Virus record (IMG/VR): IMGVR_UViG_3300045004_000088
Coordinates: 128,001 to 192,000 of that record
Strand: one strand, 5' to 3'
DNA from: a virus
DNA: 64,000 bases
Shown here one piece after another: positions 1 to 64,000 of this stretch; positions within the stretch are counted from its first letter, which is position 1; every line of letters begins with the position of its first letter. The notes beneath the pieces are model-generated. The model saw only the letters and a list, made by a program, of their open reading frames with translations, searched no databases and was not told the origin of the DNA. The position numbers and the translations under genes are program-made.

Positions 1-882
1 TTTCTTACTGGCGCAACGGGTTTCATCGGAAGTCACACAGCAAAGAAATTGGTGGATGCTGGTCATGTGGTGACTGGCACCGGGGTTTCCACCGAAAGAC
101 CCTCGCATTGTACCAGACTACTCACGCCGAGTTTGGTCGGAATCAACTGGCCCGCCATCGGCAACATCGACGCCGTAATTCACTTGGCCGCGAACAACGA
201 CACGCTCTGCGATGACGAAGAAGAAATCATGCTGGCGAACTTCTACTCGTCCACGATGCTGTTCAAGCACTGCGTGAGCATGGGTTGCCGGAAGTTCGTT
301 TTCGCAAGCTCGGCGGCTGTTTACGGCAACGCCCCACCCCCACAAACCGAAGACGAAGAGTGCGTACCTCTTAACCCATACGGCAGATCCAAGCTGCGGT
401 TCGAGAAGTTCGCCAAGTCTTTTGCCGAAGACAACGGCGTCTCCGTCGTCGGCTTGCGTTACTTTAACGTATACGGACCCGGAGAGCAACACAAAGGACG
501 CCGGGCCAGCATGGTTTATCAGATCGTTCGCGCCGTACAAGAGGGCCGTCCGGTCAAGCTGTTCAAGCACGGCGAGCAGGCACGCGACTGGATTCACGTT
601 TCAGACGTTGTGGACCGGACGATAGGTGCCGTGGATCTTGATGGGTTTCACATCGTGAACGTCGGAACCGGAACGCCGCGTTCGTTCAACGACATCGTCG
701 CGGCGGCGGGTGGCAAGGTTGACGAGTACATTGACTGCCCGTTTTCAGGGGCATATCAGTCGCAAACGTGTGCGTCTACGAAAAAAGCCGAGGGCTTGTT
801 TGGCCCTCGGCAATTTGTTACTCTCGAACAGGGTGTTCGGACGATCACAGAAGACTGTTGTGGAGACGCGCGAGCTTCTTGA
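1..882 (+). CDS. NAD-dependent epimerase/dehydratase (SDR family, HldD/GalE-like), 5'-partial
   Basis: Frame open from nt 1. N-term TGATGFIGS Rossmann GxxGxxG; catalytic YGRSK motif; 277-aa ORF 49..882 in the same frame. Confidence 0.7.
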   Translation, partial: FLTGATGFIGSHTAKKLVDAGHVVTGTGVSTERPSHCTRLLTPSLVGINWPAIGNIDAVIHLAANNDTLCDDEEEIMLANFYSSTMLFKHCVSMGCRKFVFASSAAVYGNAPPPQTEDEECVPLNPYGRSKLRFEKFAKSFAEDNGVSVVGLRYFNVYGPGEQHKGRRASMVYQIVRAVQEGRPVKLFKHGEQARDWIHVSDVVDRTIGAVDLDGFHIVNVGTGTPRSFNDIVAAAGGKVDEYIDCPFSGAYQSQTCASTKKAEGLFGPRQFVTLEQGVRTITEDCCGDARAS

Positions 883-1687
883 TGAGCTTCTCTTGCAGCT
901 TCGGGCCGGCGTTGCCGCAAGCCTCTTCGATCACCTTGAACGCTTCGCCGAGCGAGACGTTGCTGTTAAAGCCGACATCCAGCCGCTGATTCGGGGCGAA
1001 GCCCGGTTCACCCGGCTTCGGTTCTTCGGTCGCGGGGGCGGGGATCAAAGCGTCTTCTTGGTATTCGCTCCAACCGTCCTTGTATTTGGCTTCCTTCTTG
1101 GGACCGAGCATCTCGCGGACTGAGTTCATCCACGATTCCTCATCCGCCATTTCCCAACGAGAGGATTCCTTTTGCATCTTCTTCTCGCTCTTTTTGCCGG
1201 ATTTCTTGGCAGACTTCTTTGCCGATTTCTTGCCGGACTTCTTCTTGGAGAACATGGGGGCTTCGGCTTCTTCGCCGCCCTTTTCCTTCTCCTCCCAGTC
1301 GCCGTCGCCTTCTTCTTCGCCGCCCTCGTCGCCGCCCTTCTCCTTCTCTTCGCCATCGCCCTCGTCGCCCTCATCATCGTGGTCGTCGTGGTCCTCCCCG
1401 TCGTCGTCATCGAAATCGCCGCCCATGTCACTGTGCATGTTCTTGGCAGACTTCTTCGCGAATTTCTTGGATGACTTCGCGCCGCAGCCGCAGCCCTCAC
1501 CGGCTTCGATCTCTTCGCCGTCTACTTCAACGTCGTGATCGTCGTCCTTCTTCTTGCCCTCGGCGACATCGGACACGGAACCGAATTGGCCCATGTTGAG
1601 GCCGAGGTTCTGTGGTTGGCTAAGACCCAAATTGAAACCTGGGCCGAAAGACTCATTGAGTTCTTTCCACTTTTTGTACGAGTTCAT
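845..1687 (-). CDS. acidic low-complexity protein (KKSAKKS repeats, D/E/G-rich core, GCGCG motif)
   Basis: 280-aa ORF; AAGGAG RBS 6 nt upstream of the ATG at 1687; overlaps the convergent epimerase 3' end. Confidence 0.55.
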   Translation of the reverse strand: MNSYKKWKELNESFGPGFNLGLSQPQNLGLNMGQFGSVSDVAEGKKKDDDHDVEVDGEEIEAGEGCGCGAKSSKKFAKKSAKNMHSDMGGDFDDDDGEDHDDHDDEGDEGDGEEKEKGGDEGGEEEGDGDWEEKEKGGEEAEAPMFSKKKSGKKSAKKSAKKSGKKSEKKMQKESSRWEMADEESWMNSVREMLGPKKEAKYKDGWSEYQEDALIPAPATEEPKPGEPGFAPNQRLDVGFNSNVSLGEAFKVIEEACGNAGPKLQEKLIKKLARLHNSLL

Positions 1688-1700
1688 AATGCTCCTTGAG

Positions 1701-1955
1701 TTATCGTCCCAGTTTGTTTCTGAGAATATCCCGTCTCTTCTTCTCTGCGGCCCTTCGTTCCGCAGTCATACCGGCTTGGCTACGAGCGGGGGTAGCGGCC
1801 GGTGCCATCCCTACGGCCGGTGCCACAGGAGCAGCCGCCATAGAAGACACACGTCTGGGGGCAATACTCTGCCCGGTGAGCGCAGCGACCCTCGTGGCCG
1901 ACTGGAACCTCTGTGGAGATCGGGGATTCTTTTTCTTTCCGCAAGCGCAGGCCAT
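1701..1955 (-). CDS. small hypothetical protein (N-term MACACGKKK)
   Basis: Internal Met 14 of ORF 1701..1994, preceded by a strong GAGGAG RBS; sits 8 nt after the stop of the upstream minus gene. Confidence 0.45.
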   Translation of the reverse strand: MACACGKKKNPRSPQRFQSATRVAALTGQSIAPRRVSSMAAAPVAPAVGMAPAATPARSQAGMTAERRAAEKKRRDILRNKLGR

Positions 1956-1965
1956 AGCTCCTCGA

Positions 1966-2154
1966 TTAAACGCCGATTTTTCGTCTGGCCCCAACTGGTC
2001 TGCTCTTGACGATCTTCTTCTGGTGTGTGCCGTCAGAAAACTTCTGGAGAACGTGCAGTTCGTTGCCTTTGACCGAAATCTCTTCCGAAATCATCGTTTT
2101 TTGAACCGTAGGGGTGCTGGCAGCGGCCTGATCGCGTTTACATCCGCATCCCAT
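1966..2154 (-). CDS. small hypothetical protein (N-term MGCGCKRD)
   Basis: Met 75 of ORF 1966..2376, preceded by GGAGGG RBS; GTATATAC motif about 25 nt upstream. Confidence 0.4.
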   Translation of the reverse strand: MGCGCKRDQAAASTPTVQKTMISEEISVKGNELHVLQKFSDGTHQKKIVKSRPVGARRKIGV

Positions 2155-2177
2155 GTGTCCCTCCAAATGGTTCAGGG

Positions 2178-2185
2178 GTATATAC
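2178..2185. promoter_or_regulatory. palindromic GTATATAC motif (candidate phage promoter element)
   Basis: Exact palindrome between the divergent minus operon (start 2154) and the plus gene at 2248; recurs elsewhere in the window. Confidence 0.3.
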
Positions 2186-2247
2186 GTTCCCGGCTCATTA
2201 TCTATCAAGGCCGCTTGAGTTTTGGCCCGACTTACTATGGGTAAGTC

Positions 2248-3744
2248 ATGGACCAAATCGAACAAGCAAAAGAAATGATCAAGGCCGGAATCAAGCAGGC
2301 CACTCGCCTCTTTCACGAGGGCAACCTGCCCGGCTGCCTGATGCTGATCGGTCATATCCTCCAAATGGACCCTCACAACGACGACGCCCTACAAATCGCC
2401 GGGCTACTCAAACTGCGGGTCGAAGAAAAAGAAGAGGCGACCCGTCTGCTGACGCTGGCACGTCAGATCAATCCGGCCAACCCGGATCATCACAACAATC
2501 TCGCCGTGGCGTACTCCCGCGCCGGCAAATACGACGAATCGATTGCGTGCGTGCGTGACGCAATCGCTATCGCTCCGGGCAGACCCGTCTTCTGGACCAA
2601 TCTGGGAGTACAACTCAAAGGCAAAGCGGCCGGTAAAACCGGGGCGGAACGCGAATCCTTGCTTAACGAGTCTGAAGCCGCCTTCAACAAGGCGATGGAA
2701 CTCGATCCGAATGCCGCGACCGCGTTCGCAAACCTCGGCAGTCTCTCGGCCGAGCGACACCAAATGGGACGAGCCGCCGAGTTGATGGAAAAAGCTCTGG
2801 AGATCGATCCCAAACTTTCTGGCGTACACGTCGATCTGAGCTACGTCTACTTCCTGACCGGACAGTTCAAAAAGGGATGGCCTCACTACGAACACAGAAT
2901 GACACACTACCCGCAAGCCTCGCGGTGGGAGAAGGTGTTCCCAAGCAGCAAAAGATGGGACGGCCGCACCTCATTAGAAGGTAAAACCGTGGGCATCTTC
3001 TGCGAACAAGGGTGTGGTGACGCAATCCACTTTGCCAGATACATCCCGCTGATCAAGAAAATGGCGGGCGAAGTGTGGTTGTGTTGTCACGATCCTCTGA
3101 AGGGATTGATGTCGCAGTTCTGCGAAACGATCCCGATGTCTCAAAAGCCCCCCTATTACGACGTGTCGATCCCGATCATGTCGTTGCCTTACCTGTTAGG
3201 CGACCCGGAAACGCCCAACGTCTACATCGACACAAAGCCGGCAGACTTGTCCGTCTACGGCGGATTCAAGGTGGGGATCTGTTGGGCGGGGAACCCACAA
3301 CACCCCGGCGACCGATTCCGTTCGGTCCACCTGCGCGAGTTTTCGCCGTTGGCATTTGAAGGGGTGAAACTGTTCTCGCTTCAAAAAGACTACCGGCCCA
3401 GGAAGTACCACGATTCTGAGGATGTCATTGATTTGTGCAGTGACGGCCCGGCCGTGGTGGACCTCTCTCCGATGTTGAACAACTTCGATGACACCGCATC
3501 GTTCGTGGCGGGAATGGATCTGGTAATTTCGGTGGACACGGCGGTGATGCACTTGTCGGCGGCTATGGGTAAAGAGACGTGGGGTCTGATTCCGTACAAC
3601 CCCGATTGGCGATGGGGGTTGTACGGAAGCGATACGCCGCTTTACTCGAACTTGAAGTTGTTCCGCCAGACACAGAAGAACGATTGGCGGTCGGTGATGG
3701 GGGCGGTGGGAGCCAAGCTGCGAGAAAAGTTAAGCCCGCGATGA
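2248..3744 (+). CDS. TPR-repeat protein fused to a GT9-like (heptosyltransferase-family) glycosyltransferase domain
   Basis: 498-aa ORF. N-term TPR-like helices; C-term FCEQGCGDAIHFARYIPLI and GICWAGNPQHP motifs typical of TPR-GT9 proteins. Confidence 0.7.
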   Translation: MDQIEQAKEMIKAGIKQATRLFHEGNLPGCLMLIGHILQMDPHNDDALQIAGLLKLRVEEKEEATRLLTLARQINPANPDHHNNLAVAYSRAGKYDESIACVRDAIAIAPGRPVFWTNLGVQLKGKAAGKTGAERESLLNESEAAFNKAMELDPNAATAFANLGSLSAERHQMGRAAELMEKALEIDPKLSGVHVDLSYVYFLTGQFKKGWPHYEHRMTHYPQASRWEKVFPSSKRWDGRTSLEGKTVGIFCEQGCGDAIHFARYIPLIKKMAGEVWLCCHDPLKGLMSQFCETIPMSQKPPYYDVSIPIMSLPYLLGDPETPNVYIDTKPADLSVYGGFKVGICWAGNPQHPGDRFRSVHLREFSPLAFEGVKLFSLQKDYRPRKYHDSEDVIDLCSDGPAVVDLSPMLNNFDDTASFVAGMDLVISVDTAVMHLSAAMGKETWGLIPYNPDWRWGLYGSDTPLYSNLKLFRQTQKNDWRSVMGAVGAKLREKLSPR

Positions 3745-3754
3745 TCGCGGGCTT
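3732..3754. terminator. palindromic hairpin spanning the stop codon (possible bidirectional terminator)
   Basis: AAGCCCGCGA / TCGCGGGCTT inverted repeat between convergent genes; no clear U-tract. Confidence 0.35.
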
Positions 3755-3759
3755 GGGGG

Positions 3760-4053
3760 TCAGTTCGAGGTCGCGGGAGCAGTGGTCTTCGGCGTGGCCT
3801 TCTTCTTGGCCGCAACCCGGCGTTGTGCGGCCGAGTCGTCGTAGTTGACTTCCAGCCCGTATGCGTCGGCGACCCGCCGCGCCACCGACTTGAGGGCCGA
3901 CAGCGTCTCGAACTTGGTGACGCCTTCCTTGTTGGCGAGCTTCGACTTGGTGGTGTACGGGGCGGTCAAACTGCCCTCGAAGCTCAGGGTTCCGGTCGTC
4001 TTGTCCTCGGAGGCAGTCACCTTGACCTCCAGAGTTGCCTTCTTCTTGCTCAT
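3760..4053 (-). CDS. lysine-rich small protein, possibly DNA-binding
   Basis: Met 12 of ORF 3760..4086 with AGGAAA RBS; Lys-rich termini. Confidence 0.5.
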   Translation of the reverse strand: MSKKKATLEVKVTASEDKTTGTLSFEGSLTAPYTTKSKLANKEGVTKFETLSALKSVARRVADAYGLEVNYDDSAAQRRVAAKKKATPKTTAPATSN

Positions 4054-4090
4054 CTTCGTTTCCTTTCGTGTGCGTGGTACTGCCACTGGG

Positions 4091-4753
4091 TTATCGCGGT
4101 CGAATCGTCATGTTGCTTCGGACAAAGTCTCTATGCTTCTCCCAGTTCTGGCCTTTGGGGTCGGGAACCCCGCAGTCCCTCAACGTCGGTATGACGAACC
4201 GTCTCGTCTTACTGGGTTTGAAGTTTTCAATCGCCGAGCAATACTTTGACTCGAACTTTGAACATTGTATGTCACCGAACAACGTCGTCAAAGACAAAAC
4301 CTTCACAATTGACGAAACTGTTTCCATGACTTCGCTCGACTTCAACCAGTGTCGGTGACCGCCGACGCGGGCGTAATCGATGTACCACATCATGGTGTCG
4401 GGGTCATACGAGAAAAGCGGGTTGGCGTTGCCGACCTCAAAGTGGAGTTCGATCAGATCTTCGATCTCGGAGAAATGCACCTGTTGTTGGGGTAGATACA
4501 ACTCGTAGTAGAGGTAGGCGAACACGGCTCGAAAACTGATTCCGAGGACCGACTTGCGTTTGTAAAACTTGGTCCGCAGGCAGTACGAGCAGAAGAAGTT
4601 GTTGTCCCCGGAAAGGCGTTCGAGGATCTCGGACCCTTTGGACGCAACGAGTTTGCCGCAGAAGTCACAGAGGCGGCACGATTCCTTTGGGAAGTTTGTG
4701 GAAACGGCCGGATGAATGTCGGCTTCGGTACGAAAAACGGGCATAGCAGGCAT
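4091..4753 (-). CDS. hypothetical Cys-rich protein
   Basis: Met 20 of ORF 4091..4810 preceded by GGGAG RBS; CRLCDFC...CSYC cysteine pairs. Confidence 0.55.
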   Translation of the reverse strand: MPAMPVFRTEADIHPAVSTNFPKESCRLCDFCGKLVASKGSEILERLSGDNNFFCSYCLRTKFYKRKSVLGISFRAVFAYLYYELYLPQQQVHFSEIEDLIELHFEVGNANPLFSYDPDTMMWYIDYARVGGHRHWLKSSEVMETVSSIVKVLSLTTLFGDIQCSKFESKYCSAIENFKPSKTRRFVIPTLRDCGVPDPKGQNWEKHRDFVRSNMTIRPR

Positions 4754-4791
4754 ATCTACTCCCAGGCTCCCGATTAACAGAATGAGGACCA

Positions 4792-5007
4792 ATGAAGACC
4801 ATGAAGACATTTTTGCAGTGGGCCGAGTCGAACAAGCTCGAACTGCCGCCGGTCAGCGAGAACGCAACGAAGCGTGGCGGTATCGCGACTTGGGCGTACC
4901 CGGACGCATACGTCCGCTCGCAGTATCCGAGCTTGTCCTTCGCGCCGACCGCCGCCGACCACGCCTTCAAGTTGAAGGGGTCGAAGAAGAACGAATCCAA
5001 GTCCTAA
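4792..5007 (+). CDS. small hypothetical protein, paralog A of a tandem pair (alt start 4801)
   Basis: 71-aa ORF; GAGGA upstream; clear similarity to the next gene (MKTFLxWA..KLELPP..TKRxGIAxWAYPD). Confidence 0.5.
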   Translation: MKTMKTFLQWAESNKLELPPVSENATKRGGIATWAYPDAYVRSQYPSLSFAPTAADHAFKLKGSKKNESKS

Positions 5008-5023
5008 CCAACAAGGACATCGA

Positions 5024-5320
5024 GTGAAAACATTCCTTGACTGGGCCGGCGAACACAAACTGGAACTGCCGCCTCTAGCCGAAGGTGCGACCAAGCGAGC
5101 GGGTATCGCTGCTTGGGCGTACCCGGACGGTTACATCCGCTCGCACTACCCGGACCTGTGGTTCACTCCGTCCGCTGCTGATGCGATCCAGAAGATGCAG
5201 CCCGGCCCGCCGTTCACACCGAAGAAACACAAGGTCAGTCACGAGACACCACCGGACTCCGCAATCGGGCCGGACGGCAAAGTTCGCGGCGAGAGGGAAG
5301 TCGATTACGAGGACTCTTGA
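5024..5320 (+). CDS. small hypothetical protein, paralog B of a tandem pair
   Basis: GTG start with AAGGA RBS 6 nt upstream; paralogous to 4792..5007. Confidence 0.55.
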   Translation: MKTFLDWAGEHKLELPPLAEGATKRAGIAAWAYPDGYIRSHYPDLWFTPSAADAIQKMQPGPPFTPKKHKVSHETPPDSAIGPDGKVRGEREVDYEDS

Positions 5321-5358
5321 AACAAGAAACCCGGCTTGCAAGCCGGGTTTCTTGTTTT
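5320..5358. terminator. perfect hairpin, bidirectional terminator
   Basis: AAACAAGAAACCCGGCTTGCAAGCCGGGTTTCTTGTTT between convergent genes ending 5320 (+) and 5357 (-). Confidence 0.6.
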
Positions 5359-5692
5359 ACAGGCAGATGCCGGCTTTCTTGAGTCGTTCCTCGTGATCGA
5401 GGTCGATGATGCTTTTCACTTCCTTCGGGATCAGGGACGGCTCCTTCTCGTAGACCCGTTCCCAGTAGCCCCACTGGTCTTCGCTGGCCGGGTTCTGGAT
5501 CACCATGCCGAGCTTCCAGTATTTGTAGAGGATCTGCTCGACCCGCTCTTTGGTCAGTCCGGCCTCTTTGGAGAGTGCGGAGACGCTCCTCCAAGCCCAC
5601 TTCTGGTGCCGCGAGAGGACCATGAAGAGAGCTTGTTCTTCATCGCCCTCTTTGGTGCCGTGCGGGTACACTTCCGACCACTGCTTTGGCAT
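5357..5692 (-). CDS. hypothetical protein
   Basis: 111-aa ORF; AAGGTGA RBS upstream of the ATG. Confidence 0.55.
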   Translation of the reverse strand: MPKQWSEVYPHGTKEGDEEQALFMVLSRHQKWAWRSVSALSKEAGLTKERVEQILYKYWKLGMVIQNPASEDQWGYWERVYEKEPSLIPKEVKSIIDLDHEERLKKAGICL

Positions 5693-5839
5693 AACTCACC
5701 TTTTGTAAGACGTTTTTGCGTGCAGGATAATAAATACCCAGGCAACGACCGCAGGAACGACGCCCGCGAGACTCTGTTGATATAGTAGCACGCCAGAGCC
5801 AACAAATGCTCTGCTTCTTCAAACAGGAACGGTGAATGA

Positions 5840-6523
5840 ATGGGAAACAAGTACAACAGGTACGAGAGAAAGCAACTCCAACAAGAAAAACTAGCTGCAT
5901 CTCTGGCCGGAACCGGACTCTACGTCTACCGGAATCCGAGCAGGACGGGAACCCTTACCCTGCCGAAGCCCAACGCCAACGGTGAACGAATCGTAGGTCC
6001 GGGCAAGGAATTTCAAGGCGACAGTTATTTCATGTCGCTCGTACAGACGGGGGATCTGATCAAGGTCCGTACCCTCAAGTCGCCGGCCCAAGAACAAGCA
6101 GAAAGAGCGGAGCAGCAAGCCAAGCTCGCACTGGCAGCGGCACCCGCACCGGCACCTGTCCCGGTGAAGATCGAAAAGAACGGCAACGTCTTTTCGGTCG
6201 ATCTGGACAACTTGTCACGCGAAGAATCCGAAGCACTGATCGCCAAGATCAAAGCAAAGTTCCACAGCCAGCACTCCGACGATGTGCTGACCGAAGCGGT
6301 GGACGCAAACCCCAAAGCCCGCCAAACCAAAAAGGCCGAGAGCATGAAACCGAACCAAAAGAAGTTGGTCCTCGACCAACCCGACCGCATCACGACCGAA
6401 GGCAAAGTGGAAAGCGTCGTCCGCGACGACGTTCCGGTGAAGCCGCTTCACGACCACGACGCCAAGAATCAGAAGGACGTTCTGCTCAACGAAGTCCCGG
6501 ACGGCGAAATCATCATCGACTGA
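5840..6523 (+). CDS. hypothetical protein (Ala/Pro-rich linker)
   Basis: 227-aa ORF with AGGAACGG RBS. Confidence 0.55.
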   Translation: MGNKYNRYERKQLQQEKLAASLAGTGLYVYRNPSRTGTLTLPKPNANGERIVGPGKEFQGDSYFMSLVQTGDLIKVRTLKSPAQEQAERAEQQAKLALAAAPAPAPVPVKIEKNGNVFSVDLDNLSREESEALIAKIKAKFHSQHSDDVLTEAVDANPKARQTKKAESMKPNQKKLVLDQPDRITTEGKVESVVRDDVPVKPLHDHDAKNQKDVLLNEVPDGEIIID

Positions 6524-6641
6524 CCGAAGAAGTGCTTTACAACCCGATTCCCGCGACCTATAGTGGGAATCGGGAAATCCTGCAATCGAATTCAAGGGGG
6601 CCAATCGGCCCCGTCGTAGCTTTCCCAACCGGGGATCAGCC

Positions 6642-6875
6642 GTGAACTCTCCAGTCGCCACACTTTCAAGTGAAGAGATCGCAGCCTCAGTGAAGTCATT
6701 CGCCGAGGCAGTGGGGTACGTCGAAACCGACCTCCACGACTTGTTCCAGAGGGTCAATAACGTCCCGGTGGAACAACTGAATCCCGAACAAAAGGCCAAG
6801 TTCGACAAGGCGCGGCAGAAGTACCTGCGGTGTCTTCAAGAGTTCGGATTACAAGAAATTCCGTCCGACCAGTAA
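6642..6875 (+). CDS. small hypothetical protein
   Basis: 77-aa ORF; possible GTG alternative start at 6639. Confidence 0.45.
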   Translation: MNSPVATLSSEEIAASVKSFAEAVGYVETDLHDLFQRVNNVPVEQLNPEQKAKFDKARQKYLRCLQEFGLQEIPSDQ

Positions 6876-6893
6876 ACCAGACGAGGACTCAAG

Positions 6894-8108
6894 ATGAGTA
6901 GCCTGATCGTTCAAGTGTGCCGAGTCGATAAAGTCGAAGAACATCCCAACGCAGAAAAACTTGCCCTTGCAACAATCAAGGGCTGGAAAACCTGTATTCG
7001 TAAAGACGAAACCGGCACCCAGTTCAAAGAAGGCGATCTCTGCGTCTTCTTCCCGCCCGACGCCGTTCTCCCCAAAGAACTGTCGGATCGGCTCGGCGTC
7101 ACCAAGTACCTCAAGATGTTGGGCAAAGGCACGGACGGCAAGACCCCCGAAGGGGGCCGTGTGGCCGTTTCGCGTCTGCGCGGGCATCCGAGCTACGGGT
7201 TGATCTCCAAACTCGACATCCTGCCAGTCAAGATGAATCCCGACTTCTCAATGGCTTGGAAGCCGGGCGATGACGTGGCGTCCACTCTGGGCATTACCAA
7301 GTGGGAGCCGCCGATGACCTGTACGGACGGGGACGCAGAAAAGCCGCACCCGGCGTTCCACCGCTACTTCACACTCGAAAACTACCGCAACTTCCCCGAC
7401 TTGATTCCCAAAGGCAAGCGGGTCGTTTTCACCGAAAAGATCCACGGGAAGAACTGCCGCGTCGGACTGATCAAGGACACTGGCCCGGACGGTGAAATGG
7501 TCTGGACGTGGATGGCCGGTTCCCACGACGTTCGCCGCAAAGAGTTCGTCACCCGCAAGCGGAAGATCCACGACCGCGAAACGGGCGAAACAAAAACCGA
7601 AGAATACCAAGACAAGTCGCAGTTTTGGCAGGCTCTGGACCGGCCGGGCGTGCGCGACATGATCGACACCATCAGCGGCGGAAAGACGAGCGGTGGCTGC
7701 GTCGATAACGTCGTCGTCTTCGGCGAGATCTTCGGCAGCGGCGTTCAGGACATGGCCTACGGGATGGCGAACGGGAACTGGGACTTCCGCGTGTTCGACA
7801 TCACCGTCAACGGCAAGTACATGAGCTTCGCCGAGAAGATGAACTGGTGCCACATCCACGATGTCAAGATGGTGCCGATCCTGTACGAAGGCCCGTTCAG
7901 CGAGGAAGAGGTCGAGAAGTTCGTGGGCGGCAACACTACCGTCTGCTCATCGGAAGAGAACGGCAAGTTCAAGGGCCGCGAAGGGATCGTGATCACCAGC
8001 GAAATCGAAACTCAAGCCGTCACCCCGGAAAAGGTGTTCGACCGGATGGCACTCAAGGCCATCAACTTCGAGTACCTCGAACGCGCCGGCGGCACGGAAC
8101 ATCACTAA
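6894..8108 (+). CDS. RNA ligase (Rnl2-like nucleotidyltransferase) with N-terminal tRNA-binding OB-fold (Myf/Trbp111-like) domain
   Basis: N-term VEEHPNAEKLALATIKGW matches the tRNA-binding domain. KIHGKN matches Rnl2 motif I (KIHGTN); EGIV motif IV; LKAI motif V. Confidence 0.7.
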   Translation: MSSLIVQVCRVDKVEEHPNAEKLALATIKGWKTCIRKDETGTQFKEGDLCVFFPPDAVLPKELSDRLGVTKYLKMLGKGTDGKTPEGGRVAVSRLRGHPSYGLISKLDILPVKMNPDFSMAWKPGDDVASTLGITKWEPPMTCTDGDAEKPHPAFHRYFTLENYRNFPDLIPKGKRVVFTEKIHGKNCRVGLIKDTGPDGEMVWTWMAGSHDVRRKEFVTRKRKIHDRETGETKTEEYQDKSQFWQALDRPGVRDMIDTISGGKTSGGCVDNVVVFGEIFGSGVQDMAYGMANGNWDFRVFDITVNGKYMSFAEKMNWCHIHDVKMVPILYEGPFSEEEVEKFVGGNTTVCSSEENGKFKGREGIVITSEIETQAVTPEKVFDRMALKAINFEYLERAGGTEHH

Positions 8109-8542
8109 TGTCCCTCAACGATTGGATCGAGTTCGACACGCCACCCTACGTCGCCTATTGCCCTCGATGTGGCGATCCGGGTTTGATTCCAAGTCACCGC
8201 GACTACATGAACGGCACTCTCTGCGAGTCCACGGACGAGTGCCGTCGTTGTGGTTACTACTGCGAATTCTCTTACGGAAGCACGAACGAAGGCGACAATT
8301 CGACCGAGGAGAACGCGCGTATGATCGGCATGCACGACGAACACAACGCCGACGACCCCTTCAAGCTCGAACTGAGCATCACCGCGCTCGTTCAGGCCAC
8401 CCGCCGTATGAAATACGGCGAACACCGCTTCCTGTCGGAACTGGTACGTCAGCGGAAGAAAGATCCCCTCTACAAGTCTTCCACCGAGTTCAAAAACCAC
8501 ACCGACATGCTGGAAGAACTACTCGAAGCCGGATTTTTCTGA
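8108..8542 (+). CDS. Cys-rich zinc-ribbon-like hypothetical protein
   Basis: ATG overlaps the upstream stop (TAATG); CPRCG...CRRCGYYC motifs. Confidence 0.5.
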   Translation: MSLNDWIEFDTPPYVAYCPRCGDPGLIPSHRDYMNGTLCESTDECRRCGYYCEFSYGSTNEGDNSTEENARMIGMHDEHNADDPFKLELSITALVQATRRMKYGEHRFLSELVRQRKKDPLYKSSTEFKNHTDMLEELLEAGFF

Positions 8543-8604
8543 CGCAATTTCGGAGACATCGGCGGCGAGTGCTTTTACCCACTGTCTCGATTCCAAAGGA
8601 AAAC

Positions 8605-8931
8605 ATGAAAACCTACACTGTCGTCGTCGTTGACGAAACCAAACTCGGCATGGTGCAAGAAGAGATCGGCAACATGGCCGGCGTGGGCAACATCACCCAC
8701 GGCAACCTGAACATCCTGATCGTGGAGTCCAGCCAGCCGCTGAATCTGGCGGCGGTTCACGGCGTAGAACGCTATGATGAAATCGGCGCGACGGCCGACT
8801 TCGTTGAAGGTCTTCGCGTTCGCGGCGAGGTCGTGCCGGAAAGCGAGTTGAAAGATCACCCCGCAGACGGCGTCACCCACGTCGAAACCCCCGAAGGGGA
8901 AATCAAACGGGTCGCTTTCTCGGCGGTGTAA
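8605..8931 (+). CDS. hypothetical protein
   Basis: Met 162 of ORF 8122..8931 with AAGGAAA RBS. Confidence 0.5.
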   Translation: MKTYTVVVVDETKLGMVQEEIGNMAGVGNITHGNLNILIVESSQPLNLAAVHGVERYDEIGATADFVEGLRVRGEVVPESELKDHPADGVTHVETPEGEIKRVAFSAV

Positions 8932-9291
8932 ATGAAGCACGAAACGACAATCGAATACTGCGACGGCAACTTGAAGCACCTCGCCGTCGATATTGCCAAC
9001 CTGCAATACGACGCACTGCAAGACTTTTTGCTGTCGCTCGCGGAAAAACTTGAGAAAGACGCCGAGGCCGACCGAACCAGAAATCGGCCTATACTGTCCT
9101 CTCGATTGGAAGCGGCGGCGAGAAACATCGAAGACGCAGCCAGGGCGATTGCTCTGGCTTGGAAAATCTGCAAGCCTCATGTGGAGAACCAAGATGGAAA
9201 GCGATGCTCTGGGCGACCGGATGAAGATGTACGAGCGTGCGGGAACTGCGGAACGGTTCATGCCGCTTCTGCCAGTGATGGCACGAATTGA
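8932..9291 (+). CDS. hypothetical protein (uncertain; 3' end overlaps the Thg1-like gene)
   Basis: 119-aa ORF, ATG overlapping the upstream stop (TAAATG); the last ~100 nt overlap the 9194 start. Confidence 0.3.
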   Translation: MKHETTIEYCDGNLKHLAVDIANLQYDALQDFLLSLAEKLEKDAEADRTRNRPILSSRLEAAARNIEDAARAIALAWKICKPHVENQDGKRCSGRPDEDVRACGNCGTVHAASASDGTN

Positions 9292-10015
9292 CGGTCGCGC
9301 CTTCCACAGCTTCGTTCGCGGTCTGGAACGCCCCTACGATCAGCGCCTGAGTCAGATGATGATCGACACCACCAAGTACCTCGTCAAAGAGACTGCGGCG
9401 GTGATGGGCTACTGCCAGAGCGACGAGATCGGCCTGTGCTGGTACAGCGGCAACCCGGAAACCCAGATCTACTTCGACGGCCGCGTGGCGAAGATGATCA
9501 GTCAACTGGCCGCACAGACCAGCGTGTACTTCTACCGCCTGTGCGTGGACCGCCTGCCACCGGAGTACGCCGCGAAGATGCCGACCTTCGACTGTCGGTG
9601 CTGGACCGTGCCGAACTTCAACGAAGCCGCGAACACCTTCCTCTGGAGGGAGTTGGACGCGAGCAAGAACTCGATCTCGATGGCGGCGCGGAGCGTGTAC
9701 TCGCACAAGGCGTTGGAGAACAAGAACGGGTCGGAGATGCAGGAGATGCTCTGGCAGAAGGGCGTCAACTGGAACGACTACCCCCGGTTCTTCAAGCGGG
9801 GAACCTTCATCCAGCGGCAGATCGTGACCCGGAAGTTCACCACCGACGAACTCGACAAGTTGCCGCCGCAGCACGAGGCCCGGCACAACCCGGAACTGAC
9901 CTACGAGCGGTCGGACTACGTCGAACTGGACATGCCGCCCTTCAACAAGGTGGCGAACCGAGCGGCGGTCATCTTCGAGGGTGCCAAGCCGCAACTCTAC
10001 TCGTGTGCCGGGTGA
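9194..10015 (+). CDS. Thg1-like protein (tRNA-His guanylyltransferase family 3'-5' nucleotidyltransferase)
   Basis: GGAG RBS. VMARIDGRAFHSF matches the Thg1 VVVRLDGRNFHRF motif; GYCQSDE matches the GxSDE metal site. Confidence 0.7.
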   Translation: MESDALGDRMKMYERAGTAERFMPLLPVMARIDGRAFHSFVRGLERPYDQRLSQMMIDTTKYLVKETAAVMGYCQSDEIGLCWYSGNPETQIYFDGRVAKMISQLAAQTSVYFYRLCVDRLPPEYAAKMPTFDCRCWTVPNFNEAANTFLWRELDASKNSISMAARSVYSHKALENKNGSEMQEMLWQKGVNWNDYPRFFKRGTFIQRQIVTRKFTTDELDKLPPQHEARHNPELTYERSDYVELDMPPFNKVANRAAVIFEGAKPQLYSCAG

Positions 10016-10018
10016 ACC

Positions 10019-10219
10019 ATGAACCTCTGGTGTCGTCTGTTCCACCGCTGGAAGTACCACACCTACTTCGGCCCGACGTGTACGGAAACGACCGTCCACG
10101 CGGCTTGCGAAAAGTGCAAAAAGGTGTACGTCAGGATCTCTCGCGACTGTGCGCCGAGCGACGTGTTCTTCCAGAAAACCGGCATCGACTACAACTCGGT
10201 CGCAACCAAGTTCAACTAA
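10019..10219 (+). CDS. small Cys-containing hypothetical protein
   Basis: 66-aa ORF starting 4 nt after the Thg1-like stop. Confidence 0.4.
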   Translation: MNLWCRLFHRWKYHTYFGPTCTETTVHAACEKCKKVYVRISRDCAPSDVFFQKTGIDYNSVATKFN

Positions 10220-10258
10220 AGCAGCAAAGGCTACCAATTTGGTAGCCTTTGCTGCTTT
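10218..10258 (+). terminator. perfect hairpin terminator
   Basis: AAAGCAGCAAAGGCTACCAAA/TTTGGTAGCCTTTGCTGCTTT inverted repeat right after the stop at 10219. Confidence 0.6.
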
Positions 10259-10286
10259 AGTTGGTACAATCGAGTCGGAGGAACAC

Positions 10287-10403
10287 ATGCCGACCCCCCT
10301 CGAAATGATCGACGCGAAAGTCAAGAACTGCAAGCGTTGCGGTCTGTGCGACGGTCGCAAGAACACGGTTTTCGGCGAGGGCAATCCTTCCTTCTCTAAC
10401 TAA
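10287..10403 (+). pseudogene. N-terminal 38-aa fragment of a family-4 uracil-DNA glycosylase, truncated
   Basis: CKRCGLCDGRKNTVFGEGNPSF matches the UDG4 CxRCxLxxxRxxxVxGEGN motif. A stop follows; the rest of the domain is absent and a low-GC insert comes next. Confidence 0.5.
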
Positions 10404-10431
10404 CCATCTGTGCTGGTGATGGGTACAAAAA

Positions 10432-10482
10432 CACCGAGACGATATTGGATCACTCAAGTCCCGAACACCGTCTCGGTATTTA
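10432..10482 (-). terminator. hairpin with U-tract downstream of the minus gene ending 10524
   Basis: ACCGAGACG/CGTCTCGGT 9-bp stem with a large loop, followed by TTTTTG on the minus strand. Confidence 0.3.
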
Positions 10483-10523
10483 CTGTCTTCGGAGTTTATC
10501 TTTTACTTCCTGTAAGTCGCCGT

Positions 10524-11009
10524 TTATCTTTTCTTCATGCGTTTTGGACTGTTTGTAATACGAATGATCCTATCAACTTCTGATTCTTCTGGTTGAGACA
10601 TCCGACGCTCAACCTCTGCATCTGCTTGTTTTTGAAGTCGTGTATCTCGCTCATCATCTGTTTCCCAATTATCCATTTCTCCAGGCTTGATAAGCCCAAA
10701 GTGCTTATACGCTGGCCCAAATTTTTCCATTTCCTTTGGCGTACTGTTACGAATTAGTGGGTTGGGATGAGATTTATACTTCTCATAATGCTGCATGGCT
10801 TGTTGCATATATTGGTCATCTGGACTCAATTGTTGGGCTATAGGAGCCTGAACTGCCCCGCCAGCACCTAACATAGTTCCAGCAACAAGTGCTGGAGCAA
10901 GGGCTTTCTTTCCTAACCATCGCCCAGCACTACGCAATTGATGCCCACCCCAAATTTCATTATACATTTGCTGATCTCGTACAGCAAGCCATTCGTGAAA
11001 TGTATTCAT
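10524..11009 (-). CDS. hypothetical protein in a lower-GC inserted block
   Basis: Met 168 of ORF 10524..11510; starts 4 nt after the stop of 11014..11955; local composition is AT-richer. Confidence 0.45.
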   Translation of the reverse strand: MNTFHEWLAVRDQQMYNEIWGGHQLRSAGRWLGKKALAPALVAGTMLGAGGAVQAPIAQQLSPDDQYMQQAMQHYEKYKSHPNPLIRNSTPKEMEKFGPAYKHFGLIKPGEMDNWETDDERDTRLQKQADAEVERRMSQPEESEVDRIIRITNSPKRMKKR

Positions 11010-11013
11010 ACAG

Positions 11014-11955
11014 CTATTTAGTAGATGGACTTGATTTTTGCAAAAACTGACCTCTCTCATCACGCTCCATAACCCTCTTCTTCTGACTTTCAGAGAGTTT
11101 CTTACGGCTCTCGTCACTCCACACCTTGCCCAAATGGGCCGTGCGGCGTCCGTTGTGCTTCTCGGCAAGAGCCTGACACTCATCAACCTCAAGCACCTGG
11201 GTCGGGATGAATGGATTGACCGAGTTGATCTCGGCACGGCACAGTTTACAGCCGTTGTCGTTTCGGCTGGTGTCGAAGTACAGGACGATCTCCTTGAGAT
11301 GTGGCCGCAGCAGTACCGCCTTGTTCTCACCTTCTGCTTGCACCACGTCGCCACAAAGGGTCTGGATAGTTGTTGCCGCTTCCAGAAGATGTTGCTTGGA
11401 CTGCCGGTACTCAGAAACCAGGGAATGCAGACCAACCTCCAGTTGTTCGATCTCCACCTGTTTGTCCTTGATAAACTGTTTGATGTCAGGATCGTCGCCC
11501 ATGTCAGCAAACTTCAAGATCAACTTCTGCTTCTCGGCTTTCAAAGAAACGACCTTACCACGCACAGACTGGTGAACTTCATCAAAGATTTCTTGGTACG
11601 TCAATTCCAAATAGTCGGCGTCATTGTCTGGAGTCGCCATGTACTTCCACGCACGCTTCTTGAAGTTCTTGGCCTTCTCATCCTCCGTATCGCCAGGGAG
11701 GTTAGCGAAGATGAACTTATACATCTTCTGAGCGACTTCACCGCAAGCGGCGATGGCATTGTCTGTCCGCTTGTTTGTTGGGTCCAGCATCTCTCCGATC
11801 AGTTCGTTGACGATGCCGTTGGAGGACTTGACCTTTTCACAGAGCGTAAGGTAGCTCTTTTCGAGCCAACGCAGCCAGTTGTCAATGATTTCGTGGATCA
11901 CGTCGATCTTGACTGCCCCACACTTCTCACAGCGATAGTTTTTCGACGGCTTCAT
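11014..11955 (-). CDS. NUMOD3-motif protein, putative homing-endonuclease-like or DNA-binding
   Basis: 313-aa ORF; C-term GRRTAHLGKVWSDESRKKLSESQKKR resembles NUMOD3; N-term CEKCG; lies inside the UDG-disrupting insert. Confidence 0.5.
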   Translation of the reverse strand: MKPSKNYRCEKCGAVKIDVIHEIIDNWLRWLEKSYLTLCEKVKSSNGIVNELIGEMLDPTNKRTDNAIAACGEVAQKMYKFIFANLPGDTEDEKAKNFKKRAWKYMATPDNDADYLELTYQEIFDEVHQSVRGKVVSLKAEKQKLILKFADMGDDPDIKQFIKDKQVEIEQLEVGLHSLVSEYRQSKQHLLEAATTIQTLCGDVVQAEGENKAVLLRPHLKEIVLYFDTSRNDNGCKLCRAEINSVNPFIPTQVLEVDECQALAEKHNGRRTAHLGKVWSDESRKKLSESQKKRVMERDERGQFLQKSSPSTK

Positions 11956-12043
11956 CCCATCGACGGCAGCGCGTTCGACTGCGACATCCTCGACATGATC
12001 GCCGCGTTGAAGAAGAAATACGCCGACAAGCCATAATTACAGC

Positions 12044-12409
12044 ATGTTCAAAAAATGGCTCGTCTTACGCGAAAACGATGAATCAGCCTTCATTCAGGCC
12101 ATCAAAGCGAACCCGACAGACCGCACGCTCTGGCTGGTCTACGCCGACTGGCTAGATGAACACGACCGCCCCGAAGAGGCGGCGGCAATCCGCAAGGCTA
12201 AAGCCGCCCCTCCTCCGAAAAGCCGACAAGTCAACAGCATGGGCGAACGCGAGTACCAGAGCTTCGGTACTTGGCGGAAAGCGATCATGACCGAGTTCCC
12301 CGGAGCCACATTTGACGGCAACAAGGACATTGCACAAGCATTGTTCTACGGTACGGGTGTCGGCGAATGGGACGGGGAACGCGGGGTCATCTACGCCAGG
12401 AACAGTTAA
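12044..12409 (+). CDS. TIGR02996-like (repeat-companion domain) protein
   Basis: ANPTDRTLWLVYADWLDEHDRPEEAAAIR matches a motif that is expanded in Planctomycetes and Myxococcota. Confidence 0.55.
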   Translation: MFKKWLVLRENDESAFIQAIKANPTDRTLWLVYADWLDEHDRPEEAAAIRKAKAAPPPKSRQVNSMGEREYQSFGTWRKAIMTEFPGATFDGNKDIAQALFYGTGVGEWDGERGVIYARNS

Positions 12410-12864
12410 GACTTGCCTTTGCCGTAGTGTCTAGCAATGGCGCGAGCTACGTCCGGCCAGATCCTGCGAACACCGGGGTGCAGGTTCTTTGACGTGATGT
12501 GTGACAGCGGCACCCATTCGTAATCGCTGCTCTCGTCACTCAACTTGACGTTGTACGGCTTCTCAATGGTCATCAGATACGTCTTGAAGACGTGGTGGCC
12601 GTCCTGATCGGTGAAGTCATCGATCCGCGTCATCGACGGCAGATTGCCACTCTCTTCTTTGGCCTCACGGTGGGCCGCGCCGATGTCCGATTCGCCCGAC
12701 TTCACTTTGCCGCCAGGAATGGCCCAGGTGTTGGGTTGGTCGCACGGCGGCTTCCGCTTCAGCAAAAGAACCACATCACCGTCCGTCATGAACAGACCGG
12801 CTCCACGTTTGCCGTACCGCTTCTTGCCGCCGGCACCGATTCGCGAAAACCCGGATTTACTCAC
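12406..12864 (-). CDS. Nudix hydrolase
   Basis: Nudix box GGKVKSGESDIGAAHREAKEESG (GX5EX7REUXEEXGU). Confidence 0.7.
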   Translation of the reverse strand: MSKSGFSRIGAGGKKRYGKRGAGLFMTDGDVVLLLKRKPPCDQPNTWAIPGGKVKSGESDIGAAHREAKEESGNLPSMTRIDDFTDQDGHHVFKTYLMTIEKPYNVKLSDESSDYEWVPLSHITSKNLHPGVRRIWPDVARAIARHYGKGKS

Positions 12865-13436
12865 TTCGGACCCCTCTTCAAAGGAACCGCTTTCAGCTTC
12901 TCAAGGTGCTTGTCGGGAACGCCCTTGAGGTGGTGCATCATGTTCTTCAACTTGTTGGCGATCTGGTTGGCACCAGTGCCGTCAACGACTTTGGAACTGT
13001 TGACTGAAACGGTCTTGCGGTCGCGATTGTAGAACCCGCGAGACATCACAAACGAGTGATGTTGTGGATTGAAACTGACGAGTCCGACCCATTCGCCGTC
13101 GTCCCAGTTGCGGCTGGAAACGAGAATGCGAAGCGGTTTCTCGTCAAACACCAACTTGACGTGGTATCCGTTGTTCTTCAGAGCCGCGCTGACGTAGCCC
13201 AGACAAATCTTGGCGAACGCTTCTTCGGCGTCTTTCAGGCTTGTGCGGTAATTGACTTCGACGCTGTAACGGGTAGATTCAGCCCCTTCGAGCAACATCT
13301 CATCGGGTTCGTCTTTGCAGGCTTCGGTGAAGAAAGCGACGGCCGTTCGTGCGAGCGCGGGGACGCTCACTTCGACAAAATGCTTGCCGACGATTTCGTT
13401 GACCAGTTTCTTTCGGTAGTCTTTCCAAGAACGCAT
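12861..13436 (-). CDS. hypothetical protein
   Basis: 191-aa ORF, 4-nt overlap with the downstream Nudix gene (operon-like). Confidence 0.55.
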   Translation of the reverse strand: MRSWKDYRKKLVNEIVGKHFVEVSVPALARTAVAFFTEACKDEPDEMLLEGAESTRYSVEVNYRTSLKDAEEAFAKICLGYVSAALKNNGYHVKLVFDEKPLRILVSSRNWDDGEWVGLVSFNPQHHSFVMSRGFYNRDRKTVSVNSSKVVDGTGANQIANKLKNMMHHLKGVPDKHLEKLKAVPLKRGPK

Positions 13437-13437
13437 G

Positions 13438-14073
13438 TCACCCCATGATGATGCCGTGGGCCTTCAACCACTCGGCGAATGCCACTTTGTCGTATTTACT
13501 CCTCTTGGAAGTATTCTGCCTGCCGGATAGTGGCTGAAGATTTTCCAGGCAGTTAATCAGCTTCGGGTCAGTGATGCCATTCTCGATAAAGGCATTGATC
13601 GGGAAAATGTGATCGAGGTGCCAAGAGCCGCCACAAACTTTGGCATAGTTCGGATGCGACAAGACGTAAGTCTGAAGTTCCTTTGGGGTGTATCCCAAAA
13701 TCTCGTGAGTACGGCGAGCCTTTGTAGTCTTTCCGGCTTTCAAACTCGATGACAAAGCTTTGTAAATCTTCTTGCGGAAGAGTTCATTCTCTCTGGCCTT
13801 CTGGCGGTCGGCGATCCACTGATAGTTGTTGGCTCCACTGACCTTCTTTATCCATTCTCGATTGTTTGACCGCTTCTCTTGAATCTTCTTCAAGCCGCAC
13901 TCATAACAGTTCTGTTTTTGATGAACGAAAGCGCCAAGTGTGACAGCAGACATGTTGCCACACTTGCAACGATAAGCCACTGGCGTAACACTGTTCTTGT
14001 AAACAGTGTCAAGCAATTCGCATCCGCGATCAGCAAACATCTGGCGCACTTGTTCTATGGTGAATTTTCTCAT
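13438..14073 (-). CDS. HNH homing endonuclease
   Basis: WHLDHIFPI...NLQPL...N HNH motif; lower-GC island; Met 23 of ORF 13438..14139 (longer alt start at 14139). Confidence 0.65.
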   Translation of the reverse strand: MRKFTIEQVRQMFADRGCELLDTVYKNSVTPVAYRCKCGNMSAVTLGAFVHQKQNCYECGLKKIQEKRSNNREWIKKVSGANNYQWIADRQKARENELFRKKIYKALSSSLKAGKTTKARRTHEILGYTPKELQTYVLSHPNYAKVCGGSWHLDHIFPINAFIENGITDPKLINCLENLQPLSGRQNTSKRSKYDKVAFAEWLKAHGIIMG

Positions 14074-14107
14074 GCCATATTGTAGTGCATTATAATTGGA
14101 AAATGTC

Positions 14108-15010
14108 TTATCCCATGACGATGGGCAACTGCCCATCACCGAATCTGGTGATCAGTCTCTCTTCCCATTCCTTCTTTTCCTCGCGGCCCTCTTGCAACAG
14201 AGTGTCGCCGTCGAGTTGTACGCCGCCGTTCGGCCCAGGCGGGTTTTTGATCTTGCTCCTGATTCGGCCGAGCATGATCTTGGCGAAACACAACGCCCCT
14301 TCTTTCATGGCGTGAGCCACACGGCCCCAGTCCTTGTGCTTCTGAATGTAGTGGACGGCCACCTTGTGTACCCGGTACGGGATCGGGTAGATCTTGATGT
14401 GTTGGAAGTCGCCCAACCACTCCCACCCGCCCAGGTTAGAAGCGATTCGGGAGTACATTTGTTCGTACTGCTTGTACAGAACCCACTCGCCCATCCTGCC
14501 CCAGATCGGCTGGATCGGGTCGATCATGCCGCCCTGAATGCTGGCATAGGCACCGCCCGGATAGAAATACTCGACCGGCAGCGAACCGCCCAGGTCGGAC
14601 GCGGCGAACGCGAACGAGCCAGTTTCCTTGTACCGCACCTCTCGGATGTAACCGATTTCCGGCGGAAGTTTGTAAACGCTTTGGCCCGGCGTTGTGTTAA
14701 ATACGAACCACTCGAAGTATTCGCGTGGGGCGTACTCCTCGAATACTGCGAGTGCTTCGTCCACCGCGATGTCGAGTTGTTGATCGTTGAGTTCGATCAC
14801 GACTTCCGGCGCACCTAACATGGCGAGAACGTAGTCTTTGATCTGGTCTATTACCTTTGATCGGTCGCGTCTCGGACCCAGTTGTTTGATGTCCAACGGA
14901 TCGGCTACACCGAGGCCGTTGCCGCCGCCACAGCCACTTGCACAAACACCGCCGCCCTGCGTGTAAGAAGGGCGGGGCAAGACGATTTGATTGCTACCAC
15001 AATTTCCCAT
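14108..15010 (-). CDS. hypothetical protein (MGNCGS, Gly/Cys-rich N-terminus); possible virion component
   Basis: 300-aa ORF at the head of a minus-strand cluster; function not recognisable. Confidence 0.55.
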   Translation of the reverse strand: MGNCGSNQIVLPRPSYTQGGGVCASGCGGGNGLGVADPLDIKQLGPRRDRSKVIDQIKDYVLAMLGAPEVVIELNDQQLDIAVDEALAVFEEYAPREYFEWFVFNTTPGQSVYKLPPEIGYIREVRYKETGSFAFAASDLGGSLPVEYFYPGGAYASIQGGMIDPIQPIWGRMGEWVLYKQYEQMYSRIASNLGGWEWLGDFQHIKIYPIPYRVHKVAVHYIQKHKDWGRVAHAMKEGALCFAKIMLGRIRSKIKNPPGPNGGVQLDGDTLLQEGREEKKEWEERLITRFGDGQLPIVMG

Positions 15011-15017
15011 TGTGAGG

Positions 15018-15025
15018 TATATAGA
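15018..15025. promoter_or_regulatory. GTATATAG motif in a divergent intergenic region
   Basis: Lies between the minus gene start 15010 and the plus gene start 15056; same element as at 27424 and 18700. Confidence 0.3.
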
Positions 15026-15055
15026 TTAGCAACAGGAAGGTTTCAGAGATTGGTA

Positions 15056-17755
15056 ATGAGCAAGACTTTCTCAAGCTTCTTCAACGAACTGTACTACACT
15101 AAGGACCACGCTTATAGACGGCTCCGTCTGTTCAGCGAGATGGCGAAGCCCTTCCACATCTACAAGAAACCCATCGTGTTCGACAACACCGACGCGAAGT
15201 TCCTGTACCAGTTCCCTCGTAAGTTCTGGCTCCAGGCGATGGTGATGAGGTATCGCACCGACCTGTTCAAAGCGCTCAAGGGTCGTCACGACAACCGTCA
15301 AAAGCTGTTCGACCGGAAATACGAAGAGGTTCTGCCAGAGATTCAGAAGCGGTTCGCCAAGAAGAAAAACGGCGACAAGCTCGCTCGTCGGCAGGCAATT
15401 TTGGTGGCCGAAGAGTACGCCGCCAAGCACGACATGGGCAAGCTCGAATTCCCGAAAGAGAAGACGTACACGTTCAAGCCCGCCGGCAAAGCCAAGCCGG
15501 TCCAAATCAACGCCAAGACGTACATGGACCAACTGGTTCACAAACTAGAGGGCGAGTACGGCGACCCGAACGGTTTCGACTTGGAACACCCGCGTCGTGG
15601 TCACGACGGCCGTCACATGTCAACTCGCGGCTTCAACTTCCCCACCGTTGACACGATCCGCGAGATGATGAGCGAATGGTTGAACTACATCGGTCACCAC
15701 ATGCTCGGAGAACTGCCCGGCGAAGGCGACGGCATTCACTGGCGGGCCGACCACGCGGGCGGTTCTGGGAAGACCCGGTTCGATGACACGTTCACCGTAA
15801 ACCGCATCAAAGAGGAGAGGTTCAAATACTGGTACGACCGGCTCCCGACCGAAGAGAACCCACTCCGACTCTGGCAGGAAGTCATGCCGGAAGACAAGAA
15901 GGGTGCCAGCACCCAAGAGATCAGGAACAACAACAGCAAACGAGAAAAGCTCGCCCGCGCTTTGGCCGAACGTGACGTTCGTCAAATGGCAGCGGACGGC
16001 AAGATACGCACACCGCCGACTCCGCAACACCCGGAAGGGCGGGTCGTTGACGTTGACGACCAGGGCGACATCAAACACCCGTCACTGCACATCCCTCACA
16101 AGAAGGTGAGCATCCGATATTTGAACTCGGACGGCGAAGAAGAGACGGCTGAAGAAGAGGTGCCGTACCTGCTTCCGGGCGGATTTTTGCGCAAGCTGTC
16201 GCCGGCCGAGAGCGACAGCATGGACGACGGAATCAAGACCGGCAAGCACTGGAACCCCGACAGCAAGCGGTTCGAGTCCCAGTATGTCTCGGTAACCGAT
16301 CACCCGGCCGCAGGCATGCAGGGTACGGATCACATCCGCGCCGGCGCTCTCAACCCGAACAACAACTCGACGGGCCGCAAGTTCCTCGATCCGAGCGATC
16401 CGAGCTACGACGAGCGTCTGGACCGGCTGAACGAAGAGATCGGTCTGAGGAACGACGGACAGTCGGCAGAAATCTACGATGCTATCGAAGCGGCTTTGAA
16501 GGCCGGCGGCACCGGCGGCATGGGAAACCACGAACGCCAAGTCCTGATGATGATGAAAAGGGATCTTCACAACTTGGCCTACATGATGTTGGTCGAGAAC
16601 TTGGACGAATCGGACAGCCGAATCTTCAACCCTGAGTGGCGGAAAAGGAAGATCCGCGACATGGTTGCGAAGTACGGCCAGCAAGACTGGGGTCGTGGCA
16701 GCCGGCGTCTTCGCGGATCAAAAGAAACTGACAGTCTGGATTCGGAAGTCGAAGAGGACGGTGAAGAAATGACACTAGCCGACAAGCTCCGCCAGCAGTT
16801 GACCAAAGCGAAGCAACAGGCTCTGGCTCTGAGAGGCAGCGGCAAGTGCAAGGTGGGGTCGGGGGAAAAGAGGTTGAACACGGGGGAGTGCCAGTTCGAG
16901 TACGACCTCAGACAACTTCACGCCATGCTCGACTCGGCCGACACCGAGGCCGCGAGTGCCGACGCCGACATCAAACGGGGTGAAGACGCGATTGACGGCG
17001 ACACGATGGGCGCGGGGGTTCAGGGCAAGCTCGACGCGACCTTCCGTGCTTTCACGGTGTTGAAGGCGCAGTTCGTCAACATGGGGCAGCAAGAGAAAGA
17101 GGCAGAAGAGTCGGCGATGGCGGCTTTGAAGGAGATCCTTCAGGACGACCCGCCCGCCAAGAGCATCATTTCTCGCGTGAGATACCGCATCAACAAGTTG
17201 GCCTCGAAAGCCGGCGAAGATGTGGAGAAGGCGAAGCTACAGCCAGTTGACCACGCTGCGGGTGCGGAACAAAACGAAGAGGAGATCCGAGACGCGGCGA
17301 CGAAACTGGGGGTGGTGGAAAAGACGCTCACGGGATTCCTTGAAGCCGGCAAGATCGAGCAGTATCTGTCGCGTGTCGAAACGCCGCACTTTGACGAAAC
17401 CATCAAGCAACTGATGGAGAAGTACCCGACTTTGAAGCCGCGTTATGACATGCTGTTGAAGCAGATAGCCGACGTGAAGAAGCAGAGGGAAATGGTGATC
17501 GGGAAGGCTCCGAACCTCCCGCAGACCAGAGAATCGAATCGGTTTAACTTGATTAGCTTGCTTCAAGACAACCGGCTCGACTTGATCCCGTTCAACACCC
17601 AGTTCAGAAGAATGGTCGGCGAGGGCAAGATCTTGTTGAAAAAAGTTCAAGAGATGCTGGAAGAGTTGAAGTGGCGGCAGGGAACGCTTTTGGCCCACCC
17701 CGATGACAAGGAAGCTATTGAGGCTTTCGAGGAGATCATCGGAGGCAAGAAGTGA
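15056..17755 (+). CDS. large hypothetical protein (~899 aa) with a coiled-coil-rich C-terminus; possible virion or assembly protein
   Basis: Met 59 of ORF 14882..17755 with RBS-like AGGAAGG upstream; no recognisable catalytic motifs. Confidence 0.6.
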   Translation: MSKTFSSFFNELYYTKDHAYRRLRLFSEMAKPFHIYKKPIVFDNTDAKFLYQFPRKFWLQAMVMRYRTDLFKALKGRHDNRQKLFDRKYEEVLPEIQKRFAKKKNGDKLARRQAILVAEEYAAKHDMGKLEFPKEKTYTFKPAGKAKPVQINAKTYMDQLVHKLEGEYGDPNGFDLEHPRRGHDGRHMSTRGFNFPTVDTIREMMSEWLNYIGHHMLGELPGEGDGIHWRADHAGGSGKTRFDDTFTVNRIKEERFKYWYDRLPTEENPLRLWQEVMPEDKKGASTQEIRNNNSKREKLARALAERDVRQMAADGKIRTPPTPQHPEGRVVDVDDQGDIKHPSLHIPHKKVSIRYLNSDGEEETAEEEVPYLLPGGFLRKLSPAESDSMDDGIKTGKHWNPDSKRFESQYVSVTDHPAAGMQGTDHIRAGALNPNNNSTGRKFLDPSDPSYDERLDRLNEEIGLRNDGQSAEIYDAIEAALKAGGTGGMGNHERQVLMMMKRDLHNLAYMMLVENLDESDSRIFNPEWRKRKIRDMVAKYGQQDWGRGSRRLRGSKETDSLDSEVEEDGEEMTLADKLRQQLTKAKQQALALRGSGKCKVGSGEKRLNTGECQFEYDLRQLHAMLDSADTEAASADADIKRGEDAIDGDTMGAGVQGKLDATFRAFTVLKAQFVNMGQQEKEAEESAMAALKEILQDDPPAKSIISRVRYRINKLASKAGEDVEKAKLQPVDHAAGAEQNEEEIRDAATKLGVVEKTLTGFLEAGKIEQYLSRVETPHFDETIKQLMEKYPTLKPRYDMLLKQIADVKKQREMVIGKAPNLPQTRESNRFNLISLLQDNRLDLIPFNTQFRRMVGEGKILLKKVQEMLEELKWRQGTLLAHPDDKEAIEAFEEIIGGKK

Positions 17756-17824
17756 CATCCTTCAGTGAATGGCTGGTCCAGAGACAGTGGCCCCCGCTTA
17801 TTACCTTCGGCAACTGGAGCGACG

Positions 17825-18112
17825 ATGAACGCGATGAACTGGATGGACCTTCTGTCGAACCCCAGAGGGGCGGCGGTAAAGAACTACATGCTGCAACTGC
17901 TCGGCGCGGAAAAGTACCAAAAACACCAGTCGTTCATCGAACGACTGGCGGTGAACCTTCAGACACAAAGTGATCTGGAGGACTTCGCGAACATCATGGT
18001 TTCGATATTCGAGAGCGGGTACTTCAAGGCGTTGAACGACTACAAAGACAAGTTCGAGAAGTTGGGTTACAACATCACGGTGTCGCGCGAAACCGTGGCT
18101 GAAAATCGCTGA
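17825..18112 (+). CDS. hypothetical protein
   Basis: Internal ATG of ORF 17765..18112 preceded by GGAG RBS. Confidence 0.45.
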   Translation: MNAMNWMDLLSNPRGAAVKNYMLQLLGAEKYQKHQSFIERLAVNLQTQSDLEDFANIMVSIFESGYFKALNDYKDKFEKLGYNITVSRETVAENR

Positions 18113-18671
18113 TGCCCATTTCGAGCATCCAGCCATCGGTGTTCGGCTTGACCGAGGACACACGCCACCACCGCTTATCCCCGTTTTGTGGATAGAGTAC
18201 AGATCCGACTGTGACTTGATCGGTGGGACACCAGATGGTGAGCGAGATGTCGTCGCCCAAAAGGATGATCCCTTCAAACGTGAACGGTTCGCCGGTGTAG
18301 TCGATTTTTGTTTTCATGTCTCCGTAAAGCTCGTCTTTCACTTTCTTAACAACGCCGGGCAAGCAATAGATAACGACCTTGTTTGGCGAGTGTTTGAGTA
18401 CGGATGTGACTTTGGGCGGGGGCGTCTCAACTTTGACGCTCTCGACCGGGGGCAGATCTTTGGTGATGTCTTGAACGGCCTCGGCCAACTCATCCACAAA
18501 ACTGACTTGCTCCAGGGATCGGTAGTCTGTCTGGCCCGTGTCGGGAACGACCAATTCTTTGAATTTGAAGTTGTGGAGTGTGAAATCACCATTCCAGATT
18601 TCCTGATTCATCATGAAAGGATTGGTTCTGTTCAGTCGGTACGGCGTTCCGTCAGATTTTCTGAGCGTCAT
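18075..18671 (-). CDS. hypothetical protein (N-term MTLRKSDGTPYRL)
   Basis: Met 53 of ORF 18075..18827 with AGAGGA RBS; N-term DGTPY motif shared with the gene at 20479. Confidence 0.5.
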   Translation of the reverse strand: MTLRKSDGTPYRLNRTNPFMMNQEIWNGDFTLHNFKFKELVVPDTGQTDYRSLEQVSFVDELAEAVQDITKDLPPVESVKVETPPPKVTSVLKHSPNKVVIYCLPGVVKKVKDELYGDMKTKIDYTGEPFTFEGIILLGDDISLTIWCPTDQVTVGSVLYPQNGDKRWWRVSSVKPNTDGWMLEMGISDFQPRFRATP

Positions 18672-18699
18672 GGAAGTCCTCTTTATTTTTAGGCACGCA

Positions 18700-18707
18700 C
18701 TATATAC
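18700..18707. promoter_or_regulatory. GTATATAG motif (minus orientation) in a divergent intergenic region
   Basis: About 30 nt upstream of the minus gene start 18671 and 47 nt upstream of the plus gene 18754. Confidence 0.3.
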
Positions 18708-18753
18708 AAGAGCTTGCCGCTTCGCTAATACAGTTCGCAAGAACGGGAGACAA

Positions 18754-19152
18754 ATGTCACTAACAGTACCCCTGACCTCGCAGATCGTTCTGCTCCAGTA
18801 TTTGATGGGGCTGACCGCGCCGGGCAATAAGATTCTTCACCTGTACAAAAACGACCCGTCGATTTCGACAGCAACGACGCTTGGCAGCTTGACCGAATCG
18901 ACCGAAGCCGGGTACGCCCCGGTCACCCTGTACTCGATCAGTTGGACCATCTCGCAGGACATGGCGAGCGTCACGACGGCGATCTACAGTGAAATGCCGT
19001 TCGACTTCACGACCGGAGCGACGGTGTACGGATACTACGTCACGAGTGCGGCGGGAAGCCTGCTGTGGGTCGAGCGGTTCGGTGGCGCTCCGTATCAGCT
19101 TCCGGTCAATGGTGGCCAGATCGCTGTTTCGGCCAGAGCGACCCTCGACTAA
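18754..19152 (+). CDS. hypothetical protein
   Basis: Met 48 of ORF 18613..19152 with GGGAGA RBS. Confidence 0.5.
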   Translation: MSLTVPLTSQIVLLQYLMGLTAPGNKILHLYKNDPSISTATTLGSLTESTEAGYAPVTLYSISWTISQDMASVTTAIYSEMPFDFTTGATVYGYYVTSAAGSLLWVERFGGAPYQLPVNGGQIAVSARATLD

Positions 19153-19172
19153 CCGTTTCCAACCCAGAGAAG

Positions 19173-19180
19173 GTATATAA
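19173..19180 (+). promoter_or_regulatory. GTATATAA motif immediately upstream of the 19184 start
   Basis: Motif ends 3 nt before the ATG (possible short-leader or leaderless transcript). Confidence 0.25.
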
Positions 19181-19183
19181 GGC

Positions 19184-20479
19184 ATGGTCACATTCATCGA
19201 ATGGGTTAGAGGCATTGAACTCGTCCGGCCGTTCATCGAGAGCTTGCTTTCGGAGTCGCGTCGTGGCGAGCCTGTTGACTTCACCGACTTGGCGAAACGA
19301 TTCGTACAGGCGGCTCAACACATTATCAAACAAAGCAATCTACCCGATGGAGTGAAAACTGCGGCACTTACCATCGACAAAACACCGCAGTTGCAACCGC
19401 ACGTTTTGGGCGGGAAGCTGCGTGGGGCATTGTCGAAGATCCCTGACGGCAGCACGCAAGAAGACATGATCAGCGACACCTTCTTGAGAATGGTCCAGAA
19501 GATGCCTGACATATTGGCGAAACAATACGCGGACTCGTCCAACCCGCCGACCGCCCAACAACTGGGCGATTATTTGGGTACTCTCTTCCAGTACGACGTG
19601 TCACAGTTCAGCGTCAAGCAAATGTGGCGCAAGGCTGCGAAGGCACCGAAGAACCTGAGTGACATCCAGAACGACGACGGGACAGAGATCGAACCGGGCT
19701 ACGAGCCGGCCGATCCTTACGCCGCACCGAGTCGCCCGAAGATGTCTCGCCAGCGGTGGAACGACGCCATCAAGGTGGTGATGGGAGTTCAAAAGAGCAT
19801 CCACGACGACATCGACCGGATCAACAGCGACAGTAGGAGCCGCGAGAGAACCGGCAAGAAGCAGGAACACGCCGACAAGCTGAACGTGACACTGGCACTG
19901 ATGCGCAACATGCCGATGGAAGTGGCCCGTCAGATCGGTGCCGAAGGCGACGGTATGAGTATGGACGACGGAAAGGTCTACTCAAGACTGAAGAAGATGA
20001 TCAAGGACGGTGAGTCGGACATGGACGGCGGCGACCGCTCACTGCTCATGCAGTGGGCCGGCAAAGACGGTGGTGACGACCACGAACACCGCGACATCAT
20101 CGCGGCGGCTATCTGGATCGCGAACGGCATGAAGGAAAGCGAAAAGCCCCAGAGAGTGGCGAACGTCGAAGGACGCAACGCTTGGTTCCTGAAGTATGCC
20201 GAGATCCCAGATGAGGAAGAGGCAACGCAAGACGAGGAGCCGCTTCAGTACACGTCACCGAAGAACGACAAGCCGGACGAACCCGACGAACCCGACGAAC
20301 CGACCGACGACTACAGTGGTGCCAACCTGTTCGCAACGGACAACAAAGACGAACCGGAACCGGAGCCAGAACCGGAACCGACGCCGACGCGGTTCTCGCC
20401 GAACGTAGAACGCAAACGCAAGAAGAAGAAAAAGAACAGGGACAACCCGCAGCAGCGGAGCTTGTTCGATGATTTCTAA
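19184..20479 (+). CDS. hypothetical protein with acidic PEPEPE repeats and a KRKKKKK basic tail
   Basis: 431-aa ORF; C-term ...QQRSLFDDF; possibly scaffold or internal-protein-like. Identity is speculative. Confidence 0.6.
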   Translation: MVTFIEWVRGIELVRPFIESLLSESRRGEPVDFTDLAKRFVQAAQHIIKQSNLPDGVKTAALTIDKTPQLQPHVLGGKLRGALSKIPDGSTQEDMISDTFLRMVQKMPDILAKQYADSSNPPTAQQLGDYLGTLFQYDVSQFSVKQMWRKAAKAPKNLSDIQNDDGTEIEPGYEPADPYAAPSRPKMSRQRWNDAIKVVMGVQKSIHDDIDRINSDSRSRERTGKKQEHADKLNVTLALMRNMPMEVARQIGAEGDGMSMDDGKVYSRLKKMIKDGESDMDGGDRSLLMQWAGKDGGDDHEHRDIIAAAIWIANGMKESEKPQRVANVEGRNAWFLKYAEIPDEEEATQDEEPLQYTSPKNDKPDEPDEPDEPTDDYSGANLFATDNKDEPEPEPEPEPTPTRFSPNVERKRKKKKKNRDNPQQRSLFDDF

Positions 20480-21027
20480 TGAGTAGGAGGCTCGTGCTTT
20501 ACAACAGAGACGGAACGCCGTACAAGCTCGCCGGGACGCGGCAGCAGTTCAACGACCGGAGTGCGGACCTGAAGTTGTTCGACGTGTGGGATCAGGAGGC
20601 GATCAGGATCGGCGGGAGTCCGCTGTACTACCAAGAGGTATTCATCCCAGAGCAGACAACGGACCCGATTTACCTTGAGAACCGTCGCAAGTTCTGGAGT
20701 ACGGTGCCGGTGGAGTTGTGGTGTGTGTACGATCCGATTGCGGCGACCAACACGCAAACCGCGTTCGGGATCGACTCGCCCGACGAGATGAAGTTCGAGG
20801 TGAACTATCGCGCGATGTTGGACGCGATTGGTCACAAGCCGAAGATCGGCAGCATTTTGAAGACCCCGTTTTTGAACGAGGTGTGGGAACTGGTTCAGAT
20901 GAACCTGAACGAGTTCAAGATGTACAAGGCTCTGAGGGCCGACCTTCTGTGCAAGAGATTCCAAGACGACGCCGTGGGTGGTCCGAGTATCTCGTCTCAG
21001 AAAGACACCAATTACAAGATCGTGTGA
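20479..21027 (+). CDS. hypothetical protein (N-term MSRRLVLYNRDGTPYKL)
   Basis: 182-aa ORF, start overlapping the upstream stop; AGGAGG nearby. Confidence 0.55.
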   Translation: MSRRLVLYNRDGTPYKLAGTRQQFNDRSADLKLFDVWDQEAIRIGGSPLYYQEVFIPEQTTDPIYLENRRKFWSTVPVELWCVYDPIAATNTQTAFGIDSPDEMKFEVNYRAMLDAIGHKPKIGSILKTPFLNEVWELVQMNLNEFKMYKALRADLLCKRFQDDAVGGPSISSQKDTNYKIV

Positions 21028-21033
21028 GGACCA

Positions 21034-21522
21034 ATGAAGAGTTTCTACGAATTCGCCGAGAGAGCGAAACGTCACAGGCTGATGAGGGAAGTCGGTGAGG
21101 CGGAACCGGCGGCTGCGCAAAACAACATGGCCGCACAGAACGCACAGAAAATGGCTACACCGCCGTCGAACAAGAACGCGACGAACCCGCCAGAAGGCAA
21201 CGACTCGGACCTGTTCGCGGCTTTGGCTAAGAACTGGAAAAACTTCTACGCGGCCAACGACAACAAGGCGGCATTCGCCAGACTACAAGCGACCGACTTC
21301 CAGCAGACGCCCGGTGTGAAGGAAATCAACCAGACACTCGGCAACCTATCGACCCAGTTGGACAAGCTCGCGGCATCACTCGCCAAGCCGCAACAAAAGC
21401 CGGCTAATAACGCCGCTGCGACGGCCAACAACGCGGGCAGCAACACGGCCGGCGCGAGTGCCGGTGCTAAACCTGCGGCGGGGGCGGCACCTCAACAGGC
21501 GGCTGGTGGGATGGGTCAGTAA
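21034..21522 (+). CDS. Ala/Asn-rich low-complexity protein
   Basis: 162-aa ORF with GAGGA RBS. Confidence 0.5.
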   Translation: MKSFYEFAERAKRHRLMREVGEAEPAAAQNNMAAQNAQKMATPPSNKNATNPPEGNDSDLFAALAKNWKNFYAANDNKAAFARLQATDFQQTPGVKEINQTLGNLSTQLDKLAASLAKPQQKPANNAAATANNAGSNTAGASAGAKPAAGAAPQQAAGGMGQ

Positions 21523-21624
21523 TTCGCATCACCGCCTGCTTCGGACGAGGCACGGGGTGGATGGAAGTTATTAGCCTCATGGGTATATGGGGTCGTAGTT
21601 TCGGCGAGATTATCGTCATCAAGT

Positions 21625-21652
21625 GGACCGGAGTCATCCGGTCCTTTTTTTT
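21625..21652 (+). terminator. rho-independent terminator
   Basis: GGACCGG-AGTCAT-CCGGTCC followed by TTTTTTTT. Confidence 0.6.
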
Positions 21653-21731
21653 GATCTTGAAGCCTTTCATGTTTCGCCTTTTCACCGGAGGGACTCATTT
21701 ATTGAACAAACGGCAATCTGGAGGATAGATA

Positions 21732-22721
21732 TTGCTTATGAACGGTCCCGATCCGAACCACCACGAGCAGAGTCTGACCCCTTGCAACGATAAGGGACTG
21801 ACGAACGACGAAAATCGTGATCCGCCGGAAGGGTATTGTGAAGGTCGGCCCTCGCTGCGACACGTTCCAGAGACGCAGGAGAGTTGGCTCGATGACGCGA
21901 TGACCAAGAAGCTCGGTCTTGGTTTCAACAAGCTCTGCGACCCGGTCCAAACGGGTCAGATTATCAACGACAACGAGAAGACGAACCCCAACGTCTTGTA
22001 CCGCTACTCGAAGGCCATCCGCTCGTGCGACGAGGCGGTAATGGACCTGTTCCGCAACTTGGTGATCATTGACGAAGACGGTGTGGCAAAGGCGGTTCCG
22101 ATCATCTGGGCGACTCAGGAACGGGCGGTGGCTCACGCCATCCAAGAGAACGTCAGTAAAGACGTTAACAATGTCGTCAACCGCATCAAGTTGCCGATGT
22201 TGGCGATCTCTTCGACGGACTTCAGTTTCAACCAAGACAGGTACACCTATCACCGCGCCATCGACTGGCTGAGGCAGAACGGACGGCCGGGGTTCGAGTC
22301 GCGGGAGAAGTACGATCACGGCACGGTGATGGGGGTGTCGCGCGGCATCCCCGTTGACGTGGGCTACACGCTGATTGCGTGGACCATGTACGTCGAGGAC
22401 ATGAATCAAATACTCGAACAGGTGATGACAAAATTCTCTCCGGTAGCATACATAAGCGTGCGTGGTGTGAGATGGGAAACCATTGTCAAACTCACCGGCA
22501 TTGCGAACAACTTGGAGACAGAGCCTGGGGATAATCAGTTGCGGGTGGTTAAGTTCCAATTCAATTTGAGTGCGGAAACGTATATACCCCAACCGATCAG
22601 TCGCGAAAAAACGGTGTTGAAGATCAAGACCGACTTCGTGGACGGGGTGAGCAAAGACAGCATCACCAGAGTCATTGATAGGCTGGAGACTGCCGTGAAC
22701 GAATTGGAATGTGACGGCTAA
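21732..22721 (+). CDS. hypothetical protein directly upstream of the sheath gene (possible tail-associated)
   Basis: 329-aa ORF; GGAGGA RBS; TTG start at 21732 or ATG at 21738. Confidence 0.6.
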   Translation: MLMNGPDPNHHEQSLTPCNDKGLTNDENRDPPEGYCEGRPSLRHVPETQESWLDDAMTKKLGLGFNKLCDPVQTGQIINDNEKTNPNVLYRYSKAIRSCDEAVMDLFRNLVIIDEDGVAKAVPIIWATQERAVAHAIQENVSKDVNNVVNRIKLPMLAISSTDFSFNQDRYTYHRAIDWLRQNGRPGFESREKYDHGTVMGVSRGIPVDVGYTLIAWTMYVEDMNQILEQVMTKFSPVAYISVRGVRWETIVKLTGIANNLETEPGDNQLRVVKFQFNLSAETYIPQPISREKTVLKIKTDFVDGVSKDSITRVIDRLETAVNELECDG

Positions 22722-22735
22722 TACCAGAGGAAACG

Positions 22736-22960
22736 ATGATTGAGATCACCAACAGAAAAAAGTTCCCCATCCAAGTGATGGTGAAGTCGCGGGCGAAACC
22801 GAAGTCCTTCACGACCAAGATCATTGCCGGCAAAGGCGCGGGAATGAACGTGTGGCTGTGTGAGGACGAGAGGACCACGGCACAAATTGAACGCCTTGAA
22901 GCAGCCGGTTTGATCAGCACAAGGCACATTCCGAACATCACGATGCAAAAGGGAGAATAA
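22736..22960 (+). CDS. small hypothetical protein
   Basis: 74-aa ORF with GAGGAAACG RBS. Confidence 0.5.
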   Translation: MIEITNRKKFPIQVMVKSRAKPKSFTTKIIAGKGAGMNVWLCEDERTTAQIERLEAAGLISTRHIPNITMQKGE

Positions 22961-22962
22961 GC

Positions 22963-25338
22963 ATGGCCATCCTACAAGGTTTTCCGCCGTCAAACACCAT
23001 CAGCCCATCGGTTCGTATTCAAGAGAACGACCTAAGCTTCATCGCTCCAGAGCAGTCGTTCCACCGGGCGGGCTTGGTCGGGTTTGCCAGCAAGGGACCG
23101 ATCAACAGCCCGACGCTGATTGCGACACAACGTCAACTGAACACGGTGTTCGGCTACCCGCACCCAGACGTGGGCGACCCGTATTTGATCTATGCGGCTT
23201 CGCAGTACCTGTTGGTAGCGAACGAACTTTACGTTTGCCGCGTGGCCGACGTTGACCCGGTTTCGGACGAACAAGCGACGACCGCCTCTGCCAACATGTT
23301 GGCGGCTGGTTCGATCATCGACATTTTCTCCTCGACCACCGGCCCGTACAGCTTCTCGCACGACAGCTTCTTCCGTTGGAGGCTGAACGGCCAGTTGAGC
23401 AACAAGACACTGACGATCCCGGCCGATGTGAACCGCGACTCGCCGGACGACGGCGACCCGTGGTCTGTGGCCGACTTGGTCGAATGGCTGAACCTGCAAA
23501 TTGACGCCGAGAACGACGGCGTGGAGTTCTACGTCCACGGCAGCGGCGGCAGCGCGACCATCGGTTTCCGCTCGGTGTGGGCATACGGCCCGCAGTCGGA
23601 ACTCGAACTGGTTTCGGTTCAGGACGACGCATACGGCGTGATGGGCATCGGCACGGGTCTGACCCCGGCCGAACTGACCGGCTCGGCCGACCGCTACCCG
23701 AACAACGGCTACACCTCGGCCGGCACCTTCAACTTCACGGGTCTGACGAACGTCTACCTCAACGTCGTGATCGACGGTACGGACAACGTGCTGATCGATG
23801 ACGTTTTGCAGACGATTGACCTGACCAACCTCGAAGGTTCCACTTGGACCACTTCGCAGGTTGTGGACGAGATCAACATTCAGTTGACGGGTCTGCCGGG
23901 TGGGTTCGTGGCCGAAGCAGTTGGCAACAACGTCCAGCTTCAAACTTTGGCTCGCGGTCGCGACTCCCGCCTGTTGGTGAAGTCCGACTCGACGGCCGCT
24001 TCGATCTTCGGATTGGCAAGCACCACGGCGGCTGGCGACAGCCCGATTGGTGTGACTGGTGACGCCGGCATCTACACCTTCGGCCGTGTCGAAGGCGAAG
24101 ACAACCTAACGGGTCAGATCTCGATGACGGTTACGGCCGAATCGACTGGCATCGAGGGCAACAACACGCGGGTCCAGATTGTCAACGACACCGCTCAGGG
24201 TACGTTCAAGATCGCGGTGTTCAACAACGGCGTGCAGTTGGAAAGTTGGGGCAACCTGACGAAGAACCAGTCTTCTTCCTTCTACGTCGAAACCTACATC
24301 GCTCTGGTGAGTGACTTCATCAGAGTCATCGACAACCCGGACATTGGCGCACCGCCGGCCGATACGAGCATTGCGGGTGTGGCACTGACGGGCGGTTCGG
24401 ACGGAATTCCGAGCGATCCTGACAAACAGGATGAAATTCTTGTCGGCTCCTTACTCAGTTATACAGGTATCTACACCTTCTCCGAGCCTGAGCAGATCGA
24501 CATCGACCTGATAGCGGTTCCGGGTCACGCAAGCACCACCGTGGTGATGAGCCTGTTGAGCTTGTGCCAGAGCTACCGTCAGGACTGCCTCGCGATCATC
24601 GACCCGCCGTTCGGCTTGACCGCCACGGAAGTCGTGTCGTGGCAGAACGGTAGCCACCCGCTGAACCTTACGCGGTTTGACTCCGACTTCGGCGCACTGT
24701 ACTGGCCGTGGGTGAAGATCTTCGACAGCTACAACGGCGTGTCCGTCTGGGTGCCGCCGTCAGGTTCGGTCATGGCGACCATCGCCAAGAGCGACTTCCT
24801 CACGGCCCCGTGGTTCGCACCGGCTGGTATCACCCGTGGTGTGGTTCCGGGCATCACCGACGTGTTCAACCGTCCGACATTGGGCGAGCGGGACACAATG
24901 TACGGCAACAGAAACTGCGTCAACCCGATTGTCCAGTTCGTGGACATCGACGGGTTCGTGATCTGGGGTCAGAAGACGCTCCAACGTCTGCCAACCGCTT
25001 TGGACCGCGTGAACGTTCGCCGGTTGCTGTTCGTGGTTGAGAAACAAATCAGGGCGGCTTCGAGAACGCTGTTGTTCGATCCGCACGACGATCAGTTCCG
25101 GTCGAGGTTCGTGAACCTCGCGACCAAGATCCTGACCGAGATTCAAGTCGGACGCGGTATCCACGCCTTCATCATCGATGCGGGTACTGACTTGAACAAC
25201 AGAGATGTAGTGGACCGCAACGAGTTCCGCGCTCAAATCGGTATCCAGCCGACCAGGGCTGCTGAGTTCATGTTCATCGAGTTCAGCGTCAACAGGACTG
25301 ACGACTTCTCGCAAACAACAGTGAACACCTCTAACTAA
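22963..25338 (+). CDS. contractile tail sheath protein
   Basis: 791 aa; N-term ...SVRIQENDLSFIAPEQSF...GFASKGPINSPTLIATQRQLNTVFG is typical of sheath N-termini; GGGAGA RBS. Confidence 0.8.
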   Translation: MAILQGFPPSNTISPSVRIQENDLSFIAPEQSFHRAGLVGFASKGPINSPTLIATQRQLNTVFGYPHPDVGDPYLIYAASQYLLVANELYVCRVADVDPVSDEQATTASANMLAAGSIIDIFSSTTGPYSFSHDSFFRWRLNGQLSNKTLTIPADVNRDSPDDGDPWSVADLVEWLNLQIDAENDGVEFYVHGSGGSATIGFRSVWAYGPQSELELVSVQDDAYGVMGIGTGLTPAELTGSADRYPNNGYTSAGTFNFTGLTNVYLNVVIDGTDNVLIDDVLQTIDLTNLEGSTWTTSQVVDEINIQLTGLPGGFVAEAVGNNVQLQTLARGRDSRLLVKSDSTAASIFGLASTTAAGDSPIGVTGDAGIYTFGRVEGEDNLTGQISMTVTAESTGIEGNNTRVQIVNDTAQGTFKIAVFNNGVQLESWGNLTKNQSSSFYVETYIALVSDFIRVIDNPDIGAPPADTSIAGVALTGGSDGIPSDPDKQDEILVGSLLSYTGIYTFSEPEQIDIDLIAVPGHASTTVVMSLLSLCQSYRQDCLAIIDPPFGLTATEVVSWQNGSHPLNLTRFDSDFGALYWPWVKIFDSYNGVSVWVPPSGSVMATIAKSDFLTAPWFAPAGITRGVVPGITDVFNRPTLGERDTMYGNRNCVNPIVQFVDIDGFVIWGQKTLQRLPTALDRVNVRRLLFVVEKQIRAASRTLLFDPHDDQFRSRFVNLATKILTEIQVGRGIHAFIIDAGTDLNNRDVVDRNEFRAQIGIQPTRAAEFMFIEFSVNRTDDFSQTTVNTSN

Positions 25339-25366
25339 GGGAAAGATACCATAAGGAGAAACGATC

Positions 25367-25987
25367 ATGGCGCAACTCAAAAATCAGCCGATGGGCATGG
25401 GACAACTTGGCAAGACCAACGTTGTCTTCAAGCGGAAGTTCCGCTGGACCTTTGAAGTCATTACGAACTGTCCGGTGATCCCGAACGTTCCAGAGCATTT
25501 CGTCAAACTCGCTGCTCGGCCGAACCTGAGCATCGAGGAAACCGAAATCAACTTCTTGAACGGCAAGATGTGGATTCCGGGTAAGGGTACTTGGGAAACG
25601 ATCTCGGTAACATACTACGACGTATCCGGCACTGACGGCGACATGTCGTATGTGTACTCGTGGATCGCCACCGTGTACAACTTCCTGAACCCGATCCTGT
25701 TGACCCAGTCCTCGTCTCAGGACGGTTACGGCGGGACGGCGTTCCTCAACCTGTACGACGGTTGCGGTACGGCGATGGAAACTTGGACCCTCGGCAACAT
25801 GTGGCCGCTGACGGTCAACTTCGGCGAACTGGATTACGCGGCGTCCGAAGAGTGTACCGTCGAATTGACCTTGCGGTACTCGGAAGTGGCGTACAAGGCA
25901 CAGAACTTGTGTATGCAGCAGCCGATTGCGGCCTGCTCTGGCTGTGGTCCGTGTGTGGAAGTCCCGGCCCTCGTCGCACAGGGCTGA
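25367..25987 (+). CDS. tail tube protein (T4 gp19-family), paralog 1, with Cys-rich C-terminal tail
   Basis: KRKFRWTFEV...LYDGCG...FGELDYAASE...TLRY motifs shared with the three paralogs. Confidence 0.7.
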   Translation: MAQLKNQPMGMGQLGKTNVVFKRKFRWTFEVITNCPVIPNVPEHFVKLAARPNLSIEETEINFLNGKMWIPGKGTWETISVTYYDVSGTDGDMSYVYSWIATVYNFLNPILLTQSSSQDGYGGTAFLNLYDGCGTAMETWTLGNMWPLTVNFGELDYAASEECTVELTLRYSEVAYKAQNLCMQQPIAACSGCGPCVEVPALVAQG

Positions 25988-26002
25988 TATTGACAATCAA
26001 AG

Positions 26003-26036
26003 AAAAAGCCGACCTGAAAGGGTCGGCTTTTTTCGT
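26003..26036 (+). terminator. rho-independent terminator
   Basis: AAAAAGCCGACC-tgaaag-GGTCGGCTTTTTT. Confidence 0.65.
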
Positions 26037-26066
26037 TTTGAGACTCATTTATACACGGAGGACCAA

Positions 26067-26597
26067 ATGGCACAATCAATGGGATTCGGCATCCTGGCTT
26101 CGCCAAATGCCGTCTACAAAAGGAAAAACCGCTGGCTCATGAAGATCGACGGCATCGCCGACGACGGGACCAGTGCGTTGCCGCCGGCCAAAGGAGCGAG
26201 GCCGAGCCTCACCTTCAAGGAAATGGAAGCCCAACACCTCAACGAGACGATCTACTACCCAAGCAAAACCGAATGGAAGCCGATCCAACTGACGCTTTAC
26301 GACCTCAACATCTCAAGCGGCGGTTGCACCAATAAGGGCAAAAAGGTGTTCGACTGGGTCAAGAAAGTCTACGACCCGGAAAACGGCGGTTGGGTCGCGC
26401 CGTGCGACGTAGAGTTTAAGAAAGACTGCCGGTTGGAAATGTACGACGGCTGCGGTGAGATCCTCGAAACTTGGATCTTCGAGAACGCTTGGCCGCAGGT
26501 CGTAGAATGGGGCGAATTGGACATGTCCGAAGGCAACATCGTAATGCTCGACATCACGCTCAGATACGACCGCGCCTACCTCGTCAACCAGAACTAA
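26067..26597 (+). CDS. tail tube family protein, paralog 2
   Basis: Met 48 of ORF 25926..26597 with GGAGGA RBS; YKRKNRW...MYDGCGEILETW...LRYDRAY. Confidence 0.7.
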   Translation: MAQSMGFGILASPNAVYKRKNRWLMKIDGIADDGTSALPPAKGARPSLTFKEMEAQHLNETIYYPSKTEWKPIQLTLYDLNISSGGCTNKGKKVFDWVKKVYDPENGGWVAPCDVEFKKDCRLEMYDGCGEILETWIFENAWPQVVEWGELDMSEGNIVMLDITLRYDRAYLVNQN

Positions 26598-26830
26598 TCG
26601 AACAGGTCAACGCCGAGAATCTCTCGCCATTCCTGAATCATCTGTTCTAGTTCTTTGGGTTTCTTACCGAGAACCCGACAGGCTCCCGATTTGTTCAGAC
26701 GGTGCTTCTTGGTGGTCCACTTGGTTTCGTTCGTCAAAAGCAGATGGATCTCTTTCTCGTAGCCGGAATCGATCAAAAGTTGAATTTGTTCAGCCCGCTC
26801 GATCTCGTTCACAAAATTCCCAGACATCAA
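26594..26830 (-). CDS. small hypothetical protein
   Basis: 78-aa ORF directly downstream of the sigma factor gene. Confidence 0.45.
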   Translation of the reverse strand: MMSGNFVNEIERAEQIQLLIDSGYEKEIHLLLTNETKWTTKKHRLNKSGACRVLGKKPKELEQMIQEWREILGVDLFD

Positions 26831-26835
26831 CCCCC

Positions 26836-27363
26836 TTAGCTTTGTAGTCTGTGCGACTGCCAGCGTGAAGCCGTCTTCCCGTGAGTGCCGCCCAGATAAA
26901 TCGAATCCATAGTGTCTTGGAGGAAATCATGGTACTTCCTCTTCAATTCATTGTAGTTCCGAATCGTCCGGTGATTTTGCTTTAGGTGATTGAAAATACA
27001 AGTCGTCATGTAATTGAACGCCTTGCCCTTAGACGGATCAAACCTGTCGATCTTCTCGAAACAAATCAGGACACCCTCCTGAATCGCGTCGTCCGGGTCG
27101 ATCAAGTAGAACTTGGCGTAACGAACGAGGTTCTCCGACAACAGGTAGAAGGCCGTCGCCAGTTCGGACTGAGCCACGGAGAACCGACCCTTCGCCTCCT
27201 CAAGATCGAAATTGTTCTTGTCCCGCTGCTTCCGGTTGCGCCGCTGATCACGGCACATGTTGTCCTCCGCAATCATTTCGCAACGAAGGCACTCGCGTTT
27301 CGCTTCTTGAAAGCGAGCGATGATACTTTCCAGATATGCGTTGTTGAGATACTCGTTCGCCAT
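26836..27363 (-). CDS. sigma-70 region-2-like small sigma factor (T4 gp55-like late sigma candidate)
   Basis: Met 15 of ORF 26836..27405 with AAGGAG RBS; DAIQEGVLICFEKIDRFDPSKGKAFNYMTTCIFN resembles sigma region 2.1-2.3; ~175 aa. Confidence 0.6.
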   Translation of the reverse strand: MANEYLNNAYLESIIARFQEAKRECLRCEMIAEDNMCRDQRRNRKQRDKNNFDLEEAKGRFSVAQSELATAFYLLSENLVRYAKFYLIDPDDAIQEGVLICFEKIDRFDPSKGKAFNYMTTCIFNHLKQNHRTIRNYNELKRKYHDFLQDTMDSIYLGGTHGKTASRWQSHRLQS

Positions 27364-27423
27364 CGAAGCTCCTTGAATGGGTGAAAACAAAGAAGCCCCG
27401 CGCATAGCGATATGACGGGGTAT

Positions 27424-27431
27424 CTATATAC
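27424..27431 (-). promoter_or_regulatory. GTATATAG motif upstream of the sigma factor gene
   Basis: About 60 nt upstream of the 27363 start on the minus strand. Confidence 0.3.
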
Positions 27432-27528
27432 TGACGACCGCTCAAATCTGTTGGATTTTTACGCGGAGGGCGTCAGGGCTTTCGATTCTTGCGAACAATT
27501 CGGTATGATGTGATTGGGAGGACGATCA

Positions 27529-27783
27529 TTGAGAGAGATCTACCAACGCCTGTTCGACATCATCGCGAATCCGAACGCGCCCAAGCCGTACCGCGACTTG
27601 CTGGTCTTCATGAAGACCAGCGGGCGGTCGGCCGAAGCAGCCGGGATCGCAACACTATTAAAGAACGTCTTCGATGAAAACGAAGAACCTGAGCCTGCAC
27701 TGTCTGAACGTCGGCGAACCGGAGCCGACAATCAAAACGCTATTGGAAGCGAGGCGGTACGCCGGCCCGATGACCGTGGGTGA
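27529..27783 (+). CDS. small hypothetical protein (TTG start; may be joined to the next ORF by a frameshift)
   Basis: GGGAGGA RBS 7 nt upstream of TTG; shares an EPEP junction with the +1-frame ORF at 27674. Confidence 0.4.
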   Translation: MREIYQRLFDIIANPNAPKPYRDLLVFMKTSGRSAEAAGIATLLKNVFDENEEPEPALSERRRTGADNQNAIGSEAVRRPDDRG

Positions 27784-28630
27784 CACGGTCGGGTCCGACA
27801 AGTTGAAGGCTTTTTGTTTCGAGAACGGAATCGCATACGTCAAATTGGGCCTGGGCGACAGTTTCGCGGACTGCCACAACCACCTTCTGAAACAATCCGA
27901 CACGCCCTGGCACATGCACCTCTATCCGGGCGAAACACTGGTAAATCCAGAAGAAATTCAAGGTTTGACGGCCGGCAGAGCCGTCGCGTACCGTCTGCCC
28001 TGTGTCCAGAGCGGGTGGTTAAACAAAGAGGTGAGACTGTACCACCGTGACCTGAAGTGTCGTTTCAGTCGCGCCGTTTTCGAGGCCGTGGAAGTGAAGG
28101 GGGAGTTCGCGGAACTGTACATCACCGGCGGGGTCGGAGGCGGGCCGATTGCGTCCGTAGCAGACAAGTGGGTGGAGAAAAATCCTCTGGCTTTGACCCC
28201 TCGCTACTACAAGGCCATCTCTTTGCTTCTGGAAGGAAAACAAGTCGAGTTCGTGGCGGCGGCAAAAGAGCAACTGTTCGCCGACAACAAGGCCACCATC
28301 GACAACATCATGTTGCGTTACTATCTGGCGTGTGCTTTGGCGGCGAACCCGGCCACACACAAAGAGTGCGGGCAACAGATCGTGGAGTGTCTTGCGGCAA
28401 ACGTGTTGATGGCCGAATTCTGGTGCTTGTTGGGCGACGTGTGTTTCGCCGAGGGCGGGTACGAGAGGGCCAAAGCTTTTTACCGCAACGCCGTGACTCT
28501 GGGTAGTCAGCGGCGGAAAGACGATGAGTGGCCCATGCACATCGCCAAATACAAGAAGCACCCGGATAAGATGATCGCGGCGTGTGACGAAACGGTCGCG
28601 GGTGCCAAGAACTTCAAGATAAAATGGTGA
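27770..28630 (+). CDS. hypothetical protein with TPR-like C-terminus (start uncertain)
   Basis: Met 33 of ORF 27674..28630; C-term helical repeats. Confidence 0.5.
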   Translation: MTVGDTVGSDKLKAFCFENGIAYVKLGLGDSFADCHNHLLKQSDTPWHMHLYPGETLVNPEEIQGLTAGRAVAYRLPCVQSGWLNKEVRLYHRDLKCRFSRAVFEAVEVKGEFAELYITGGVGGGPIASVADKWVEKNPLALTPRYYKAISLLLEGKQVEFVAAAKEQLFADNKATIDNIMLRYYLACALAANPATHKECGQQIVECLAANVLMAEFWCLLGDVCFAEGGYERAKAFYRNAVTLGSQRRKDDEWPMHIAKYKKHPDKMIAACDETVAGAKNFKIKW

Positions 28631-28973
28631 CGCCAATGGAATCTGGCAGTTCCGATTCCGCGCGGAGCCAGAACTCCATGTCGCGACCCAAAGGACTGCC
28701 GGCCGCTTCCCAGAGTTTTTCTGCCGCCTTACGGGTGGCCTCCCACCGGCACCCCGGCAACCTCATGTCGTCGTCCGGCTCGTAGGTGGCGTACACCTTG
28801 CTGTCCTCATCAATCACCCTCAGACGACAGACCACTCTCGCGAGGTTGGCATCGTGTTTCAGGGATTTGACTGCACGTTCGAGGTCGGGGAAAGGTTGTC
28901 TCCAGGCTTTGGAATCTTTCCACTCGGCGTTCGGGTCGTCCCGGCCCCACATGCTTTGAAGTCGGTATGTCAT
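28614..28973 (-). CDS. hypothetical protein
   Basis: 119-aa ORF in the antisense cassette between the tube genes. Confidence 0.5.
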   Translation of the reverse strand: MTYRLQSMWGRDDPNAEWKDSKAWRQPFPDLERAVKSLKHDANLARVVCRLRVIDEDSKVYATYEPDDDMRLPGCRWEATRKAAEKLWEAAGSPLGRDMEFWLRAESELPDSIGVTILS

Positions 28974-29359
28974 GGAGTGTACACCAAATCGAGTTCGTTC
29001 ACGATGACGACGACCTTGTCCTCGTACCGCGAACAGGTAATTTGCTTCCGCCCCGGTCCCAATCGGTTGAGATGGGCTTCTAAATCTTTGACGTGACAGT
29101 CGATCACCAAGAAACTGTTCTTCATGAGGAGTTTGTCTTCTTCTTCCGGGTCGGATACGGCGCGGTTGGGGAAGTAGCTCTGAAGTTGCGTCTTGGCGAT
29201 TTTGATGACGCGGCGGTAGATCGGCATGTTGCAGGCACAGCCGGGATTCTCAAGGTACTTCCTCACGTCCTCGTTGAGTTCGGCGGGAAGGGAGTTGCGG
29301 AACCGACTGTCCCTCATCGCCATCTTCACGTCGAGCAAAGTGATCGGTTTTTCACTCAT
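28970..29359 (-). CDS. hypothetical protein
   Basis: 129-aa ORF, 4-nt overlap with the downstream gene. Confidence 0.5.
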   Translation of the reverse strand: MSEKPITLLDVKMAMRDSRFRNSLPAELNEDVRKYLENPGCACNMPIYRRVIKIAKTQLQSYFPNRAVSDPEEEDKLLMKNSFLVIDCHVKDLEAHLNRLGPGRKQITCSRYEDKVVVIVNELDLVYTP

Positions 29360-29858
29360 CGAAGCTCCTGCCGGTGACCGTGTTCGGATCTGCCACTTTG
29401 CGGACGGTTACGACGCGACCGCACCGGGGGCATTTGAATTTCTTGCTGTTGTTCTTCGCGGGCGGCGTTCTGATCTCCCCGGTGAGCGGGTCGCGATAAG
29501 GCGACCCGCCCGGAATCGGCGACTGCTTGTAGGGGATCAGACCGGAAACGTCACTGCCGTCTGTCAGGCGTTTGAACCCGCACGGCTCGCAGTAGATGCT
29601 GTAGAGCTTCAACTGGTTGGACGGCTCGAAGTCGCGGACGGGCGGCGGGAGGGTGCCTTTGTTGATCATCTCGGCCGAGATGTGACTGCCCTCGGCCGAC
29701 TTCTGCAACTCCTCGGCGTGGGCCTTCACTTCGGCGATCTCGGCGGCACGGTCTTTGATGACGAACCGCGCCCCTTCCACCACCTGATCGTCTCTCTTGT
29801 TGAGGTCTGCGACCTTCTCGGCGACCGAGATCTTTTCGCCCGCGACTACTTCATCCAT
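29352..29858 (-). CDS. hypothetical zinc-ribbon protein
   Basis: 168-aa ORF; CEPCG...CPRCG. Confidence 0.5.
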   Translation of the reverse strand: MDEVVAGEKISVAEKVADLNKRDDQVVEGARFVIKDRAAEIAEVKAHAEELQKSAEGSHISAEMINKGTLPPPVRDFEPSNQLKLYSIYCEPCGFKRLTDGSDVSGLIPYKQSPIPGGSPYRDPLTGEIRTPPAKNNSKKFKCPRCGRVVTVRKVADPNTVTGRSFDE

Positions 29859-30202
29859 TACTGTTCCTTTGGCGTCTGTACTACCGACTGGGATTCAAAG
29901 TAGGTAAGCACTACAGCAGCCAAGTAGGACAGGAAACTGGCGGCGCACCCGCCCAACAAAACGACCACCGGGTGCCACGAGATGAGCCAGAAGGTCACGA
30001 AGAAGCCGACCCATGTGCCGCAACACTGGTAACACTCGATGATGCGGCTGAAGAATCCGGGGAGTTTGTTTTTGACCCAATCTCTGACGGGTTGAAAGAT
30101 GCTGCTGTCAACGATGATGTGTGTCATCCCGATGACGGCGAGTGCAAAGAACAACAGGACGGGTAGCGAGAGGGTGCTTTCCAAGTGTGGGAAAAATGTC
30201 AT
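29858..30202 (-). CDS. small membrane protein
   Basis: 114 aa with 3-4 hydrophobic helices. Confidence 0.5.
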   Translation of the reverse strand: MTFFPHLESTLSLPVLLFFALAVIGMTHIIVDSSIFQPVRDWVKNKLPGFFSRIIECYQCCGTWVGFFVTFWLISWHPVVVLLGGCAASFLSYLAAVVLTYFESQSVVQTPKEQ

Positions 30203-30203
30203 G

Positions 30204-30569
30204 TCATCTCCAAGCTGTTATACTGATGGTGTCGCCCTTGCGGTACACGACGACCTCGGCGTGTTCGCCCAGGCCGTCGAGACAATCGGTAGCGTTTTGA
30301 ATTTGGCACGTCCGGTTTGAAACGGCGTTCGGGTCAAAAGATCTGACCGAAACTTCCTGGCCGAGATACTCGCTTAGAACTGACAAATGCTCAGGTCGGA
30401 TCGCCTGTAGCAGTTCGATCTTGGTCCTAGCGGCCAAAGTTCTGAGAGCGGGAATGCTGTGTCCCGTGAACCATGTATCGAAGTAAGCTCTCAGGTCGGG
30501 GAGCTTGGCCCGGAGGACAGAGTCCTTCAGAACCAACGCCTCCACGTTCCCAAGATTTATTTCAATCAT
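30204..30569 (-). CDS. hypothetical protein
   Basis: C-terminal 121 aa of the long antisense ORF 30204..31622, taken from the internal Met (MIEINLG); the rest is antisense to 30657..31793. Confidence 0.45.
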   Translation of the reverse strand: MIEINLGNVEALVLKDSVLRAKLPDLRAYFDTWFTGHSIPALRTLAARTKIELLQAIRPEHLSVLSEYLGQEVSVRSFDPNAVSNRTCQIQNATDCLDGLGEHAEVVVYRKGDTISITAWR

Positions 30570-30656
30570 GATCAAGATCCGCAAAAAATTCCAAGTCGTT
30601 ACTCTCTGATTAGGGTAGTGAGCGACCAGAGCATTATAACGAAAACGGAGACAACC

Positions 30657-31793
30657 ATGTCCAATGACAACAACAAGATCTTCCGTCCCCGCAAAGCACA
30701 ACCCGGCGACGGCGATTCGCCGTTCAGCAACATCGACGCGGTGCGTGCGGCTGCGGCAGCGGACTCTGGGATGGAAGCCCCGCCGCTCATCGGCGAAAAC
30801 CCGGCGGTCAAGATTCAGGGTAACATGCCGCCACAATTCGTGCAAGCAATGAGCCAACAACGCAACTTGTCGCGAGAGGCCGCAGGCGAGGAAGTCGCCG
30901 ACGTGAAGTCGGGGTTCGGAAAGATGAAGAACCCGGAACAGGTCGCTCCCAAGAAGCCGCAGTTCAACAACGGCGACAAGCCGCTCACGTCGGGACTCAG
31001 CCCGCAAGCGAAGGCGTTGATCGACGGCCTCAAACCGAAGGCTGTTTATGACACCATCTGCCTGCCCTCGAAGGGCCGCTTCTACGACGGCCAGAACGGG
31101 CCATCGGACGGCATCCTCAACATCCGCCCGATGACCGGCGAAGAAGAACAAATCCTCGCGACACCGAGGTTCGTCCGCAAGGGGATGGCGGTCAACATGA
31201 TCTTCCAGCGGTGTATGCAGGAGCAGTTCCGCGCCGAAGACCTGTTGACCATCGACCGCACCTACCTGCTCATCTGGCTCCGGGGCATCAGCTACAGCCC
31301 GAACTACGACGTTGAGGTCAAGTGTCCGTTCACCGAGAAGAAGTTCACGGCGACGATCAACTTGAACGAACTGAACGTCGAAGAGTGTCCGGCAGACTTC
31401 GGCCCGGACCTTCAGGACGTTTTGCCGACGACCGGGTACAACTTCAACTACCGCCTCTCGACCGGCAAGGACGAGCAGGAGATCCAAGAACACCGCGACC
31501 GCCGCATGAAGATGTTCGGCGACAACGCGGGCGACGACACCCTGTTGCACCGCACGGCGATGTTGCTCAACGACATCGAGGGTGTGAACGACAAGAGGGA
31601 ACTCTTGACGCTGATCAAGCACCTGCCGATCAACGACGTGTCCTACATCCGCAACTGCATCAACGAACCGCCGTTCGGGGTTGACACGACCGTCACCCTT
31701 CTGTCTCCATACGCGAACGAAGAGTTCGAGACGGAGCTACCGCTCGACGCAAATTTTTTCTTCCCAAAGCGACGGCGGAAGGAGACGAACTAA
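30657..31793 (+). CDS. hypothetical tail-region protein (378 aa); candidate frameshift-extended tail assembly protein
   Basis: Met 67 of ORF 30459..31793 with GGAGACAACC RBS; ends 33 nt after a T_TTT_TTC slippery heptamer. Confidence 0.6.
   Translation: MSNDNNKIFRPRKAQPGDGDSPFSNIDAVRAAAAADSGMEAPPLIGENPAVKIQGNMPPQFVQAMSQQRNLSREAAGEEVADVKSGFGKMKNPEQVAPKKPQFNNGDKPLTSGLSPQAKALIDGLKPKAVYDTICLPSKGRFYDGQNGPSDGILNIRPMTGEEEQILATPRFVRKGMAVNMIFQRCMQEQFRAEDLLTIDRTYLLIWLRGISYSPNYDVEVKCPFTEKKFTATINLNELNVEECPADFGPDLQDVLPTTGYNFNYRLSTGKDEQEIQEHRDRRMKMFGDNAGDDTLLHRTAMLLNDIEGVNDKRELLTLIKHLPINDVSYIRNCINEPPFGVDTTVTLLSPYANEEFETELPLDANFFFPKRRRKETN
31754..31760 (+). promoter_or_regulatory. candidate -1 programmed ribosomal frameshift slippery site T_TTT_TTC
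   Basis: In the zero frame of the 30657 gene. The -1 frame stays open for 91 codons to TAA at 32033-32035. Confidence 0.3.
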
Positions 31794-32167
31794 GCGGGGA
31801 GCCGAACCCGGATGTCACGGACGAAGAACGTTCGAGTCTCGCACTCTGGAAAAACCTGATGGAAGAGATCTTCTTCTTCCAGTACCACATGCACCTCGAC
31901 ATGTTTACGGTCATGAAGTACGAAGTGCCGGAACGCAAGTGGCTTATCGACAGGTTCATCCAGCAGAAAAACAAGGAAAACGAGCAAATGGAAGCCGAAC
32001 GCCGGAAGGCGAAAGCTTCTGCAAAGAGGCGATAATGTTGGGTGACTCCAATGTCTGGATCGCGAAGCGTAAATACCGGAAACGCTGCGAGTGCGACTTT
32101 GAAGCAAAGTTGGCTCGCAGGGTCGCAGAATTGCGACGAAACCAGTTACGCCGCGTAGGAGCATCCA

Positions 32168-32884
32168 ATGGCGACCAAAGAAAGAAACCAGAACCCCGTT
32201 TGCAACGACACAGTCATTCTGCGTCTGTACCAGTTCAATGAGAACGCGCCGGCCGATGTCAACGAGGTTCAGAAGGTAGAGATCTACGTTCACGATCACA
32301 CCGTGGAAGGCGGCAGACGGCTGGTTCAGACGATTACCGACATCGCCCGGAGTGATGTCGGCCAGTACAGCGTGGTGGTGGACCTGACATCTCCGACCTA
32401 CACCATCGGCCAGTATTGCGACGTGTGGACGATCAGTTACGAGGCCGACGAATGTCCGGGGACGAGGACGTTCGAGTTCGAGATCAACGCAGACAAGTGG
32501 TACGGAAACAGCGACCAGTTCATTTGGGACTTCTACTTCGCGTTCAGACCCACCAGATTCCGAAAGAACGAAAGAAAGTACATCGTCGTTGAAGTGACGC
32601 CAAACGTGCCACACCTCAGTGACTTGGAACGGTACTACCAGACCCTACAGACTTACCCGGACCTGTTCATCACGATCCAGATGCGATGCGTGGAGTGCAT
32701 GCCGGCCGAGGAAGACCTACAAGTCGTCGTGGACCGCGCCAGAGTGTCACTGACCAGCAGCCGGCTCGGTCAATACTTCCTCGACACCACCGAACTGGCG
32801 TGCGGAATTTACGATGTCTGGTTTGATCTAGAAGTGGGCGGCAACACCTACATCTCGCCGAAGAACCAGATCCAAATCTTCTAA
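32168..32884 (+). CDS. hypothetical protein
   Basis: 238-aa ORF with GGAGCATCC RBS. Confidence 0.55.
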   Translation: MATKERNQNPVCNDTVILRLYQFNENAPADVNEVQKVEIYVHDHTVEGGRRLVQTITDIARSDVGQYSVVVDLTSPTYTIGQYCDVWTISYEADECPGTRTFEFEINADKWYGNSDQFIWDFYFAFRPTRFRKNERKYIVVEVTPNVPHLSDLERYYQTLQTYPDLFITIQMRCVECMPAEEDLQVVVDRARVSLTSSRLGQYFLDTTELACGIYDVWFDLEVGGNTYISPKNQIQIF

Positions 32885-32904
32885 ACACTCTTCACAGGAG
32901 AGAT

Positions 32905-33546
32905 ATGGGAAACCCATGTAACACTGGGTCTGGGAACCTTGCGCAATTTACGGAGTTCAACTGGATGAATGGGAAGGTGTTCGTCCCCAATCAAATGCCC
33001 GGTTTGACACACTTGAACCTGGGCAATCAGAAGAAAACGAACACCGGCCCCGGCCCGTCCGACGAAAAGCCCTTCAGCCACGAACTCGAAAAAATCACCG
33101 GCAAAAAGCCTGCCCCGCCCGGCGAAATGAACTGGGAAAGAACCACACCAATGGGCATGGGCCAACACCCGTTCGCCCTGCCGACCGCGATCATCCCCAG
33201 ACAATTCCGCTTCTTGGTGGGAACCGAACTCAGCAAGACGTTCCAGAACTACGTCAAGGACTTGGAGATCGACTGGATCGGCAAACGCATCAAGATCAAC
33301 TTGTACGAAACGATGGAGTTCGACACCGATCAGGTGCTGTGTGCTTTCTCCGACAAGAAGGCCAGCCGGCCGTTGCTGGTAACGCTGTTCGACGGCTGTG
33401 GAAACCCGATCATGGGCTACAGGTTCAACGGGGTGACTTTGAAGACGTATTCGACGCCGCTGAACTACGAGAGCAGCGACGTGTTAACGAACAAGGCGGT
33501 ACTGGCGTTCGCGTCGGTAGACAAGCTGAAGAAGCCCGCCAAATGA
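32905..33546 (+). CDS. tail tube family protein, paralog 3
   Basis: RQFRFLVGTE...LFDGCGNPIMGYRFNGVTL...LNYESSDVLTNKAVLAF; GGAGAGAT RBS. Confidence 0.65.
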   Translation: MGNPCNTGSGNLAQFTEFNWMNGKVFVPNQMPGLTHLNLGNQKKTNTGPGPSDEKPFSHELEKITGKKPAPPGEMNWERTTPMGMGQHPFALPTAIIPRQFRFLVGTELSKTFQNYVKDLEIDWIGKRIKINLYETMEFDTDQVLCAFSDKKASRPLLVTLFDGCGNPIMGYRFNGVTLKTYSTPLNYESSDVLTNKAVLAFASVDKLKKPAK

Positions 33547-33596
33547 CCCTCGCTCTGGGGCGGGGACAAGAAGTCCCCAATTTTCCAAAGGAACAC

Positions 33597-34159
33597 ATGC
33601 CACTACACATTCAGCCGAACACCGTATACAAACGCAAATTCCGATGGACCATCGAGGGCAAATTCCCCGGCGGCGAGATCGAACAACACTTCATCAAGGT
33701 CGCGGCGCGACCGGAACTAACAATTGAAGAAGTCGAACTGACCGGGATCAAATTCCCGGCGAGCCAAAAATGGCAATCGATTGCCGTCACGTCTTATGAC
33801 ACACCCAAGCAAATGTACTCAGCTTTAGCCGAGTCTTATTTCGAGACGCCAAATGAATGCCCGACCGAGAAAAAAGGCACAGTCACACTGAGACTGTACG
33901 ACGGCTGCGGTTGGCTTTTGGAATCTTGGGAACTCAACGGGCATACTTCTCGAAAGCTACGTTCACAGAGTACGACACTGAAGACGTGGAATTTACGATT
34001 CAGTACGATAGTGCCAAATACACCCCAAAAGAAAAACTCACATCGTTACCGCCTCACCTGAGTCCTCCACCACCCTCGCCGCCGAAGATCAAATGCCCTA
34101 ATTGTCAGCACGAATTTACACACGCCTTCGGATTGGGGATGTGTTCGACAATTTTTTGA
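33597..34159 (+). pseudogene. tail tube family paralog 4, interrupted by a 1-nt frameshift near 33939-33944
   Basis: YKRKFRWTIEG...LRLYDGCGWLLESWELNG runs in frame A to 33941. AYFSKATFTEYDTEDVEFTIQYDSAKY continues in frame B (ORF 33857..34159). A one-G shortfall in aacGGGcatac causes the shift. Confidence 0.5.
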
Positions 34160-34268
34160 CTTGATTTTGTATCAAGGATGATACAATAAAGCGTCCTCGG
34201 TGGCTGCTCACGCCGCCAAACAATGCCCGATTGAGGACTAAGGGTGTTCAAAAAAAAGGATGTGAGTC

Positions 34269-35168
34269 ATGGTCTACAGCAATCACTTCGTCATGTGCGT
34301 CATGGTGGACGGCAAGCCACTCAAGGAAAAAGCAGACGGAACCGTTCAGATTCCGATGAATTCCGAGTACGCAATCCGGTTCAAAAACAAGAATAGTCGG
34401 CGGGCGCTCGTCAAGTTCACCCTCGACGGTGAGGACGCGAGCGGCGGCGGCTACGTCATCGACGGACACAAGGACATCGAAATCAGGCGGTTCTCCGACC
34501 GCGATCAGACGTTCAAGTTCGTAGATCTGAACAGCGGAGAAGCACAACTCGAAGGCAAGAACGGCCCCAACACGGACGGCAGCAAGGGCGTCATCGAAGC
34601 GAAGTTCTACCTCGAAAAAGAATACGTCGCGCCGGCACCGCTCCCGGTTCCAGTGCCGATGCCGTATCCATATCCGGTGCCGATGCCGTACCCGGTTCCG
34701 CGTCCGTCTCCGTGGCGTCGTCCATACGAGCCGTACTACCTCAGCGACAACACCAGATCCCGCAAGGGGATGGTGGCAGAGCCGACGTGGTCAACCAACT
34801 CGACTCCGACACGCGAAGCGTGCGGCGGTGGCGGCACGATGTCCTCATGTAGTCTGGGCATGGCAGCATCCAGCCCGGAATGCACGAGCTACAACTGCTC
34901 CGACGCCGCTCCGACACCGACGTACTCGATGTCGCCGCCGGTGATCGAAGGGGTGACGGTCGGTGGTGGTGCTTCGGGTCAAACCTTCGTGTCCGTGTAC
35001 TTCAACGCGGAAACGGATCACGTCACACTGAGACTAATCCTGCGAGGGGTCAAGGAAGGCACGGTGGTGCAAGAGGCAGTCGAGGAATCGGAATACTGCC
35101 GCAACTGCGGAGCGAAGAAGCCCAGAAAGAACGACAAGTTCTGCGGCAAATGCGGAAGCAAGTTCTAA
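34269..35168 (+). CDS. hypothetical protein with PVPMPYPYPVPMPYP repeats and a C-terminal double zinc ribbon
   Basis: 299-aa ORF; C-term YCRNCGAKKPRKNDKFCGKCGSKF. Confidence 0.55.
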   Translation: MVYSNHFVMCVMVDGKPLKEKADGTVQIPMNSEYAIRFKNKNSRRALVKFTLDGEDASGGGYVIDGHKDIEIRRFSDRDQTFKFVDLNSGEAQLEGKNGPNTDGSKGVIEAKFYLEKEYVAPAPLPVPVPMPYPYPVPMPYPVPRPSPWRRPYEPYYLSDNTRSRKGMVAEPTWSTNSTPTREACGGGGTMSSCSLGMAASSPECTSYNCSDAAPTPTYSMSPPVIEGVTVGGGASGQTFVSVYFNAETDHVTLRLILRGVKEGTVVQEAVEESEYCRNCGAKKPRKNDKFCGKCGSKF

Positions 35169-35203
35169 ACGAAGAAGGCCGGGGAGATCTCCCCGGCCTT
35201 CTT

Positions 35204-35839
35204 TCATCTCGATCCCAAATAAGTGTCGGCATTGAGCATCGAATGGTGCAGAGCATGAGCGTTCCCAAGAACGTCGTGGAACTTGGGCTGCAAGAACTGT
35301 TTGTACGCTTCGAGCATCTGAACCGCGCAAACACGCGGCTCCATCGCTCCAATCGCGGTTCCGAGGCCCGGACACAGCATCGAGTCGATCTTGTGGGCTT
35401 TGGCCGCTCGTAGGGCCGCACGGAACGCCAAGAAAGCGTTAACGGTCTGCCCGACTTTCATCGGCACACGCATGGTCGGGGCCGAGATCAAGTAAGGCGT
35501 GCGGTTCACGCGGGCGTTGTGTTGAGGATGATGCGGCAGCGTCTCCCTCATGTCGATCACAGCCGCCTGTCCGACCAAAAGCTCGCCGTCGAACTCGGTC
35601 CAGATCTTGGCGCGAAGGTTGTCGCCGATGCCCCAACCGAAGTATTCGCTGTAGACGAAGTCGATCCCGCCGTCCATGTAGCCGAACGAGTTCGCGGGAC
35701 TGACGATGCTCATCACATCGAGGTGTTCGCCCTCTTGGAAGATGTCGCCACAAGAGGCTTTGATGTTGTTGTTTCCCGCGAAAACTTGTTGCCAAGCGCG
35801 GACGAGTTCTGGATTGCGGTCGCGAAGGAAGATTTTCAT
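35204..35839 (-). CDS. macro-domain protein (ADP-ribose binding/processing)
   Basis: Met 76 of ORF 35204..36064; VMSIVSPANSFGYMDGGIDF resembles the macro-domain NAAN...GGGV signature; weak RBS. Confidence 0.55.
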   Translation of the reverse strand: MKIFLRDRNPELVRAWQQVFAGNNNIKASCGDIFQEGEHLDVMSIVSPANSFGYMDGGIDFVYSEYFGWGIGDNLRAKIWTEFDGELLVGQAAVIDMRETLPHHPQHNARVNRTPYLISAPTMRVPMKVGQTVNAFLAFRAALRAAKAHKIDSMLCPGLGTAIGAMEPRVCAVQMLEAYKQFLQPKFHDVLGNAHALHHSMLNADTYLGSR

Positions 35840-35893
35840 GCAGTAACCAAATATTCGCGGCGAAAAATTAGCGCAAGTTACTTGTAATATATT

Positions 35894-36139
35894 ATGAGCG
35901 TAATTTACTTCCTGGGTCTTGAAGACCAAGCCGGACTCGACAACCTCCTCGCGATCCGCCAAGAGAACGAACGCAGGCAGGCTCTGACTTTCGATGACTA
36001 CCAACTGCCGGCCTTCTACGAAAACACAATGCCCGACATTCGTCGCGTAGACAAATGCGGGCATATCTTTGAGGCCGTGAAGGTCAACAACGACACGTTC
36101 GTGCTGACCGTTGGTGGCAACGCCTACGGAGCCAAGTGA
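35894..36139 (+). CDS. small hypothetical protein
   Basis: 81-aa ORF; no SD but an AT-rich TAATATATT stretch just upstream (possible leaderless transcript). Confidence 0.45.
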   Translation: MSVIYFLGLEDQAGLDNLLAIRQENERRQALTFDDYQLPAFYENTMPDIRRVDKCGHIFEAVKVNNDTFVLTVGGNAYGAK

Positions 36140-36598
36140 TCACAGGCCGATCTGACGCCGCATCGCGGTGATCTTTTCGAGCGGCATCCAGTCGGCGAAA
36201 TCGCCCGCGTCGTACAGTTCGGCGAGTTGATCGTAGCTGACCCAGTTCCAGCCTTCGCACTTGTGCGGCTCGGCGTTGACCGGCTCGCCCGCGACCCAGT
36301 CGGCCACCATGAAGATCGTGATGTAGTGCTTATCGTAGTTCTTCATCACGTCGTTGGTGACGAACACCGCGTTCTGCACGGGGAAGGTACGCACACGCAC
36401 CTTGAAGTTCGGCCCGCACTCTTCCCGCAGTTCGCGGAACAGGCACTCTTCCCACGTTTCGTTCCAGTCGAGATGCCCGCCCGGAAACGAGAGCAGACCG
36501 GCCGCGTGTGAGCCTTTCCGCCGGCCCACAAGAACCTTCCCGTCCTTGATGACCATCACGCCGATCCCGACACGCGGGTTCTTTTGAGGGGAATCCAT
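36140..36598 (-). CDS. Nudix hydrolase (second copy in the window)
   Basis: Nudix box GGHLDWNETWEECLFRELREECG. Confidence 0.7.
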   Translation of the reverse strand: MDSPQKNPRVGIGVMVIKDGKVLVGRRKGSHAAGLLSFPGGHLDWNETWEECLFRELREECGPNFKVRVRTFPVQNAVFVTNDVMKNYDKHYITIFMVADWVAGEPVNAEPHKCEGWNWVSYDQLAELYDAGDFADWMPLEKITAMRRQIGL

Positions 36599-36641
36599 GT
36601 TTTCCTCGTTTTCTTTGCATGGAAGACGCTTTTGGCGTCCC

Positions 36642-37079
36642 TTATAAGGATAGAGGCTCGTCTTCTTGTCTGGCGTACTCGGCGGCGACCGAATGCTTCT
36701 CTTCCAGTCGCCGCAGTTCGCTCTCGAACTGTTCGAGTCGGCTCGCGTCGGCGTGGTAAATCAGCGTGCCGCCGTCGCCTGAGTGTGAACCGTAGTAGTG
36801 TCCGGGCTGGCCGGGTACAGGAACCCCGTCTTGAATCAAGACGGCCTGTTCGGGGGTCAGCTTGACAATTTTTGGATAACCCTTTTCATCAAGCGGAGCC
36901 ACACCCGGATCGCCGTACTTCGCGATGTAGCCCGCCAGATCGCCGCCGCAACGAGCGATCCATTGTCGTTGTTCTCGCACCTTCTGCCGGGCGGCGAAAA
37001 TCAGCTTCAGCCCTTTCATGGGAGTCCTCAAGAAAACACGGGCGACTCTTGTTGCTTCGAGCCGTTCAGCTTCCGTCAT
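36642..37079 (-). CDS. hypothetical protein
   Basis: 145-aa ORF in a tightly overlapping minus operon. Confidence 0.5.
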   Translation of the reverse strand: MTEAERLEATRVARVFLRTPMKGLKLIFAARQKVREQRQWIARCGGDLAGYIAKYGDPGVAPLDEKGYPKIVKLTPEQAVLIQDGVPVPGQPGHYYGSHSGDGGTLIYHADASRLEQFESELRRLEEKHSVAAEYARQEDEPLSL

Positions 37080-37893
37080 CGGACACCATCGGGAGTGAAA
37101 TCCGGGTGCCTTCTTTCTTGGCCTTCGGCTTCTTGGGCTTCACCTTGACGGGAACGAAAACGTGTCCGTTGGGGAATGCCCTGTATTCCTTGCCGTCGAG
37201 GGTCGGGTCAGCACCCGACTTGAACGCCGACCCTTGTTTGTAGAAGAACACCACGCCGGCCTTGTCGCAACGGTCCTTGATGTCCCGCGCCCACTGGGGA
37301 TCGTGCTGGCGATAATCGGTTCCGCTTTCGCCGCCGAAGATGAGCCAGTGTAACCCGGACAGATCGAGCTTGTCCAGAGGGCCACAGGCGGGTTCGTAAG
37401 AAACGAACCGCACCACGGCCGGAACCGACCGCAGGTGATCGGCACGCGAGACGTAGTCGTTGTTCTCGATTGTCGATCCGATCCAGACGTTCGGGTAGCC
37501 CGCACCCCAGTCCGAAGGCAAGCTCTGGAGGATGCGTTCCGGCCGCTTGGTGAGCAACTGCCATGTCAGTTGCGGGGTGGCGCGGATCAACGGCCACAGT
37601 TTCTTGAGTTCCTCGATGACGGTCGGGTGATCCTCGAACACGTCACACATGCTGGAACAGAAGACGAGGTGACGGACGCCGTCTTTGGTCGCGACGTTGT
37701 TCCACTTCAGGGGTTCGCCCCAGTGGAGATCGCCGAAGACGCGGCGCGGTTTGGTCTTGCCCCAAACGTCAAACTTGTACCGCAACGCCCAAGTTTCGGC
37801 GTAGCAGTTTTTGCACGCGGGGCTGACCTTCTCGCACCCCCAGACGATGTTGAAGGTGCGGTTGGTCCAAGAAATGGTTGTGACTTCAGCCAT
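37066..37893 (-). CDS. phage Gp37/Gp68 family (DUF5131-like) protein
   Basis: N-term ISWTNRTFNIVWGCEKVSPACKNCYAE is characteristic of the family. Confidence 0.6.
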   Translation of the reverse strand: MAEVTTISWTNRTFNIVWGCEKVSPACKNCYAETWALRYKFDVWGKTKPRRVFGDLHWGEPLKWNNVATKDGVRHLVFCSSMCDVFEDHPTVIEELKKLWPLIRATPQLTWQLLTKRPERILQSLPSDWGAGYPNVWIGSTIENNDYVSRADHLRSVPAVVRFVSYEPACGPLDKLDLSGLHWLIFGGESGTDYRQHDPQWARDIKDRCDKAGVVFFYKQGSAFKSGADPTLDGKEYRAFPNGHVFVPVKVKPKKPKAKKEGTRISLPMVSDDGS

Positions 37894-38152
37894 TGACGGG
37901 TTCCTCCGTAATCTTGAAGACGCCGATCAGGTAGTCCACGAAACCGTCGTGGACGTAGTCGCGGGCGAACTCGTTCGAGCCTTCGGGAACGGTTCCCATC
38001 CGGTTGCTCAGTTTCTTGACTTGGGCTGCGAACGCTCGCGCGTCTTCGATCTTATCGAAATTCTTCTTGAAATCATAGCGACCGTTTTGCAAGCTGCCAC
38101 CGCCACAGTTGTACTGGTAGCAGACGAAACGGACCTGATAGAACGTTTTCAC
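37886..38152 (-). CDS. small hypothetical protein
   Basis: 88-aa ORF, 8-nt overlap with the downstream gene. Confidence 0.45.
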   Translation of the reverse strand: MKTFYQVRFVCYQYNCGGGSLQNGRYDFKKNFDKIEDARAFAAQVKKLSNRMGTVPEGSNEFARDYVHDGFVDYLIGVFKITEEPVNG

Positions 38153-38529
38153 TTCAGTTCTCCGTCAACTTTGAAGACTTCGCCTTTGACGACCACGGTG
38201 ACGGGCCACAACACCACCGTGTACGGGCCGCGTTCCTTGTCGTTCTTGCTGCGTGCCAATTCGGAGGCAATGTCCTTTTCAGCCTCTTCGCGAGTCTTGT
38301 AGCTCCGCGAGTAAACGACAACGTGGCCGTACTTGTCGTAGGCGGTGTACTCGTATCCGCCGAACCGCCCCACGTTCACAGTCTGGGTGTCGCGGATAGC
38401 CAACTGCTCCGGTTCGCGAGGTTCACCGCGCCAGCCACAGTTGTTGCAGCGTTGTTGCAGCGATGCCCACACCCAACAGTCTCTGAGGGGTTGGTCGCCG
38501 TTGCAGTTCGGGCAGTTGGAGTATTTCAT
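38149..38529 (-). CDS. zinc-ribbon hypothetical protein
   Basis: 126-aa ORF; CPNCNG...CNNCGW. Confidence 0.5.
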   Translation of the reverse strand: MKYSNCPNCNGDQPLRDCWVWASLQQRCNNCGWRGEPREPEQLAIRDTQTVNVGRFGGYEYTAYDKYGHVVVYSRSYKTREEAEKDIASELARSKNDKERGPYTVVLWPVTVVVKGEVFKVDGELK

Positions 38530-38667
38530 GGCACCACTATAGACCGGGGACGAGCGTTCGGTTCCGAAAACAGGGAAGCATTGTAAAGGATTTCGGGTTT
38601 ACAAACAACCCGATTCGTCTATAGTGGCAGTGCGACCAATTCCACATCCTACCGGGAGACACTTCCT

Positions 38668-39780
38668 ATGGCCGAGAAGAACAACACTCGTGACGGTGGT
38701 TTGAACCGGGGCGGCATGGTCGGCCGCGTCAGCATCGGTGAACTCTATCACCGCATGAGGGACGTTCACACGGATCGTGAGGGCCAGAAGGAAGAAACCG
38801 CTTCGCCGGCAGCAATCACAGTCATCCCAAGCGCGGCGGTGACAACCGAGGACGCGGCGGCGCGGTCCAAACAGCGGCGTCAAGAGATTTGGGAAGACGC
38901 AAAGGCGAACGCCGCCTACTACATCGACCAAGCCAAGAAGGACGGCAACAAGAAACCGTGGTTCCAGTACGTCAAGAAGACCTTCCAGTACGGCGAATTC
39001 GTCCTCCTTACCCCGGACATGGCCGAAGAACTCTTGCGGTTCAACCCCGACAACCGGCACATGAAGCCGTGGTTGACGGCCGCGTACCGTCGCGACATGG
39101 AGAACGACAACTGGATTCCCGGTCACGAGGGGTTGGGCATCAACCTGTCGGGTAACATGTTCGACGGTCAGCACCGGGCCGAGGGCGTGGTCGAAGCGGA
39201 CAAGGCAGTGCCGGTGTGGATCGTATTCAACGTACTGGACGAAGCCAAGTTCGTCACCGACAGCGGCGCGAAGCGGAACGTCAACGAGAAGTTGGCGATG
39301 GTGTGCAAAGTCACGTTGCACAACCGCACCGCCGGCATGCTCAAGGCGATGATGCGGGGCATCACCCCACGGAACAAGTTCTCCGAGGCGGAAATCGCCA
39401 CGTTCGCGGTGTCGTACCAGAACGTCATCGAGTGGATCAGCCAATACCTGCCGGTGGCACGCGCCGACGTTCAGGCGGCTCTCGGCAAGGCGTTCCTCTG
39501 GTACGGGCCGGACAAGCTCGCGCCGTTCTGCGACCGACTGCGGGAGCTACAGTTCATTGACGACGAAGACCCCGCCAAGACGCTCTACAAGTACACTCAG
39601 CAACTGCGGACGGGGCGGGTGAACAACCCGATCTCGACCTACAAGAAAACGCTGGCGGCGATTGACGCCGTGATCAACGGCAAGCCGTGCAGTCGCCTCT
39701 ACGAGAAGGCCGACGACCTGTTCGAGTGGGTCGTGGACGAGAGCGGTTCCTACAAGGTGCCGCCCAAGACGGTTTCGTGA
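38668..39780 (+). CDS. ParB/Srx-fold DGQHR-motif protein (DndB/DpdB-like nuclease or NTPase domain)
   Basis: GINLSGNMFDGQHRAEGV contains the DGQHR signature; GGGAGA RBS. Confidence 0.55.
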   Translation: MAEKNNTRDGGLNRGGMVGRVSIGELYHRMRDVHTDREGQKEETASPAAITVIPSAAVTTEDAAARSKQRRQEIWEDAKANAAYYIDQAKKDGNKKPWFQYVKKTFQYGEFVLLTPDMAEELLRFNPDNRHMKPWLTAAYRRDMENDNWIPGHEGLGINLSGNMFDGQHRAEGVVEADKAVPVWIVFNVLDEAKFVTDSGAKRNVNEKLAMVCKVTLHNRTAGMLKAMMRGITPRNKFSEAEIATFAVSYQNVIEWISQYLPVARADVQAALGKAFLWYGPDKLAPFCDRLRELQFIDDEDPAKTLYKYTQQLRTGRVNNPISTYKKTLAAIDAVINGKPCSRLYEKADDLFEWVVDESGSYKVPPKTVS

Positions 39781-39796
39781 AACAAGAACCCTCACA

Positions 39797-39826
39797 CAGC
39801 GGGCAAAACGGCCCGCTGTGTGGTTG
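39797..39826 (+). terminator. strong hairpin after the DGQHR gene (no U-tract)
   Basis: CACACAGCGGGC-caaaac-GCCCGCTGTGTG perfect 12-bp stem. Confidence 0.4.
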
Positions 39827-39912
39827 AATCGGAGAAATTCGGCGCAAAACCGGAGAGTCCGATTCGGGGTGCTTTTGGATAGTGAGACGACATCCTCAAC
39901 CCGGTGACGCAA

Positions 39913-41526
39913 ATGCGCGACGAAAAATTCGACTTTTGGTTGGCGAACGGTTTCAACCTCTGTCTGGTCGGACACCACGGCGTCGGCAAAACGGCGTTGG
40001 TGAAGTCCTGCTTCGAGCGGGCCGGTCTGGTCAAAGACAAAACCTACATGTACTTTTCGGCGTCCACACTCGATCCGTGGGTGGACTTCGTGGGCGTTCC
40101 GCGTGAACGGACCATCGACAAGATGCCGCCGGAATTCGGCATCATCCGCGAACTCGCGGTCGTGAACGAAGACCTCGCAGTCGAGTGGGTCATGTCCAAC
40201 TGGAAGCTCAAGGAAGCTTCCGCCAAGAAGACCGTGTCGCACGCGCTCGGTCGCAAAGAGGGCAAGACGTTCCTCGAACTCGTTCGCCCGGAAGCGTTCG
40301 CGAACGACGACCTCGAAGCGATCTTCATTGACGAGTTCAACCGCGCACCGAAGAAGGTGCGGAACGCCGTCATGGAACTGCTCCAATTCAAGAGCATCAA
40401 CGGCAAGCGGTTCCCGAAGCTCCGCGCGGTCTGGACGGCGATCAACCCCAACGACGACGAGCAGCAGAAGTACGACGTGGAAGAGATCGATCCGGCACAG
40501 ATGGACCGCTTCGTCGTGTCCATCAAGGTCAGCTACAAGCCGAGTCTCGACTGGTTCGTCAAGGAATTCGGCACGCAGGCCGGCAAAGCGGCGGTCCAAT
40601 GGTGGACCGACCTCCCGCCCGACGAACAGAAGAACGTCAGCCCGCGTCGGCTGGAGTACGCTCTGCGGATGTGGGAGGCTCGCGGCGACGTGCGGGACGT
40701 GCTTCCGGGTTCGTCGGGCGTCAAGAAGCTGCTCAGTGCGTTGGACACCGGCCCGATCTCCGAGCGGATCGAGGCGTTGTTCAACAGCGGCGACAAGACG
40801 GCCGCGAAGTTGTTCCTCACCAACGAGAACAACTACGATTCGGGCGTCAAGGTGATTGTCGAGAGCGAAGCGATGATGGAGTTCTTCCTCCCGCTCTTGA
40901 ACAAAGAGAAGATCGCGGTTCTGCTCTCGGACAACCAGCGGGCGCGGACGATGATCTGCTCGTCGTTCAAGGCCCACGACGTGTTCCAGCACGCGATGCG
41001 GGAGATCTTGGAAGCGAAGCAGAACAAGCCGCTCATGGCACAGATCCGCAAAGCTCTGAGCGAGAGTGTCGTCCAGAAGGCGGGGTTCGGTCCCGACTCG
41101 AAGGCGGGTGAGAAACCCGAACCGCCGCACTTCGTTCGCGGGGCCGACAAGATCGCGGCGTGGGGTGCCAAGATCGCGGAACTGAAGCAGTTGCCGGTGG
41201 ACGCCGCGCAACAGCGGACGGCGATCTACAACCAGATGGTCGCCCACATTCCCGAAAAGATGACGGGGGACGAAGCCCTCGGCACACTCGAACTGCTCAA
41301 CGGGCTGATGCAGCGGGCGTGGCAGACCGCCCTAACGTCCGACACCGCGACGGGCATGAAGCTGGTGGTCAACATGGCGAACCACGCCATCGCGCAACTG
41401 GCAATCAACAAATCGATGTCGTGGAGTGACATCCTCGACAACTACATGAAGAAGATGAACTACCTGTTGGACAAGGTCCGCACCGCCGGCCTCGCCAACA
41501 AGATCTTCACACCGGCGAAGGGCTGA
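39913..41526 (+). CDS. MoxR-like AAA+ ATPase
   Basis: Walker A LVGHHGVGKT; Walker B/sensor IFIDEFNRAPKKVRNAVMELL; ATG at 39913 with GGTGA RBS (a GTG at 39904 is also possible). Confidence 0.7.
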   Translation: MRDEKFDFWLANGFNLCLVGHHGVGKTALVKSCFERAGLVKDKTYMYFSASTLDPWVDFVGVPRERTIDKMPPEFGIIRELAVVNEDLAVEWVMSNWKLKEASAKKTVSHALGRKEGKTFLELVRPEAFANDDLEAIFIDEFNRAPKKVRNAVMELLQFKSINGKRFPKLRAVWTAINPNDDEQQKYDVEEIDPAQMDRFVVSIKVSYKPSLDWFVKEFGTQAGKAAVQWWTDLPPDEQKNVSPRRLEYALRMWEARGDVRDVLPGSSGVKKLLSALDTGPISERIEALFNSGDKTAAKLFLTNENNYDSGVKVIVESEAMMEFFLPLLNKEKIAVLLSDNQRARTMICSSFKAHDVFQHAMREILEAKQNKPLMAQIRKALSESVVQKAGFGPDSKAGEKPEPPHFVRGADKIAAWGAKIAELKQLPVDAAQQRTAIYNQMVAHIPEKMTGDEALGTLELLNGLMQRAWQTALTSDTATGMKLVVNMANHAIAQLAINKSMSWSDILDNYMKKMNYLLDKVRTAGLANKIFTPAKG

Positions 41527-41596
41527 AAACTTCGACGCAAAACCGGAGGGTACACGCAACCTGCGTGTACCCCTCGTAGCCAATACGGAGACTCAC

Positions 41597-43072
41597 ATGT
41601 CCGACGAAATCGCTCCCGAAGTTGAACCCGAAGTCGAAGTCGCACCGCAACCGGCCGAGCCGAAGCCCTTCAAGTTGACGGGCGACGAGTGGCGCGAAAT
41701 GCTGCTCTCCCTCGAAGAACACCACGGCGTGTTTTACAAGTTGTGGTCGATGGGCATGCCCATCTTCACCACCCAGATCGACACCGCCGCAGTCTCGTTC
41801 AGCAAGGGCGGCGACTTGGTGGCGTTCCTGTTCAACCCGCACTACTGGCAGAAGTGTACCCCCTACGAACGCAAATTCGTGATCTGTCACGAGGCGTTGC
41901 ACGTCATCCTGAATCACGGCGTCCGCATCAAGGACTCCGAAGATCGGGAGATGAGCAACATCGCGCTCGACGTGGTCGTCAACCACATGCTCACCCGGTG
42001 CTTCGCGTTCGACCGCGACCAGATCAGCAACTGGGAAAAGCTGTGTTGGGTGGACACCGTGTTCAAGCGGCCGGACGGCAAGATCCGCCACGACCCGCGT
42101 ACCTCGCGACCCATCGCGGAAGACGAGTCGTTCGAGTATTACCTGAACATGCTCGCCAAGCACGGCATGCCGAAGTGCGGCAAGGGCAAGCAGGGGCAGG
42201 GCAACCCGTGTCAGGGTCAACAGGGGCAGGGCGGCGGTCAGGGGAACCAGCAAGGTGACGGTCAGGGTCAGCAACCCGGCGACGGGCTGCAAACACTGGA
42301 CGATCACGAAGTGATGAGCGATCCCGACAACGATTGGGGCGCGGTCATCGACCGACTGGACGAGGAACTGTCGGACGACGAGAAAGAGACGATCAAGTCT
42401 CAAATCGAGAAGCACTTTCAGCCGTCGCCGTCGCAACGTGCTGGTACGCATCCGGGCGGGCAGTGGCACATCGCGAACGTGAAGAAGGTGCCGAAGAAGA
42501 AGAAGTGGGAATCGGTCATCAAGAAGTGGGTCCAGACCAAGATTCAGGAAAAGGACAGCGACGAAGAACAGTGGTCGCGGCTGAACCGCCGGATGGTGAT
42601 GCTCCCGCGCGACATGTTCCTGCCGTCGCAGATGGAAATCGAGGACCGCGTCAAGGACAAGAACCGCATCAAGGTGTTGTTCTTCCTCGACACGTCCGGC
42701 TCGTGCTGGCACCTGAAGGACCGCTTCTTCACGGCCGCGACGAGCATTCCCGAAGACCGATTCGACGTTCGCCTCTTCTGCTTCGACACGTCGGTCTACC
42801 CGACCGATCTGAAGGACAAGAAGATGCACGGCGGTGGGGGGACGTACTTCCACATCCTCGAACAGTACATCCAGAGGATGATGCAACAGGACGGCGACGG
42901 GCGGTATCCCGATGCCGTCTGGGTTCTCACTGACGGGTACGGCGACCGCGTCACACCGGCGATGCCCGACCGCTGGTACTGGTTCCTCGAAGGCAGTATG
43001 ACCGCGAAGTCACTGACTTCCAGCTACTGTCCCGAAGAATGTGCGGTTTTCAAGCTCACCGATTTCGAGTAA
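41597..43072 (+). CDS. VWA-domain protein with N-terminal HExxH putative metallopeptidase domain (DUF2201-like partner of MoxR ATPases)
   Basis: CHEALHVILNHG HExxH; LFFLDTSGSC MIDAS-like; GGAGAC RBS; directly downstream of the AAA+ gene. Confidence 0.65.
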   Translation: MSDEIAPEVEPEVEVAPQPAEPKPFKLTGDEWREMLLSLEEHHGVFYKLWSMGMPIFTTQIDTAAVSFSKGGDLVAFLFNPHYWQKCTPYERKFVICHEALHVILNHGVRIKDSEDREMSNIALDVVVNHMLTRCFAFDRDQISNWEKLCWVDTVFKRPDGKIRHDPRTSRPIAEDESFEYYLNMLAKHGMPKCGKGKQGQGNPCQGQQGQGGGQGNQQGDGQGQQPGDGLQTLDDHEVMSDPDNDWGAVIDRLDEELSDDEKETIKSQIEKHFQPSPSQRAGTHPGGQWHIANVKKVPKKKKWESVIKKWVQTKIQEKDSDEEQWSRLNRRMVMLPRDMFLPSQMEIEDRVKDKNRIKVLFFLDTSGSCWHLKDRFFTAATSIPEDRFDVRLFCFDTSVYPTDLKDKKMHGGGGTYFHILEQYIQRMMQQDGDGRYPDAVWVLTDGYGDRVTPAMPDRWYWFLEGSMTAKSLTSSYCPEECAVFKLTDFE

Positions 43073-43089
43073 TCCGGCCTATACTGACC

Positions 43090-43120
43090 TCGTGTAACTC
43101 ACGAGGTCAGTTTCTAGGAG
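43090..43120 (+). terminator. hairpin terminator
   Basis: CTGACCTCGTG-taact-CACGAGGTCAG followed by TTTCT. Confidence 0.5.
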
Positions 43121-43126
43121 ACGGAA

Positions 43127-43624
43127 ATGAATCAGCAGAACGAAGAAACCCCCGCACAGAAAGCGGCCGAAGCGGTCGGGTGTGGCATGATCGCGGCGGC
43201 GGTCGTAGCCCTCATCATCGTCATGTTCATGGCGCAAATCGATTCGGCCAAGAAAACGGCTACGGACTGGCTGGAACGGTCGAAAACGCCGGCCGGGTAC
43301 ATCACGGGCAAAGTTACCAACGTCAAAACGTGGCAAGAAGAAGACTTCAAACACAAAGAAGGCAACCTGACCCTGACGCTCCCCATCAGGGATCGTTGCG
43401 AGGTCACGTTCAGCGACGGCCGGACACGCAAGTTCGTCGGCATGCCGAAAGATACGGTTCCGACCGACAAGGAAATGACGTTCATCTGGGGCGGGTTTGA
43501 CATCCTGCTCGAAGTGGTGGACGCCGAGGAGTTCAAGAAGCGACCCCACAAACCCGGCGACCCGCCGCCACCTCCGAACAACATCGGCGCGGTAGTGGCA
43601 CCGCCACCGGAGAAAAAGACATGA
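43127..43624 (+). CDS. membrane-anchored protein with Pro-rich C-terminus
   Basis: 165 aa; one TM helix (GCGMIAAAVVALIIVMFMA); GGAGACGG RBS. Confidence 0.5.
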   Translation: MNQQNEETPAQKAAEAVGCGMIAAAVVALIIVMFMAQIDSAKKTATDWLERSKTPAGYITGKVTNVKTWQEEDFKHKEGNLTLTLPIRDRCEVTFSDGRTRKFVGMPKDTVPTDKEMTFIWGGFDILLEVVDAEEFKKRPHKPGDPPPPPNNIGAVVAPPPEKKT

Positions 43625-43944
43625 AGGTCCGATTCAACGAGCTACAACGCAAGGCGTGTATCAACGCCACACGTTGTCTGCAAGCGGTCGTGGTCGTGAC
43701 ACTCAACCGCGACCCTCTCGGCGAGACGTGGATCAATCGGGCGGCGCACTTGATGAAGTACATCGGCCCAGAAGCGATCAACCTTTCGGATGCGGACCTG
43801 ACGCCCGAAGAAGCCGTAACGCTTGCGAAAGCTCTGGACGTGATGCACTACGTCTGGACGTTCTCGAAGGAACTCCCTCTGTCGCGGGAAGAACGCAACA
43901 AGGTCTTGAACTCGGTTCGCCAGTGCAAGTCCGCAATCCAGTGA
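43621..43944 (+). CDS. hypothetical protein
   Basis: ATGA start/stop overlap with the upstream gene. Confidence 0.45.
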   Translation: MKVRFNELQRKACINATRCLQAVVVVTLNRDPLGETWINRAAHLMKYIGPEAINLSDADLTPEEAVTLAKALDVMHYVWTFSKELPLSREERNKVLNSVRQCKSAIQ

Positions 43945-43951
43945 GGCCAAG

Positions 43952-45118
43952 ATGGACTTCTCTCGTTTCGTGCCGCCGAAGATGATCCCGTCGCTCCACT
44001 GGTTGGGGCGGCGGGATTGGGTCGAGTACGGCGACATTCCAGACCGCCGACAGGTCTGGGGTCGGCCGAAAGAACTCGTCATCGCCGACAAGCCGGTCGA
44101 AAAGACCTTCTCGGCTATTGGACAATTGGACGACCCGAAGCAGCCGTGGCTGAACCGTCCCGGCAAGCTCTACGTTACCCCGCAAGAGTACAACTCGCGG
44201 CCCGTGGAGTTCTGGAACGAGACGCGGCGTATCTTGCAGTGGTTGGCCCACAATCCGATCAGTACCTTCTTCATGTACGGCATGAGCCGGTCGCTGGCCG
44301 ATGGCGCGAAGATCTTCAAGGCGACCACTCAGCAGTGCCTCGACCTCGCGAGCGACGAAGGCGAGATGACATGCGACTGGCCCTTCGAGGATCACAACCA
44401 GCCGTACCCGGTCTTCATTCTCGAACTGCCCTACGAGTACCAACAGCGGCTGAAGACGATCTTTAAGACGGAAACGGTGCCGTCGCACGTCTTCTGCCAG
44501 CACGAGAAGGACCGGATGATCACCGTCTCCGCGTTCTTCAATCGTGACAACGTGGTCACGCACCTGACGCCCAATCGCGCCGAGTACGCGACCCTCGAAG
44601 ACTCCATCGTCTCGAACCGCCGCCGCCGGTCGAACAGTAGCGACATCGCCGACCCGTCGATCCACCAAGAGAACGACTTCGACGTTGCCGAGTTGACGCA
44701 GCGGTTGGCGATCAACTTCGGAATGTGGATGAGCTTCATCGGCACACACGTCAAGGGTCCGCTTGAGCCGGAAGAGTACGCCCGACTGAAACACGAGGCT
44801 TCACTCACCAGCCACAAGAAGCAACGCCGCGCCCAGAGCGCCCGCGATCAGCTTCTGGGGAGTTTGCAGCAGATCGTATTCGATCAGGTTGTCGAGTTCC
44901 ACGACGAGATCATCGAGGTCGATCCGCGACCGGACGCGGCGGGCGGAACCCACCGCTCGCCCAAGCCGCACCGCCGTCGCGCCCACTGGCGCAAGCAGGT
45001 GTGCGGGCCGAACAACAGCGAGCGGAAGTGGATTCCGATCAAGTCGGTGATCGTGCGGAAGTCGGCCTTCGTTGGTGACATCTCGCAGATGACGACAACC
45101 TACGTCACAAAGAAGTGA
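43952..45118 (+). CDS. hypothetical protein
   Basis: 388-aa ORF. Confidence 0.55.
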   Translation: MDFSRFVPPKMIPSLHWLGRRDWVEYGDIPDRRQVWGRPKELVIADKPVEKTFSAIGQLDDPKQPWLNRPGKLYVTPQEYNSRPVEFWNETRRILQWLAHNPISTFFMYGMSRSLADGAKIFKATTQQCLDLASDEGEMTCDWPFEDHNQPYPVFILELPYEYQQRLKTIFKTETVPSHVFCQHEKDRMITVSAFFNRDNVVTHLTPNRAEYATLEDSIVSNRRRRSNSSDIADPSIHQENDFDVAELTQRLAINFGMWMSFIGTHVKGPLEPEEYARLKHEASLTSHKKQRRAQSARDQLLGSLQQIVFDQVVEFHDEIIEVDPRPDAAGGTHRSPKPHRRRAHWRKQVCGPNNSERKWIPIKSVIVRKSAFVGDISQMTTTYVTKK

Positions 45119-45158
45119 ATGGCCTCTAAATAGAGGCATAAAGACCTTCAAAGAATAC

Positions 45159-45377
45159 TTGGCCGAACAAGACACGAAAAAGGGCGGGGACACCGAAAAG
45201 CAAGACAAATGCCCTTACTGCGGTCGCGCCAAAGGACCGGGTATGTGCATGTTCTGCGACAACGGAATTGGCAAGACCACCGGCTCGATCAGTATGCCGA
45301 AGGTGACCAGCAAAGCCCCCGTTGACAAATTCGGGAAGCTCGACCGGAGCGTTCGCGGCCCGACCAGCATCAACTAA
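45159..45377 (+). CDS. small zinc-ribbon protein
   Basis: CPYCG...CMFCDNG. Confidence 0.4.
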   Translation: MAEQDTKKGGDTEKQDKCPYCGRAKGPGMCMFCDNGIGKTTGSISMPKVTSKAPVDKFGKLDRSVRGPTSIN

Positions 45378-45385
45378 GGTGCCAA

Positions 45386-45571
45386 ATGGAAGACGAATCC
45401 AAGAAGGAAGGCAAACTGCCCGAATGCCCAGAATGCTCCGGGCCTCGCGCCGTGTACTGTCGTCAACCCCACACGCTCCGAATCGAGTGTCCCGACTGCG
45501 GTCTGAAGACCGCCGAGTACGCCGAAGACGCGGGCGGCGTCATGTCTGTTCCGTGGGGACATTTGCTGTAA
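45386..45571 (+). CDS. small zinc-ribbon protein
   Basis: CPECSG...CPDCG. Confidence 0.4.
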   Translation: MEDESKKEGKLPECPECSGPRAVYCRQPHTLRIECPDCGLKTAEYAEDAGGVMSVPWGHLL

Positions 45572-45911
45572 GACCGAACGCCTGTCGAACGTAGTTCCAT
45601 CCGGGGAAGCCGCCGAGGTTGCGATCATCAATGTAGCAGTGGGCGTAAACCTTACGCCCACCGTCGTCGCGGAAGTCATCTTCTCGGCGGTTCTCGTTGA
45701 CGGAATGAACCTCGACGCCGTGTTTCTTGAGGAACCTGACGGCTTCGGTGAGGTACTGACGCTTGCGAGTGTCCTCGCGGCAGGTGTTGAGGACGATGGT
45801 GTGGCCGGCGACGATCAGGTCGCGGAGGGTTTGGATGCCCTCAAGCGGCTCGCCGATGTCCGGGTAGTCATGTTCCACAACAGTGCCGTCGAAGTCTACT
45901 GAAATGATCAT
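45540..45911 (-). CDS. HAD-superfamily phosphatase (possible nucleotide or polynucleotide 3'-phosphatase)
   Basis: Met 22 of ORF 45540..45974 with GGTGA RBS; motif I ISVDFDGTV (DxDGT). Confidence 0.5.
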   Translation of the reverse strand: MIISVDFDGTVVEHDYPDIGEPLEGIQTLRDLIVAGHTIVLNTCREDTRKRQYLTEAVRFLKKHGVEVHSVNENRREDDFRDDGGRKVYAHCYIDDRNLGGFPGWNYVRQAFGLTANVPTEQT

Positions 45912-45921
45912 GGAGTCACCA

Positions 45922-46164
45922 ATGGAAATGAAAGCCATGTGTCTCACGTTCGGGGAACTCAAACCCAGAGACACGTTCGTTACGGTAGGTGGTCACAGTC
46001 TACTGCAAAAAATCCATCCTGTCAAAAGCAAGAGGACGCCGGGCCTCCAGTACGTCGCACAGGACCATGTTTCCGGCGTGATCGTGCCTATGGAAGACTC
46101 AACCCTCGTTTACATCGTGGTAATCGGAGATTGGGCGAAACGAACGGATCTCAAGGACGACTGA
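45922..46164 (+). CDS. small hypothetical protein
   Basis: Internal Met of ORF 45883..46164 preceded by GGAG. Confidence 0.35.
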   Translation: MEMKAMCLTFGELKPRDTFVTVGGHSLLQKIHPVKSKRTPGLQYVAQDHVSGVIVPMEDSTLVYIVVIGDWAKRTDLKDD

Positions 46165-46800
46165 TCAATGATGCGGGAGAGGCCAGTTTGACTGATCTGG
46201 AATCGGCGGCTCGTCAATCTTGCCGGCATTCACTGCAACTTCACCGATGGCTTCCTCGGTGAAGAAGAAACCGTCTTCGAGTTCTAGCAAGTGTTCGAGA
46301 GCTACGGCGGTCCACTTGCCGTAGATGAACTTGAACTTGAAGTGACGCCCTTCGAGTTCATCGCTGTGGACGAAGGCCAGCCACGGGCGGCGGGTCTTCT
46401 TCCACAAGAGCATCGGTTTGCGTTCGGCGCGGGCAACGTCGTCGGTTACTTGTTTCAAGAAGGCGTTGAGCGTACCACTCTCTTTTAGCAGCACCAAATT
46501 CAAGTCGATGTCGTCGTAGCCATTCTTGGACTCCAACACCCACTTGAAACCTTTGGGGCAACACAGATCTCCCGTCAGCGTGTCCTTCGCGTGCTTGGGG
46601 AGGTTCTTGACCTGTCCCCAACGGTTGCCTGAACCGACAGAGCGACTGAAGCCGTCGCCGAATCTGGTGGTGAACAGTTTGACGAGATCGCGTTCGGCAC
46701 GTTTGCCCTTTTTGCCGCCATCGACCTTCTTCTTTTTCTTGCTCTTGAGTTCCAGAACGTCATCGACGCTCAGGCCGCTCAGGTCCAGTTTGGGTTTCAT
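46165..46800 (-). CDS. putative Holliday-junction resolvase / PD-(D/E)xK nuclease (Hjc-like)
   Basis: ERDLVKLF...GDL...VLESK resembles the Hjc E..D..ExK pattern; basic N-term. Confidence 0.45.
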   Translation of the reverse strand: MKPKLDLSGLSVDDVLELKSKKKKKVDGGKKGKRAERDLVKLFTTRFGDGFSRSVGSGNRWGQVKNLPKHAKDTLTGDLCCPKGFKWVLESKNGYDDIDLNLVLLKESGTLNAFLKQVTDDVARAERKPMLLWKKTRRPWLAFVHSDELEGRHFKFKFIYGKWTAVALEHLLELEDGFFFTEEAIGEVAVNAGKIDEPPIPDQSNWPLPHH

Positions 46801-47813
46801 ACGCTCTCCAGTTCGAGCCGCAGCCCGTCTATTTCTTCCGCCACGTTATGCACGAGGGTTGTCACCCCGGTGTGAACCGCCGGACTCAATGAGTTCTCAC
46901 GTTCGGTTCGCGCGTATGCCGTTTCCAACTCCGCGATCCTCTGTTTGAGGAGAGCGACCGACTGCAAGAATTCCGGGTTGTTAGGCCCGGTATTCTTCAT
47001 TTTAGTGTTGTAGCCAACCTCGAACTTTCTGAACTCTATGCCATCGATTTGTAGAGCGAACATCCACACTTCAGACGGAGACAGCGAATACAGTTTGTGC
47101 TTGGAGAAATTCGGCACCTGCCTCAGTTGCGGCATCGAGGCCACGACAGCACTCCAGATCTCTGCCGTAGAGCAGAACCAGATTTGTCCCAAGCTGTCTC
47201 TGGTGTCTGCGATCCACAAGGGACGGTGCTTGTTGCGAAACAGCCAGAGCCGCTTCTGCTTGTCGTTCTCGGCCACGGCCGTAGCCATGTGTCCCTGATT
47301 GATTAGCGAGAACACCTCTTTGATCCCGAACAGACGTTCGGCGATGGTCGGTTCTTCGTGCGGGAATCGCTTGACGGCGTCGTCGCGGTTGATGCCGAGG
47401 ATGATCCGCAGAATGATCTCGGAGTCGCAACCGGATTCAAGACGGTAGTTCTGTGCCAACATCCCGTACTCGTTTTCGGGAATGCGGCCGTTGTGGATCA
47501 ACGCCACCGTGCGATCTTGATTCAAGAACGGGTGGTTGTTGCGGTTGTCTTCTGGTCTGCCCTGGCTCGCGCCGCGAGCGTGCGCAACCAAAATCTGGCA
47601 GTTCTTCTCACGAAGCGACTGCCAGTTGTCGGTCTTGATGTATTGCGAAGACCGCAGCGGCTGCTTGTGGAAGTAAACGGCGTCACCTTCGACGCCGTAG
47701 TGTCCGGCCGCGTCGGTCCCGCGACTTTCGAGCTTGCGAAACAGGTTGGTCGCCAGTTTGAAGCTCAGGTCGGGGTACTGGGACTGGCCGATGTACCCTG
47801 ATATGCCACACAT
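46797..47813 (-). CDS. class II (Ntn) glutamine amidotransferase domain protein
   Basis: N-term MCGISGYIG with nucleophile Cys2; GATase-II fold motifs; no obvious synthetase partner domain. Confidence 0.65.
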   Translation of the reverse strand: MCGISGYIGQSQYPDLSFKLATNLFRKLESRGTDAAGHYGVEGDAVYFHKQPLRSSQYIKTDNWQSLREKNCQILVAHARGASQGRPEDNRNNHPFLNQDRTVALIHNGRIPENEYGMLAQNYRLESGCDSEIILRIILGINRDDAVKRFPHEEPTIAERLFGIKEVFSLINQGHMATAVAENDKQKRLWLFRNKHRPLWIADTRDSLGQIWFCSTAEIWSAVVASMPQLRQVPNFSKHKLYSLSPSEVWMFALQIDGIEFRKFEVGYNTKMKNTGPNNPEFLQSVALLKQRIAELETAYARTERENSLSPAVHTGVTTLVHNVAEEIDGLRLELESV

Positions 47814-47821
47814 TCAATACC

Positions 47822-48421
47822 TCACATTCCTACCGGCGCAGGCGGCGGGGATTGACCCATAGCCGCTCCGGGTGTCGCGCCGGCGTTGGGATCTAGCGGA
47901 TTGTCTTCCTGCGGTTGTTCCGCAGGCGGTTGCTGTTGTTGCTGATCGTCGGCGGGCGGTTGCTCTTGTTTCTTGTTGCCGCCGGTCGGAGAGTTTTGTT
48001 CTTTAGGACTGGTCGATTTGTCTTCGTCCGGGTCCGGGTCTTCCGAGGTGTTCGCGCCGATCTTGTTGATCGGAACGCCCATCTTGCCGATCACCTTTTC
48101 AAGCTCGTCCGCACTGCCGGCAACGATCTCTTCGAGTCCCTCTCGTTCCTCAATGGCCTTCATCATCGCCACCCCGATTTTCTGGAGCGGTCTGAGGAAC
48201 TTCATGTCGTCCTTCGGCCAGTGCGTGTGCAGCACCCGCCGAATCTGATTGACGATCTTCTCCGAGTACCTGACGAGGCTGCGGGTTCCCATGCTCTTGG
48301 CATCGTCCCGAAGCTCCTGAAGGGCGGTGAGAATGTCACCCATCTTGCCGCCGAGGTAGACACGGCTTTCGAGCAAGATGTAGTCCTTGAATCCGAATTC
48401 GTCCCAATTTGGTATTGCCAC
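47822..48421 (-). CDS. hypothetical protein with Gln/Pro-rich disordered C-terminus
   Basis: 199-aa ORF. Confidence 0.5.
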   Translation of the reverse strand: MAIPNWDEFGFKDYILLESRVYLGGKMGDILTALQELRDDAKSMGTRSLVRYSEKIVNQIRRVLHTHWPKDDMKFLRPLQKIGVAMMKAIEEREGLEEIVAGSADELEKVIGKMGVPINKIGANTSEDPDPDEDKSTSPKEQNSPTGGNKKQEQPPADDQQQQQPPAEQPQEDNPLDPNAGATPGAAMGQSPPPAPVGM

Positions 48422-48431
48422 TTTCCTCCGT

Positions 48432-50087
48432 TCACTCTTCCGAGTCTTTCTGTTCCACGCCCCGGTGGTTGAGATGGTTCAGTGCCGCTTCCACCAACCC
48501 GGCGAACAGCGGAGCAGGACTCATCAGTCGGCTTTTGAACTCAGGGTGAGCTTGTGTGCCGATGTAGAACGGGTGGATCGCACGATCCAACTCCATTACC
48601 TCCACCAGACCCGATTGTGGGTTTCTGCCGGTGACTTTGAAGCCTTTTGCCGACATCGCCTCTATGTACGCGGGATTCACCTCATATCGGTGTCGGTGCC
48701 TCTCACTCACCAACTTTTTTCTGTACAACGTGTACGCCAGAGAATCCTTCACCAACTCGCAGTCGTATGCACCGAGCCTCATGTTCGCCGACTTGCCGGT
48801 CAACTCCGCTTGCCCCGCGACAAAGTGTACGACCGGGTTGGGAGTATTAGAGTCGAACTCAATTGAGTTCGACTCTAAACCGAGAGCGTGGCGAGTGAAT
48901 TCGATCACCGCACACTGAAGTCCCAGACAGATGCCGAGGAACGGCAGCTTGTGTTCCCTCGCCCATCTCGCGCCGCGAATCTTGCCCTCGACGCCGCGAC
49001 AGTCGAAGCCACCGGGGACGATAAGACCCTGTAAACCCTCGAAAAACCTGCCGTGGTTTCGCTTCGAGTTCTCCACGTCCTCTGCCGAGATCCACCTGAT
49101 CTTGACCTTCGCGTTGACGGCCGCAGCCGAATGAACCAACGCCTCCTTCAAAGACAAATAAGCCTCGTCCGCGTTCTCGATGTACTTGGCGAGAACGCCG
49201 ATCTCCACGGTCGGCAGATCGGGGGAAACCATCTTCTCGACCAATTCTTTGTGCTTCTTGATTCCGATACCGTTGCGGCCGAAACGGAACCGATCAACGA
49301 TCAGGTCGTCCACGTCACGGTTGTAGAACTCCAACGGAACGTGATAAACGGTCTGAACGTCGGGGGCAGTGAAAACGGCCTTCCGGCGAACGCCGGTCAA
49401 GCTCGCGATCTTGTCGAGAAGTTTAGTCGGAAGCTCGCGGTCGCTCGGCGTGCGACACAGGAGAATGTCGGGAGTGATGCCGAACGATTGAAGGGTCTTG
49501 ATGGACTGTTGAAGGGGCTTGGTCTTAAACTCTTTGATCGTCGGAATCCAAAGAATCGGCGCGACGTGGACGATGATCACGTCCTCGAAGTTGTCCTGCT
49601 TGAATTGACGAACGGCTTCGAGGAACGGCCCGCTCTCGATGTCGCCGACCGTTCCTCCGATCTCAACGATCACACAGTCGTTGTTTTCGCCGAGTGCCTT
49701 GAGTCTAGATTGGATTTTGTCGGTGACGTGGGGAATGCACTGAACGGTCTGGCCGAGGTACTTGCCCCCTTTTTGTTCGGCGAGAAGTTCGTCGTAGACC
49801 TGACCGCTGGTGAGGATGTTCTTGCTAGAAACCTCGACACCCATGATGCGTTCGTAGGTGCCGAGATCGAGGTCTGTTTCGGAGCCGTCATCACACAAGA
49901 AAACCTCGCCGTGTTCTCGCGGCGATAGGATTCCGGCGTTGACGTTCAGATAAGGGTCGAATTTGACTGGCGTGACTTTCAAATCACGCATCTTCAGTAG
50001 TAATCCCAAGCTCGCGGTACTGACGCCTTTGCCCGACCCCGAATAAACGCCGCCCACCACGATGATGTATTTGCTTTGCATGCTCAC
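48432..50087 (-). CDS. pyrG: CTP synthase
   Basis: N-term KYIIVVGGVYSGSGKGVSTASLG; C-term class-I GATase domain (GICLGLQ); 551 aa. Confidence 0.8.
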   Translation of the reverse strand: MSMQSKYIIVVGGVYSGSGKGVSTASLGLLLKMRDLKVTPVKFDPYLNVNAGILSPREHGEVFLCDDGSETDLDLGTYERIMGVEVSSKNILTSGQVYDELLAEQKGGKYLGQTVQCIPHVTDKIQSRLKALGENNDCVIVEIGGTVGDIESGPFLEAVRQFKQDNFEDVIIVHVAPILWIPTIKEFKTKPLQQSIKTLQSFGITPDILLCRTPSDRELPTKLLDKIASLTGVRRKAVFTAPDVQTVYHVPLEFYNRDVDDLIVDRFRFGRNGIGIKKHKELVEKMVSPDLPTVEIGVLAKYIENADEAYLSLKEALVHSAAAVNAKVKIRWISAEDVENSKRNHGRFFEGLQGLIVPGGFDCRGVEGKIRGARWAREHKLPFLGICLGLQCAVIEFTRHALGLESNSIEFDSNTPNPVVHFVAGQAELTGKSANMRLGAYDCELVKDSLAYTLYRKKLVSERHRHRYEVNPAYIEAMSAKGFKVTGRNPQSGLVEVMELDRAIHPFYIGTQAHPEFKSRLMSPAPLFAGLVEAALNHLNHRGVEQKDSEE

Positions 50088-50100
50088 ATTGTATGTAAGC

Positions 50101-50307
50101 TCAATCTAGCGGAACCCCGGCGACATTTTCGGTCGTCGGGAGTTCCTTTTCGTAGCTCGGTTTGCCGAACATGAAACCTAAACAGTTGACGTGGCAGTCG
50201 CACAGAAAAGATTCGCTGCCGTCAGAAAAAACGGTCCTGTAACCGAGTCGAGCGTTGCACTCGGTACAGTGATACACTTCGTAAACTTTGACGATAGTTT
50301 TCGCCAC
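50101..50307 (-). CDS. small Cys4 zinc-ribbon protein (GTG start)
   Basis: CTECN...CDCHVNC; GAGGTGGA upstream; sits between nrdB and pyrG. Confidence 0.3.
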   Translation of the reverse strand: MAKTIVKVYEVYHCTECNARLGYRTVFSDGSESFLCDCHVNCLGFMFGKPSYEKELPTTENVAGVPLD

Positions 50308-50315
50308 GTTCCACC

Positions 50316-51386
50316 TCAAAGGGTGATGTTGTCGAGATCCGAATCGTTGAGCGCGGTGTTGGCGGAACCAACCAAGTACGACTCCAGTTCGCTCTCTTGC
50401 GGGGCCACCTGCACCGAAGTGCTGTCGAAGTACCGGGTTGACCAGCCGGAAACCGGGTTGGTCTTCTGGTTGAAGATCCGCTTGTAGCCCATAGCTTGGA
50501 GCCGGGTGTTGGCGAGCCACTCGACGTAGCCGTGGAGGACTTCCGTGTTCAGGCCCAACAGCGAGCCGCGTGAGAACAGGTAGTCGGCCCACGCCTTCTC
50601 GTTCTTGACGGCCAGCCGATACAGTTCGTACACCTTCTCTTCATTGTCGGCCAGAACCTTCTGGAACCCTTCCTCTTCGTGGTTCTTCCAGTTCTTGATG
50701 ATATTCTGGGTGATCGCGACGTGCAAGTTCTCGTCGCGGGCGATCTCGCCGATGATCTTGGCACTGCCTTCCATCAGCCCCTTATAGCCGAAAAAGAACG
50801 AGCAGACGAACGAAGTGTAGAAGGCCACACCTTCGGTGATGTTGGTGCAGATCACCGAGTTGAAGATGCGTTGCTTCAGGTCCGTCTCGTCGTTCAGCAA
50901 CTCGTCGTATGCCTTCGAGATCGCGTTGGCGCGGCCGACGATCTCCTTGTCGTCCAAGATGCTGTCGAAGAACGCGGTGGCGTTCTTGGTCACGTTCTTG
51001 AAGATGTGGGTGTAGCTGAACGAGTGCATCTGCTCCATCGACGCCCACGTCCCCATGCACAGTTCCAACTCCGGGTTGGTCACATACTCACTCATCTTGT
51101 GGATGCTGCGACTCAACATGGAGTCGGTCATCGTCTGCCAGCGGATGTTGCTCTCGAAAACGAACCGCTCGGACTCCGAGAGCTTCTCGAAGTCAACGCG
51201 GTCTTTCGACAGGTCGATCCGCTGCGGACGCCAGCGGTAGTTCTCCTGCTGCTCCCAGAGGCTGAAAAACTTCGGGTACTTGAACTGGTCGTACCGTTGC
51301 AGGCTCAGGTCTTCGCCGAGGAACATGATGCGGTCGTTGACCGGGACGTTCTTCTTGTTCAAAACGGTCTTCATATTGGTTCTCAC
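50316..51386 (-). CDS. nrdB: ribonucleotide reductase class Ia small subunit
   Basis: Ferritin-like motifs EGVAFYTSF and ARDENLH; E. coli NrdB-like throughout; alt start Met 5 (51374). Confidence 0.8.
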   Translation of the reverse strand: MRTNMKTVLNKKNVPVNDRIMFLGEDLSLQRYDQFKYPKFFSLWEQQENYRWRPQRIDLSKDRVDFEKLSESERFVFESNIRWQTMTDSMLSRSIHKMSEYVTNPELELCMGTWASMEQMHSFSYTHIFKNVTKNATAFFDSILDDKEIVGRANAISKAYDELLNDETDLKQRIFNSVICTNITEGVAFYTSFVCSFFFGYKGLMEGSAKIIGEIARDENLHVAITQNIIKNWKNHEEEGFQKVLADNEEKVYELYRLAVKNEKAWADYLFSRGSLLGLNTEVLHGYVEWLANTRLQAMGYKRIFNQKTNPVSGWSTRYFDSTSVQVAPQESELESYLVGSANTALNDSDLDNITL

Positions 51387-51395
51387 TTTTGGCTG

Positions 51396-53648
51396 TTACA
51401 GGGTGCAGGCACCGGAAGCACATCCGTCCTTCTCTTTGGCGAAGTGCTTGTTGCCGTCTTCGGTGTTGAGGTAGTAGAGCGACTTGCCGCCCGACTTGTA
51501 GAAGTGGATCATCTCCTTGATGATCTGCATGTACGGGATCTTCTTGTCCTCGTAGTTGGACGGGTTGAAATACTGGTTGCAACTCATCGCCATGTCCATC
51601 CACTTCTGGATGACGGCGCAGACGTTGAGGTAGCCGATGTTGTCGGGCATATCGAACGCCAACTGGTAGTGTTCGGCCGACTTGACGTTCGGAACCAAGA
51701 ACGGCAGGCTCGACTTCTTGGAACTCTTGAACGCCAAGATCGACCGCACGGGTTCGACGCCGTTGGTGACGTTCTGCGAAGCCGCCGACGACTCGCACGG
51801 CATCTGGCACGTCAGCGTGGTGTGCCGCATGCCGTGTTCCTTCAACTCGGCGCGTAGCGACTCCCAGTCCATGCCCGCCGGACGGTTGGTCGGAAGGTCT
51901 TTGAACTTCTTGTCAACAGGCAGCCAGCCGTTGGAATACTTGGACGACGCGAACTTGTCGCACACGCCCTTCTCTTTCGCCAAGTTGATCGACGCTTTGA
52001 TGAGGTAATACTGCTGCTTCTCCATCCACTCGTCCACCAGATCTAGTGCGGCCGGGTCGCCGTACTTCACCTTGTTCGACGCGAGGAACGCGGCGAGGTT
52101 GGTGATGCCGATGCCGAGAGATCGCTTGCCCGTGCAGAAGTTGCGGGCCGCGAGATCGAAGTAGTCTTGGATGTCGATCAACTCGTCCAGCATACGCACG
52201 ACGCAGTCGCAAACCCGCGCGAAGTCCTCGTCGGAAGTGATCTCCAACCAGTTGATGGCCGACAGCACGCACACGCCGATTTCTGACAGCGGGTCGTTGA
52301 TGGCGCGGAGCGGCTCGACGGCTTGTGTGACCTCCGTGCAGAGGTTGGTCATGTTGACCTTTTCGTTCCACGACCCGTAGGTGTTGACGTTGTCCACGTT
52401 GAAGATGTAGATGCGGCCGGACTCCAACCGCTCTTTCACGAGCAGCGAGAACAGGTCGCGGGCCGGCACGGAGTGGCGGCTCTTGATCGACTCGTCCTTC
52501 TCGTACTTCTGGTACAACTCATCGAACTCGTCGGTGCCGAAGGCGTCGTACAAGCCGGGGACTTCGTGCGGCGAAAACAGGGTGATGTTCTCTTTCTTCA
52601 GGAACCGCTCGTAGAACAACCGGGACAGACCGATGGCGTAGTCCAAGTTGAAGACGCGGTTGTCGTGGGTGCCGGTGGTCGCGTTCTTCAACTGGATGAT
52701 GTTCTCGATCTCGTAGTGCCAGATCGGGAAGTTGATGGTGGACGAGCCGCCGCGCACGCCGTTCTTCTGCCACGCCTTCGTGTTGGCCTCGGTGATCTTC
52801 AAAAACGGAATGACGCCGGGGTGCAGAATCGTACCGTTCTTGACGGGCGTGTTGATGGCCCGCATGCGCCCGTAGTTGACGCCGATGCCGTACCCCTTGC
52901 ACGTCGCTTCCGCGACCGCGTTGTTGGTGGCGTTGATCGAGTCGCAGGTGTCGAGCATCTCGATGAGGCAGCACGACGCGAACGAGTTGTTGTTCGTACC
53001 CAAACCGGCCAACTGCGGGGTGGCGAGGTTGATCTTGAACTTGCTGAAATAGTTGTAGGCCCGCTTCACCATCGGCAGCCGCTTCGCCGCCGGGTAGCGG
53101 TGGAAGATGGTCATCGCAGCGACGATGTAACGGAACTGCGGAGTCTCGTGAAGTTCCTTCGTGTGCTGGTTCTTAACGAGGTACTTGTCGCACAACTGCT
53201 TGGTAGAGCAGAACGTGTACGTCAGGTCGCGGTCGTGAACGATGAACTCATCGATCTTGTTGATCTCTACGTCGGTGTACCACTCCATCAGGTCTTTGGT
53301 GTAGTACCCATTTTTGATGTTCTGGCGGATCAAATCGATCAGCTTCGGCGGGTTCTTACCGCCCCACACGTTCTTGCGGATCTGGTAGTTCAGAAGCCGA
53401 CCCGCGACGTACTGGTAGTCCGGGTTTTGCTCGCTGATGAGGTTCGTCGCCGAGTCGATCAGAACGGAGTGGATCTGTTCCGTCGTGATGCCATCGACCA
53501 CATTGAGCTTCATGTTGATCTCAATGTCGGAAACGCTGACGTTCGACAGCCCCTCGATTGCCCACGAAACCACTCGACTGATCTTCTCGATCTCGAAGTT
53601 CTCCCGCGACCCGTTTTTCTTCACCACACTGATCTTATTTACAGACAT
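51396..53648 (-). CDS. nrdA: ribonucleotide reductase class Ia large subunit
   Basis: 750 aa; N-term ATP-cone; catalytic core; C-term ...GCASGACTL; AGGAGA RBS. Confidence 0.85.
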   Translation of the reverse strand: MSVNKISVVKKNGSRENFEIEKISRVVSWAIEGLSNVSVSDIEINMKLNVVDGITTEQIHSVLIDSATNLISEQNPDYQYVAGRLLNYQIRKNVWGGKNPPKLIDLIRQNIKNGYYTKDLMEWYTDVEINKIDEFIVHDRDLTYTFCSTKQLCDKYLVKNQHTKELHETPQFRYIVAAMTIFHRYPAAKRLPMVKRAYNYFSKFKINLATPQLAGLGTNNNSFASCCLIEMLDTCDSINATNNAVAEATCKGYGIGVNYGRMRAINTPVKNGTILHPGVIPFLKITEANTKAWQKNGVRGGSSTINFPIWHYEIENIIQLKNATTGTHDNRVFNLDYAIGLSRLFYERFLKKENITLFSPHEVPGLYDAFGTDEFDELYQKYEKDESIKSRHSVPARDLFSLLVKERLESGRIYIFNVDNVNTYGSWNEKVNMTNLCTEVTQAVEPLRAINDPLSEIGVCVLSAINWLEITSDEDFARVCDCVVRMLDELIDIQDYFDLAARNFCTGKRSLGIGITNLAAFLASNKVKYGDPAALDLVDEWMEKQQYYLIKASINLAKEKGVCDKFASSKYSNGWLPVDKKFKDLPTNRPAGMDWESLRAELKEHGMRHTTLTCQMPCESSAASQNVTNGVEPVRSILAFKSSKKSSLPFLVPNVKSAEHYQLAFDMPDNIGYLNVCAVIQKWMDMAMSCNQYFNPSNYEDKKIPYMQIIKEMIHFYKSGGKSLYYLNTEDGNKHFAKEKDGCASGACTL

Positions 53649-53755
53649 GTCATTCTCCTGATCTCAAATACCCAAAGGGAGGGTATCTAAGACACCCGTC
53701 GTTTTTTCTAGTTGGTATTAGTTCGTGAAGCCGGTCGCCTTGCGCGAACGCGGCG

Positions 53756-55777
53756 TTAAGAGTCGGCCAGCTTGGAAGTTCCGTCTTTCATTTCGATCCA
53801 GATCGTGTCGCAGCCGTTGAGCAGCGACAAGAGTCCCTGATCGTGCGTGGTGACAAAGACTTGCATCTCTTTGGACATCTCGCAAATCATGTTGTAAATG
53901 CCCTGAACACCGATTGGGTCGATGTTGGTGGTGACTTCGTCCAGAAACACAACGGACGGGCTGGACCCGAAGTTGCAGATCTGGATGTACCGGAACGCCT
54001 GAGACACCGACAGGTTGAGCCGCCGCCGCTGGCCGTTCGACATAATGTGGTACAGGAACTGCGTCCCGTCCGGCGGGTTGCGCTCGATCTTGATTTCCAA
54101 CTCGTCGTCAAACGTCAGCGTCAGCTTGTTGTCGATCAGGTACTGCAACCAGTACGAGATCTTGGAGTTCAGTGCCGGGATGATGCCCGACATGACGTAC
54201 TTGCGAATGCCGGTGTCGCCGAACGCCTTGATCCAGTAGTCGAAGTAGGGCTGGTCCTCTTCGCACTGCTTGATTTCCTTCTCTTTGGACTCGCACGCGA
54301 CCTTCTTGTCGGACAAGTCCTGCATCGTGTCTTCGAGAACCTGCTCGTAGGGGTTTGGACCTTCGAGTTCGTCCCGACGCTGTTTCGCGAGCGTGTGACA
54401 CTGCTCCATCTTCTGTTGGAGCAACGCGATTTTCTTGTCAATGTCGGGCTTCGGTACGGCTTCCAGACGGCGCACAGTCGCCTTCAGTTGGTTGAGCTTG
54501 TCGTGGCCGTTATCGACCCGAATCTTGGCGTCGTTCAGGTTCTGACGCATGACCTGAACTTGATTCTGTTTGCCCTTGTGCCGCTCAACTAGGGTGATCC
54601 GTTCAGCCTCGGCAGTGTCGGCCGCTTCGGTGAACTCACGGATGGCGGTTTCGAGCGCTTCCAGAACGTGGGTGCAGTTGGACTCATCGACGGTGCCGTA
54701 GCACGCCGGGCATTGGGTGCCGGACTTGTCCTTGAGTTCCTTGAGTTCGCCCCCCTTCTCGGCCGCACAGTTGCGGTTGTACGAGATGATCTGGTTCGCC
54801 TGCTTGATGGCGACGGCGAGCGTACCCTCGTCTTCGAGCAGTTTGTGATACTGCTCGGTTGCGTTGTCGATGAGGGTTTGGATCTTGGTCAGCTTGTCCT
54901 GTTGCTTCTGCAAATCCGATTCGGCTGCCGGCAACTGGTCCTGAGCCTCTTGGTATTCGAGAGCGGCCTTGCCCGCGTCGGACGCCGCGATCTCGTTCCT
55001 GATCTTGTTGGCGAGGGCGTCGTAGCCCTTGATCTCTTCGAGCTTCTTGGCCTTCCAGTTCTGAACCTGTGCGCGGATCTCCCCGACCCGCTTGTCCATG
55101 AGTTCGCGGTCGTGAACGAGGATCTCGTACTCGCGGGTGAAGTTCTTCAGGTTGTCTTTGTTGATCTTGGCGAGATCCTTCGCGTTCTGCGAGTACGTCT
55201 GGTACTTTTCGAGCGACAGCAGGTTCTCCACGATCTGCCGCTTGGCGGGAACGTCGCATTCGAGGAAGGCGTTCGTGTTATCGTCGGTGAAGACGACGAC
55301 GTTGACGAACGTCTCGTAGGACATGCCGACGATGTCTTCGATGGCCTTCTGGGTCGCGGGCATGCCGCCCAACGTGATCTCGGTCGTCTCGTTCCAAACG
55401 CCCTCCGCACTCTTCCAGAGCCGCAGTGATTCGGGCTTGCGGCACCGGACGACGCGGTAGTCGTCCCACTGAACTTCGACGTAGAGCTTCTTGCCCGTCT
55501 TGTTGTGGATCACGTCGTTGTGGCCGATCTTCTTCGGCCGCTTGATCGTCTTGCCGTAGAGTCCGTAGACGATCAGTTCGGGGACGGAGCTTTTGCCCGC
55601 GCCGTTGCTCGACTCCTTAGCCTCTTCGGAGTCGTCGTCCTGACTGCAAGAAACGTCGAGGTTGCGACCCCTAATGAGGACGATGTTCCCCAGATTCTGA
55701 AAGTTGATTTCGATACCTTCTTCGCCGAAGCAAAGGAAGTTCTTGGCTTTCACGAACTTGAAAACGTGGCGTTTCAT
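53756..55777 (-). CDS. SbcC/Rad50-like recombination ATPase (T4 gp46-like)
   Basis: Walker A NGAGKSS; long coiled coil with CPAC zinc hook; signature SNGQRRRLNLS; Walker B VVFLDEV; H-loop TTHD; Met 13 with AAGGA RBS. Confidence 0.75.
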   Translation of the reverse strand: MKRHVFKFVKAKNFLCFGEEGIEINFQNLGNIVLIRGRNLDVSCSQDDDSEEAKESSNGAGKSSVPELIVYGLYGKTIKRPKKIGHNDVIHNKTGKKLYVEVQWDDYRVVRCRKPESLRLWKSAEGVWNETTEITLGGMPATQKAIEDIVGMSYETFVNVVVFTDDNTNAFLECDVPAKRQIVENLLSLEKYQTYSQNAKDLAKINKDNLKNFTREYEILVHDRELMDKRVGEIRAQVQNWKAKKLEEIKGYDALANKIRNEIAASDAGKAALEYQEAQDQLPAAESDLQKQQDKLTKIQTLIDNATEQYHKLLEDEGTLAVAIKQANQIISYNRNCAAEKGGELKELKDKSGTQCPACYGTVDESNCTHVLEALETAIREFTEAADTAEAERITLVERHKGKQNQVQVMRQNLNDAKIRVDNGHDKLNQLKATVRRLEAVPKPDIDKKIALLQQKMEQCHTLAKQRRDELEGPNPYEQVLEDTMQDLSDKKVACESKEKEIKQCEEDQPYFDYWIKAFGDTGIRKYVMSGIIPALNSKISYWLQYLIDNKLTLTFDDELEIKIERNPPDGTQFLYHIMSNGQRRRLNLSVSQAFRYIQICNFGSSPSVVFLDEVTTNIDPIGVQGIYNMICEMSKEMQVFVTTHDQGLLSLLNGCDTIWIEMKDGTSKLADS

Positions 55778-55844
55778 CAGGAGTCCTTTGGCAAGTCGGC
55801 TGACATCTTCCACGGTCGGGCCGAAGATGTCAATCCGACTTTGT

Positions 55845-56423
55845 TCAATTTGAAGTAGCGAGCGCCACGGCGATCAGGGGGTCGCCGCCCGGTGATGAAT
55901 AGTAGTCGTCAACAAGGTCCGCATCGTACTGGTGGGCGAACCCCGCCGGCAATACGCTGGCGAACCAGGGGAAGAACTCCACGAAGTAGCCGACGTAGTT
56001 CGCGTCGAAGTGCGGCGGGGACGAACCTGTGCCGAACGACATCTCGATCACGCGGGCCAGCATGTCCAAAAGGTCGGACGGAGCGGCCCAGAAGTCCTCG
56101 TGAACGAGACGACTGCCGTGGAACGGGCGTCGGACACATGAAGACTCGCGGCCGAAGGCGACGACCTTGTCTGCGGCGAGTTCAAAAATCTCCTCCACGG
56201 ATTTTTGAACTCGGACGTTCGGCCCGGCGAACAAGAAGACGCCGTCCCTTTTGGCGAGGGCCGCGATCAATCCCGCCTGTGTGCCGTCGTACAACTCGAA
56301 GCCGTCGCCGGCCGTGTTGAAAACAAGAACGGCCGTGCCGAGCTTTTTGACCGCCGCGAGCCAATCCTTCCCGTGTGTGTCCCAAGATTCGGGGGTGAAA
56401 GCCCCCACGATGTACTTCTTCAA
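55845..56423 (-). CDS. hypothetical protein between the SbcC- and Mre11-like genes
   Basis: 192-aa ORF; 4-nt overlap with the upstream gene. Confidence 0.5.
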   Translation of the reverse strand: MKKYIVGAFTPESWDTHGKDWLAAVKKLGTAVLVFNTAGDGFELYDGTQAGLIAALAKRDGVFLFAGPNVRVQKSVEEIFELAADKVVAFGRESSCVRRPFHGSRLVHEDFWAAPSDLLDMLARVIEMSFGTGSSPPHFDANYVGYFVEFFPWFASVLPAGFAHQYDADLVDDYYSSPGGDPLIAVALATSN

Positions 56424-57487
56424 GCTGCCTCTTCGTGCTGGATAATGCGTTTGCCGAAATCGATCAGACGCGGCTTCGGCAAGCCGTTGCAGCCGACATC
56501 ATCGACATAGCGTTCTAGCATTTTGTCTTCGGCTTGCAGGATCGCGAGTGCGTCCTGAATTACATGAGTTTCCTCTTCCGTCTTCTTGCGGAACTGGCGC
56601 ACATTTACCGTCGCGGCCCCCTTGCTCGACAGAAGCTCTCGCCGAATCTTCGCCACGTCAATGGCCGACAGATCCTCCGTCATCAGCGTAACGAACGCCC
56701 CCTTCAAATCGTACAGATTGAGTTGGTCCGGCTTCAAGTAGTAGTGCCTCGGACTGAACTCGTTGAGGATGTACTCCCGGTTCCCGCTCTCGCAGTCGAG
56801 CAGGATCAGGTGTTTGTCTTGGAACGCCTCGCCGAAGCTCAACTGGAGCGGGCTGCCGATGTACTCGACCTTGTCGGCCAGCACTTGGGTGGCGTGGTAG
56901 TGGCCGAGGAACGTCCGCTCGTACCGCTCGAACAGGTTGGCCGAGACTGGCACCATTTCGCCGTCGTGTTCGATGACCACGTCGGAGACGGTGCCGGAAC
57001 TGTTCAGCTTCGCGCCGTCAATGGCGATGTGGCCGAGGCAGTATTTCGCCGGCTCGTCGTAATCGCCGAGCATTTCCACGGCACTGACCGGATCGTGGGT
57101 GAAAGGGATGAAATCCCACTTCGCGCCGCCGATGGTCCGTCGCTCGACAGAACTGATGACCGTGACGCCGGGCAACGCTTGGAACGGGTAGACTCCGCTG
57201 ATCGAGGTGTCGTCGTTGAACCACAGGTCGTGGTTTCCGAGCAGCAGCCAGAGGCGGAACTTGCCGTTGCAGTATTTCTTGAGGATCTCGTAGACGCGGG
57301 TGTACGTCAGTACGTCGATCTTGGATCGGTCGTGTAGCAAGTCGCCGCCGAACAGGATGTCTTCGACGTGACGGGCCTTCGCGGTCTGGAACACCCATTC
57401 GAGTGCCTTCAGACAGTCTTCGAGTCTTTCCGCACGGCGTTTGTGGGGGTGGACGTGACAGTCGGCGAAGAGTAAAACATGGCTCAT
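56420..57487 (-). CDS. Mre11/SbcD-like nuclease (T4 gp47-like)
   Basis: Calcineurin-like phosphoesterase motifs DCHVHPH, GGDLLHD, GNHD; Met 27 with AGGAGTGG RBS. Confidence 0.75.
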   Translation of the reverse strand: MSHVLLFADCHVHPHKRRAERLEDCLKALEWVFQTAKARHVEDILFGGDLLHDRSKIDVLTYTRVYEILKKYCNGKFRLWLLLGNHDLWFNDDTSISGVYPFQALPGVTVISSVERRTIGGAKWDFIPFTHDPVSAVEMLGDYDEPAKYCLGHIAIDGAKLNSSGTVSDVVIEHDGEMVPVSANLFERYERTFLGHYHATQVLADKVEYIGSPLQLSFGEAFQDKHLILLDCESGNREYILNEFSPRHYYLKPDQLNLYDLKGAFVTLMTEDLSAIDVAKIRRELLSSKGAATVNVRQFRKKTEEETHVIQDALAILQAEDKMLERYVDDVGCNGLPKPRLIDFGKRIIQHEEAA

Positions 57488-57561
57488 CACCACTCCTGAA
57501 ATGAAAGAAGACGCACAGTCAACCCGTGCGCCTTCTAGTCTTAATGAAAAAACCCCTTCAG

Positions 57562-57855
57562 TCAAGACGAGGTTTTATTTTGTTGTTGTTGGCCGTGGCT
57601 CAGGTACTTCTCCAAAACGTCCCAGACGTTCGTGGACTTCAGCTTGGTCGGTGCTTGGTTGCCAGCACCCGGTGCGCCACCGCCCGGCCCGCCCATAGGA
57701 GGAGGTCCACCCGGAGGCAAACCGCCGCCACCCATAGGTGGAGGACCGCCCATCGGAGGACCACCCGGCGGTGCGCCACCGCCCGGAGGACCGCCCGCCG
57801 GTGGTGGCGGTGCCGCGTCTTCGATAAGATTCAAGAACTGGGTGAATGTCTTCAT
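57562..57855 (-). CDS. Gly/Pro-rich low-complexity small protein (uncertain; the opposite strand also carries an ORF)
   Basis: Met 66 of ORF 57562..58050. GTATATAC lies 6 nt upstream. A hairpin plus U-tract terminator overlaps the stop. Confidence 0.3.
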   Translation of the reverse strand: MKTFTQFLNLIEDAAPPPPAGGPPGGGAPPGGPPMGGPPPMGGGGLPPGGPPPMGGPGGGAPGAGNQAPTKLKSTNVWDVLEKYLSHGQQQQNKTSS

Positions 57856-57860
57856 CGCAG

Positions 57861-57868
57861 GTATATAC
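57861..57868. promoter_or_regulatory. palindromic GTATATAC motif
   Basis: Identical to the flank GGTATATACG at 2178. Sits between the minus start 57855 and the plus ORF 57895. Confidence 0.3.
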
Positions 57869-58114
57869 GATCCGGGTAAGAAGAAAGGGGCGTCATGGCT
57901 TGGAACTTTTGTGGCGGGTGCAGGCGGGCTTTTGAAAGCTGGATTCACTGTCAGGGCTTCAGGTGCCACGACTGCCCTCGTCAGATTCCCTCGATACTCG
58001 ATGTGATGAGCAGAGCCGATTTGGAAGAAAATCCAAAATCGCGCGAACAAAACCCGTCGAGCGGCGTCTACTATTGTGAGCGGCCCGCGAAGCCGAAAAA
58101 AATTCGCGAACGGG

Positions 58115-58343
58115 TTGACGAGAAAAAGAAGTCAGCCTACTATGTAACGACAGAGCGGCAAAAGCCCTCTGCAAACACACGAAGAAAAATGAACACGTTC
58201 TCCCTTAGTCTGTTTAGCTCGCTGTCGTCCTTGTATCACAAGAGACGAGACGCAGGCTCTACGGGCTGAGTGAGGTACACCAGAACCTCTCAGACGAACA
58301 CCCGAAGACCCGCGTCTCCCAAGACGCGGGTCTTCTTGTTTTT
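58115..58343 (+). ncRNA. candidate small RNA transcription unit (sigma70-like promoter to rho-independent terminator)
   Basis: TTGACG-17nt-TACTAT at 58115-58143. About 190 nt of AT-rich sequence with no convincing ORF. Strong terminator at 58304-58343. Confidence 0.3.
58304..58343 (+). terminator. rho-independent terminator
   Basis: GAAGACCCGCGTCT-ccca-AGACGCGGGTCTTC followed by TTGTTTTT. Confidence 0.65.
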
Positions 58344-58352
58344 CTGGAGGCT

Positions 58353-58724
58353 GTGATGGAATTCAAACGTGACGTGATGAGGTTGTTGGTTCCGGGCGTC
58401 AAGTACGTCGGCCCCGGTTTGGACTACGAAAAACTGCCGCCGCAAACGGAAGCGGCGGTCAAGATGGTGTGCAAGAAGTTCGGGATCAGCTACAGCCACG
58501 CGGAAGAGATTGTCGGGGACATCGACAAGTACCAGTGGCACATCGAGCGGATCAGGTTCATGGACGACAAGGTGAGAGAGTTCCTTCGGGAACACGACGT
58601 GGTCGGCGCGGTCAAGGCGATCAAGGCGGTTCGACCGGACTGGGGCTTGCTGAACTGCAAGCTGTACATGGAAGACGTGCGTGACGGGAAGAAACCGTGG
58701 CCGGCAGTGAAGGCGGTCAAATGA
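58353..58724 (+). CDS. hypothetical protein
   Basis: GGAGG RBS; GTG at 58353 or ATG at 58356. Confidence 0.55.
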   Translation: MMEFKRDVMRLLVPGVKYVGPGLDYEKLPPQTEAAVKMVCKKFGISYSHAEEIVGDIDKYQWHIERIRFMDDKVREFLREHDVVGAVKAIKAVRPDWGLLNCKLYMEDVRDGKKPWPAVKAVK

Positions 58725-58891
58725 AAAAGGCCGTCAACGAAGAAGAGAAACAGTGGATGAAAAACCGCGACAAGAAGTTGCGGCCGAAGCCCGGACTGTT
58801 TTGGTGCGACTGTGATCGCAACCACGTTTCCGCGTGGCAAAAATGCGAGGTATGTAACAGTCGGACTGGCAAGCGGTGCTTTAAGAAGTGA
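58721..58891 (+). CDS. small zinc-finger protein
   Basis: ATGA overlap with the upstream gene; CDCD...CEVCNSRTGKRC. Confidence 0.4.
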   Translation: MKKAVNEEEKQWMKNRDKKLRPKPGLFWCDCDRNHVSAWQKCEVCNSRTGKRCFKK

Positions 58892-58893
58892 AT

Positions 58894-58921
58894 GCGGTTG
58901 TGGCGAAACTGGTAGACGCGC
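58894..58921 (+). repeat. 28-nt duplicate of the 5' end of tRNA-Leu(CAG) (acceptor plus D-arm)
   Basis: gcggttgtggcgaaa[c/t]tggtagacgcgc matches 59459-59486 with one mismatch; diverges after the D-arm; no T-arm or 3' acceptor. Confidence 0.5.
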
Positions 58922-58969
58922 AAGATGGCAAATTCTGAGGTGTGATACTCTGCTAAGTGCGGAGGAAAC

Positions 58970-59458
58970 ATGCCAAAGAAAAGAAACTGGACCGACGAGC
59001 AATTGAAGGAAGCTGTTGCTACTTCGTTCTCGTACTCAGAAGTGTTGAGAAAACTGAAGTTGAAGTTCGCTGGCGGAACTCACGCGGCGATCAAGCAAAA
59101 AGTGAAGTGGTTGAAACTCAATGTTTCGCATTTCACAGGCAGTAGTTGGTGTCGAGGTGAGAAGTACCGACAAACGCTACTGAAAAGGAACACCCGAACA
59201 CTGGAAGAGATCTTGGTAAAAGACTCGACCTATCAATCGGGGGCGAAGCTGAAAAAGAGGCTGGTGACGGCGGGAATTTTGAAAGACATCTGCTGCCAGT
59301 GTGGGAATGAAGGTGTGTGGTGCGGTCAAGCTCTGACGTTACAGCTTGATCACAAGAATGGCGACCGGACTGATCACAGGTTAGAAAACCTCCGAGTGAT
59401 ATGTCCAAACTGTCATTCGCAGACACCTAACTTTGCTGGACGTAACGCGAAGAAGTAA
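58970..59458 (+). CDS. HNH homing endonuclease
   Basis: LQLDHKNGDRTDHRLENLRVICPNCH; GGAGGAAAC RBS; stop abuts the tRNA-Leu start. Confidence 0.65.
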   Translation: MPKKRNWTDEQLKEAVATSFSYSEVLRKLKLKFAGGTHAAIKQKVKWLKLNVSHFTGSSWCRGEKYRQTLLKRNTRTLEEILVKDSTYQSGAKLKKRLVTAGILKDICCQCGNEGVWCGQALTLQLDHKNGDRTDHRLENLRVICPNCHSQTPNFAGRNAKK

Positions 59459-59540
59459 GCGGTTGTGGCGAAATTGGTAGACGCGCGGTCTTCAGATGGC
59501 CGTCCCGCAAGGGGTGTGGGTTCGACTCCCACCAACCGCA
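59459..59540 (+). tRNA. tRNA-Leu(CAG), type II
   Basis: Acceptor GCGGTTG/CAACCGC. Anticodon stem CGGTC/GGCCG with loop TTCAGAT. Long variable arm. T-arm GTGGG-TTCGACT-CCCAC. No encoded CCA. Confidence 0.7.
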
Positions 59541-59607
59541 CTGTAAGACCCGGCAACGGGTGTTCTTTGACAACTGGGCGAGACAACAAGCGGTTCTCGG
59601 AGCAGCT

Positions 59608-59862
59608 ATGAAAAACGTTTGGTTGGAATTTTTGCAGTTGAAGACCGATTTCCCGCTCGGATCGTGGGTACAAATGACACTCGATCCTTTGGACGATTAC
59701 TTTGAATCGATCTGGGCTTCTGATATGATGGGGGTAGTGACGGGGTACAACATCATGCAGTCACTGGTGGTGGTGTACTTCGACAACAACGTCACGATGC
59801 AGTGCGGCCCGAAACTACTGAAGGTCGTTGAAAGCCCTTTGGTCCATGACTGGGACATGTGA
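59608..59862 (+). CDS. small hypothetical protein
   Basis: Met 17 of ORF 59560..59862 with GGAGCAGC RBS. Confidence 0.45.
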   Translation: MKNVWLEFLQLKTDFPLGSWVQMTLDPLDDYFESIWASDMMGVVTGYNIMQSLVVVYFDNNVTMQCGPKLLKVVESPLVHDWDM

Positions 59863-60092
59863 AAATGACGGACAAAGAAGAGATCGAGATCCTTCAGGCT
59901 CGTATCGATGAGTTGAAGGGGGTAAAGAGCGGCCCGCCGAAGTGTTTCCACTGTGGCGGGAGCGGCGAGGTCGCGTGGGAAGGAACCTGCTACTACTGCG
60001 TGGGGAGCGGTTACTGCTACCCACCGAACGATCCCAACCATTGGAGCAACAAGAAAGAAGAAAACGGACCTTATTACGATCAGGTCTGGTGA
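59859..60092 (+). CDS. small Cys-rich protein
   Basis: CFHCGGSG...CYYCVGSGYC; start overlaps the upstream stop. Confidence 0.45.
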   Translation: MKMTDKEEIEILQARIDELKGVKSGPPKCFHCGGSGEVAWEGTCYYCVGSGYCYPPNDPNHWSNKKEENGPYYDQVW

Positions 60093-60097
60093 GATAA

Positions 60098-60179
60098 GCC
60101 AAAGTGACGGAAATGGCAGACGTACTCCGCTCAAAACGGAGCGCCGCAAGGCGTGTGGGTTCGATTCCCACCTTTGGCA
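60098..60179 (+). tRNA. tRNA-Leu(CAA), type II
   Basis: Acceptor GCCAAAG/CTTTGGC. Anticodon stem CTCCG/CGGAG with loop CTCAAAA. Variable arm CGCCGCAAGGCGTGT. T-arm GTGGG-TTCGATT-CCCAC. Confidence 0.7.
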
Positions 60180-60185
60180 CTAACT

Positions 60186-60266
60186 GTACCGGCTGAACAT
60201 GGGCGAGTTCCCCTGGCTGTAACCCAGGTGCCTTCGGCTGTAGAGGTTCGACTCCTCTCCGGTACA
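60186..60266 (+). tRNA. tRNA-Tyr(GTA), type II
   Basis: Acceptor GTACCGG/CCGGTAC. D-stem GAA/TTC. Anticodon stem CCTGG/CCAGG with loop CTGTAAC. Variable arm contains a GCC-TTCG-GC tetraloop hairpin. T-arm AGAGG-TTCGACT-CCTCT. Confidence 0.65.
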
Positions 60267-60268
60267 CT

Positions 60269-60486
60269 GCATCCGCAACGGAATAGCCTTGATCGGTCTT
60301 GGGATAATTAACAAGGTGCTGCTCGATAAGTAGCGAAAGCTACCGCTTGCGGGCGTAAGGTCGGGGTGCAAGTATCGACCTCAAGACGGCGGATGCAATC
60401 GGGTGTCGATCCACACGGCAGACTGTAAATCTGCTGCCATTATCCTGTGTGGCGGTCGGCGATGGGTTCAACTCCTACGGCACCCA
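60269..60486 (+). ncRNA. unresolved structured RNA: 128-nt helix-closed domain with GNRA tetraloops plus a tRNA-like 3' part
   Basis: GCATCCGC (60269-76) pairs with GCGGATGC (60389-96) around GTAGC-GAAA-GCTAC and C-GTAA-G. The 3' part has GGGTGTC/GGCACCC acceptor-like ends and GCAGA-CTGTAAA-TCTGC, but no room for a D-arm. Confidence 0.3.
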
Positions 60487-60499
60487 CTGGAGACTCGCG

Positions 60500-61018
60500 A
60501 TGAGCGACATGATGGAACTTCTGGCGAAACGGTACGCCGAACCCGATCTGAACCCGTATCTTTTCGAGATCGGACAAAAGGTGAGGCTCCGCAAGGGCCG
60601 CTCGAACGACGGGCAGACGCCTCAACATTGGGACGGGGCAGTCGCAACAGTCGAAAGTCGATACTGCACCGGACTCCACAAGGAACACTGGTACAAGTTG
60701 AGACACTCGAACGGCCAACTGGCAGAGTTCTGCGAAGACGAGATCGACGCACGCTACGCGCGGCGGCGAGTCAACTTCAAAGAAGTTCTGGCCGAGGAGA
60801 ACCCGAAAGCCATCGTGTTTGACGGACTCGAAGAAGCCATGATCGGCGTCGGCGGTCAAACGACGCAGAGGCTCGCGGTCTACAGTGTCCGAAAGATCAT
60901 GGAACTGCTCAGGCAGAAACACGGCGACGAACAAGCGGCCCAAGAGTGGTTCGACTTCAACATCGCGACCCTCTGGGCCGGCGAGAATACTCCGATCTTG
61001 GTGTACGATGAAGTCTGA
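60500..61018 (+). CDS. hypothetical protein
   Basis: Met 18 of ORF 60449..61018 with GGAGACTCGCG RBS. Confidence 0.5.
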   Translation: MSDMMELLAKRYAEPDLNPYLFEIGQKVRLRKGRSNDGQTPQHWDGAVATVESRYCTGLHKEHWYKLRHSNGQLAEFCEDEIDARYARRRVNFKEVLAEENPKAIVFDGLEEAMIGVGGQTTQRLAVYSVRKIMELLRQKHGDEQAAQEWFDFNIATLWAGENTPILVYDEV

Positions 61019-61280
61019 AGACAATCTGCGGGTGGCTCCTCACGAGGAAACACCCAGGCAGAAGTATCTGTGTGACAACGCGAGACACCTGATCTGCGTG
61101 CCGTATTCCATTGATAATCTGCACAAGATGGCGGCAGATTTGGGAATCAAGAAGTGCTGGTTCCACAAGGACCATTACGACATTCCGAAGCGACGGATCG
61201 CCGAGATCACCGCGAAGTGCGAGGTCGTGGACAGCCGAGAAATCGTCAAGATCGTGAGGCCGAAGAACTCTGCGAAGTGA
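61008..61280 (+). CDS. hypothetical protein
   Basis: Met 42 of ORF 60885..61280; overlaps the upstream gene end by 11 nt. Confidence 0.45.
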   Translation: MKSEDNLRVAPHEETPRQKYLCDNARHLICVPYSIDNLHKMAADLGIKKCWFHKDHYDIPKRRIAEITAKCEVVDSREIVKIVRPKNSAK

Positions 61281-61289
61281 TAGAAATTT

Positions 61290-61371
61290 GGGTCTGCTAA
61301 CGCTGTGGGAAGCTACGTTGACTGTAAATCAGCCGCCTTCGGGATAAGAGGTTCGATTCCTCACAGACCCA
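61290..61371 (+). tRNA. tRNA-Tyr(GTA), second copy, slightly non-canonical D region
   Basis: Acceptor GGGTCTG/CAGACCC. Anticodon stem GTTGA/TCAGC with loop CTGTAAA. Variable arm has a CC-TTCG-GG hairpin. T-arm GAGG-TTCGATT-CCTC. Confidence 0.5.
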
Positions 61372-61377
61372 CTGAAT

Positions 61378-61452
61378 GCCTACCAAATGCTAATCTAGTG
61401 AAAGCTTAGGTTTGAAAAACCTAGTAGCCCGGAGCGTAACCGGGGGTAGGCA
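61378..61452 (+). tRNA. tRNA-like, possibly tRNA-Phe(GAA) with non-canonical T-loop
   Basis: Acceptor GCCTACC/GGTAGGC. D-stem GCT/AGC. Anticodon stem TAGGT/ACCTA with loop TTGAAAA. T-arm CCCGG-AGCGTAA-CCGGG lacks TTC. One to two extra nt at positions 8-10. Confidence 0.3.
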
Positions 61453-61471
61453 CTAGCCAGTATGCTCGTTC

Positions 61472-61542
61472 GGGATTACATGACAATTGGTTAAGTCGGG
61501 GAACTCAAATTCCCTATAGCTGGTTCAAATCCAGCGTATATC
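61472..61542 (+). tRNA. tRNA-like fragment or pseudo-tRNA (anticodon-like loop ACTCAAA, intact T-arm, no pairing acceptor)
   Basis: GGGGA-ACTCAAA-TTCCC hairpin plus canonical T-arm GCTGG-TTCAAAT-CCAGC. The 3' flank GTATATC does not complement the 5' GGGATTA. Confidence 0.25.
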
Positions 61543-61566
61543 TCGTGCAAATTTTGACTGGCAACT

Positions 61567-61639
61567 GCCGCGCAGGTGTAAAGGGTAGACACGCTTCCCT
61601 GAAAAGGAAGAGGACTCGGTTCGACTCCGAGGGGCGGCA
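61567..61639 (+). tRNA. tRNA-Phe(GAA)
   Basis: Acceptor GCCGCGC/GGGCGGC (one G-G mismatch). D-stem GTGT/ACAC. Anticodon stem CTTCC/GGAAG with loop CTGAAAA. T-arm CTCGG-TTCGACT-CCGAG. Confidence 0.65.
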
Positions 61640-61740
61640 CTTGAATAGTTTCGGCCTATGGCTGAAGAACGCCAAACCGTTGTCAGATAGACGCCAGAGG
61701 TGACTAGATTTTAGTAGGTGGTCCCTACTAGGAGTCAGTC

Positions 61741-61947
61741 ATGAACATCGACAACGTGAAGAGTGGCGTGAGCAAAGAGGAAGTCATGAGGCTGCTGCGT
61801 GCGGCCGGCATGCTCCAAGACTCGACGCCGGTGAAGCTGCAACAGATGCGGGCGGTTCGCGTGTCGCGGCCGGAACCCCGGCCCGAACACGAAGAACTCG
61901 GCATGAGCCACAGCGAGTGGTTCCGCCGCTACGTCAGCGACTGGTAA
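61741..61947 (+). CDS. small hypothetical protein
   Basis: GGAG RBS downstream of a TAGTAGG/CCTACTA hairpin. Confidence 0.45.
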   Translation: MNIDNVKSGVSKEEVMRLLRAAGMLQDSTPVKLQQMRAVRVSRPEPRPEHEELGMSHSEWFRRYVSDW

Positions 61948-62178
61948 TCACTTCCCGGCAACGAGCTTGCGGAGGTCGCTGGACGACTTAGACGGGTTAC
62001 GGATGATTTCTTTCACCAGTTCCTCGCCTTTGGAACTGGTGATCTTCGACCAGACCTTTTCGAGCGTGGTGCGGTTGTACTTCTTGACCAGCTTCTTCAG
62101 CCCGTCGATAAAGTCCTCGACGGCTTCGATGTCGCTGCTGCCCGTACCCGACTCGACAAATTGACGAAACGATTGCAT
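61948..62178 (-). CDS. small hypothetical protein
   Basis: 76-aa ORF with GGAGGG RBS; convergent with 61741..61947. Confidence 0.5.
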   Translation of the reverse strand: MQSFRQFVESGTGSSDIEAVEDFIDGLKKLVKKYNRTTLEKVWSKITSSKGEELVKEIIRNPSKSSSDLRKLVAGK

Positions 62179-62193
62179 AGACCCTCCAGTCTA

Positions 62194-62237
62194 TGTATCG
62201 ACTCGGAAGGAAAATATGTATCGACTCGGAAGGAAAA
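62194..62237 (+). repeat. tandem direct repeat 2 x tgtatcgactcggaaggaaaa (period 23); second copy forms the 5' end of tRNA-Ser(GGA)
   Basis: Exact duplication, visible in the sequence. Confidence 0.5.
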
Positions 62238-62313
62238 CCGGATGGGTGTCCGGCATCGCCTGGAAAGTGATTGGTGCCTTAAACGGCATGGGGATCGATA
62301 CCTCTTCCTTCCG
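62228..62313 (+). tRNA. tRNA-Ser(GGA), type II, non-canonical (T-loop ATCGATA, 4-bp T-stem)
   Basis: Acceptor GGAAGGA/TCCTTCC (7/7). D-arm CCGG-ATGGGTGT-CCGG. Anticodon stem ATCGC/GTGAT with loop CTGGAAA. Variable hairpin GTGCC-TTAAAC-GGCAT. T-arm GGGG-ATCGATA-CCTC. Confidence 0.5.
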
Positions 62314-62416
62314 CTATGTGTGACTGCAAAATGTGTCGGGCGCGGAAACGCAAAAAGCTCATCGACACGCTCCATTCAAAAGGCGTCATCCTCGTACACA
62401 GGGGCGAAGACTTTCT

Positions 62417-62728
62417 ATGCCAAACAAGTTCGAGGGCCGCTGGCGTTGGTGCAACCACTGCCAGTGCGCGAGAATCCGATGCTTCAAGTGCGGCAACATC
62501 TCGTGTAGCGGCGGCGGATGCGTCGAGTGCCACGACGAATTCACCGAAGCGATCAGAATGAGCGGCACGGGCGAACACCCTAGCAAAGAAGAACTCCTCG
62601 CCGACACCGAAGGCATTAGAATTGATGCCGAGTGGGGCGAAAAGGTATGGGACGCATGGTCGAGTACACAATCAAAAAAGGCAGCAAGCACCAGAACAGA
62701 CGGTGCGGCTACTGCGACGGGCGAATGA
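62417..62728 (+). CDS. Cys-rich small protein (uncertain; overlapping alternative ORFs)
   Basis: Met 29 of ORF 62333..62728; CNHCQCARIRCFKCGNISCSGGGCVEC; tail low-complexity. Confidence 0.35.
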   Translation: MPNKFEGRWRWCNHCQCARIRCFKCGNISCSGGGCVECHDEFTEAIRMSGTGEHPSKEELLADTEGIRIDAEWGEKVWDAWSSTQSKKAASTRTDGAATATGE

Positions 62729-62871
62729 CGCCCGGCCGCAAGTTCGTACTCGACCCGGAACGGTACGAAAACCAACTGCCAATGATCTTCCACCCGCAGT
62801 GCCGCGAAGCGTGGGTGAAGCGTGGCAAACAACCGCTGTGCCGAGGTAACTGTGACACTGTACATGCTTGA
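62656..62871 (+). CDS. small Cys-containing hypothetical protein
   Basis: Internal Met of ORF 62632..62871; CGYCDG...CREAW...CRGNC. Confidence 0.4.
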   Translation: MVEYTIKKGSKHQNRRCGYCDGRMTPGRKFVLDPERYENQLPMIFHPQCREAWVKRGKQPLCRGNCDTVHA

Positions 62872-63052
62872 GTGGTACAACGGCCTCGAATACGCAGACG
62901 CCGAGACGACACTGTTGGGCGTTTATCGAAGTGAAGAAACGCGATCCGAGGCCGAACAACGGTATCGCGAGTCGGAGGAACGTTGGCCCTTCACTAGCAA
63001 GGAAGGGAAGTTCGTGAAGTGGGAGATCCAGTTGGACAAGGATCTGGTGTGA
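62864..63052 (+). CDS. small hypothetical protein
   Basis: Met 15 of ORF 62822..63052; ATGCTTGA overlap with the upstream stop. Confidence 0.4.
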   Translation: MLEWYNGLEYADAETTLLGVYRSEETRSEAEQRYRESEERWPFTSKEGKFVKWEIQLDKDLV

Positions 63053-63055
63053 TAC

Positions 63056-63140
63056 GGAAGGGACTGTGAGTGGCTACACGACTTTGTTTGCTAAACAAAG
63101 ATACGGCAACGTATTGCGGGTTCGACGCCCGCTCCTTCCG
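63056..63140 (+). tRNA. tRNA-Ser(GCT), type II, with extended 6-bp anticodon stem
   Basis: Acceptor GGAAGGG/TCCTTCC. D-stem TGTG/CACG. Anticodon stem CTTTGT/ACAAAG with loop TTGCTAA. Variable hairpin ATACG-GCAA-CGTAT. T-arm GCGGG-TTCGACG-CCCGC. Confidence 0.6.
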
Positions 63141-63143
63141 CTC

Positions 63144-63233
63144 GGCTCTGTGCGCTAAATGGTAAAGCGGCAAGTTTCAAAAACTTGTGTCTCCCCGCGT
63201 GGGAAATTATCGGTTCGAGTCCGATCAGAGCCA
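63144..63233 (+). tRNA. tRNA-Leu(CAA), second copy, type II
   Basis: Acceptor GGCTCTG/CAGAGCC. D-stem CGC/GCG. Anticodon stem CAAGT/ACTTG with loop TTCAAAA. 21-nt variable arm. T-arm ATCGG-TTCGAGT-CCGAT. Confidence 0.65.
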
Positions 63234-63244
63234 CTTGAATCTTT

Positions 63245-63272
63245 TTGTCTTGTTCTGACAGTACACTAGAAT
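63245..63272 (+). promoter_or_regulatory. sigma70-like promoter candidate TTGTCT-16-TAGAAT
   Basis: Upstream of the HNH-AP2 gene, which has a GGAGG RBS. Confidence 0.3.
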
Positions 63273-63287
63273 GTAGTGGAGGTCATA

Positions 63288-63719
63288 ATGAACAAATACA
63301 GCAAAAAGAAATCCGATCAGCTAGGTGTCAACTTCAGTACGGCGTGCCACACTTTGAGGAAGTGTGTAATGTTCTCTCTGCTGAAAGAAGCCAAGAAAAA
63401 CGTTTGCTTCAGGTGCGGCAAGGCAATTCAGACTGCCGAAGAACTGAGTCTTGACCACAAAGAAGATTGGCTTGACAAGACCAACGCCAAAGAACTCTTC
63501 TTCGATTTGACCAACGTGGCCTACAGCCACCGCCGCTGCAATACTTTGGCGATGTTGGACAAACGCACACAGTTTCGCGGTGTGACCAAGATGGGTGGTA
63601 AAAAGAAACGTAAAAAGCCATATACGGCTCGCTGGTGGGATGGGACCAAGCAGGTGCATATCGGGTATTTCGCGACGGCCGAGGAAGCACAGAAAGCATT
63701 AGAAGAAAGGTCCAAATGA
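63288..63719 (+). CDS. HNH endonuclease with C-terminal AP2 DNA-binding domain
   Basis: LSLDHKEDW...NV..SHRRCN HNH; FRGVTKMGGKKKRKKPYTARWWDGTKQVHIGYFATAEEAQKA AP2-like; lower GC. Confidence 0.65.
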   Translation: MNKYSKKKSDQLGVNFSTACHTLRKCVMFSLLKEAKKNVCFRCGKAIQTAEELSLDHKEDWLDKTNAKELFFDLTNVAYSHRRCNTLAMLDKRTQFRGVTKMGGKKKRKKPYTARWWDGTKQVHIGYFATAEEAQKALEERSK

Positions 63720-63919
63720 ACGCACAATACGTTTGCAACAAGTGTGGGGAACCGGCAGAAATGGATACTCGCATGGGTGGTGGAGACGTGTACCTAACAT
63801 GCGGGTGCGACAGAAATGGGGAATGGGTCGATGACGGTCGCGGTGGGTATTACGACACCGACGCACAGCCAGTTCTCGTGCAAGAACCGAAAATGCAAAA
63901 ACCAAAAAAGGAAGATTAA
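63716..63919 (+). CDS. small zinc-ribbon protein
   Basis: ATGA overlap; AAAGG RBS; CNKCG...CGCDRNG. Confidence 0.45.
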   Translation: MNAQYVCNKCGEPAEMDTRMGGGDVYLTCGCDRNGEWVDDGRGGYYDTDAQPVLVQEPKMQKPKKED

Positions 63920-63994
63920 CCGGACGGGGTCCGGCACCGCCTCGAAAGCGGTTGGTGCCTTAACGGGCATGGGGATCGATACCTCAGTCTTCCG
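63910..63994 (+). tRNA. tRNA-Ser(CGA), type II, paralog of the 62228 tRNA with the same non-canonical T-loop
   Basis: Acceptor GGAAGAT/GTCTTCC. D-arm CCGG-ACGGGGT-CCGG. Anticodon stem ACCGC/GCGGT with loop CTCGAAA. Compensatory changes relative to the 62228 copy. T-arm GGGG-ATCGATA-CCTC. Confidence 0.5.
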
Positions 63995-64000
63995 CTCACG

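Follow-up and report, generated by a model that had tools for sequence, protein, structure and literature searches.

The window, as the whole stretch of DNA analysed here is called, comprises 64,000 nucleotides of a viral genome (positions 128,001 to 192,000 of IMG/VR record IMGVR_UViG_3300045004_000088). It belongs to a large myovirus encoding a tail sheath, a ribonucleotide reductase and SbcC, to which the known phages are only distantly related, and the best matches of its tail sheath among GenBank phages showed only about 26–36% identity. Genes for an RNA ligase (6894–8108) and for a Thg1-like enzyme (8993–10015) were also identified. ARAGORN called six tRNAs in the window. The tRNA arrays of this phage and of loci L038, L060, L077 and L087 consist almost entirely of class II species (Leu, Ser and Tyr), with Phe too in some of them. 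The region under study follows one of these genes, a tRNA-Tyr with anticodon GTA that the preliminary description had already recognized there and that gave 39.3 bits with the tRNA model of Rfam when the region was scanned alone. Downstream of it lie a segment of 128 nt, the four nucleotides AATC and a piece of 86 nt, whose elements are collected in Table 1.

Table 1. Features of the region around and downstream of tRNA-Tyr in the window, with the predicted elements of the 86-nt gene.
Feature	Position	Strand	Remarks
Canonical class II tRNA-Tyr(GUA)	60186..60267	+	Called by ARAGORN; context only, outside the odd element
128-nt spacer	60269..60396	+	8-9-bp closing helix, GAAA hairpin; unconserved
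Whole putative non-cloverleaf tRNA-Tyr(GUA) gene, 86 nt	60401..60486	+	CCA not encoded, CTG next
Acceptor stem, 8 bp	GGGTGTCG 60401..60408 with CGGCACCC 60478-60485	+	8/8 pairs covary
Linker, 2 nt	60409-60410	+	
Helix H, 5' strand CCACAC	60411..60416	+	Leads straight into anticodon stem; partner 60447-60452
Anticodon arm	60417..60435	+	G.U 60417/60435 (like the 26.44 pair), 5-bp stem, loop CTGTAAA 60423-60429
Helix V, 5' strand GCC	60436..60438	+	Directly after anticodon arm; partner 60458-60460
Linker L2, single-stranded, ATTATCCT	60439..60446	+	A/U-rich family-wide (column composition)
Helix H, 3' strand GTGTGG	60447..60452	+	Inside the 'variable' region
Y-G-G (CGG in the window)	60453..60455	+	Directly 3' of the helix H 3' strand
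Helix V, 3' strand GGC	60458..60460	+	Followed by GA 60461-60462
T arm	60463..60477	+	4-bp stem TGGG/CCTA, loop TTCAACT 60467-60473; 95% of cells paired
Discriminator	A60486	+	

The 86-nt piece had been credited with tRNA-like ends and a Tyr-type anticodon hairpin, and all of this was found: the ends are complementary, GCAGA-CTGTAAA-TCTGC forms the hairpin with the anticodon GTA at 60425–60427, and a T arm with the loop TTCAACT precedes the 3' strand of the acceptor stem. Between the acceptor and anticodon stems, no D-arm hairpin is present, and six of the residues that stand there pair with 60447–60452 to form helix H. Since helices H and V interleave, the RNA folds as a pseudoknot instead of a cloverleaf. 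The D-armless tRNA that had been put forward as one possibility came close: the D hairpin is indeed missing from a conserved gene of tRNA-Tyr type, but a D-stem-like helix of 6 bp, which had been overlooked, still forms by means of the variable region. A clean canonical tRNA call, which had been named beforehand as the sign of a misread region, was not obtained, as ARAGORN makes no call at 60401–60486, and the Rfam tRNA model (RF00005) gave no match there even at E ≤ 10. The Rfam scan that had been proposed returned only sub-threshold matches for these 86 nt, the best being tRNA-Sec (RF01852) with 22.5 bits, where the gathering score is 47, and the anticodon is GUA, not UCA. Other kinds of RNA were considered and rejected: neither ARAGORN (in the window) nor Rfam detected a tmRNA, and for Y RNA/YrlA, SRP RNA, group I introns and tRNA-Sec the region yielded no match or sub-threshold matches only.

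The same 86 nt were found, 100% identical, in contig L033 (864–949), with a downstream flank of 90% identity and an unrelated upstream flank. Further copies were sought with a scan pattern consisting of the Tyr anticodon loop CTGTAAA and, beyond the distance found in normal tRNAs, CGA-N-GGGTTCRANTCC. This pattern was used in three collections and gave 11 loci sharing one layout in IMG/VR, 6 true members out of 11 matches in bacterial and archaeal genomes (one genome per species) and 26 true members out of 30 matches in metagenome contigs. Because CTGTAAA, CGA and GGGTTCRANTCC were fixed in the pattern, the uniformity of the anticodon and of the T loop is partly imposed, and a family restricted to Tyr is not established by it. 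Two members were recovered in other ways, namely a second copy in L086 (1294–1379), which does not fit the pattern and was detected by the covariance model described below, and the copy in L105, which was found by BLAST free of the anticodon pattern. A BLAST search of two members against plasmids and phages detected RHph_N3_2 alone, a cultured Rhizobium phage whose copy (MN988526.1, 39882–39970; 71.6 bits) is unannotated in GenBank and missed by ARAGORN. In all, 35 distinct members were gathered in addition to that of RHph_N3_2; they are 85–89 nt long, and their pairwise identity has a median of 64% and a minimum of 48%. Other searches did not add to the family. BLAST of the window region against 50,697 GenBank phages gave no match; the 22-nt anticodon hairpin, taken as a query, retrieved 31 loci, each an ordinary tRNA-Tyr gene with a cloverleaf fold and none a homologue; and of the loci reached through neighbouring proteins only L033 was useful, L001, L034 and L035 being without any tRNA-like element.

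Most members are carried by phage or phage-like contigs, and the contigs are for the most part fragments. Two of them, in L051 and L052, lie in ordinary chromosomal surroundings, with no phage genes in the 8 kb examined. The first is on a 1.6-Mb Rhizobiaceae contig, flanked by genes for carbamoyl-phosphate synthase and cardiolipin synthase and, at its other end, by those for a HAD hydrolase and a histidine kinase; the second is on a Planctomycetaceae chromosome, with genes for a sulfate permease and a peptidase to one side and a CheW-MCP-CheR cluster to the other. The genome records with chromosomal copies are CP030884.1, CAXXPS010000003.1 and CAVWUB010000003.1.

The comparative covariation that the preliminary description had called for is present in the 86-nt piece. 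In alignment A4 (35 distinct sequences), 96.6% of 976 cells hold standard pairs, and compensatory double changes were found in 25 of the 28 pairs. None of 500 column shuffles reached the observed value, and when the partners were slid by 1–3 columns the paired fraction fell to 43–53%. The eighth acceptor pair is GC in 20 sequences, UG in 7, AU in 4, CG in 2 and UA in 2, and is never unpaired (0 of 35); being formed in every sequence with five types of pair, it fixes the division of the acceptor/T branch as 8+4. Helix H shows double changes in all six pairs, with 96.7% of its cells paired, and all six pairs of the anticodon arm covary. A4 is a model-based alignment fitted to the nested helices and not to helix V. 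Helix V thus stands outside the structure of the model, and its covariation is an alignment-independent test: its middle pair is CG in 11 sequences, GC in 11, UA in 9, AU in 3 and UG in 1, with none of the 35 unpaired. Its length is 3 bp in the window and 3–4 bp across the family. RNAalifold predicted the four nested helices de novo, helix H among them, and the fold was seen again in an alignment of 11 sequences made by hand.

Several single-stranded or terminal positions are conserved as well. The Y-G-G that follows helix H, no part of which was demanded by the search pattern, is kept at its three positions in 33, 32 and 35 of the 35 sequences, respectively, and is a candidate equivalent of D-loop residues 16/17, G18 and G19. 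Other positions conserved free of the pattern are the first G of helix V (35/35), the CC/GG at the top of helix H and a U before helix V (30/35). The anticodon loop is CUGUAAA in 34 of 35 members and CUGUAAC in the remaining one, which was found without the search pattern. The T loop follows the consensus TTCRANT, which was partly imposed by the pattern and is also kept in two members found without it.

A covariance model, R1, was built from 11 members. It assigned 80 bits (E 1e-20) to the window gene and 65–95 bits to members, versus 32 bits at most to canonical tRNAs. A search with R1 for members whose anticodon is not GUA, over about 0.7 Mb of phage tRNA regions, gave nothing between 32 and 65 bits. 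The interval 61290–61371 of the window was also tried as a member and was discarded, with only 21.7 bits.

The identity set of bacterial tRNA-Tyr consists of A73, the anticodon G34-U35-A36 and a long variable arm. The window gene has A73 and the anticodon GUA; as regards the long variable arm, helix V (3–4 bp) begins right after the anticodon arm and the 'loop' is tied into helix H. Across the family, the anticodon is GUA in every member, although most searches required it, and this includes the copies obtained free of the pattern in L086 (1294–1379) and L105. All but one of the 35 members have A as the discriminator. The triplet CCA comes directly after it in 15 of 35, where about 0.5 would be expected by chance, and is encoded neither by the window copy nor by its neighbours. 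Members are placed inside tRNA arrays with the same spacing as other tRNA genes. In L084, a short contig or excerpt, 29 called tRNAs serve 19 amino acids, Tyr alone being absent, and the member is located between tRNA-Gln and tRNA-Leu. Short contigs or excerpts also provided L048, in which the member lies within an array of 27 tRNAs with no called Tyr, and L044 and L058, in which it is the sole gene of Tyr type in otherwise broad arrays. In the window and in L036, L041, L060 and L087, the odd gene and a canonical tRNA-Tyr stand side by side, and L086 has two copies of each kind in alternation.

From the comparison of these sequences, we consider it probable that 60401–60486 is a functional phage tRNA-Tyr(GUA) of an undescribed type, re-threaded and pseudoknotted, and that the 128 nt before it are a spacer.

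The canonical tRNA-Tyr genes on several contigs raise another explanation. Where such a gene adjoins the odd copy, as it does in the window, L036, L041, L060, L086 and L087, the odd copy might serve as a decoy instead of decoding, that is, it might be a mimic of tRNA-Tyr outside translation that acts as a sponge for a host nuclease directed against tRNA-Tyr, or for another factor that binds it, and so spares the real pool. The window phage does invest in tRNA repair, with its RNA ligase and its Thg1-like enzyme, and an overexpressed phage tRNA-Tyr partly shields host tRNA-Tyr from the Septu system, a decoy or supplement role being discussed by the authors of that work (PMC13096335). However, a decoy does not agree with the arrays of L084, L048 and L044/L058, where the member is the sole gene of Tyr type. 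It also leaves without an obvious use the copies among ordinary chromosomal genes (L051 and L052), and the features of a charged tRNA have been kept: A73, CCA in 15 of 35 members, the 12-bp branch, and U33 with A37. We therefore regard the mimic as an unlikely explanation.

In a further reading, which draws on the possibilities listed in the preliminary description, the 218 nt from 60269 to 60486 would be a single structured RNA (a tRNA with an intron, a small ribozyme or a regulatory RNA linked to a tRNA) in which the 128-nt domain works together with the tRNA-like one. The description had also seen in the 128-nt segment a likeness to the S-like element of group I introns. Part of what it reported is in the sequence. 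The 8-bp helix said to close the segment, GCATCCGC (60269–60276) with GCGGATGC (60389–60396), exists and grows to 9 bp (60268–60276 with 60389–60397), so that it starts 1 nt past tRNA-Tyr, ends 3 nt before the tRNA-like piece and brackets the spacer almost exactly. The hairpin GTAGC-GAAA-GCTAC, of GNRA type, occupies 60330–60343, and 7 nt at 60302–60308 are complementary to 60439–60445, within the tRNA-like piece. However, that 7-nt match is at the level expected by chance for a 400-nt region, and we estimate that chance alone would yield about 30 perfect inverted repeats of 9 bp, each spanning no more than 140 nt, in 64 kb. The C-GTAA-G tetraloop proved to be essentially stemless. The minimum free energy of the 128 nt is −43.3 kcal/mol versus −38.0 ± 3.5 for shuffled sequences (z = −1.5), and 16 of 200 shuffles were as stable. 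A search of 60269–60396 against Rfam (4227 families) detected no group I intron, ribozyme or other family, even at E ≤ 10, and with this fold score the intron, the intron remnant and the ribozyme find no support.

The comparison with L033, the closest relative, points the same way. This contig was reached through a downstream protein (96% amino-acid identity) and is 85–92% identical to the window on both sides of the interval; it keeps the canonical tRNA-Tyr, with compensatory changes in the anticodon stem, and the 86 nt unchanged. In it, 60269–60400 is swapped for about 256 nt of unrelated sequence with an ORF of 79 amino acids and its ribosome-binding site. The two spacers cannot be aligned beyond chance, their local score being reached by 274 of 500 shuffles. 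Derivation of the 128 nt from the ORF region of L033 by deletion was rejected, as both local and global alignment scores were no better than those of shuffles, and so was a mobile element with terminal inverted repeats and target duplication, for which neither a second copy nor a duplication was found. Nothing similar to the 128 nt occurs in any of the 100 or more loci examined, an exact 40-mer from them is absent from IMG/VR, and the 5' flanks of the other members are unrelated and have no such domain upstream, the 86-nt unit standing there alone among tRNA genes. Promoter and terminator scans of 58900–62000 stayed at background level, with none in the spacer. The spacers flanking the tRNAs of the window cluster are, besides, hot spots for insertion and deletion.

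With no fold signal, no Rfam match, replacement in L033 and no similar locus, we conclude that the 128 nt are a lineage-specific variable spacer between two tRNA genes and lie outside the 86-nt RNA, although they may have some local role, for example in the processing of a precursor. Of the structured RNA first proposed, the 86 nt hold, as they covary in 35 homologues, and the 128 nt, with a fold at shuffle level and absent from L033 and the other loci examined, do not; a single RNA of 218 nt is thus very improbable. That the 86 nt are a decaying tRNA-Tyr pseudogene or a functionless fragment left by recombination or integration, as their rejection by standard tRNA finders and the insertions and deletions in the flanking spacers might suggest, can hardly be credited, because 35 sequences of down to 48% identity keep all five helices by compensatory changes, which pseudogenes do not do, and the 86 nt are identical in the window and L033 while their flanks diverge.

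Taking the 86 nt as a tRNA-Tyr, its architecture may be described as follows. The parts that the translation machinery touches would be kept, namely the acceptor/T branch of 12 bp (8+4), the TTCRANT T loop, the discriminator A and the CUGUAAA arm, and the core would be rewired. After the 2-nt linker, a strand of 6 nt would enter the anticodon stem directly and find its partner in the variable region (helix H), and helix V would pair the nucleotides that immediately follow the anticodon arm with those that lead into the T stem. By the counting of layers, the six pairs of helix H, the G.U pair and the five pairs of the anticodon stem would stack into 12 layers. The normal tRNA also has 12, made up of five anticodon-stem pairs, the 26.44 pair, four D-stem pairs and the 8-14 and 15-48 pairs. 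The 3' strand of H and the YGG would then match positions 10–15, 16/17, G18 and G19, with which the GG could dock on the T loop as in the normal elbow, and the RNA could still reach the L shape. Between YGG and helix V there are only 0–2 nt, perhaps too few to let YGG extend as far as the T loop. Helix V would start and end where the variable arm of a class II tRNA does. Considering both this position and the match of H and YGG, the 5' strand of the D stem together with the GG would have moved into the variable loop, with the three-dimensional parts kept. As regards its use, the gene would presumably share a transcript with the tRNAs beside it, from which RNase P and 3' nucleases would release the RNA, to be completed with CCA. 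The host TyrRS would be expected to charge this RNA, since it retains A73, G34-U35-A36 and a helix next to the anticodon stem; with its 12-bp branch it would be used by EF-Tu, and it would read UAY codons.

Compared with the canonical class II tRNA-Tyr(GUA), the family has the same CUGUAAA loop, G1-C72 in most members, A73, a T loop of TTCRANT type and a paired element after the anticodon stem at the start of the variable arm, and it shares the location in tRNA arrays and the frequently encoded CCA. It differs in having no D hairpin, in the 8+4 instead of the 7+5 branch, in the D-stem-like partner strand in the variable region and in being invisible to ARAGORN and RF00005. In structure, the family comes nearest to the (8/4) allo-tRNAs and the (8/4) tRNA-Ser and tRNA-His of bacteria and alpha-proteobacterial phages (PMC5389517), and to tRNA-Sec. 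With these it shares the 8/4 branch of 12 bp, the 6-bp anticodon stem, the 6-bp helix of D type and the long variable region. All of them, however, remain cloverleaves that have a D hairpin; in the allo-tRNAs and tRNA-Sec this hairpin consists of a 6-bp stem and a tetraloop, and the variable arm is a hairpin too, whereas here the D hairpin is missing and H and V interlock. The (8/4) tRNAs also occur in phage tRNA clusters, including those of alpha-proteobacterial phages, with no Tyr species reported (Mukai et al., 2017; PMC5389517).

The mitochondrial tRNA-Ser (AGY/UCU) lacking the D arm and the engineered 'mini HisT' of Escherichia coli resemble the family in having no D hairpin and a short connector from the acceptor to an extended anticodon arm, and they are precedents for the use of such RNAs by aminoacyl-tRNA synthetases, EF-Tu and the ribosome (PMC11551756). 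In the mitochondrial D-armless tRNAs, the arm was lost without replacement (PMC7609411). Unlike these natural and engineered RNAs, which have a Y or boomerang shape, the members of 85–89 nt possess, in place of the arm, a 6-bp helix that covaries, a pseudoknot and the conserved YGG. The tRNA-Tyr of phage T5 is, like the family, encoded by a phage in a tRNA-rich region and has a variable region unlike that of the host (PMC11555353; PMC13096335), and the same selective pressure is possible; however, it is a normal cloverleaf. The fold is absent from Rfam 15 and undescribed in the freely accessible full-text literature searched. We rate this structural type of tRNA-Tyr as new, the tRNA class itself being known.

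We incline, by a small degree, to a wider reading of these data, in which the family is an elongator tRNA-Tyr, translationally active and non-cloverleaf, whose D stem is restored through a pseudoknot that involves the variable region. According to it, such tRNAs would be found in many phages, including RHph_N3_2, would be the sole Tyr adaptor in some large arrays and would be chromosomal in some Planctomycetes and Rhizobiaceae. Their selection may have come from escape from the immune nucleases that cut tRNA-Tyr, and at least one other unrecognized family of deviant tRNAs (T loop AGCGUAA, several anticodons) would lie in the same phage clusters. As for the escape, Septu and the PtuAB of Retron-Eco7 block phages by cleaving tRNA-Tyr in its variable arm; the T5 tRNA-Tyr resists by its different variable loop, and T6 escapes by amplification of its tRNA-Tyr gene (PMC13096335). 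By analogy, it may be speculated that a variable region locked in a pseudoknot is an escape from cleavage by these systems. The tRNA-repair enzymes of the window phage, RNA ligase and Thg1-like, are context for such a reading in terms of defence.

In 2024, all known bacterial tRNAs were described as cloverleaves and natural armless tRNAs as exclusive to mitochondria (PMC11551756). If the tRNA-Tyr proposed here is real, phages and bacteria would provide a natural counter-example that is not a cloverleaf. It would also mean that standard finders miss real tRNA genes and that some arrays and genomes falsely look devoid of tRNA-Tyr. The re-threaded fold would be a new route to an L-shaped adaptor and possibly an orthogonal scaffold for synthetic biology, and it would offer a testable case for the conflict between phage and host over tRNA-Tyr cleavage. 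With phage RHph_N3_2 and Rhizobium phaseoli N3_2, a cultured pair exists on which the claim can be put to a direct test.

A second family of tRNA-like genes, distinct from the odd tRNA-Tyr (the non-cloverleaf, pseudoknotted tRNA-Tyr(GUA) family), was identified in the window and in other contigs. Neither ARAGORN nor Rfam gave any call for its members. They have a 7-bp acceptor, a normal anticodon arm, a D region with a conserved CUAGUG and a T arm of the form CCCGG-AGCGUAA-CCGGG, in which the UUC normally seen in the T loop is missing. In the window, the gene carries the anticodon GAA (Phe) and gave a folding z of −3.8. In addition, compensatory changes in both the acceptor and the anticodon stems were found in L033, the closest relative. 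Among the IMG/VR copies the anticodon varies (GAA, CAU, UGG, and GCC).

Coordinates of the tRNA-like genes and other features (strand and remarks where available)
Feature	Location	Strand	Remarks
AGCGUAA-loop tRNA-like gene	window 61377-61453	+	also L033 ~2121-2200, L070 ~128-205
Further AGCGUAA-loop loci	L088, L091, L092, L094-L097, L101-L103		
Third Tyr(GUA) tRNA-like gene	window 61290-61371	+	acceptor GGGTCTG/CAGACCC
Uncalled tRNA-like element	window 61456-61548	+	100% identity with L033
79-aa ORF with ribosome-binding site	L033 624-863	+	position matches the 128-nt spacer of the window
Odd tRNA-Tyr member	L065 1319-1415	+	called by ARAGORN as 97-nt tRNA-Tyr
tRNA-Ser(UGA)-like gene, uncalled	L051 ~3745-3840	-	Rhizobiaceae chromosome
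tRNA-Leu without long variable arm	L045 1407-1481	-	
tmRNA gene	L080 1808-2206	-	ARAGORN call, tag ADDMHIVKVDFGARAAVSLAA
RNA ligase (PF09414, phrog_968)	window 6894-8108	+	
Thg1-like tRNA 5'-end nucleotidyltransferase (PF04446)	window 8993-10015	+	

Two further tRNA-like sequences were found in the window. The third Tyr(GUA) tRNA-like gene was not called by ARAGORN; its D region is irregular, its T stem measures 4 bp, and it scored only 21.7 bits against the covariance model of the odd tRNA-Tyr family. It has no counterpart in L033, where a different and longer insert occupies the corresponding site. In the uncalled element, GCUGG-UUCAAAU-CCAGC forms the T arm and GAC-AAUUGGUUAA-GUC resembles a D arm. 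Its anticodon hairpin, GGGGAA-CUCAAA-UUCCCU, has a loop of 6 or 8 nt; with CAA as the anticodon, it would read Leu. The acceptor stem is bulged and the variable region has just 3 nt. In L033, an ORF takes the place of the 128-nt spacer, which in the window separates the canonical from the odd tRNA-Tyr. Within this group of phages, the tRNA genes are conserved and the spacers separating them swap their content.

As the ARAGORN start of the odd tRNA-Tyr in contig L065 lies 10 nt upstream of its real 5' end, the annotation of some members of this family may give incorrect ends and force them into a cloverleaf. In the Rhizobiaceae chromosome, the tRNA-Ser(UGA)-like gene is flanked by an odd tRNA-Tyr and a tRNA-Ser(GCU); its 9-bp acceptor stem and encoded CCA were noted, and it is possibly an allo-tRNA.

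In the tRNA clusters of the window phage (59459-63234) and of L038, L060, L077, and L087, contigs whose arrays are similar, nearly all genes are class II tRNAs (Leu, Ser, and Tyr), often in several copies, with Phe also present in some of the clusters. Small ORFs and HNH-type genes are scattered between the tRNAs of the window cluster. Many tRNA-Leu calls of 74–77 nt (in L040, L042, L045, L060, L067, and L068) are, unusually for tRNA-Leu of the bacterial type, devoid of a long variable arm, and these genes share arrays with the odd tRNA-Tyr. The tmRNA gene of L080 is located within a dense 13-tRNA array that also contains an odd tRNA-Tyr. Finally, the genes encoding the RNA ligase and the Thg1-like enzyme lie near each other in the window, which suggests that this phage mends damaged tRNAs.

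Follow-up and report, generated by a model that had tools for sequence, protein, structure and literature searches.

Two (8/4) serine tRNA genes in the tRNA cluster of a contractile-tailed phage, one preceded by a tandem duplication of its own 5′ end

The locus and its features

The window, as we call the whole 64,000-nt stretch of DNA analysed here, comes from a phage, whose tail sheath gene it includes along with further phage genes, and it contains two serine tRNA genes that are members of a cluster of 11 tRNA or tRNA-like genes (Table 1). The boundaries given for both copies in the initial annotation are correct, and its description of them as non-canonical serine tRNA genes agrees with their fold, their family membership and their anticodons, which are confirmed as GGA and CGA. 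The 5′ acceptor strand of the GGA gene leads through an AA linker into a D-arm with a 6-bp stem and a 4-nt loop, and its anticodon sits in the 7-nt loop CUGGAAA; the CGA gene, with the 7-nt loop CUCGAAA, is arranged in the same way except that its D-loop has 3 nt and its variable stem 6 bp. Both genes end in a discriminator G with a CT trailer, and CCA is not encoded in the GGA gene. CT stands directly after the discriminator in all 11 genes of the cluster, against a background CT frequency of 0.052. An upstream ORF overlaps the first 10 nt of the CGA gene with its 3′ end, including the stop codon.

Table 1. Positions of the serine tRNA genes, their parts and neighbouring features in the window
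Feature	Position	Strand	Basis or remark
Rearranged tRNA-like copy	60401-60486		cluster member
Divergent 76-aa ORF	61948..62178	-	GGAGG ribosome-binding site; synteny anchor
Exact 23-nt tandem duplication, TATGTATCGACTCGGAAGGAAAA x2	62192..62237 (units 62192-62214, 62215-62237)	+	Tandem Repeats Finder
(8/4) tRNA-Ser, anticodon GGA	62228..62313 (86 nt)	+	MFE cloverleaf; models R1, R2
GGA gene, acceptor strands	62228-62235 with 62305-62312		
GGA gene, D-arm	62238-62253		
GGA gene, anticodon arm	62255-62271		anticodon 62262-62264
GGA gene, variable arm	62274-62289		
GGA gene, T-arm	62290-62304		loop AUCGAUA at 62294-62300
GGA gene, discriminator	62313		G
Canonical 7/5 tRNA-Ser(GCU)	63056..63140	+	ARAGORN call
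ORF overlapping the CGA gene	63716-63919		
(8/4) tRNA-Ser, anticodon CGA	63910..63994 (85 nt)	+	MFE cloverleaf; models R1, R2
CGA gene, anticodon	63943-63945		
CGA gene, discriminator	63994		G

The cluster also holds a canonical 7/5 tRNA-Ser(GCU), which scores 27.5 bits with model R1 and 36.7 bits with model R2 and has a mismatched eighth pair; it has in common with the 8/4 genes the acceptor start GGAAG, the G discriminator and the CT trailer. Since the phage has kept this canonical gene, reading of AGC and AGU does not strictly depend on the 8/4 set. The cluster further includes at least one rearranged tRNA-like copy, which has lost its D-arm. The 76-aa ORF adjoins the first serine tRNA both here and in the related jumbo phage L111, where its homolog is 62% identical. 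L111 carries four canonical 7/5 tRNA-Ser genes (ARAGORN calls) at the syntenic place, which in the window phage is occupied by 8/4 genes; exchange of entire sets therefore does occur. By exact-protein lookup, the identical 76-aa protein is present on 10 public contigs, and the four of these that were examined are 100% identical over the region. The identical contigs carry two further 8/4 genes, with the anticodons GCU and UGA, just past position 64000; the window end cuts an 8/4 set that comprises four genes, GGA and CGA inside and GCU and UGA outside. A metagenome protein scan returned no relatives of the 76-aa protein, and a metagenome DNA scan returned no near-identical copies of the tRNA genes (0 matches).

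Fold, family and covariation

Folded alone, each copy adopts the 8/4 cloverleaf as its MFE fold, with every stem fully paired and 28 of 28 stem pairs intact. The D-stem has 6 bp, the anticodon stem 5 bp and the T-stem 4 bp, and the long variable arm has a stem of 5 bp in one copy and 6 bp in the other. The fold is 8/4 because the acceptor stem has 8 bp, a feature absent from the initial annotation, which took the shape as idiosyncratic; it is instead the geometry that defines a class reported in 2017 (PMC5389517), and both genes are additions to that known class rather than a new kind of RNA. The unusual T-arm that had been proposed is present in both copies, as a GGGG/CCUC stem of 4 bp with one G.U pair and an A54-type loop, AUCGAUA. 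The elements of the elbow are kept in both (D-loop GG, T-loop U55-C56), the anticodon loops are ordinary (C32 U33 NNN A37 A38), and the C and U that flank the anticodon stem are unable to pair, leaving it at 5 bp.

The two copies are paralogs, as had been suggested: among 133 family sequences they are mutual nearest relatives, at 82.6% identity compared with at most 78% to any other. Their global identity of 72/86 (83.7%) falls slightly short of the roughly 85% first estimated, and a repeat finder gives 86% over 71 nt. The compensation described in the anticodon stem is real, with pair 2 being U-A in the first copy and C-G in the second and pair 4 being G.U and G-C, and to this the acceptor stem adds changes that had gone unremarked at pair 6 (G-C/A-U), pair 7 (A-U/U.G) and pair 8 (A-U/U-A); D-stem pair 6 is U.G in the first copy and C-G in the second. 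Compensated changes in four stem pairs between the copies indicate selection on structure since duplication. An overlapping reading frame, named at the outset as a possible source of the covariation, does not explain it: the lengths of relatives vary between 82 and 89 nt, their variable arms carry indels of sizes not divisible by three, and the changes cluster in compensated stem pairs. A protein-coding explanation was rejected on these grounds.

Other assignments were rejected. A 7/5 drawing is possible for the second copy, which allows U-A, but gives U.U in the first, and the family counts are also against it. The canonical tRNA model (RF00005, 7/5) gave no match at the gathering score or at E up to 10, the T-loop beginning with A, and the selenocysteine tRNA model (RF01852) gave none even at E up to 10, with a branch of 12 bp and GGA and CGA anticodons here. 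Neither copy is called by ARAGORN, one of the checks recommended when the genes were first noted, or by Rfam (gathering score; E up to 10).

Both genes are recognized strongly by the 8/4 family models, the GGA gene at 91.6 bits and the CGA gene at 91.7 bits with R1, and at 92.7 bits (E 8e-22) and 92.3 bits (E 1e-21), respectively, with R2, a leave-out model built without the window sequences. A 16-mer from the GGGG-AUCGAUA-CCUC T-arm that they share led to at least 92 8/4 genes in viral contigs, and the ATCGATA T-loop is a signature of the family. In a set of 185,579 species represented by one genome apiece, the exact T-arm variant had only four true matches; all four lie on short MAG contigs with clusters of 8/4 genes. 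In a MAFFT alignment of 62 distinct relatives, 96.3% of stem positions are paired and the covariation score is 0.748; shuffled sequences reach 0.200 and slid partners no more than 0.134. All 62 preserve the eighth acceptor pair (UA 32, AU 15, GC 14, CG 1), whereas the fifth T-stem pair demanded by the 7/5 alternative could form in only 33. Among 105 distinct sequences the eighth pair is again intact in every one, with four pair types, and all four T-stem pairs covary; the six D-stem pairs all covary in both sets. Every one of these 105 relatives has a serine anticodon (UGA 39, GCU 30, CGA 18, GGA 18), and 90 of them carry a discriminator G. A model search found four family members each in Xanthomonas phage BUDD, Myxococcus phage Mx1 and Caulobacter phage BL57.

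The duplication upstream of the GGA gene

The exact 23-nt tandem repeat reported upstream of the GGA gene, which reproduces its acceptor 5′ strand, is genuine, although the start first given for it (62194) lies 2 nt inside the repeat. With a period of 23, 2.0 copies, 100% identity and a score of 92 it is the top tandem repeat in the window, and shuffled sequence gives 0.00 expected matches. Each unit consists of a 13-nt leader followed by GGAAGGAAAA; these 10 nt begin the GGA tRNA and comprise its 8-nt 5′ acceptor strand and the AA linker. The second unit extends into the tRNA itself.

The duplication is most likely a slippage-type scar without a required function. It is unlikely, in our view, that it instead acts as a doubled promoter-like element, or as a competing 5′ strand that tunes the amount of mature tRNA-Ser(GGA). 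Consistent with such a function, the hexamer TATGTA lies 7 nt upstream of the 5′ end of the GGA tRNA and also 8 nt upstream of the first serine tRNA in L111; however, a scan of positions 59000-64000 for sigma-70 promoters and terminators found nothing upstream of either copy, its total matches were at chance level, and the single terminator-like match is the D-arm read on the opposite strand. The leader motif GTATCGAC, considered as a recurring promoter or processing signal, was rejected: it has four sites in the window where 1.4 are expected, and the duplication itself supplies two of them. The duplication is unchanged in four public contigs from four samples, but these are 100% identical across the region, so that its persistence is uninformative about selection and gives it no evolutionary depth; no comparable duplication occurs in the upstream flanks among the family members listed.

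If it is transcribed, the extra copy of the 5′ strand could, in a thermodynamic model, cause the precursor of the GGA tRNA to misfold. The predicted fold switches from more than 99% misfolded to more than 99% native depending on the transcript start, and the predicted misfold is driven by GTATCGA of the leader, which is complementary to UCGAUAC of the T-loop. We treat this complementarity as chance because it is absent upstream of the family members listed.

Proposed role and relation to known systems

We put the probability at about 0.82 that the two genes are functional serine tRNA genes of a contractile-tailed phage, of the "(8/4) tRNA-Ser" subgroup of allo-tRNAs, and part of a four-isoacceptor set that supplements decoding. 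The commonest serine codons of the phage are UCG (28%), AGC (22%) and UCC (18%) by a crude longest-ORF gene call, and the window's tRNA-Ser anticodons CGA, GCU and GGA read these top three. Together, the GGA, CGA, GCU and UGA 8/4 genes make up a full set of four isoacceptors for the six serine codons, and this set may supplement the decoding of the phage's own preferred ones. In the 8/4 fold, one base pair is shifted from the T-stem (from 5 to 4 bp) to the acceptor stem (from 7 to 8 bp); the acceptor and T-stems still stack into a helix of the usual 12 bp, so that the L-shape has the same length as before. The genes are presumably transcribed within the phage tRNA cluster, and, since CCA is not encoded, 3′ trimming and CCA addition would finish the tRNAs. 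The host seryl-tRNA synthetase (SerRS) should charge them through the long variable arm, G73 and the pairs G1-C72/G2-C71/A3-U70, after which EF-Tu and the ribosome should accept the charged 8/4 tRNAs. According to the text of PMC5389517, E. coli experiments showed activity for other 8/4 allo-tRNAs, distinct from the window genes; those tested had Ser identity with non-serine anticodons and were not phage (8/4) tRNA-Ser.

One alternative is that the 8/4 geometry, perhaps with the A54 T-loop, lets these serine tRNAs escape a host defence against canonical tRNA-Ser (a nuclease or a MenT/AbiE-type nucleotidyltransferase), the canonical set having been swapped for a resistant one. We regard this as improbable. 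Phage tRNAs can counter tRNA-targeting defences (PMC10264068, PMC11555353), and L111, with its canonical genes in the same place, illustrates that sets are exchanged; almost all occurrences of the exact T-arm variant are in viral DNA. However, known evasion acts through anticodon-loop changes (PMC10264068) and the anticodon loops here are canonical. The earlier suggestion of nuclease evasion is unsupported here, and nothing in the data ties the 8/4 shape to any nuclease. MenT3 prefers tRNA-Ser via the orientation of the variable arm (PMC11541572), an arm that is still present. Among the products of the phage are an RNA ligase and a Thg1-like protein, enzymes used in tRNA repair, but a tblastn survey of 111 loci, for which short flanks are limiting, found no consistent linkage to 8/4 genes: Thg1-like proteins matched at 1 locus, RNA ligases at 9, tRNA-binding-domain proteins at 1 and HNH proteins at 2-11. 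Moreover, the text of PMC5389517 reports 8/4 tRNA-Ser in bacteria as well (proteobacteria, rumen Clostridia), which means that the shape in itself is not peculiar to phages.

A broader and equally doubtful version holds that the four-gene 8/4 set is an exchangeable module whose altered acceptor/T geometry and variable-arm orientation resist tRNA-Ser-directed defences (MenT/AbiE-type nucleotidyltransferases, VapC-type nucleases); if true, it would explain the near-confinement to viral DNA, the conservation across phages of unrelated hosts and the canonical genes at the same place in a close relative. That the genes specify tRNA-like RNAs unused in translation, as decoys, regulatory RNAs or decaying pseudogenes, is very unlikely: some allo-tRNA groups (the UAU type and polycistronic irregular tRNAs) showed no activity in E. 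coli and were suggested in the text of PMC5389517 to be non-translational, the cluster does hold at least one rearranged copy, and maturation of the GGA tRNA could suffer from the duplication, but the intact stems, the compensated changes, the D-loop and T-loop residues needed for the tRNA elbow, the fit to preferred serine codons and the family-wide serine anticodon, dispensable for a non-decoding RNA, all argue against it.

Serine tRNAs of this class are still systematically missed by annotation. In four cultivated phages ARAGORN called 5 of 14 relatives, and the GenBank records annotate none of the 14 as tRNA; the 8/4 genes of Caulobacter phage BL57 lie in an unannotated gap of a cluster in which many other tRNAs are annotated, and public gene calls place a spurious 35-aa ORF over the GGA gene. 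Phage tRNA counts and analyses of codon compensation therefore under-report serine. The reason for carrying 8/4 serine tRNAs is testable in cultivable carriers (Xanthomonas BUDD and X1, Myxococcus Mx1, Caulobacter BL57, Rhodococcus REQ2), and the window phage (8/4) and L111 (7/5) offer a ready natural contrast at one locus.

Canonical class II tRNA-Ser, as represented by the GCU gene of the window and the L111 genes, resembles the 8/4 genes in its serine anticodons, long variable arm, G73, GGAAG start, CT trailer and place in the cluster, but differs in its 7-bp acceptor stem, 5-bp T-stem, UUCGA-type T-loop, U8-type linker and D-stem of 3-4 bp; ARAGORN calls such genes, and they reach only 27-40 bits with the 8/4 models. 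The eukaryotic cytoplasmic initiator tRNA has a T-loop, AUCGAAA, with A54 (not T54) and A60, and AUCGAUA here likewise combines A54 and A60, a resemblance only, given that these are elongator-type phage serine tRNAs. A Phe tRNA of L111 also has the T-loop AUCGAAA. Bacterial tRNA-Sec is charged by SerRS and has an 8-bp acceptor stem, a 6-bp D-stem with a small loop and a long variable arm. The window genes have all three of these structural features, but tRNA-Sec (RF01852) has a 13-bp branch (8/5) and a UCA anticodon, compared with 12 bp (8/4) and serine anticodons here. The selC* tRNA-Cys, as described by Mukai et al. (2017), shares the tRNA-Sec-like frame and, in some members, a modified 8/4 branch, but is marked by U73, GCA/UCA anticodons, a bulged A51a and selB*/cysS* linkage, none of which the window genes have.

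The closest counterpart is the "(8/4) tRNA-Ser" class described from phage tRNA clusters by Mukai et al., Nucleic Acids Res 2017 (PMC5389517). As set out in the text of that paper, the likeness extends to the 12-bp acceptor branch split 8/4, the SerRS identity elements (long variable arm and G73, the class having G73 or U73), the tRNA-Sec-like D-arm with a long stem and a 3-4-nt loop (a tetraloop in the class, 3 nt in the CGA copy), the serine anticodons that set the subgroup apart from other allo-tRNAs, and the location in phage tRNA gene clusters, where standard tRNA models miss them. Differences from that text are the 5-bp anticodon stem, a longer one being stated for the allo-tRNA group as a whole, the lack of an accompanying (8/4) tRNA-His in the window, and the A54...A60 T-loop AUCGAUA with its invariant GGGG/CCUC stem, which the text leaves unmentioned. 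To judge by the isolated phages that carry relatives, the hosts include Xanthomonas, Stenotrophomonas, Myxococcus, Rhodococcus, Caulobacter and the Roseobacter group, a host range wider than that of the alpha-proteobacterial phages named in the PMC5389517 text.

Two serine tRNA genes with an 8/4 branch

Both elements, copy 1 (GGA) and copy 2 (CGA), are authentic tRNA-Ser genes and belong to the (8/4) tRNA-Ser class already published for phages. The positions given for them in the initial annotation hold, as do its serine reading of both anticodons (loops CUGGAAA in copy 1 and CUCGAAA in copy 2), the shared T-arm GGGG-AUCGAUA-CCUC with its 4-bp stem, and the compensatory changes in the anticodon stem (U-A in copy 1 to C-G in copy 2, and G.U to G-C). 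Further changes are found in the acceptor stem, where G-C, A-U and A-U of copy 1 become A-U, U.G and U-A in copy 2. The earlier identity of about 85% was approximately right: the full alignment gives the slightly lower value of 83.7% (72/86 aligned positions), and a repeat finder 86% over 71 nt. Among 133 family sequences the copies are mutual nearest relatives (82.6%, against at most 78% to others), which justifies calling them paralogous.

When folded alone, each copy adopts the same clean cloverleaf as both its MFE and its centroid structure. In this predicted fold an 8-bp acceptor stem is followed by a 2-nt linker, a 6-bp D-stem with a loop of 3-4 nt, a 5-bp anticodon stem with a 7-nt loop, a variable arm of 5-6 bp and a 4-bp T-stem whose 7-nt-looped arm abuts the acceptor 3' strand directly. 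The acceptor/T branch is therefore 12 bp long, as is normal for any tRNA, and is split 8/4 rather than 7/5. A 35-aa ORF in public gene calls, probably spurious, directly covers the GGA tRNA (62216-62323, +), and a small CxxC ORF (63716-63919, +) that precedes the CGA tRNA has its stop codon within tRNA positions 8-10.

Coordinates of the tRNA genes and associated features (window positions unless marked L112, a longer public contig identical to the window across the duplication and the GGA gene)
Feature	Position	Strand	Basis or remarks
RNA ligase	6894-8105	+	PF09414 and PHA02142 OB fold; phrog_968
Thg1-domain protein (tRNA-His guanylyltransferase-like 3'-5' polymerase)	8993-10012	+	PF04446, E 2.3e-26
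HNH-type homing-endonuclease-like ORF	58970-59458	+	among tRNA genes
tRNA-like element, GUA anticodon	60401-60486	+	8-bp acceptor GGGUGUCG/CGGCACCC, 4-bp T-stem, no normal D-arm
Tyr(GUA) tRNA gene	61290-61371	+	ortholog of L111 4513-4595; missed by ARAGORN
Phe(GAA)-type tRNA gene	61378-61452	+	T-loop AGCGUAA, fold z-score -3.4; missed by ARAGORN
Copy 1, (8/4) tRNA-Ser, anticodon GGA	62228-62313 (86 nt)	+	sequence, fold
HNH-type homing-endonuclease-like ORF	63276-63719	+	among tRNA genes
Copy 2, (8/4) tRNA-Ser, anticodon CGA	63910-63994 (85 nt)	+	sequence, fold
8/4 tRNA-Ser(GCU)	L112 1095-1179	-	5 nt after copy 2; T-loop AUCGUCC, stem GUGG/CCAC
8/4 tRNA-Ser(UGA)	L112 826-911	-	farther on; T-loop AUCGACA, CCA encoded

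Family membership and the annotation gap

Seeding a search with the T-arm 16-mer common to both copies (TGGGGATCGATACCTC) returned 104 sites, two in the window and 102 in 98 viral contigs, comprising 92 full tRNAs of 8/4 shape and about 12 chance matches. In a MAFFT alignment of 62 distinct relatives, 96.3% of cells were paired and the covariation score was 0.748, compared with 0.200 after shuffling and at most 0.134 with slid partners. The eighth acceptor pair was standard in 62/62 (UA 32, AU 15, GC 14, CG 1). The 7/5 alternative, which pairs column 67 with column 83, was rejected, these columns pairing in only 33/62.

A covariance model of the family (R1) identified many further members without the exact 16-mer in the same viral contigs and, in the window, the two copies as the only full members. 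All 105 distinct sequences carry a serine anticodon (UGA 39, GCU 30, CGA 18, GGA 18) and 90 have G as the discriminator, while the T-loops of members without the searched T-arm sequence are a mixture of UUCGA and A54 types. All four T-stem pairs covary in the 105-sequence alignment and 105/105 sequences keep the eighth acceptor pair, results biased to the structure by the model fitting of that alignment. In a leave-out test, a model built from other contigs only (R2) scored the window copies at 92.7 and 92.3 bits (E ~1e-21) and the canonical tRNA-Ser(GCU) of the same phage at 36.7 bits. The T-arm pattern extended by NNNNNNCCG occurred at 8 places in a set of 185,579 species represented by one genome apiece, with about 4 expected by chance and 4 real; the latter were all on short MAG contigs, where 2-4 such genes are clustered.

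ARAGORN, proposed initially as a check, called six tRNAs in the whole window, all within 59459-63234, and missed both copies. Rfam gave no match for either copy at gathering score, and none in the region 59000-64000 at E up to 10. As a by-product, our searches document that the annotation of cultivated phages has a gap. Family matches at places without an annotated tRNA occur in phages isolated on Xanthomonas, Stenotrophomonas, Myxococcus, Caulobacter, Rhodococcus, Phaeobacter and Rhodobacter, and in DSS3_MAL1 (no host recorded). BL57, BUDD, Mx1 and Rhodococcus phage REQ2 each contain 2-4 unannotated 8/4 tRNA-Ser genes, and ARAGORN recovers 5/14 family members in four isolated phages. The large annotated tRNA cluster of BL57 lists no tRNA-Ser; the 8/4 genes fill an unannotated gap within it (52295-53196 of the record).

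The tRNA cluster and its 23-nt duplication

The phage is contractile-tailed, with an encoded tail sheath, and the window (56% GC) also encodes ribonucleotide reductase subunits, CTP synthase, an SbcC-like nuclease and an RNA ligase. Its cluster comprises 11 tRNA or tRNA-like genes, both copies included, mixed with small zinc-ribbon-like ORFs and HNH endonuclease genes. CT, a dinucleotide with a background frequency of 0.052, directly follows the discriminator in 11/11 of these genes (59459-63994), and the same trailer is present in the four Ser tRNAs read in L111, a contig of a related jumbo phage. This common trailer ties the copies to the bona fide tRNAs of the cluster and may represent a shared 3'-processing signature. 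CCA is encoded in 0/11, and the position of CT implies that CCA is added post-transcriptionally. The commonest serine codons in a crude gene call (UCG 28%, AGC 22%, UCC 18%) are those read by the CGA, GCU and GGA tRNAs.

The GUA tRNA-like element, not called by ARAGORN, is the counterpart of an ARAGORN-called tRNA-Tyr in L111, with about 10 nt of D-arm lost and about 14 nt of variable region gained. The L111 ortholog of the Phe(GAA)-type gene has the T-loop AUCGAAA, and 61455-61540 is a possible further degenerate tRNA element. The first HNH ORF has homologs close to 8/4 tRNA genes at 11 other viral loci.

The tandem duplication described before the GGA gene is exact: 23 nt, covering 62192-62237, and the top tandem repeat in the window (Tandem Repeats Finder score 92), with no matches expected in shuffled sequence. 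Its unit consists of a 13-nt leader and GGAAGGAAAA, the acceptor 5' strand with the AA linker. The neighboring 76-aa protein (61948-62178, -) is encoded identically on 10 public contigs. Four of these were read, and over the duplication and GGA gene each matches the window with 100% identity. Agreement between four assemblies from four samples indicates that the duplication is real; as those contigs are identical, their agreement carries no information on selection. In our folding model, the choice between native and alternative folds of the GGA transcript depends on where transcription starts. An upstream unit that is transcribed and free captures the acceptor 3' strand (P > 0.99; -40.9 versus -36.5 kcal/mol), and adding 13 more upstream nt to that transcript gives 63% native and 37% alternative. 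A start inside the second unit gives 99.9% native fold. A possible -10-like element, the hexamer TATGTA, precedes the tRNA by 7 nt in each unit (62192-62227) and precedes the first Ser tRNA of L111 by 8 nt (3981-4000); a consensus promoter scan called nothing at the window site. In both phages the TATGTA-bearing Ser tRNA adjoins the divergent 76-aa gene. The duplication is probably a slippage scar, and we do not favor a regulatory role over this reading.

The isoacceptor set and comparison with known systems

Two longer contigs, L112 and L113, run past window position 64000, where the GCU and UGA genes complete an 8/4 set of four isoacceptors; the phage has one canonical GCU gene in addition. 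That the set is complete only beyond the window end emerged as a by-product. Xanthomonas phage BUDD, Myxococcus phage Mx1 and Caulobacter phage BL57 have four family members each. A small tRNA-binding-domain protein (PF01588, Trbp111/CsaA-like) is encoded in the tRNA clusters of the window phage and its relative, at L112 1-225 (-), outside the window, and at L111 ~3100-3430 (-).

It had been suggested that non-canonical phage tRNAs may escape host tRNA-targeting nucleases, which we consider improbable as a role of the 8/4 shape. Phage tRNAs counter such defences via anticodon-loop changes (PMC10264068; PMC11555353), and the preference of the toxin MenT3 for tRNA-Ser depends on how long the variable arm is and how it is oriented (PMC11541572). 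The anticodon loops of both copies are ordinary, their variable arms are retained, and nothing ties resistance to an 8/4 shape. A conflict over tRNAs is hinted at by the phage's RNA ligase and Thg1-like protein, but these are not consistently linked to 8/4 genes in other contigs. The Thg1-domain gene lies two genes downstream of the ligase gene, and the two products could form a tRNA repair cassette.

The window genes add members to a described class, (8/4) tRNA-Ser, and are not a new kind of RNA. The "allo-tRNAs" reported by Mukai et al. (Nucleic Acids Res 2017, PMC5389517) have a branch split 8/4 or 9/3, a long variable arm, a D-arm like that of tRNA-Sec and either G73 or U73. The same paper shows that E. 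coli processes and charges serine-identity 8/4 allo-tRNAs and uses them in translation. A comparison with L111, a 262-kb viral contig in which the 76-aa protein has a homolog of 62% identity, is a further by-product. Its cluster follows the same order as that of the window phage (Leu, Leu, three Tyr, Phe, the 76-aa gene, then the Ser genes), and in both the Ser genes are spaced by the same small "MVEY" ORF. However, the four tRNA-Ser genes of L111 are canonical 7/5 genes called by ARAGORN, with R1 scores of only 30-40 bits, whereas the window phage has 8/4 genes there. Judged from sequence and gene order, this contrast indicates that 8/4 and 7/5 tRNA-Ser sets have been exchanged at one locus.
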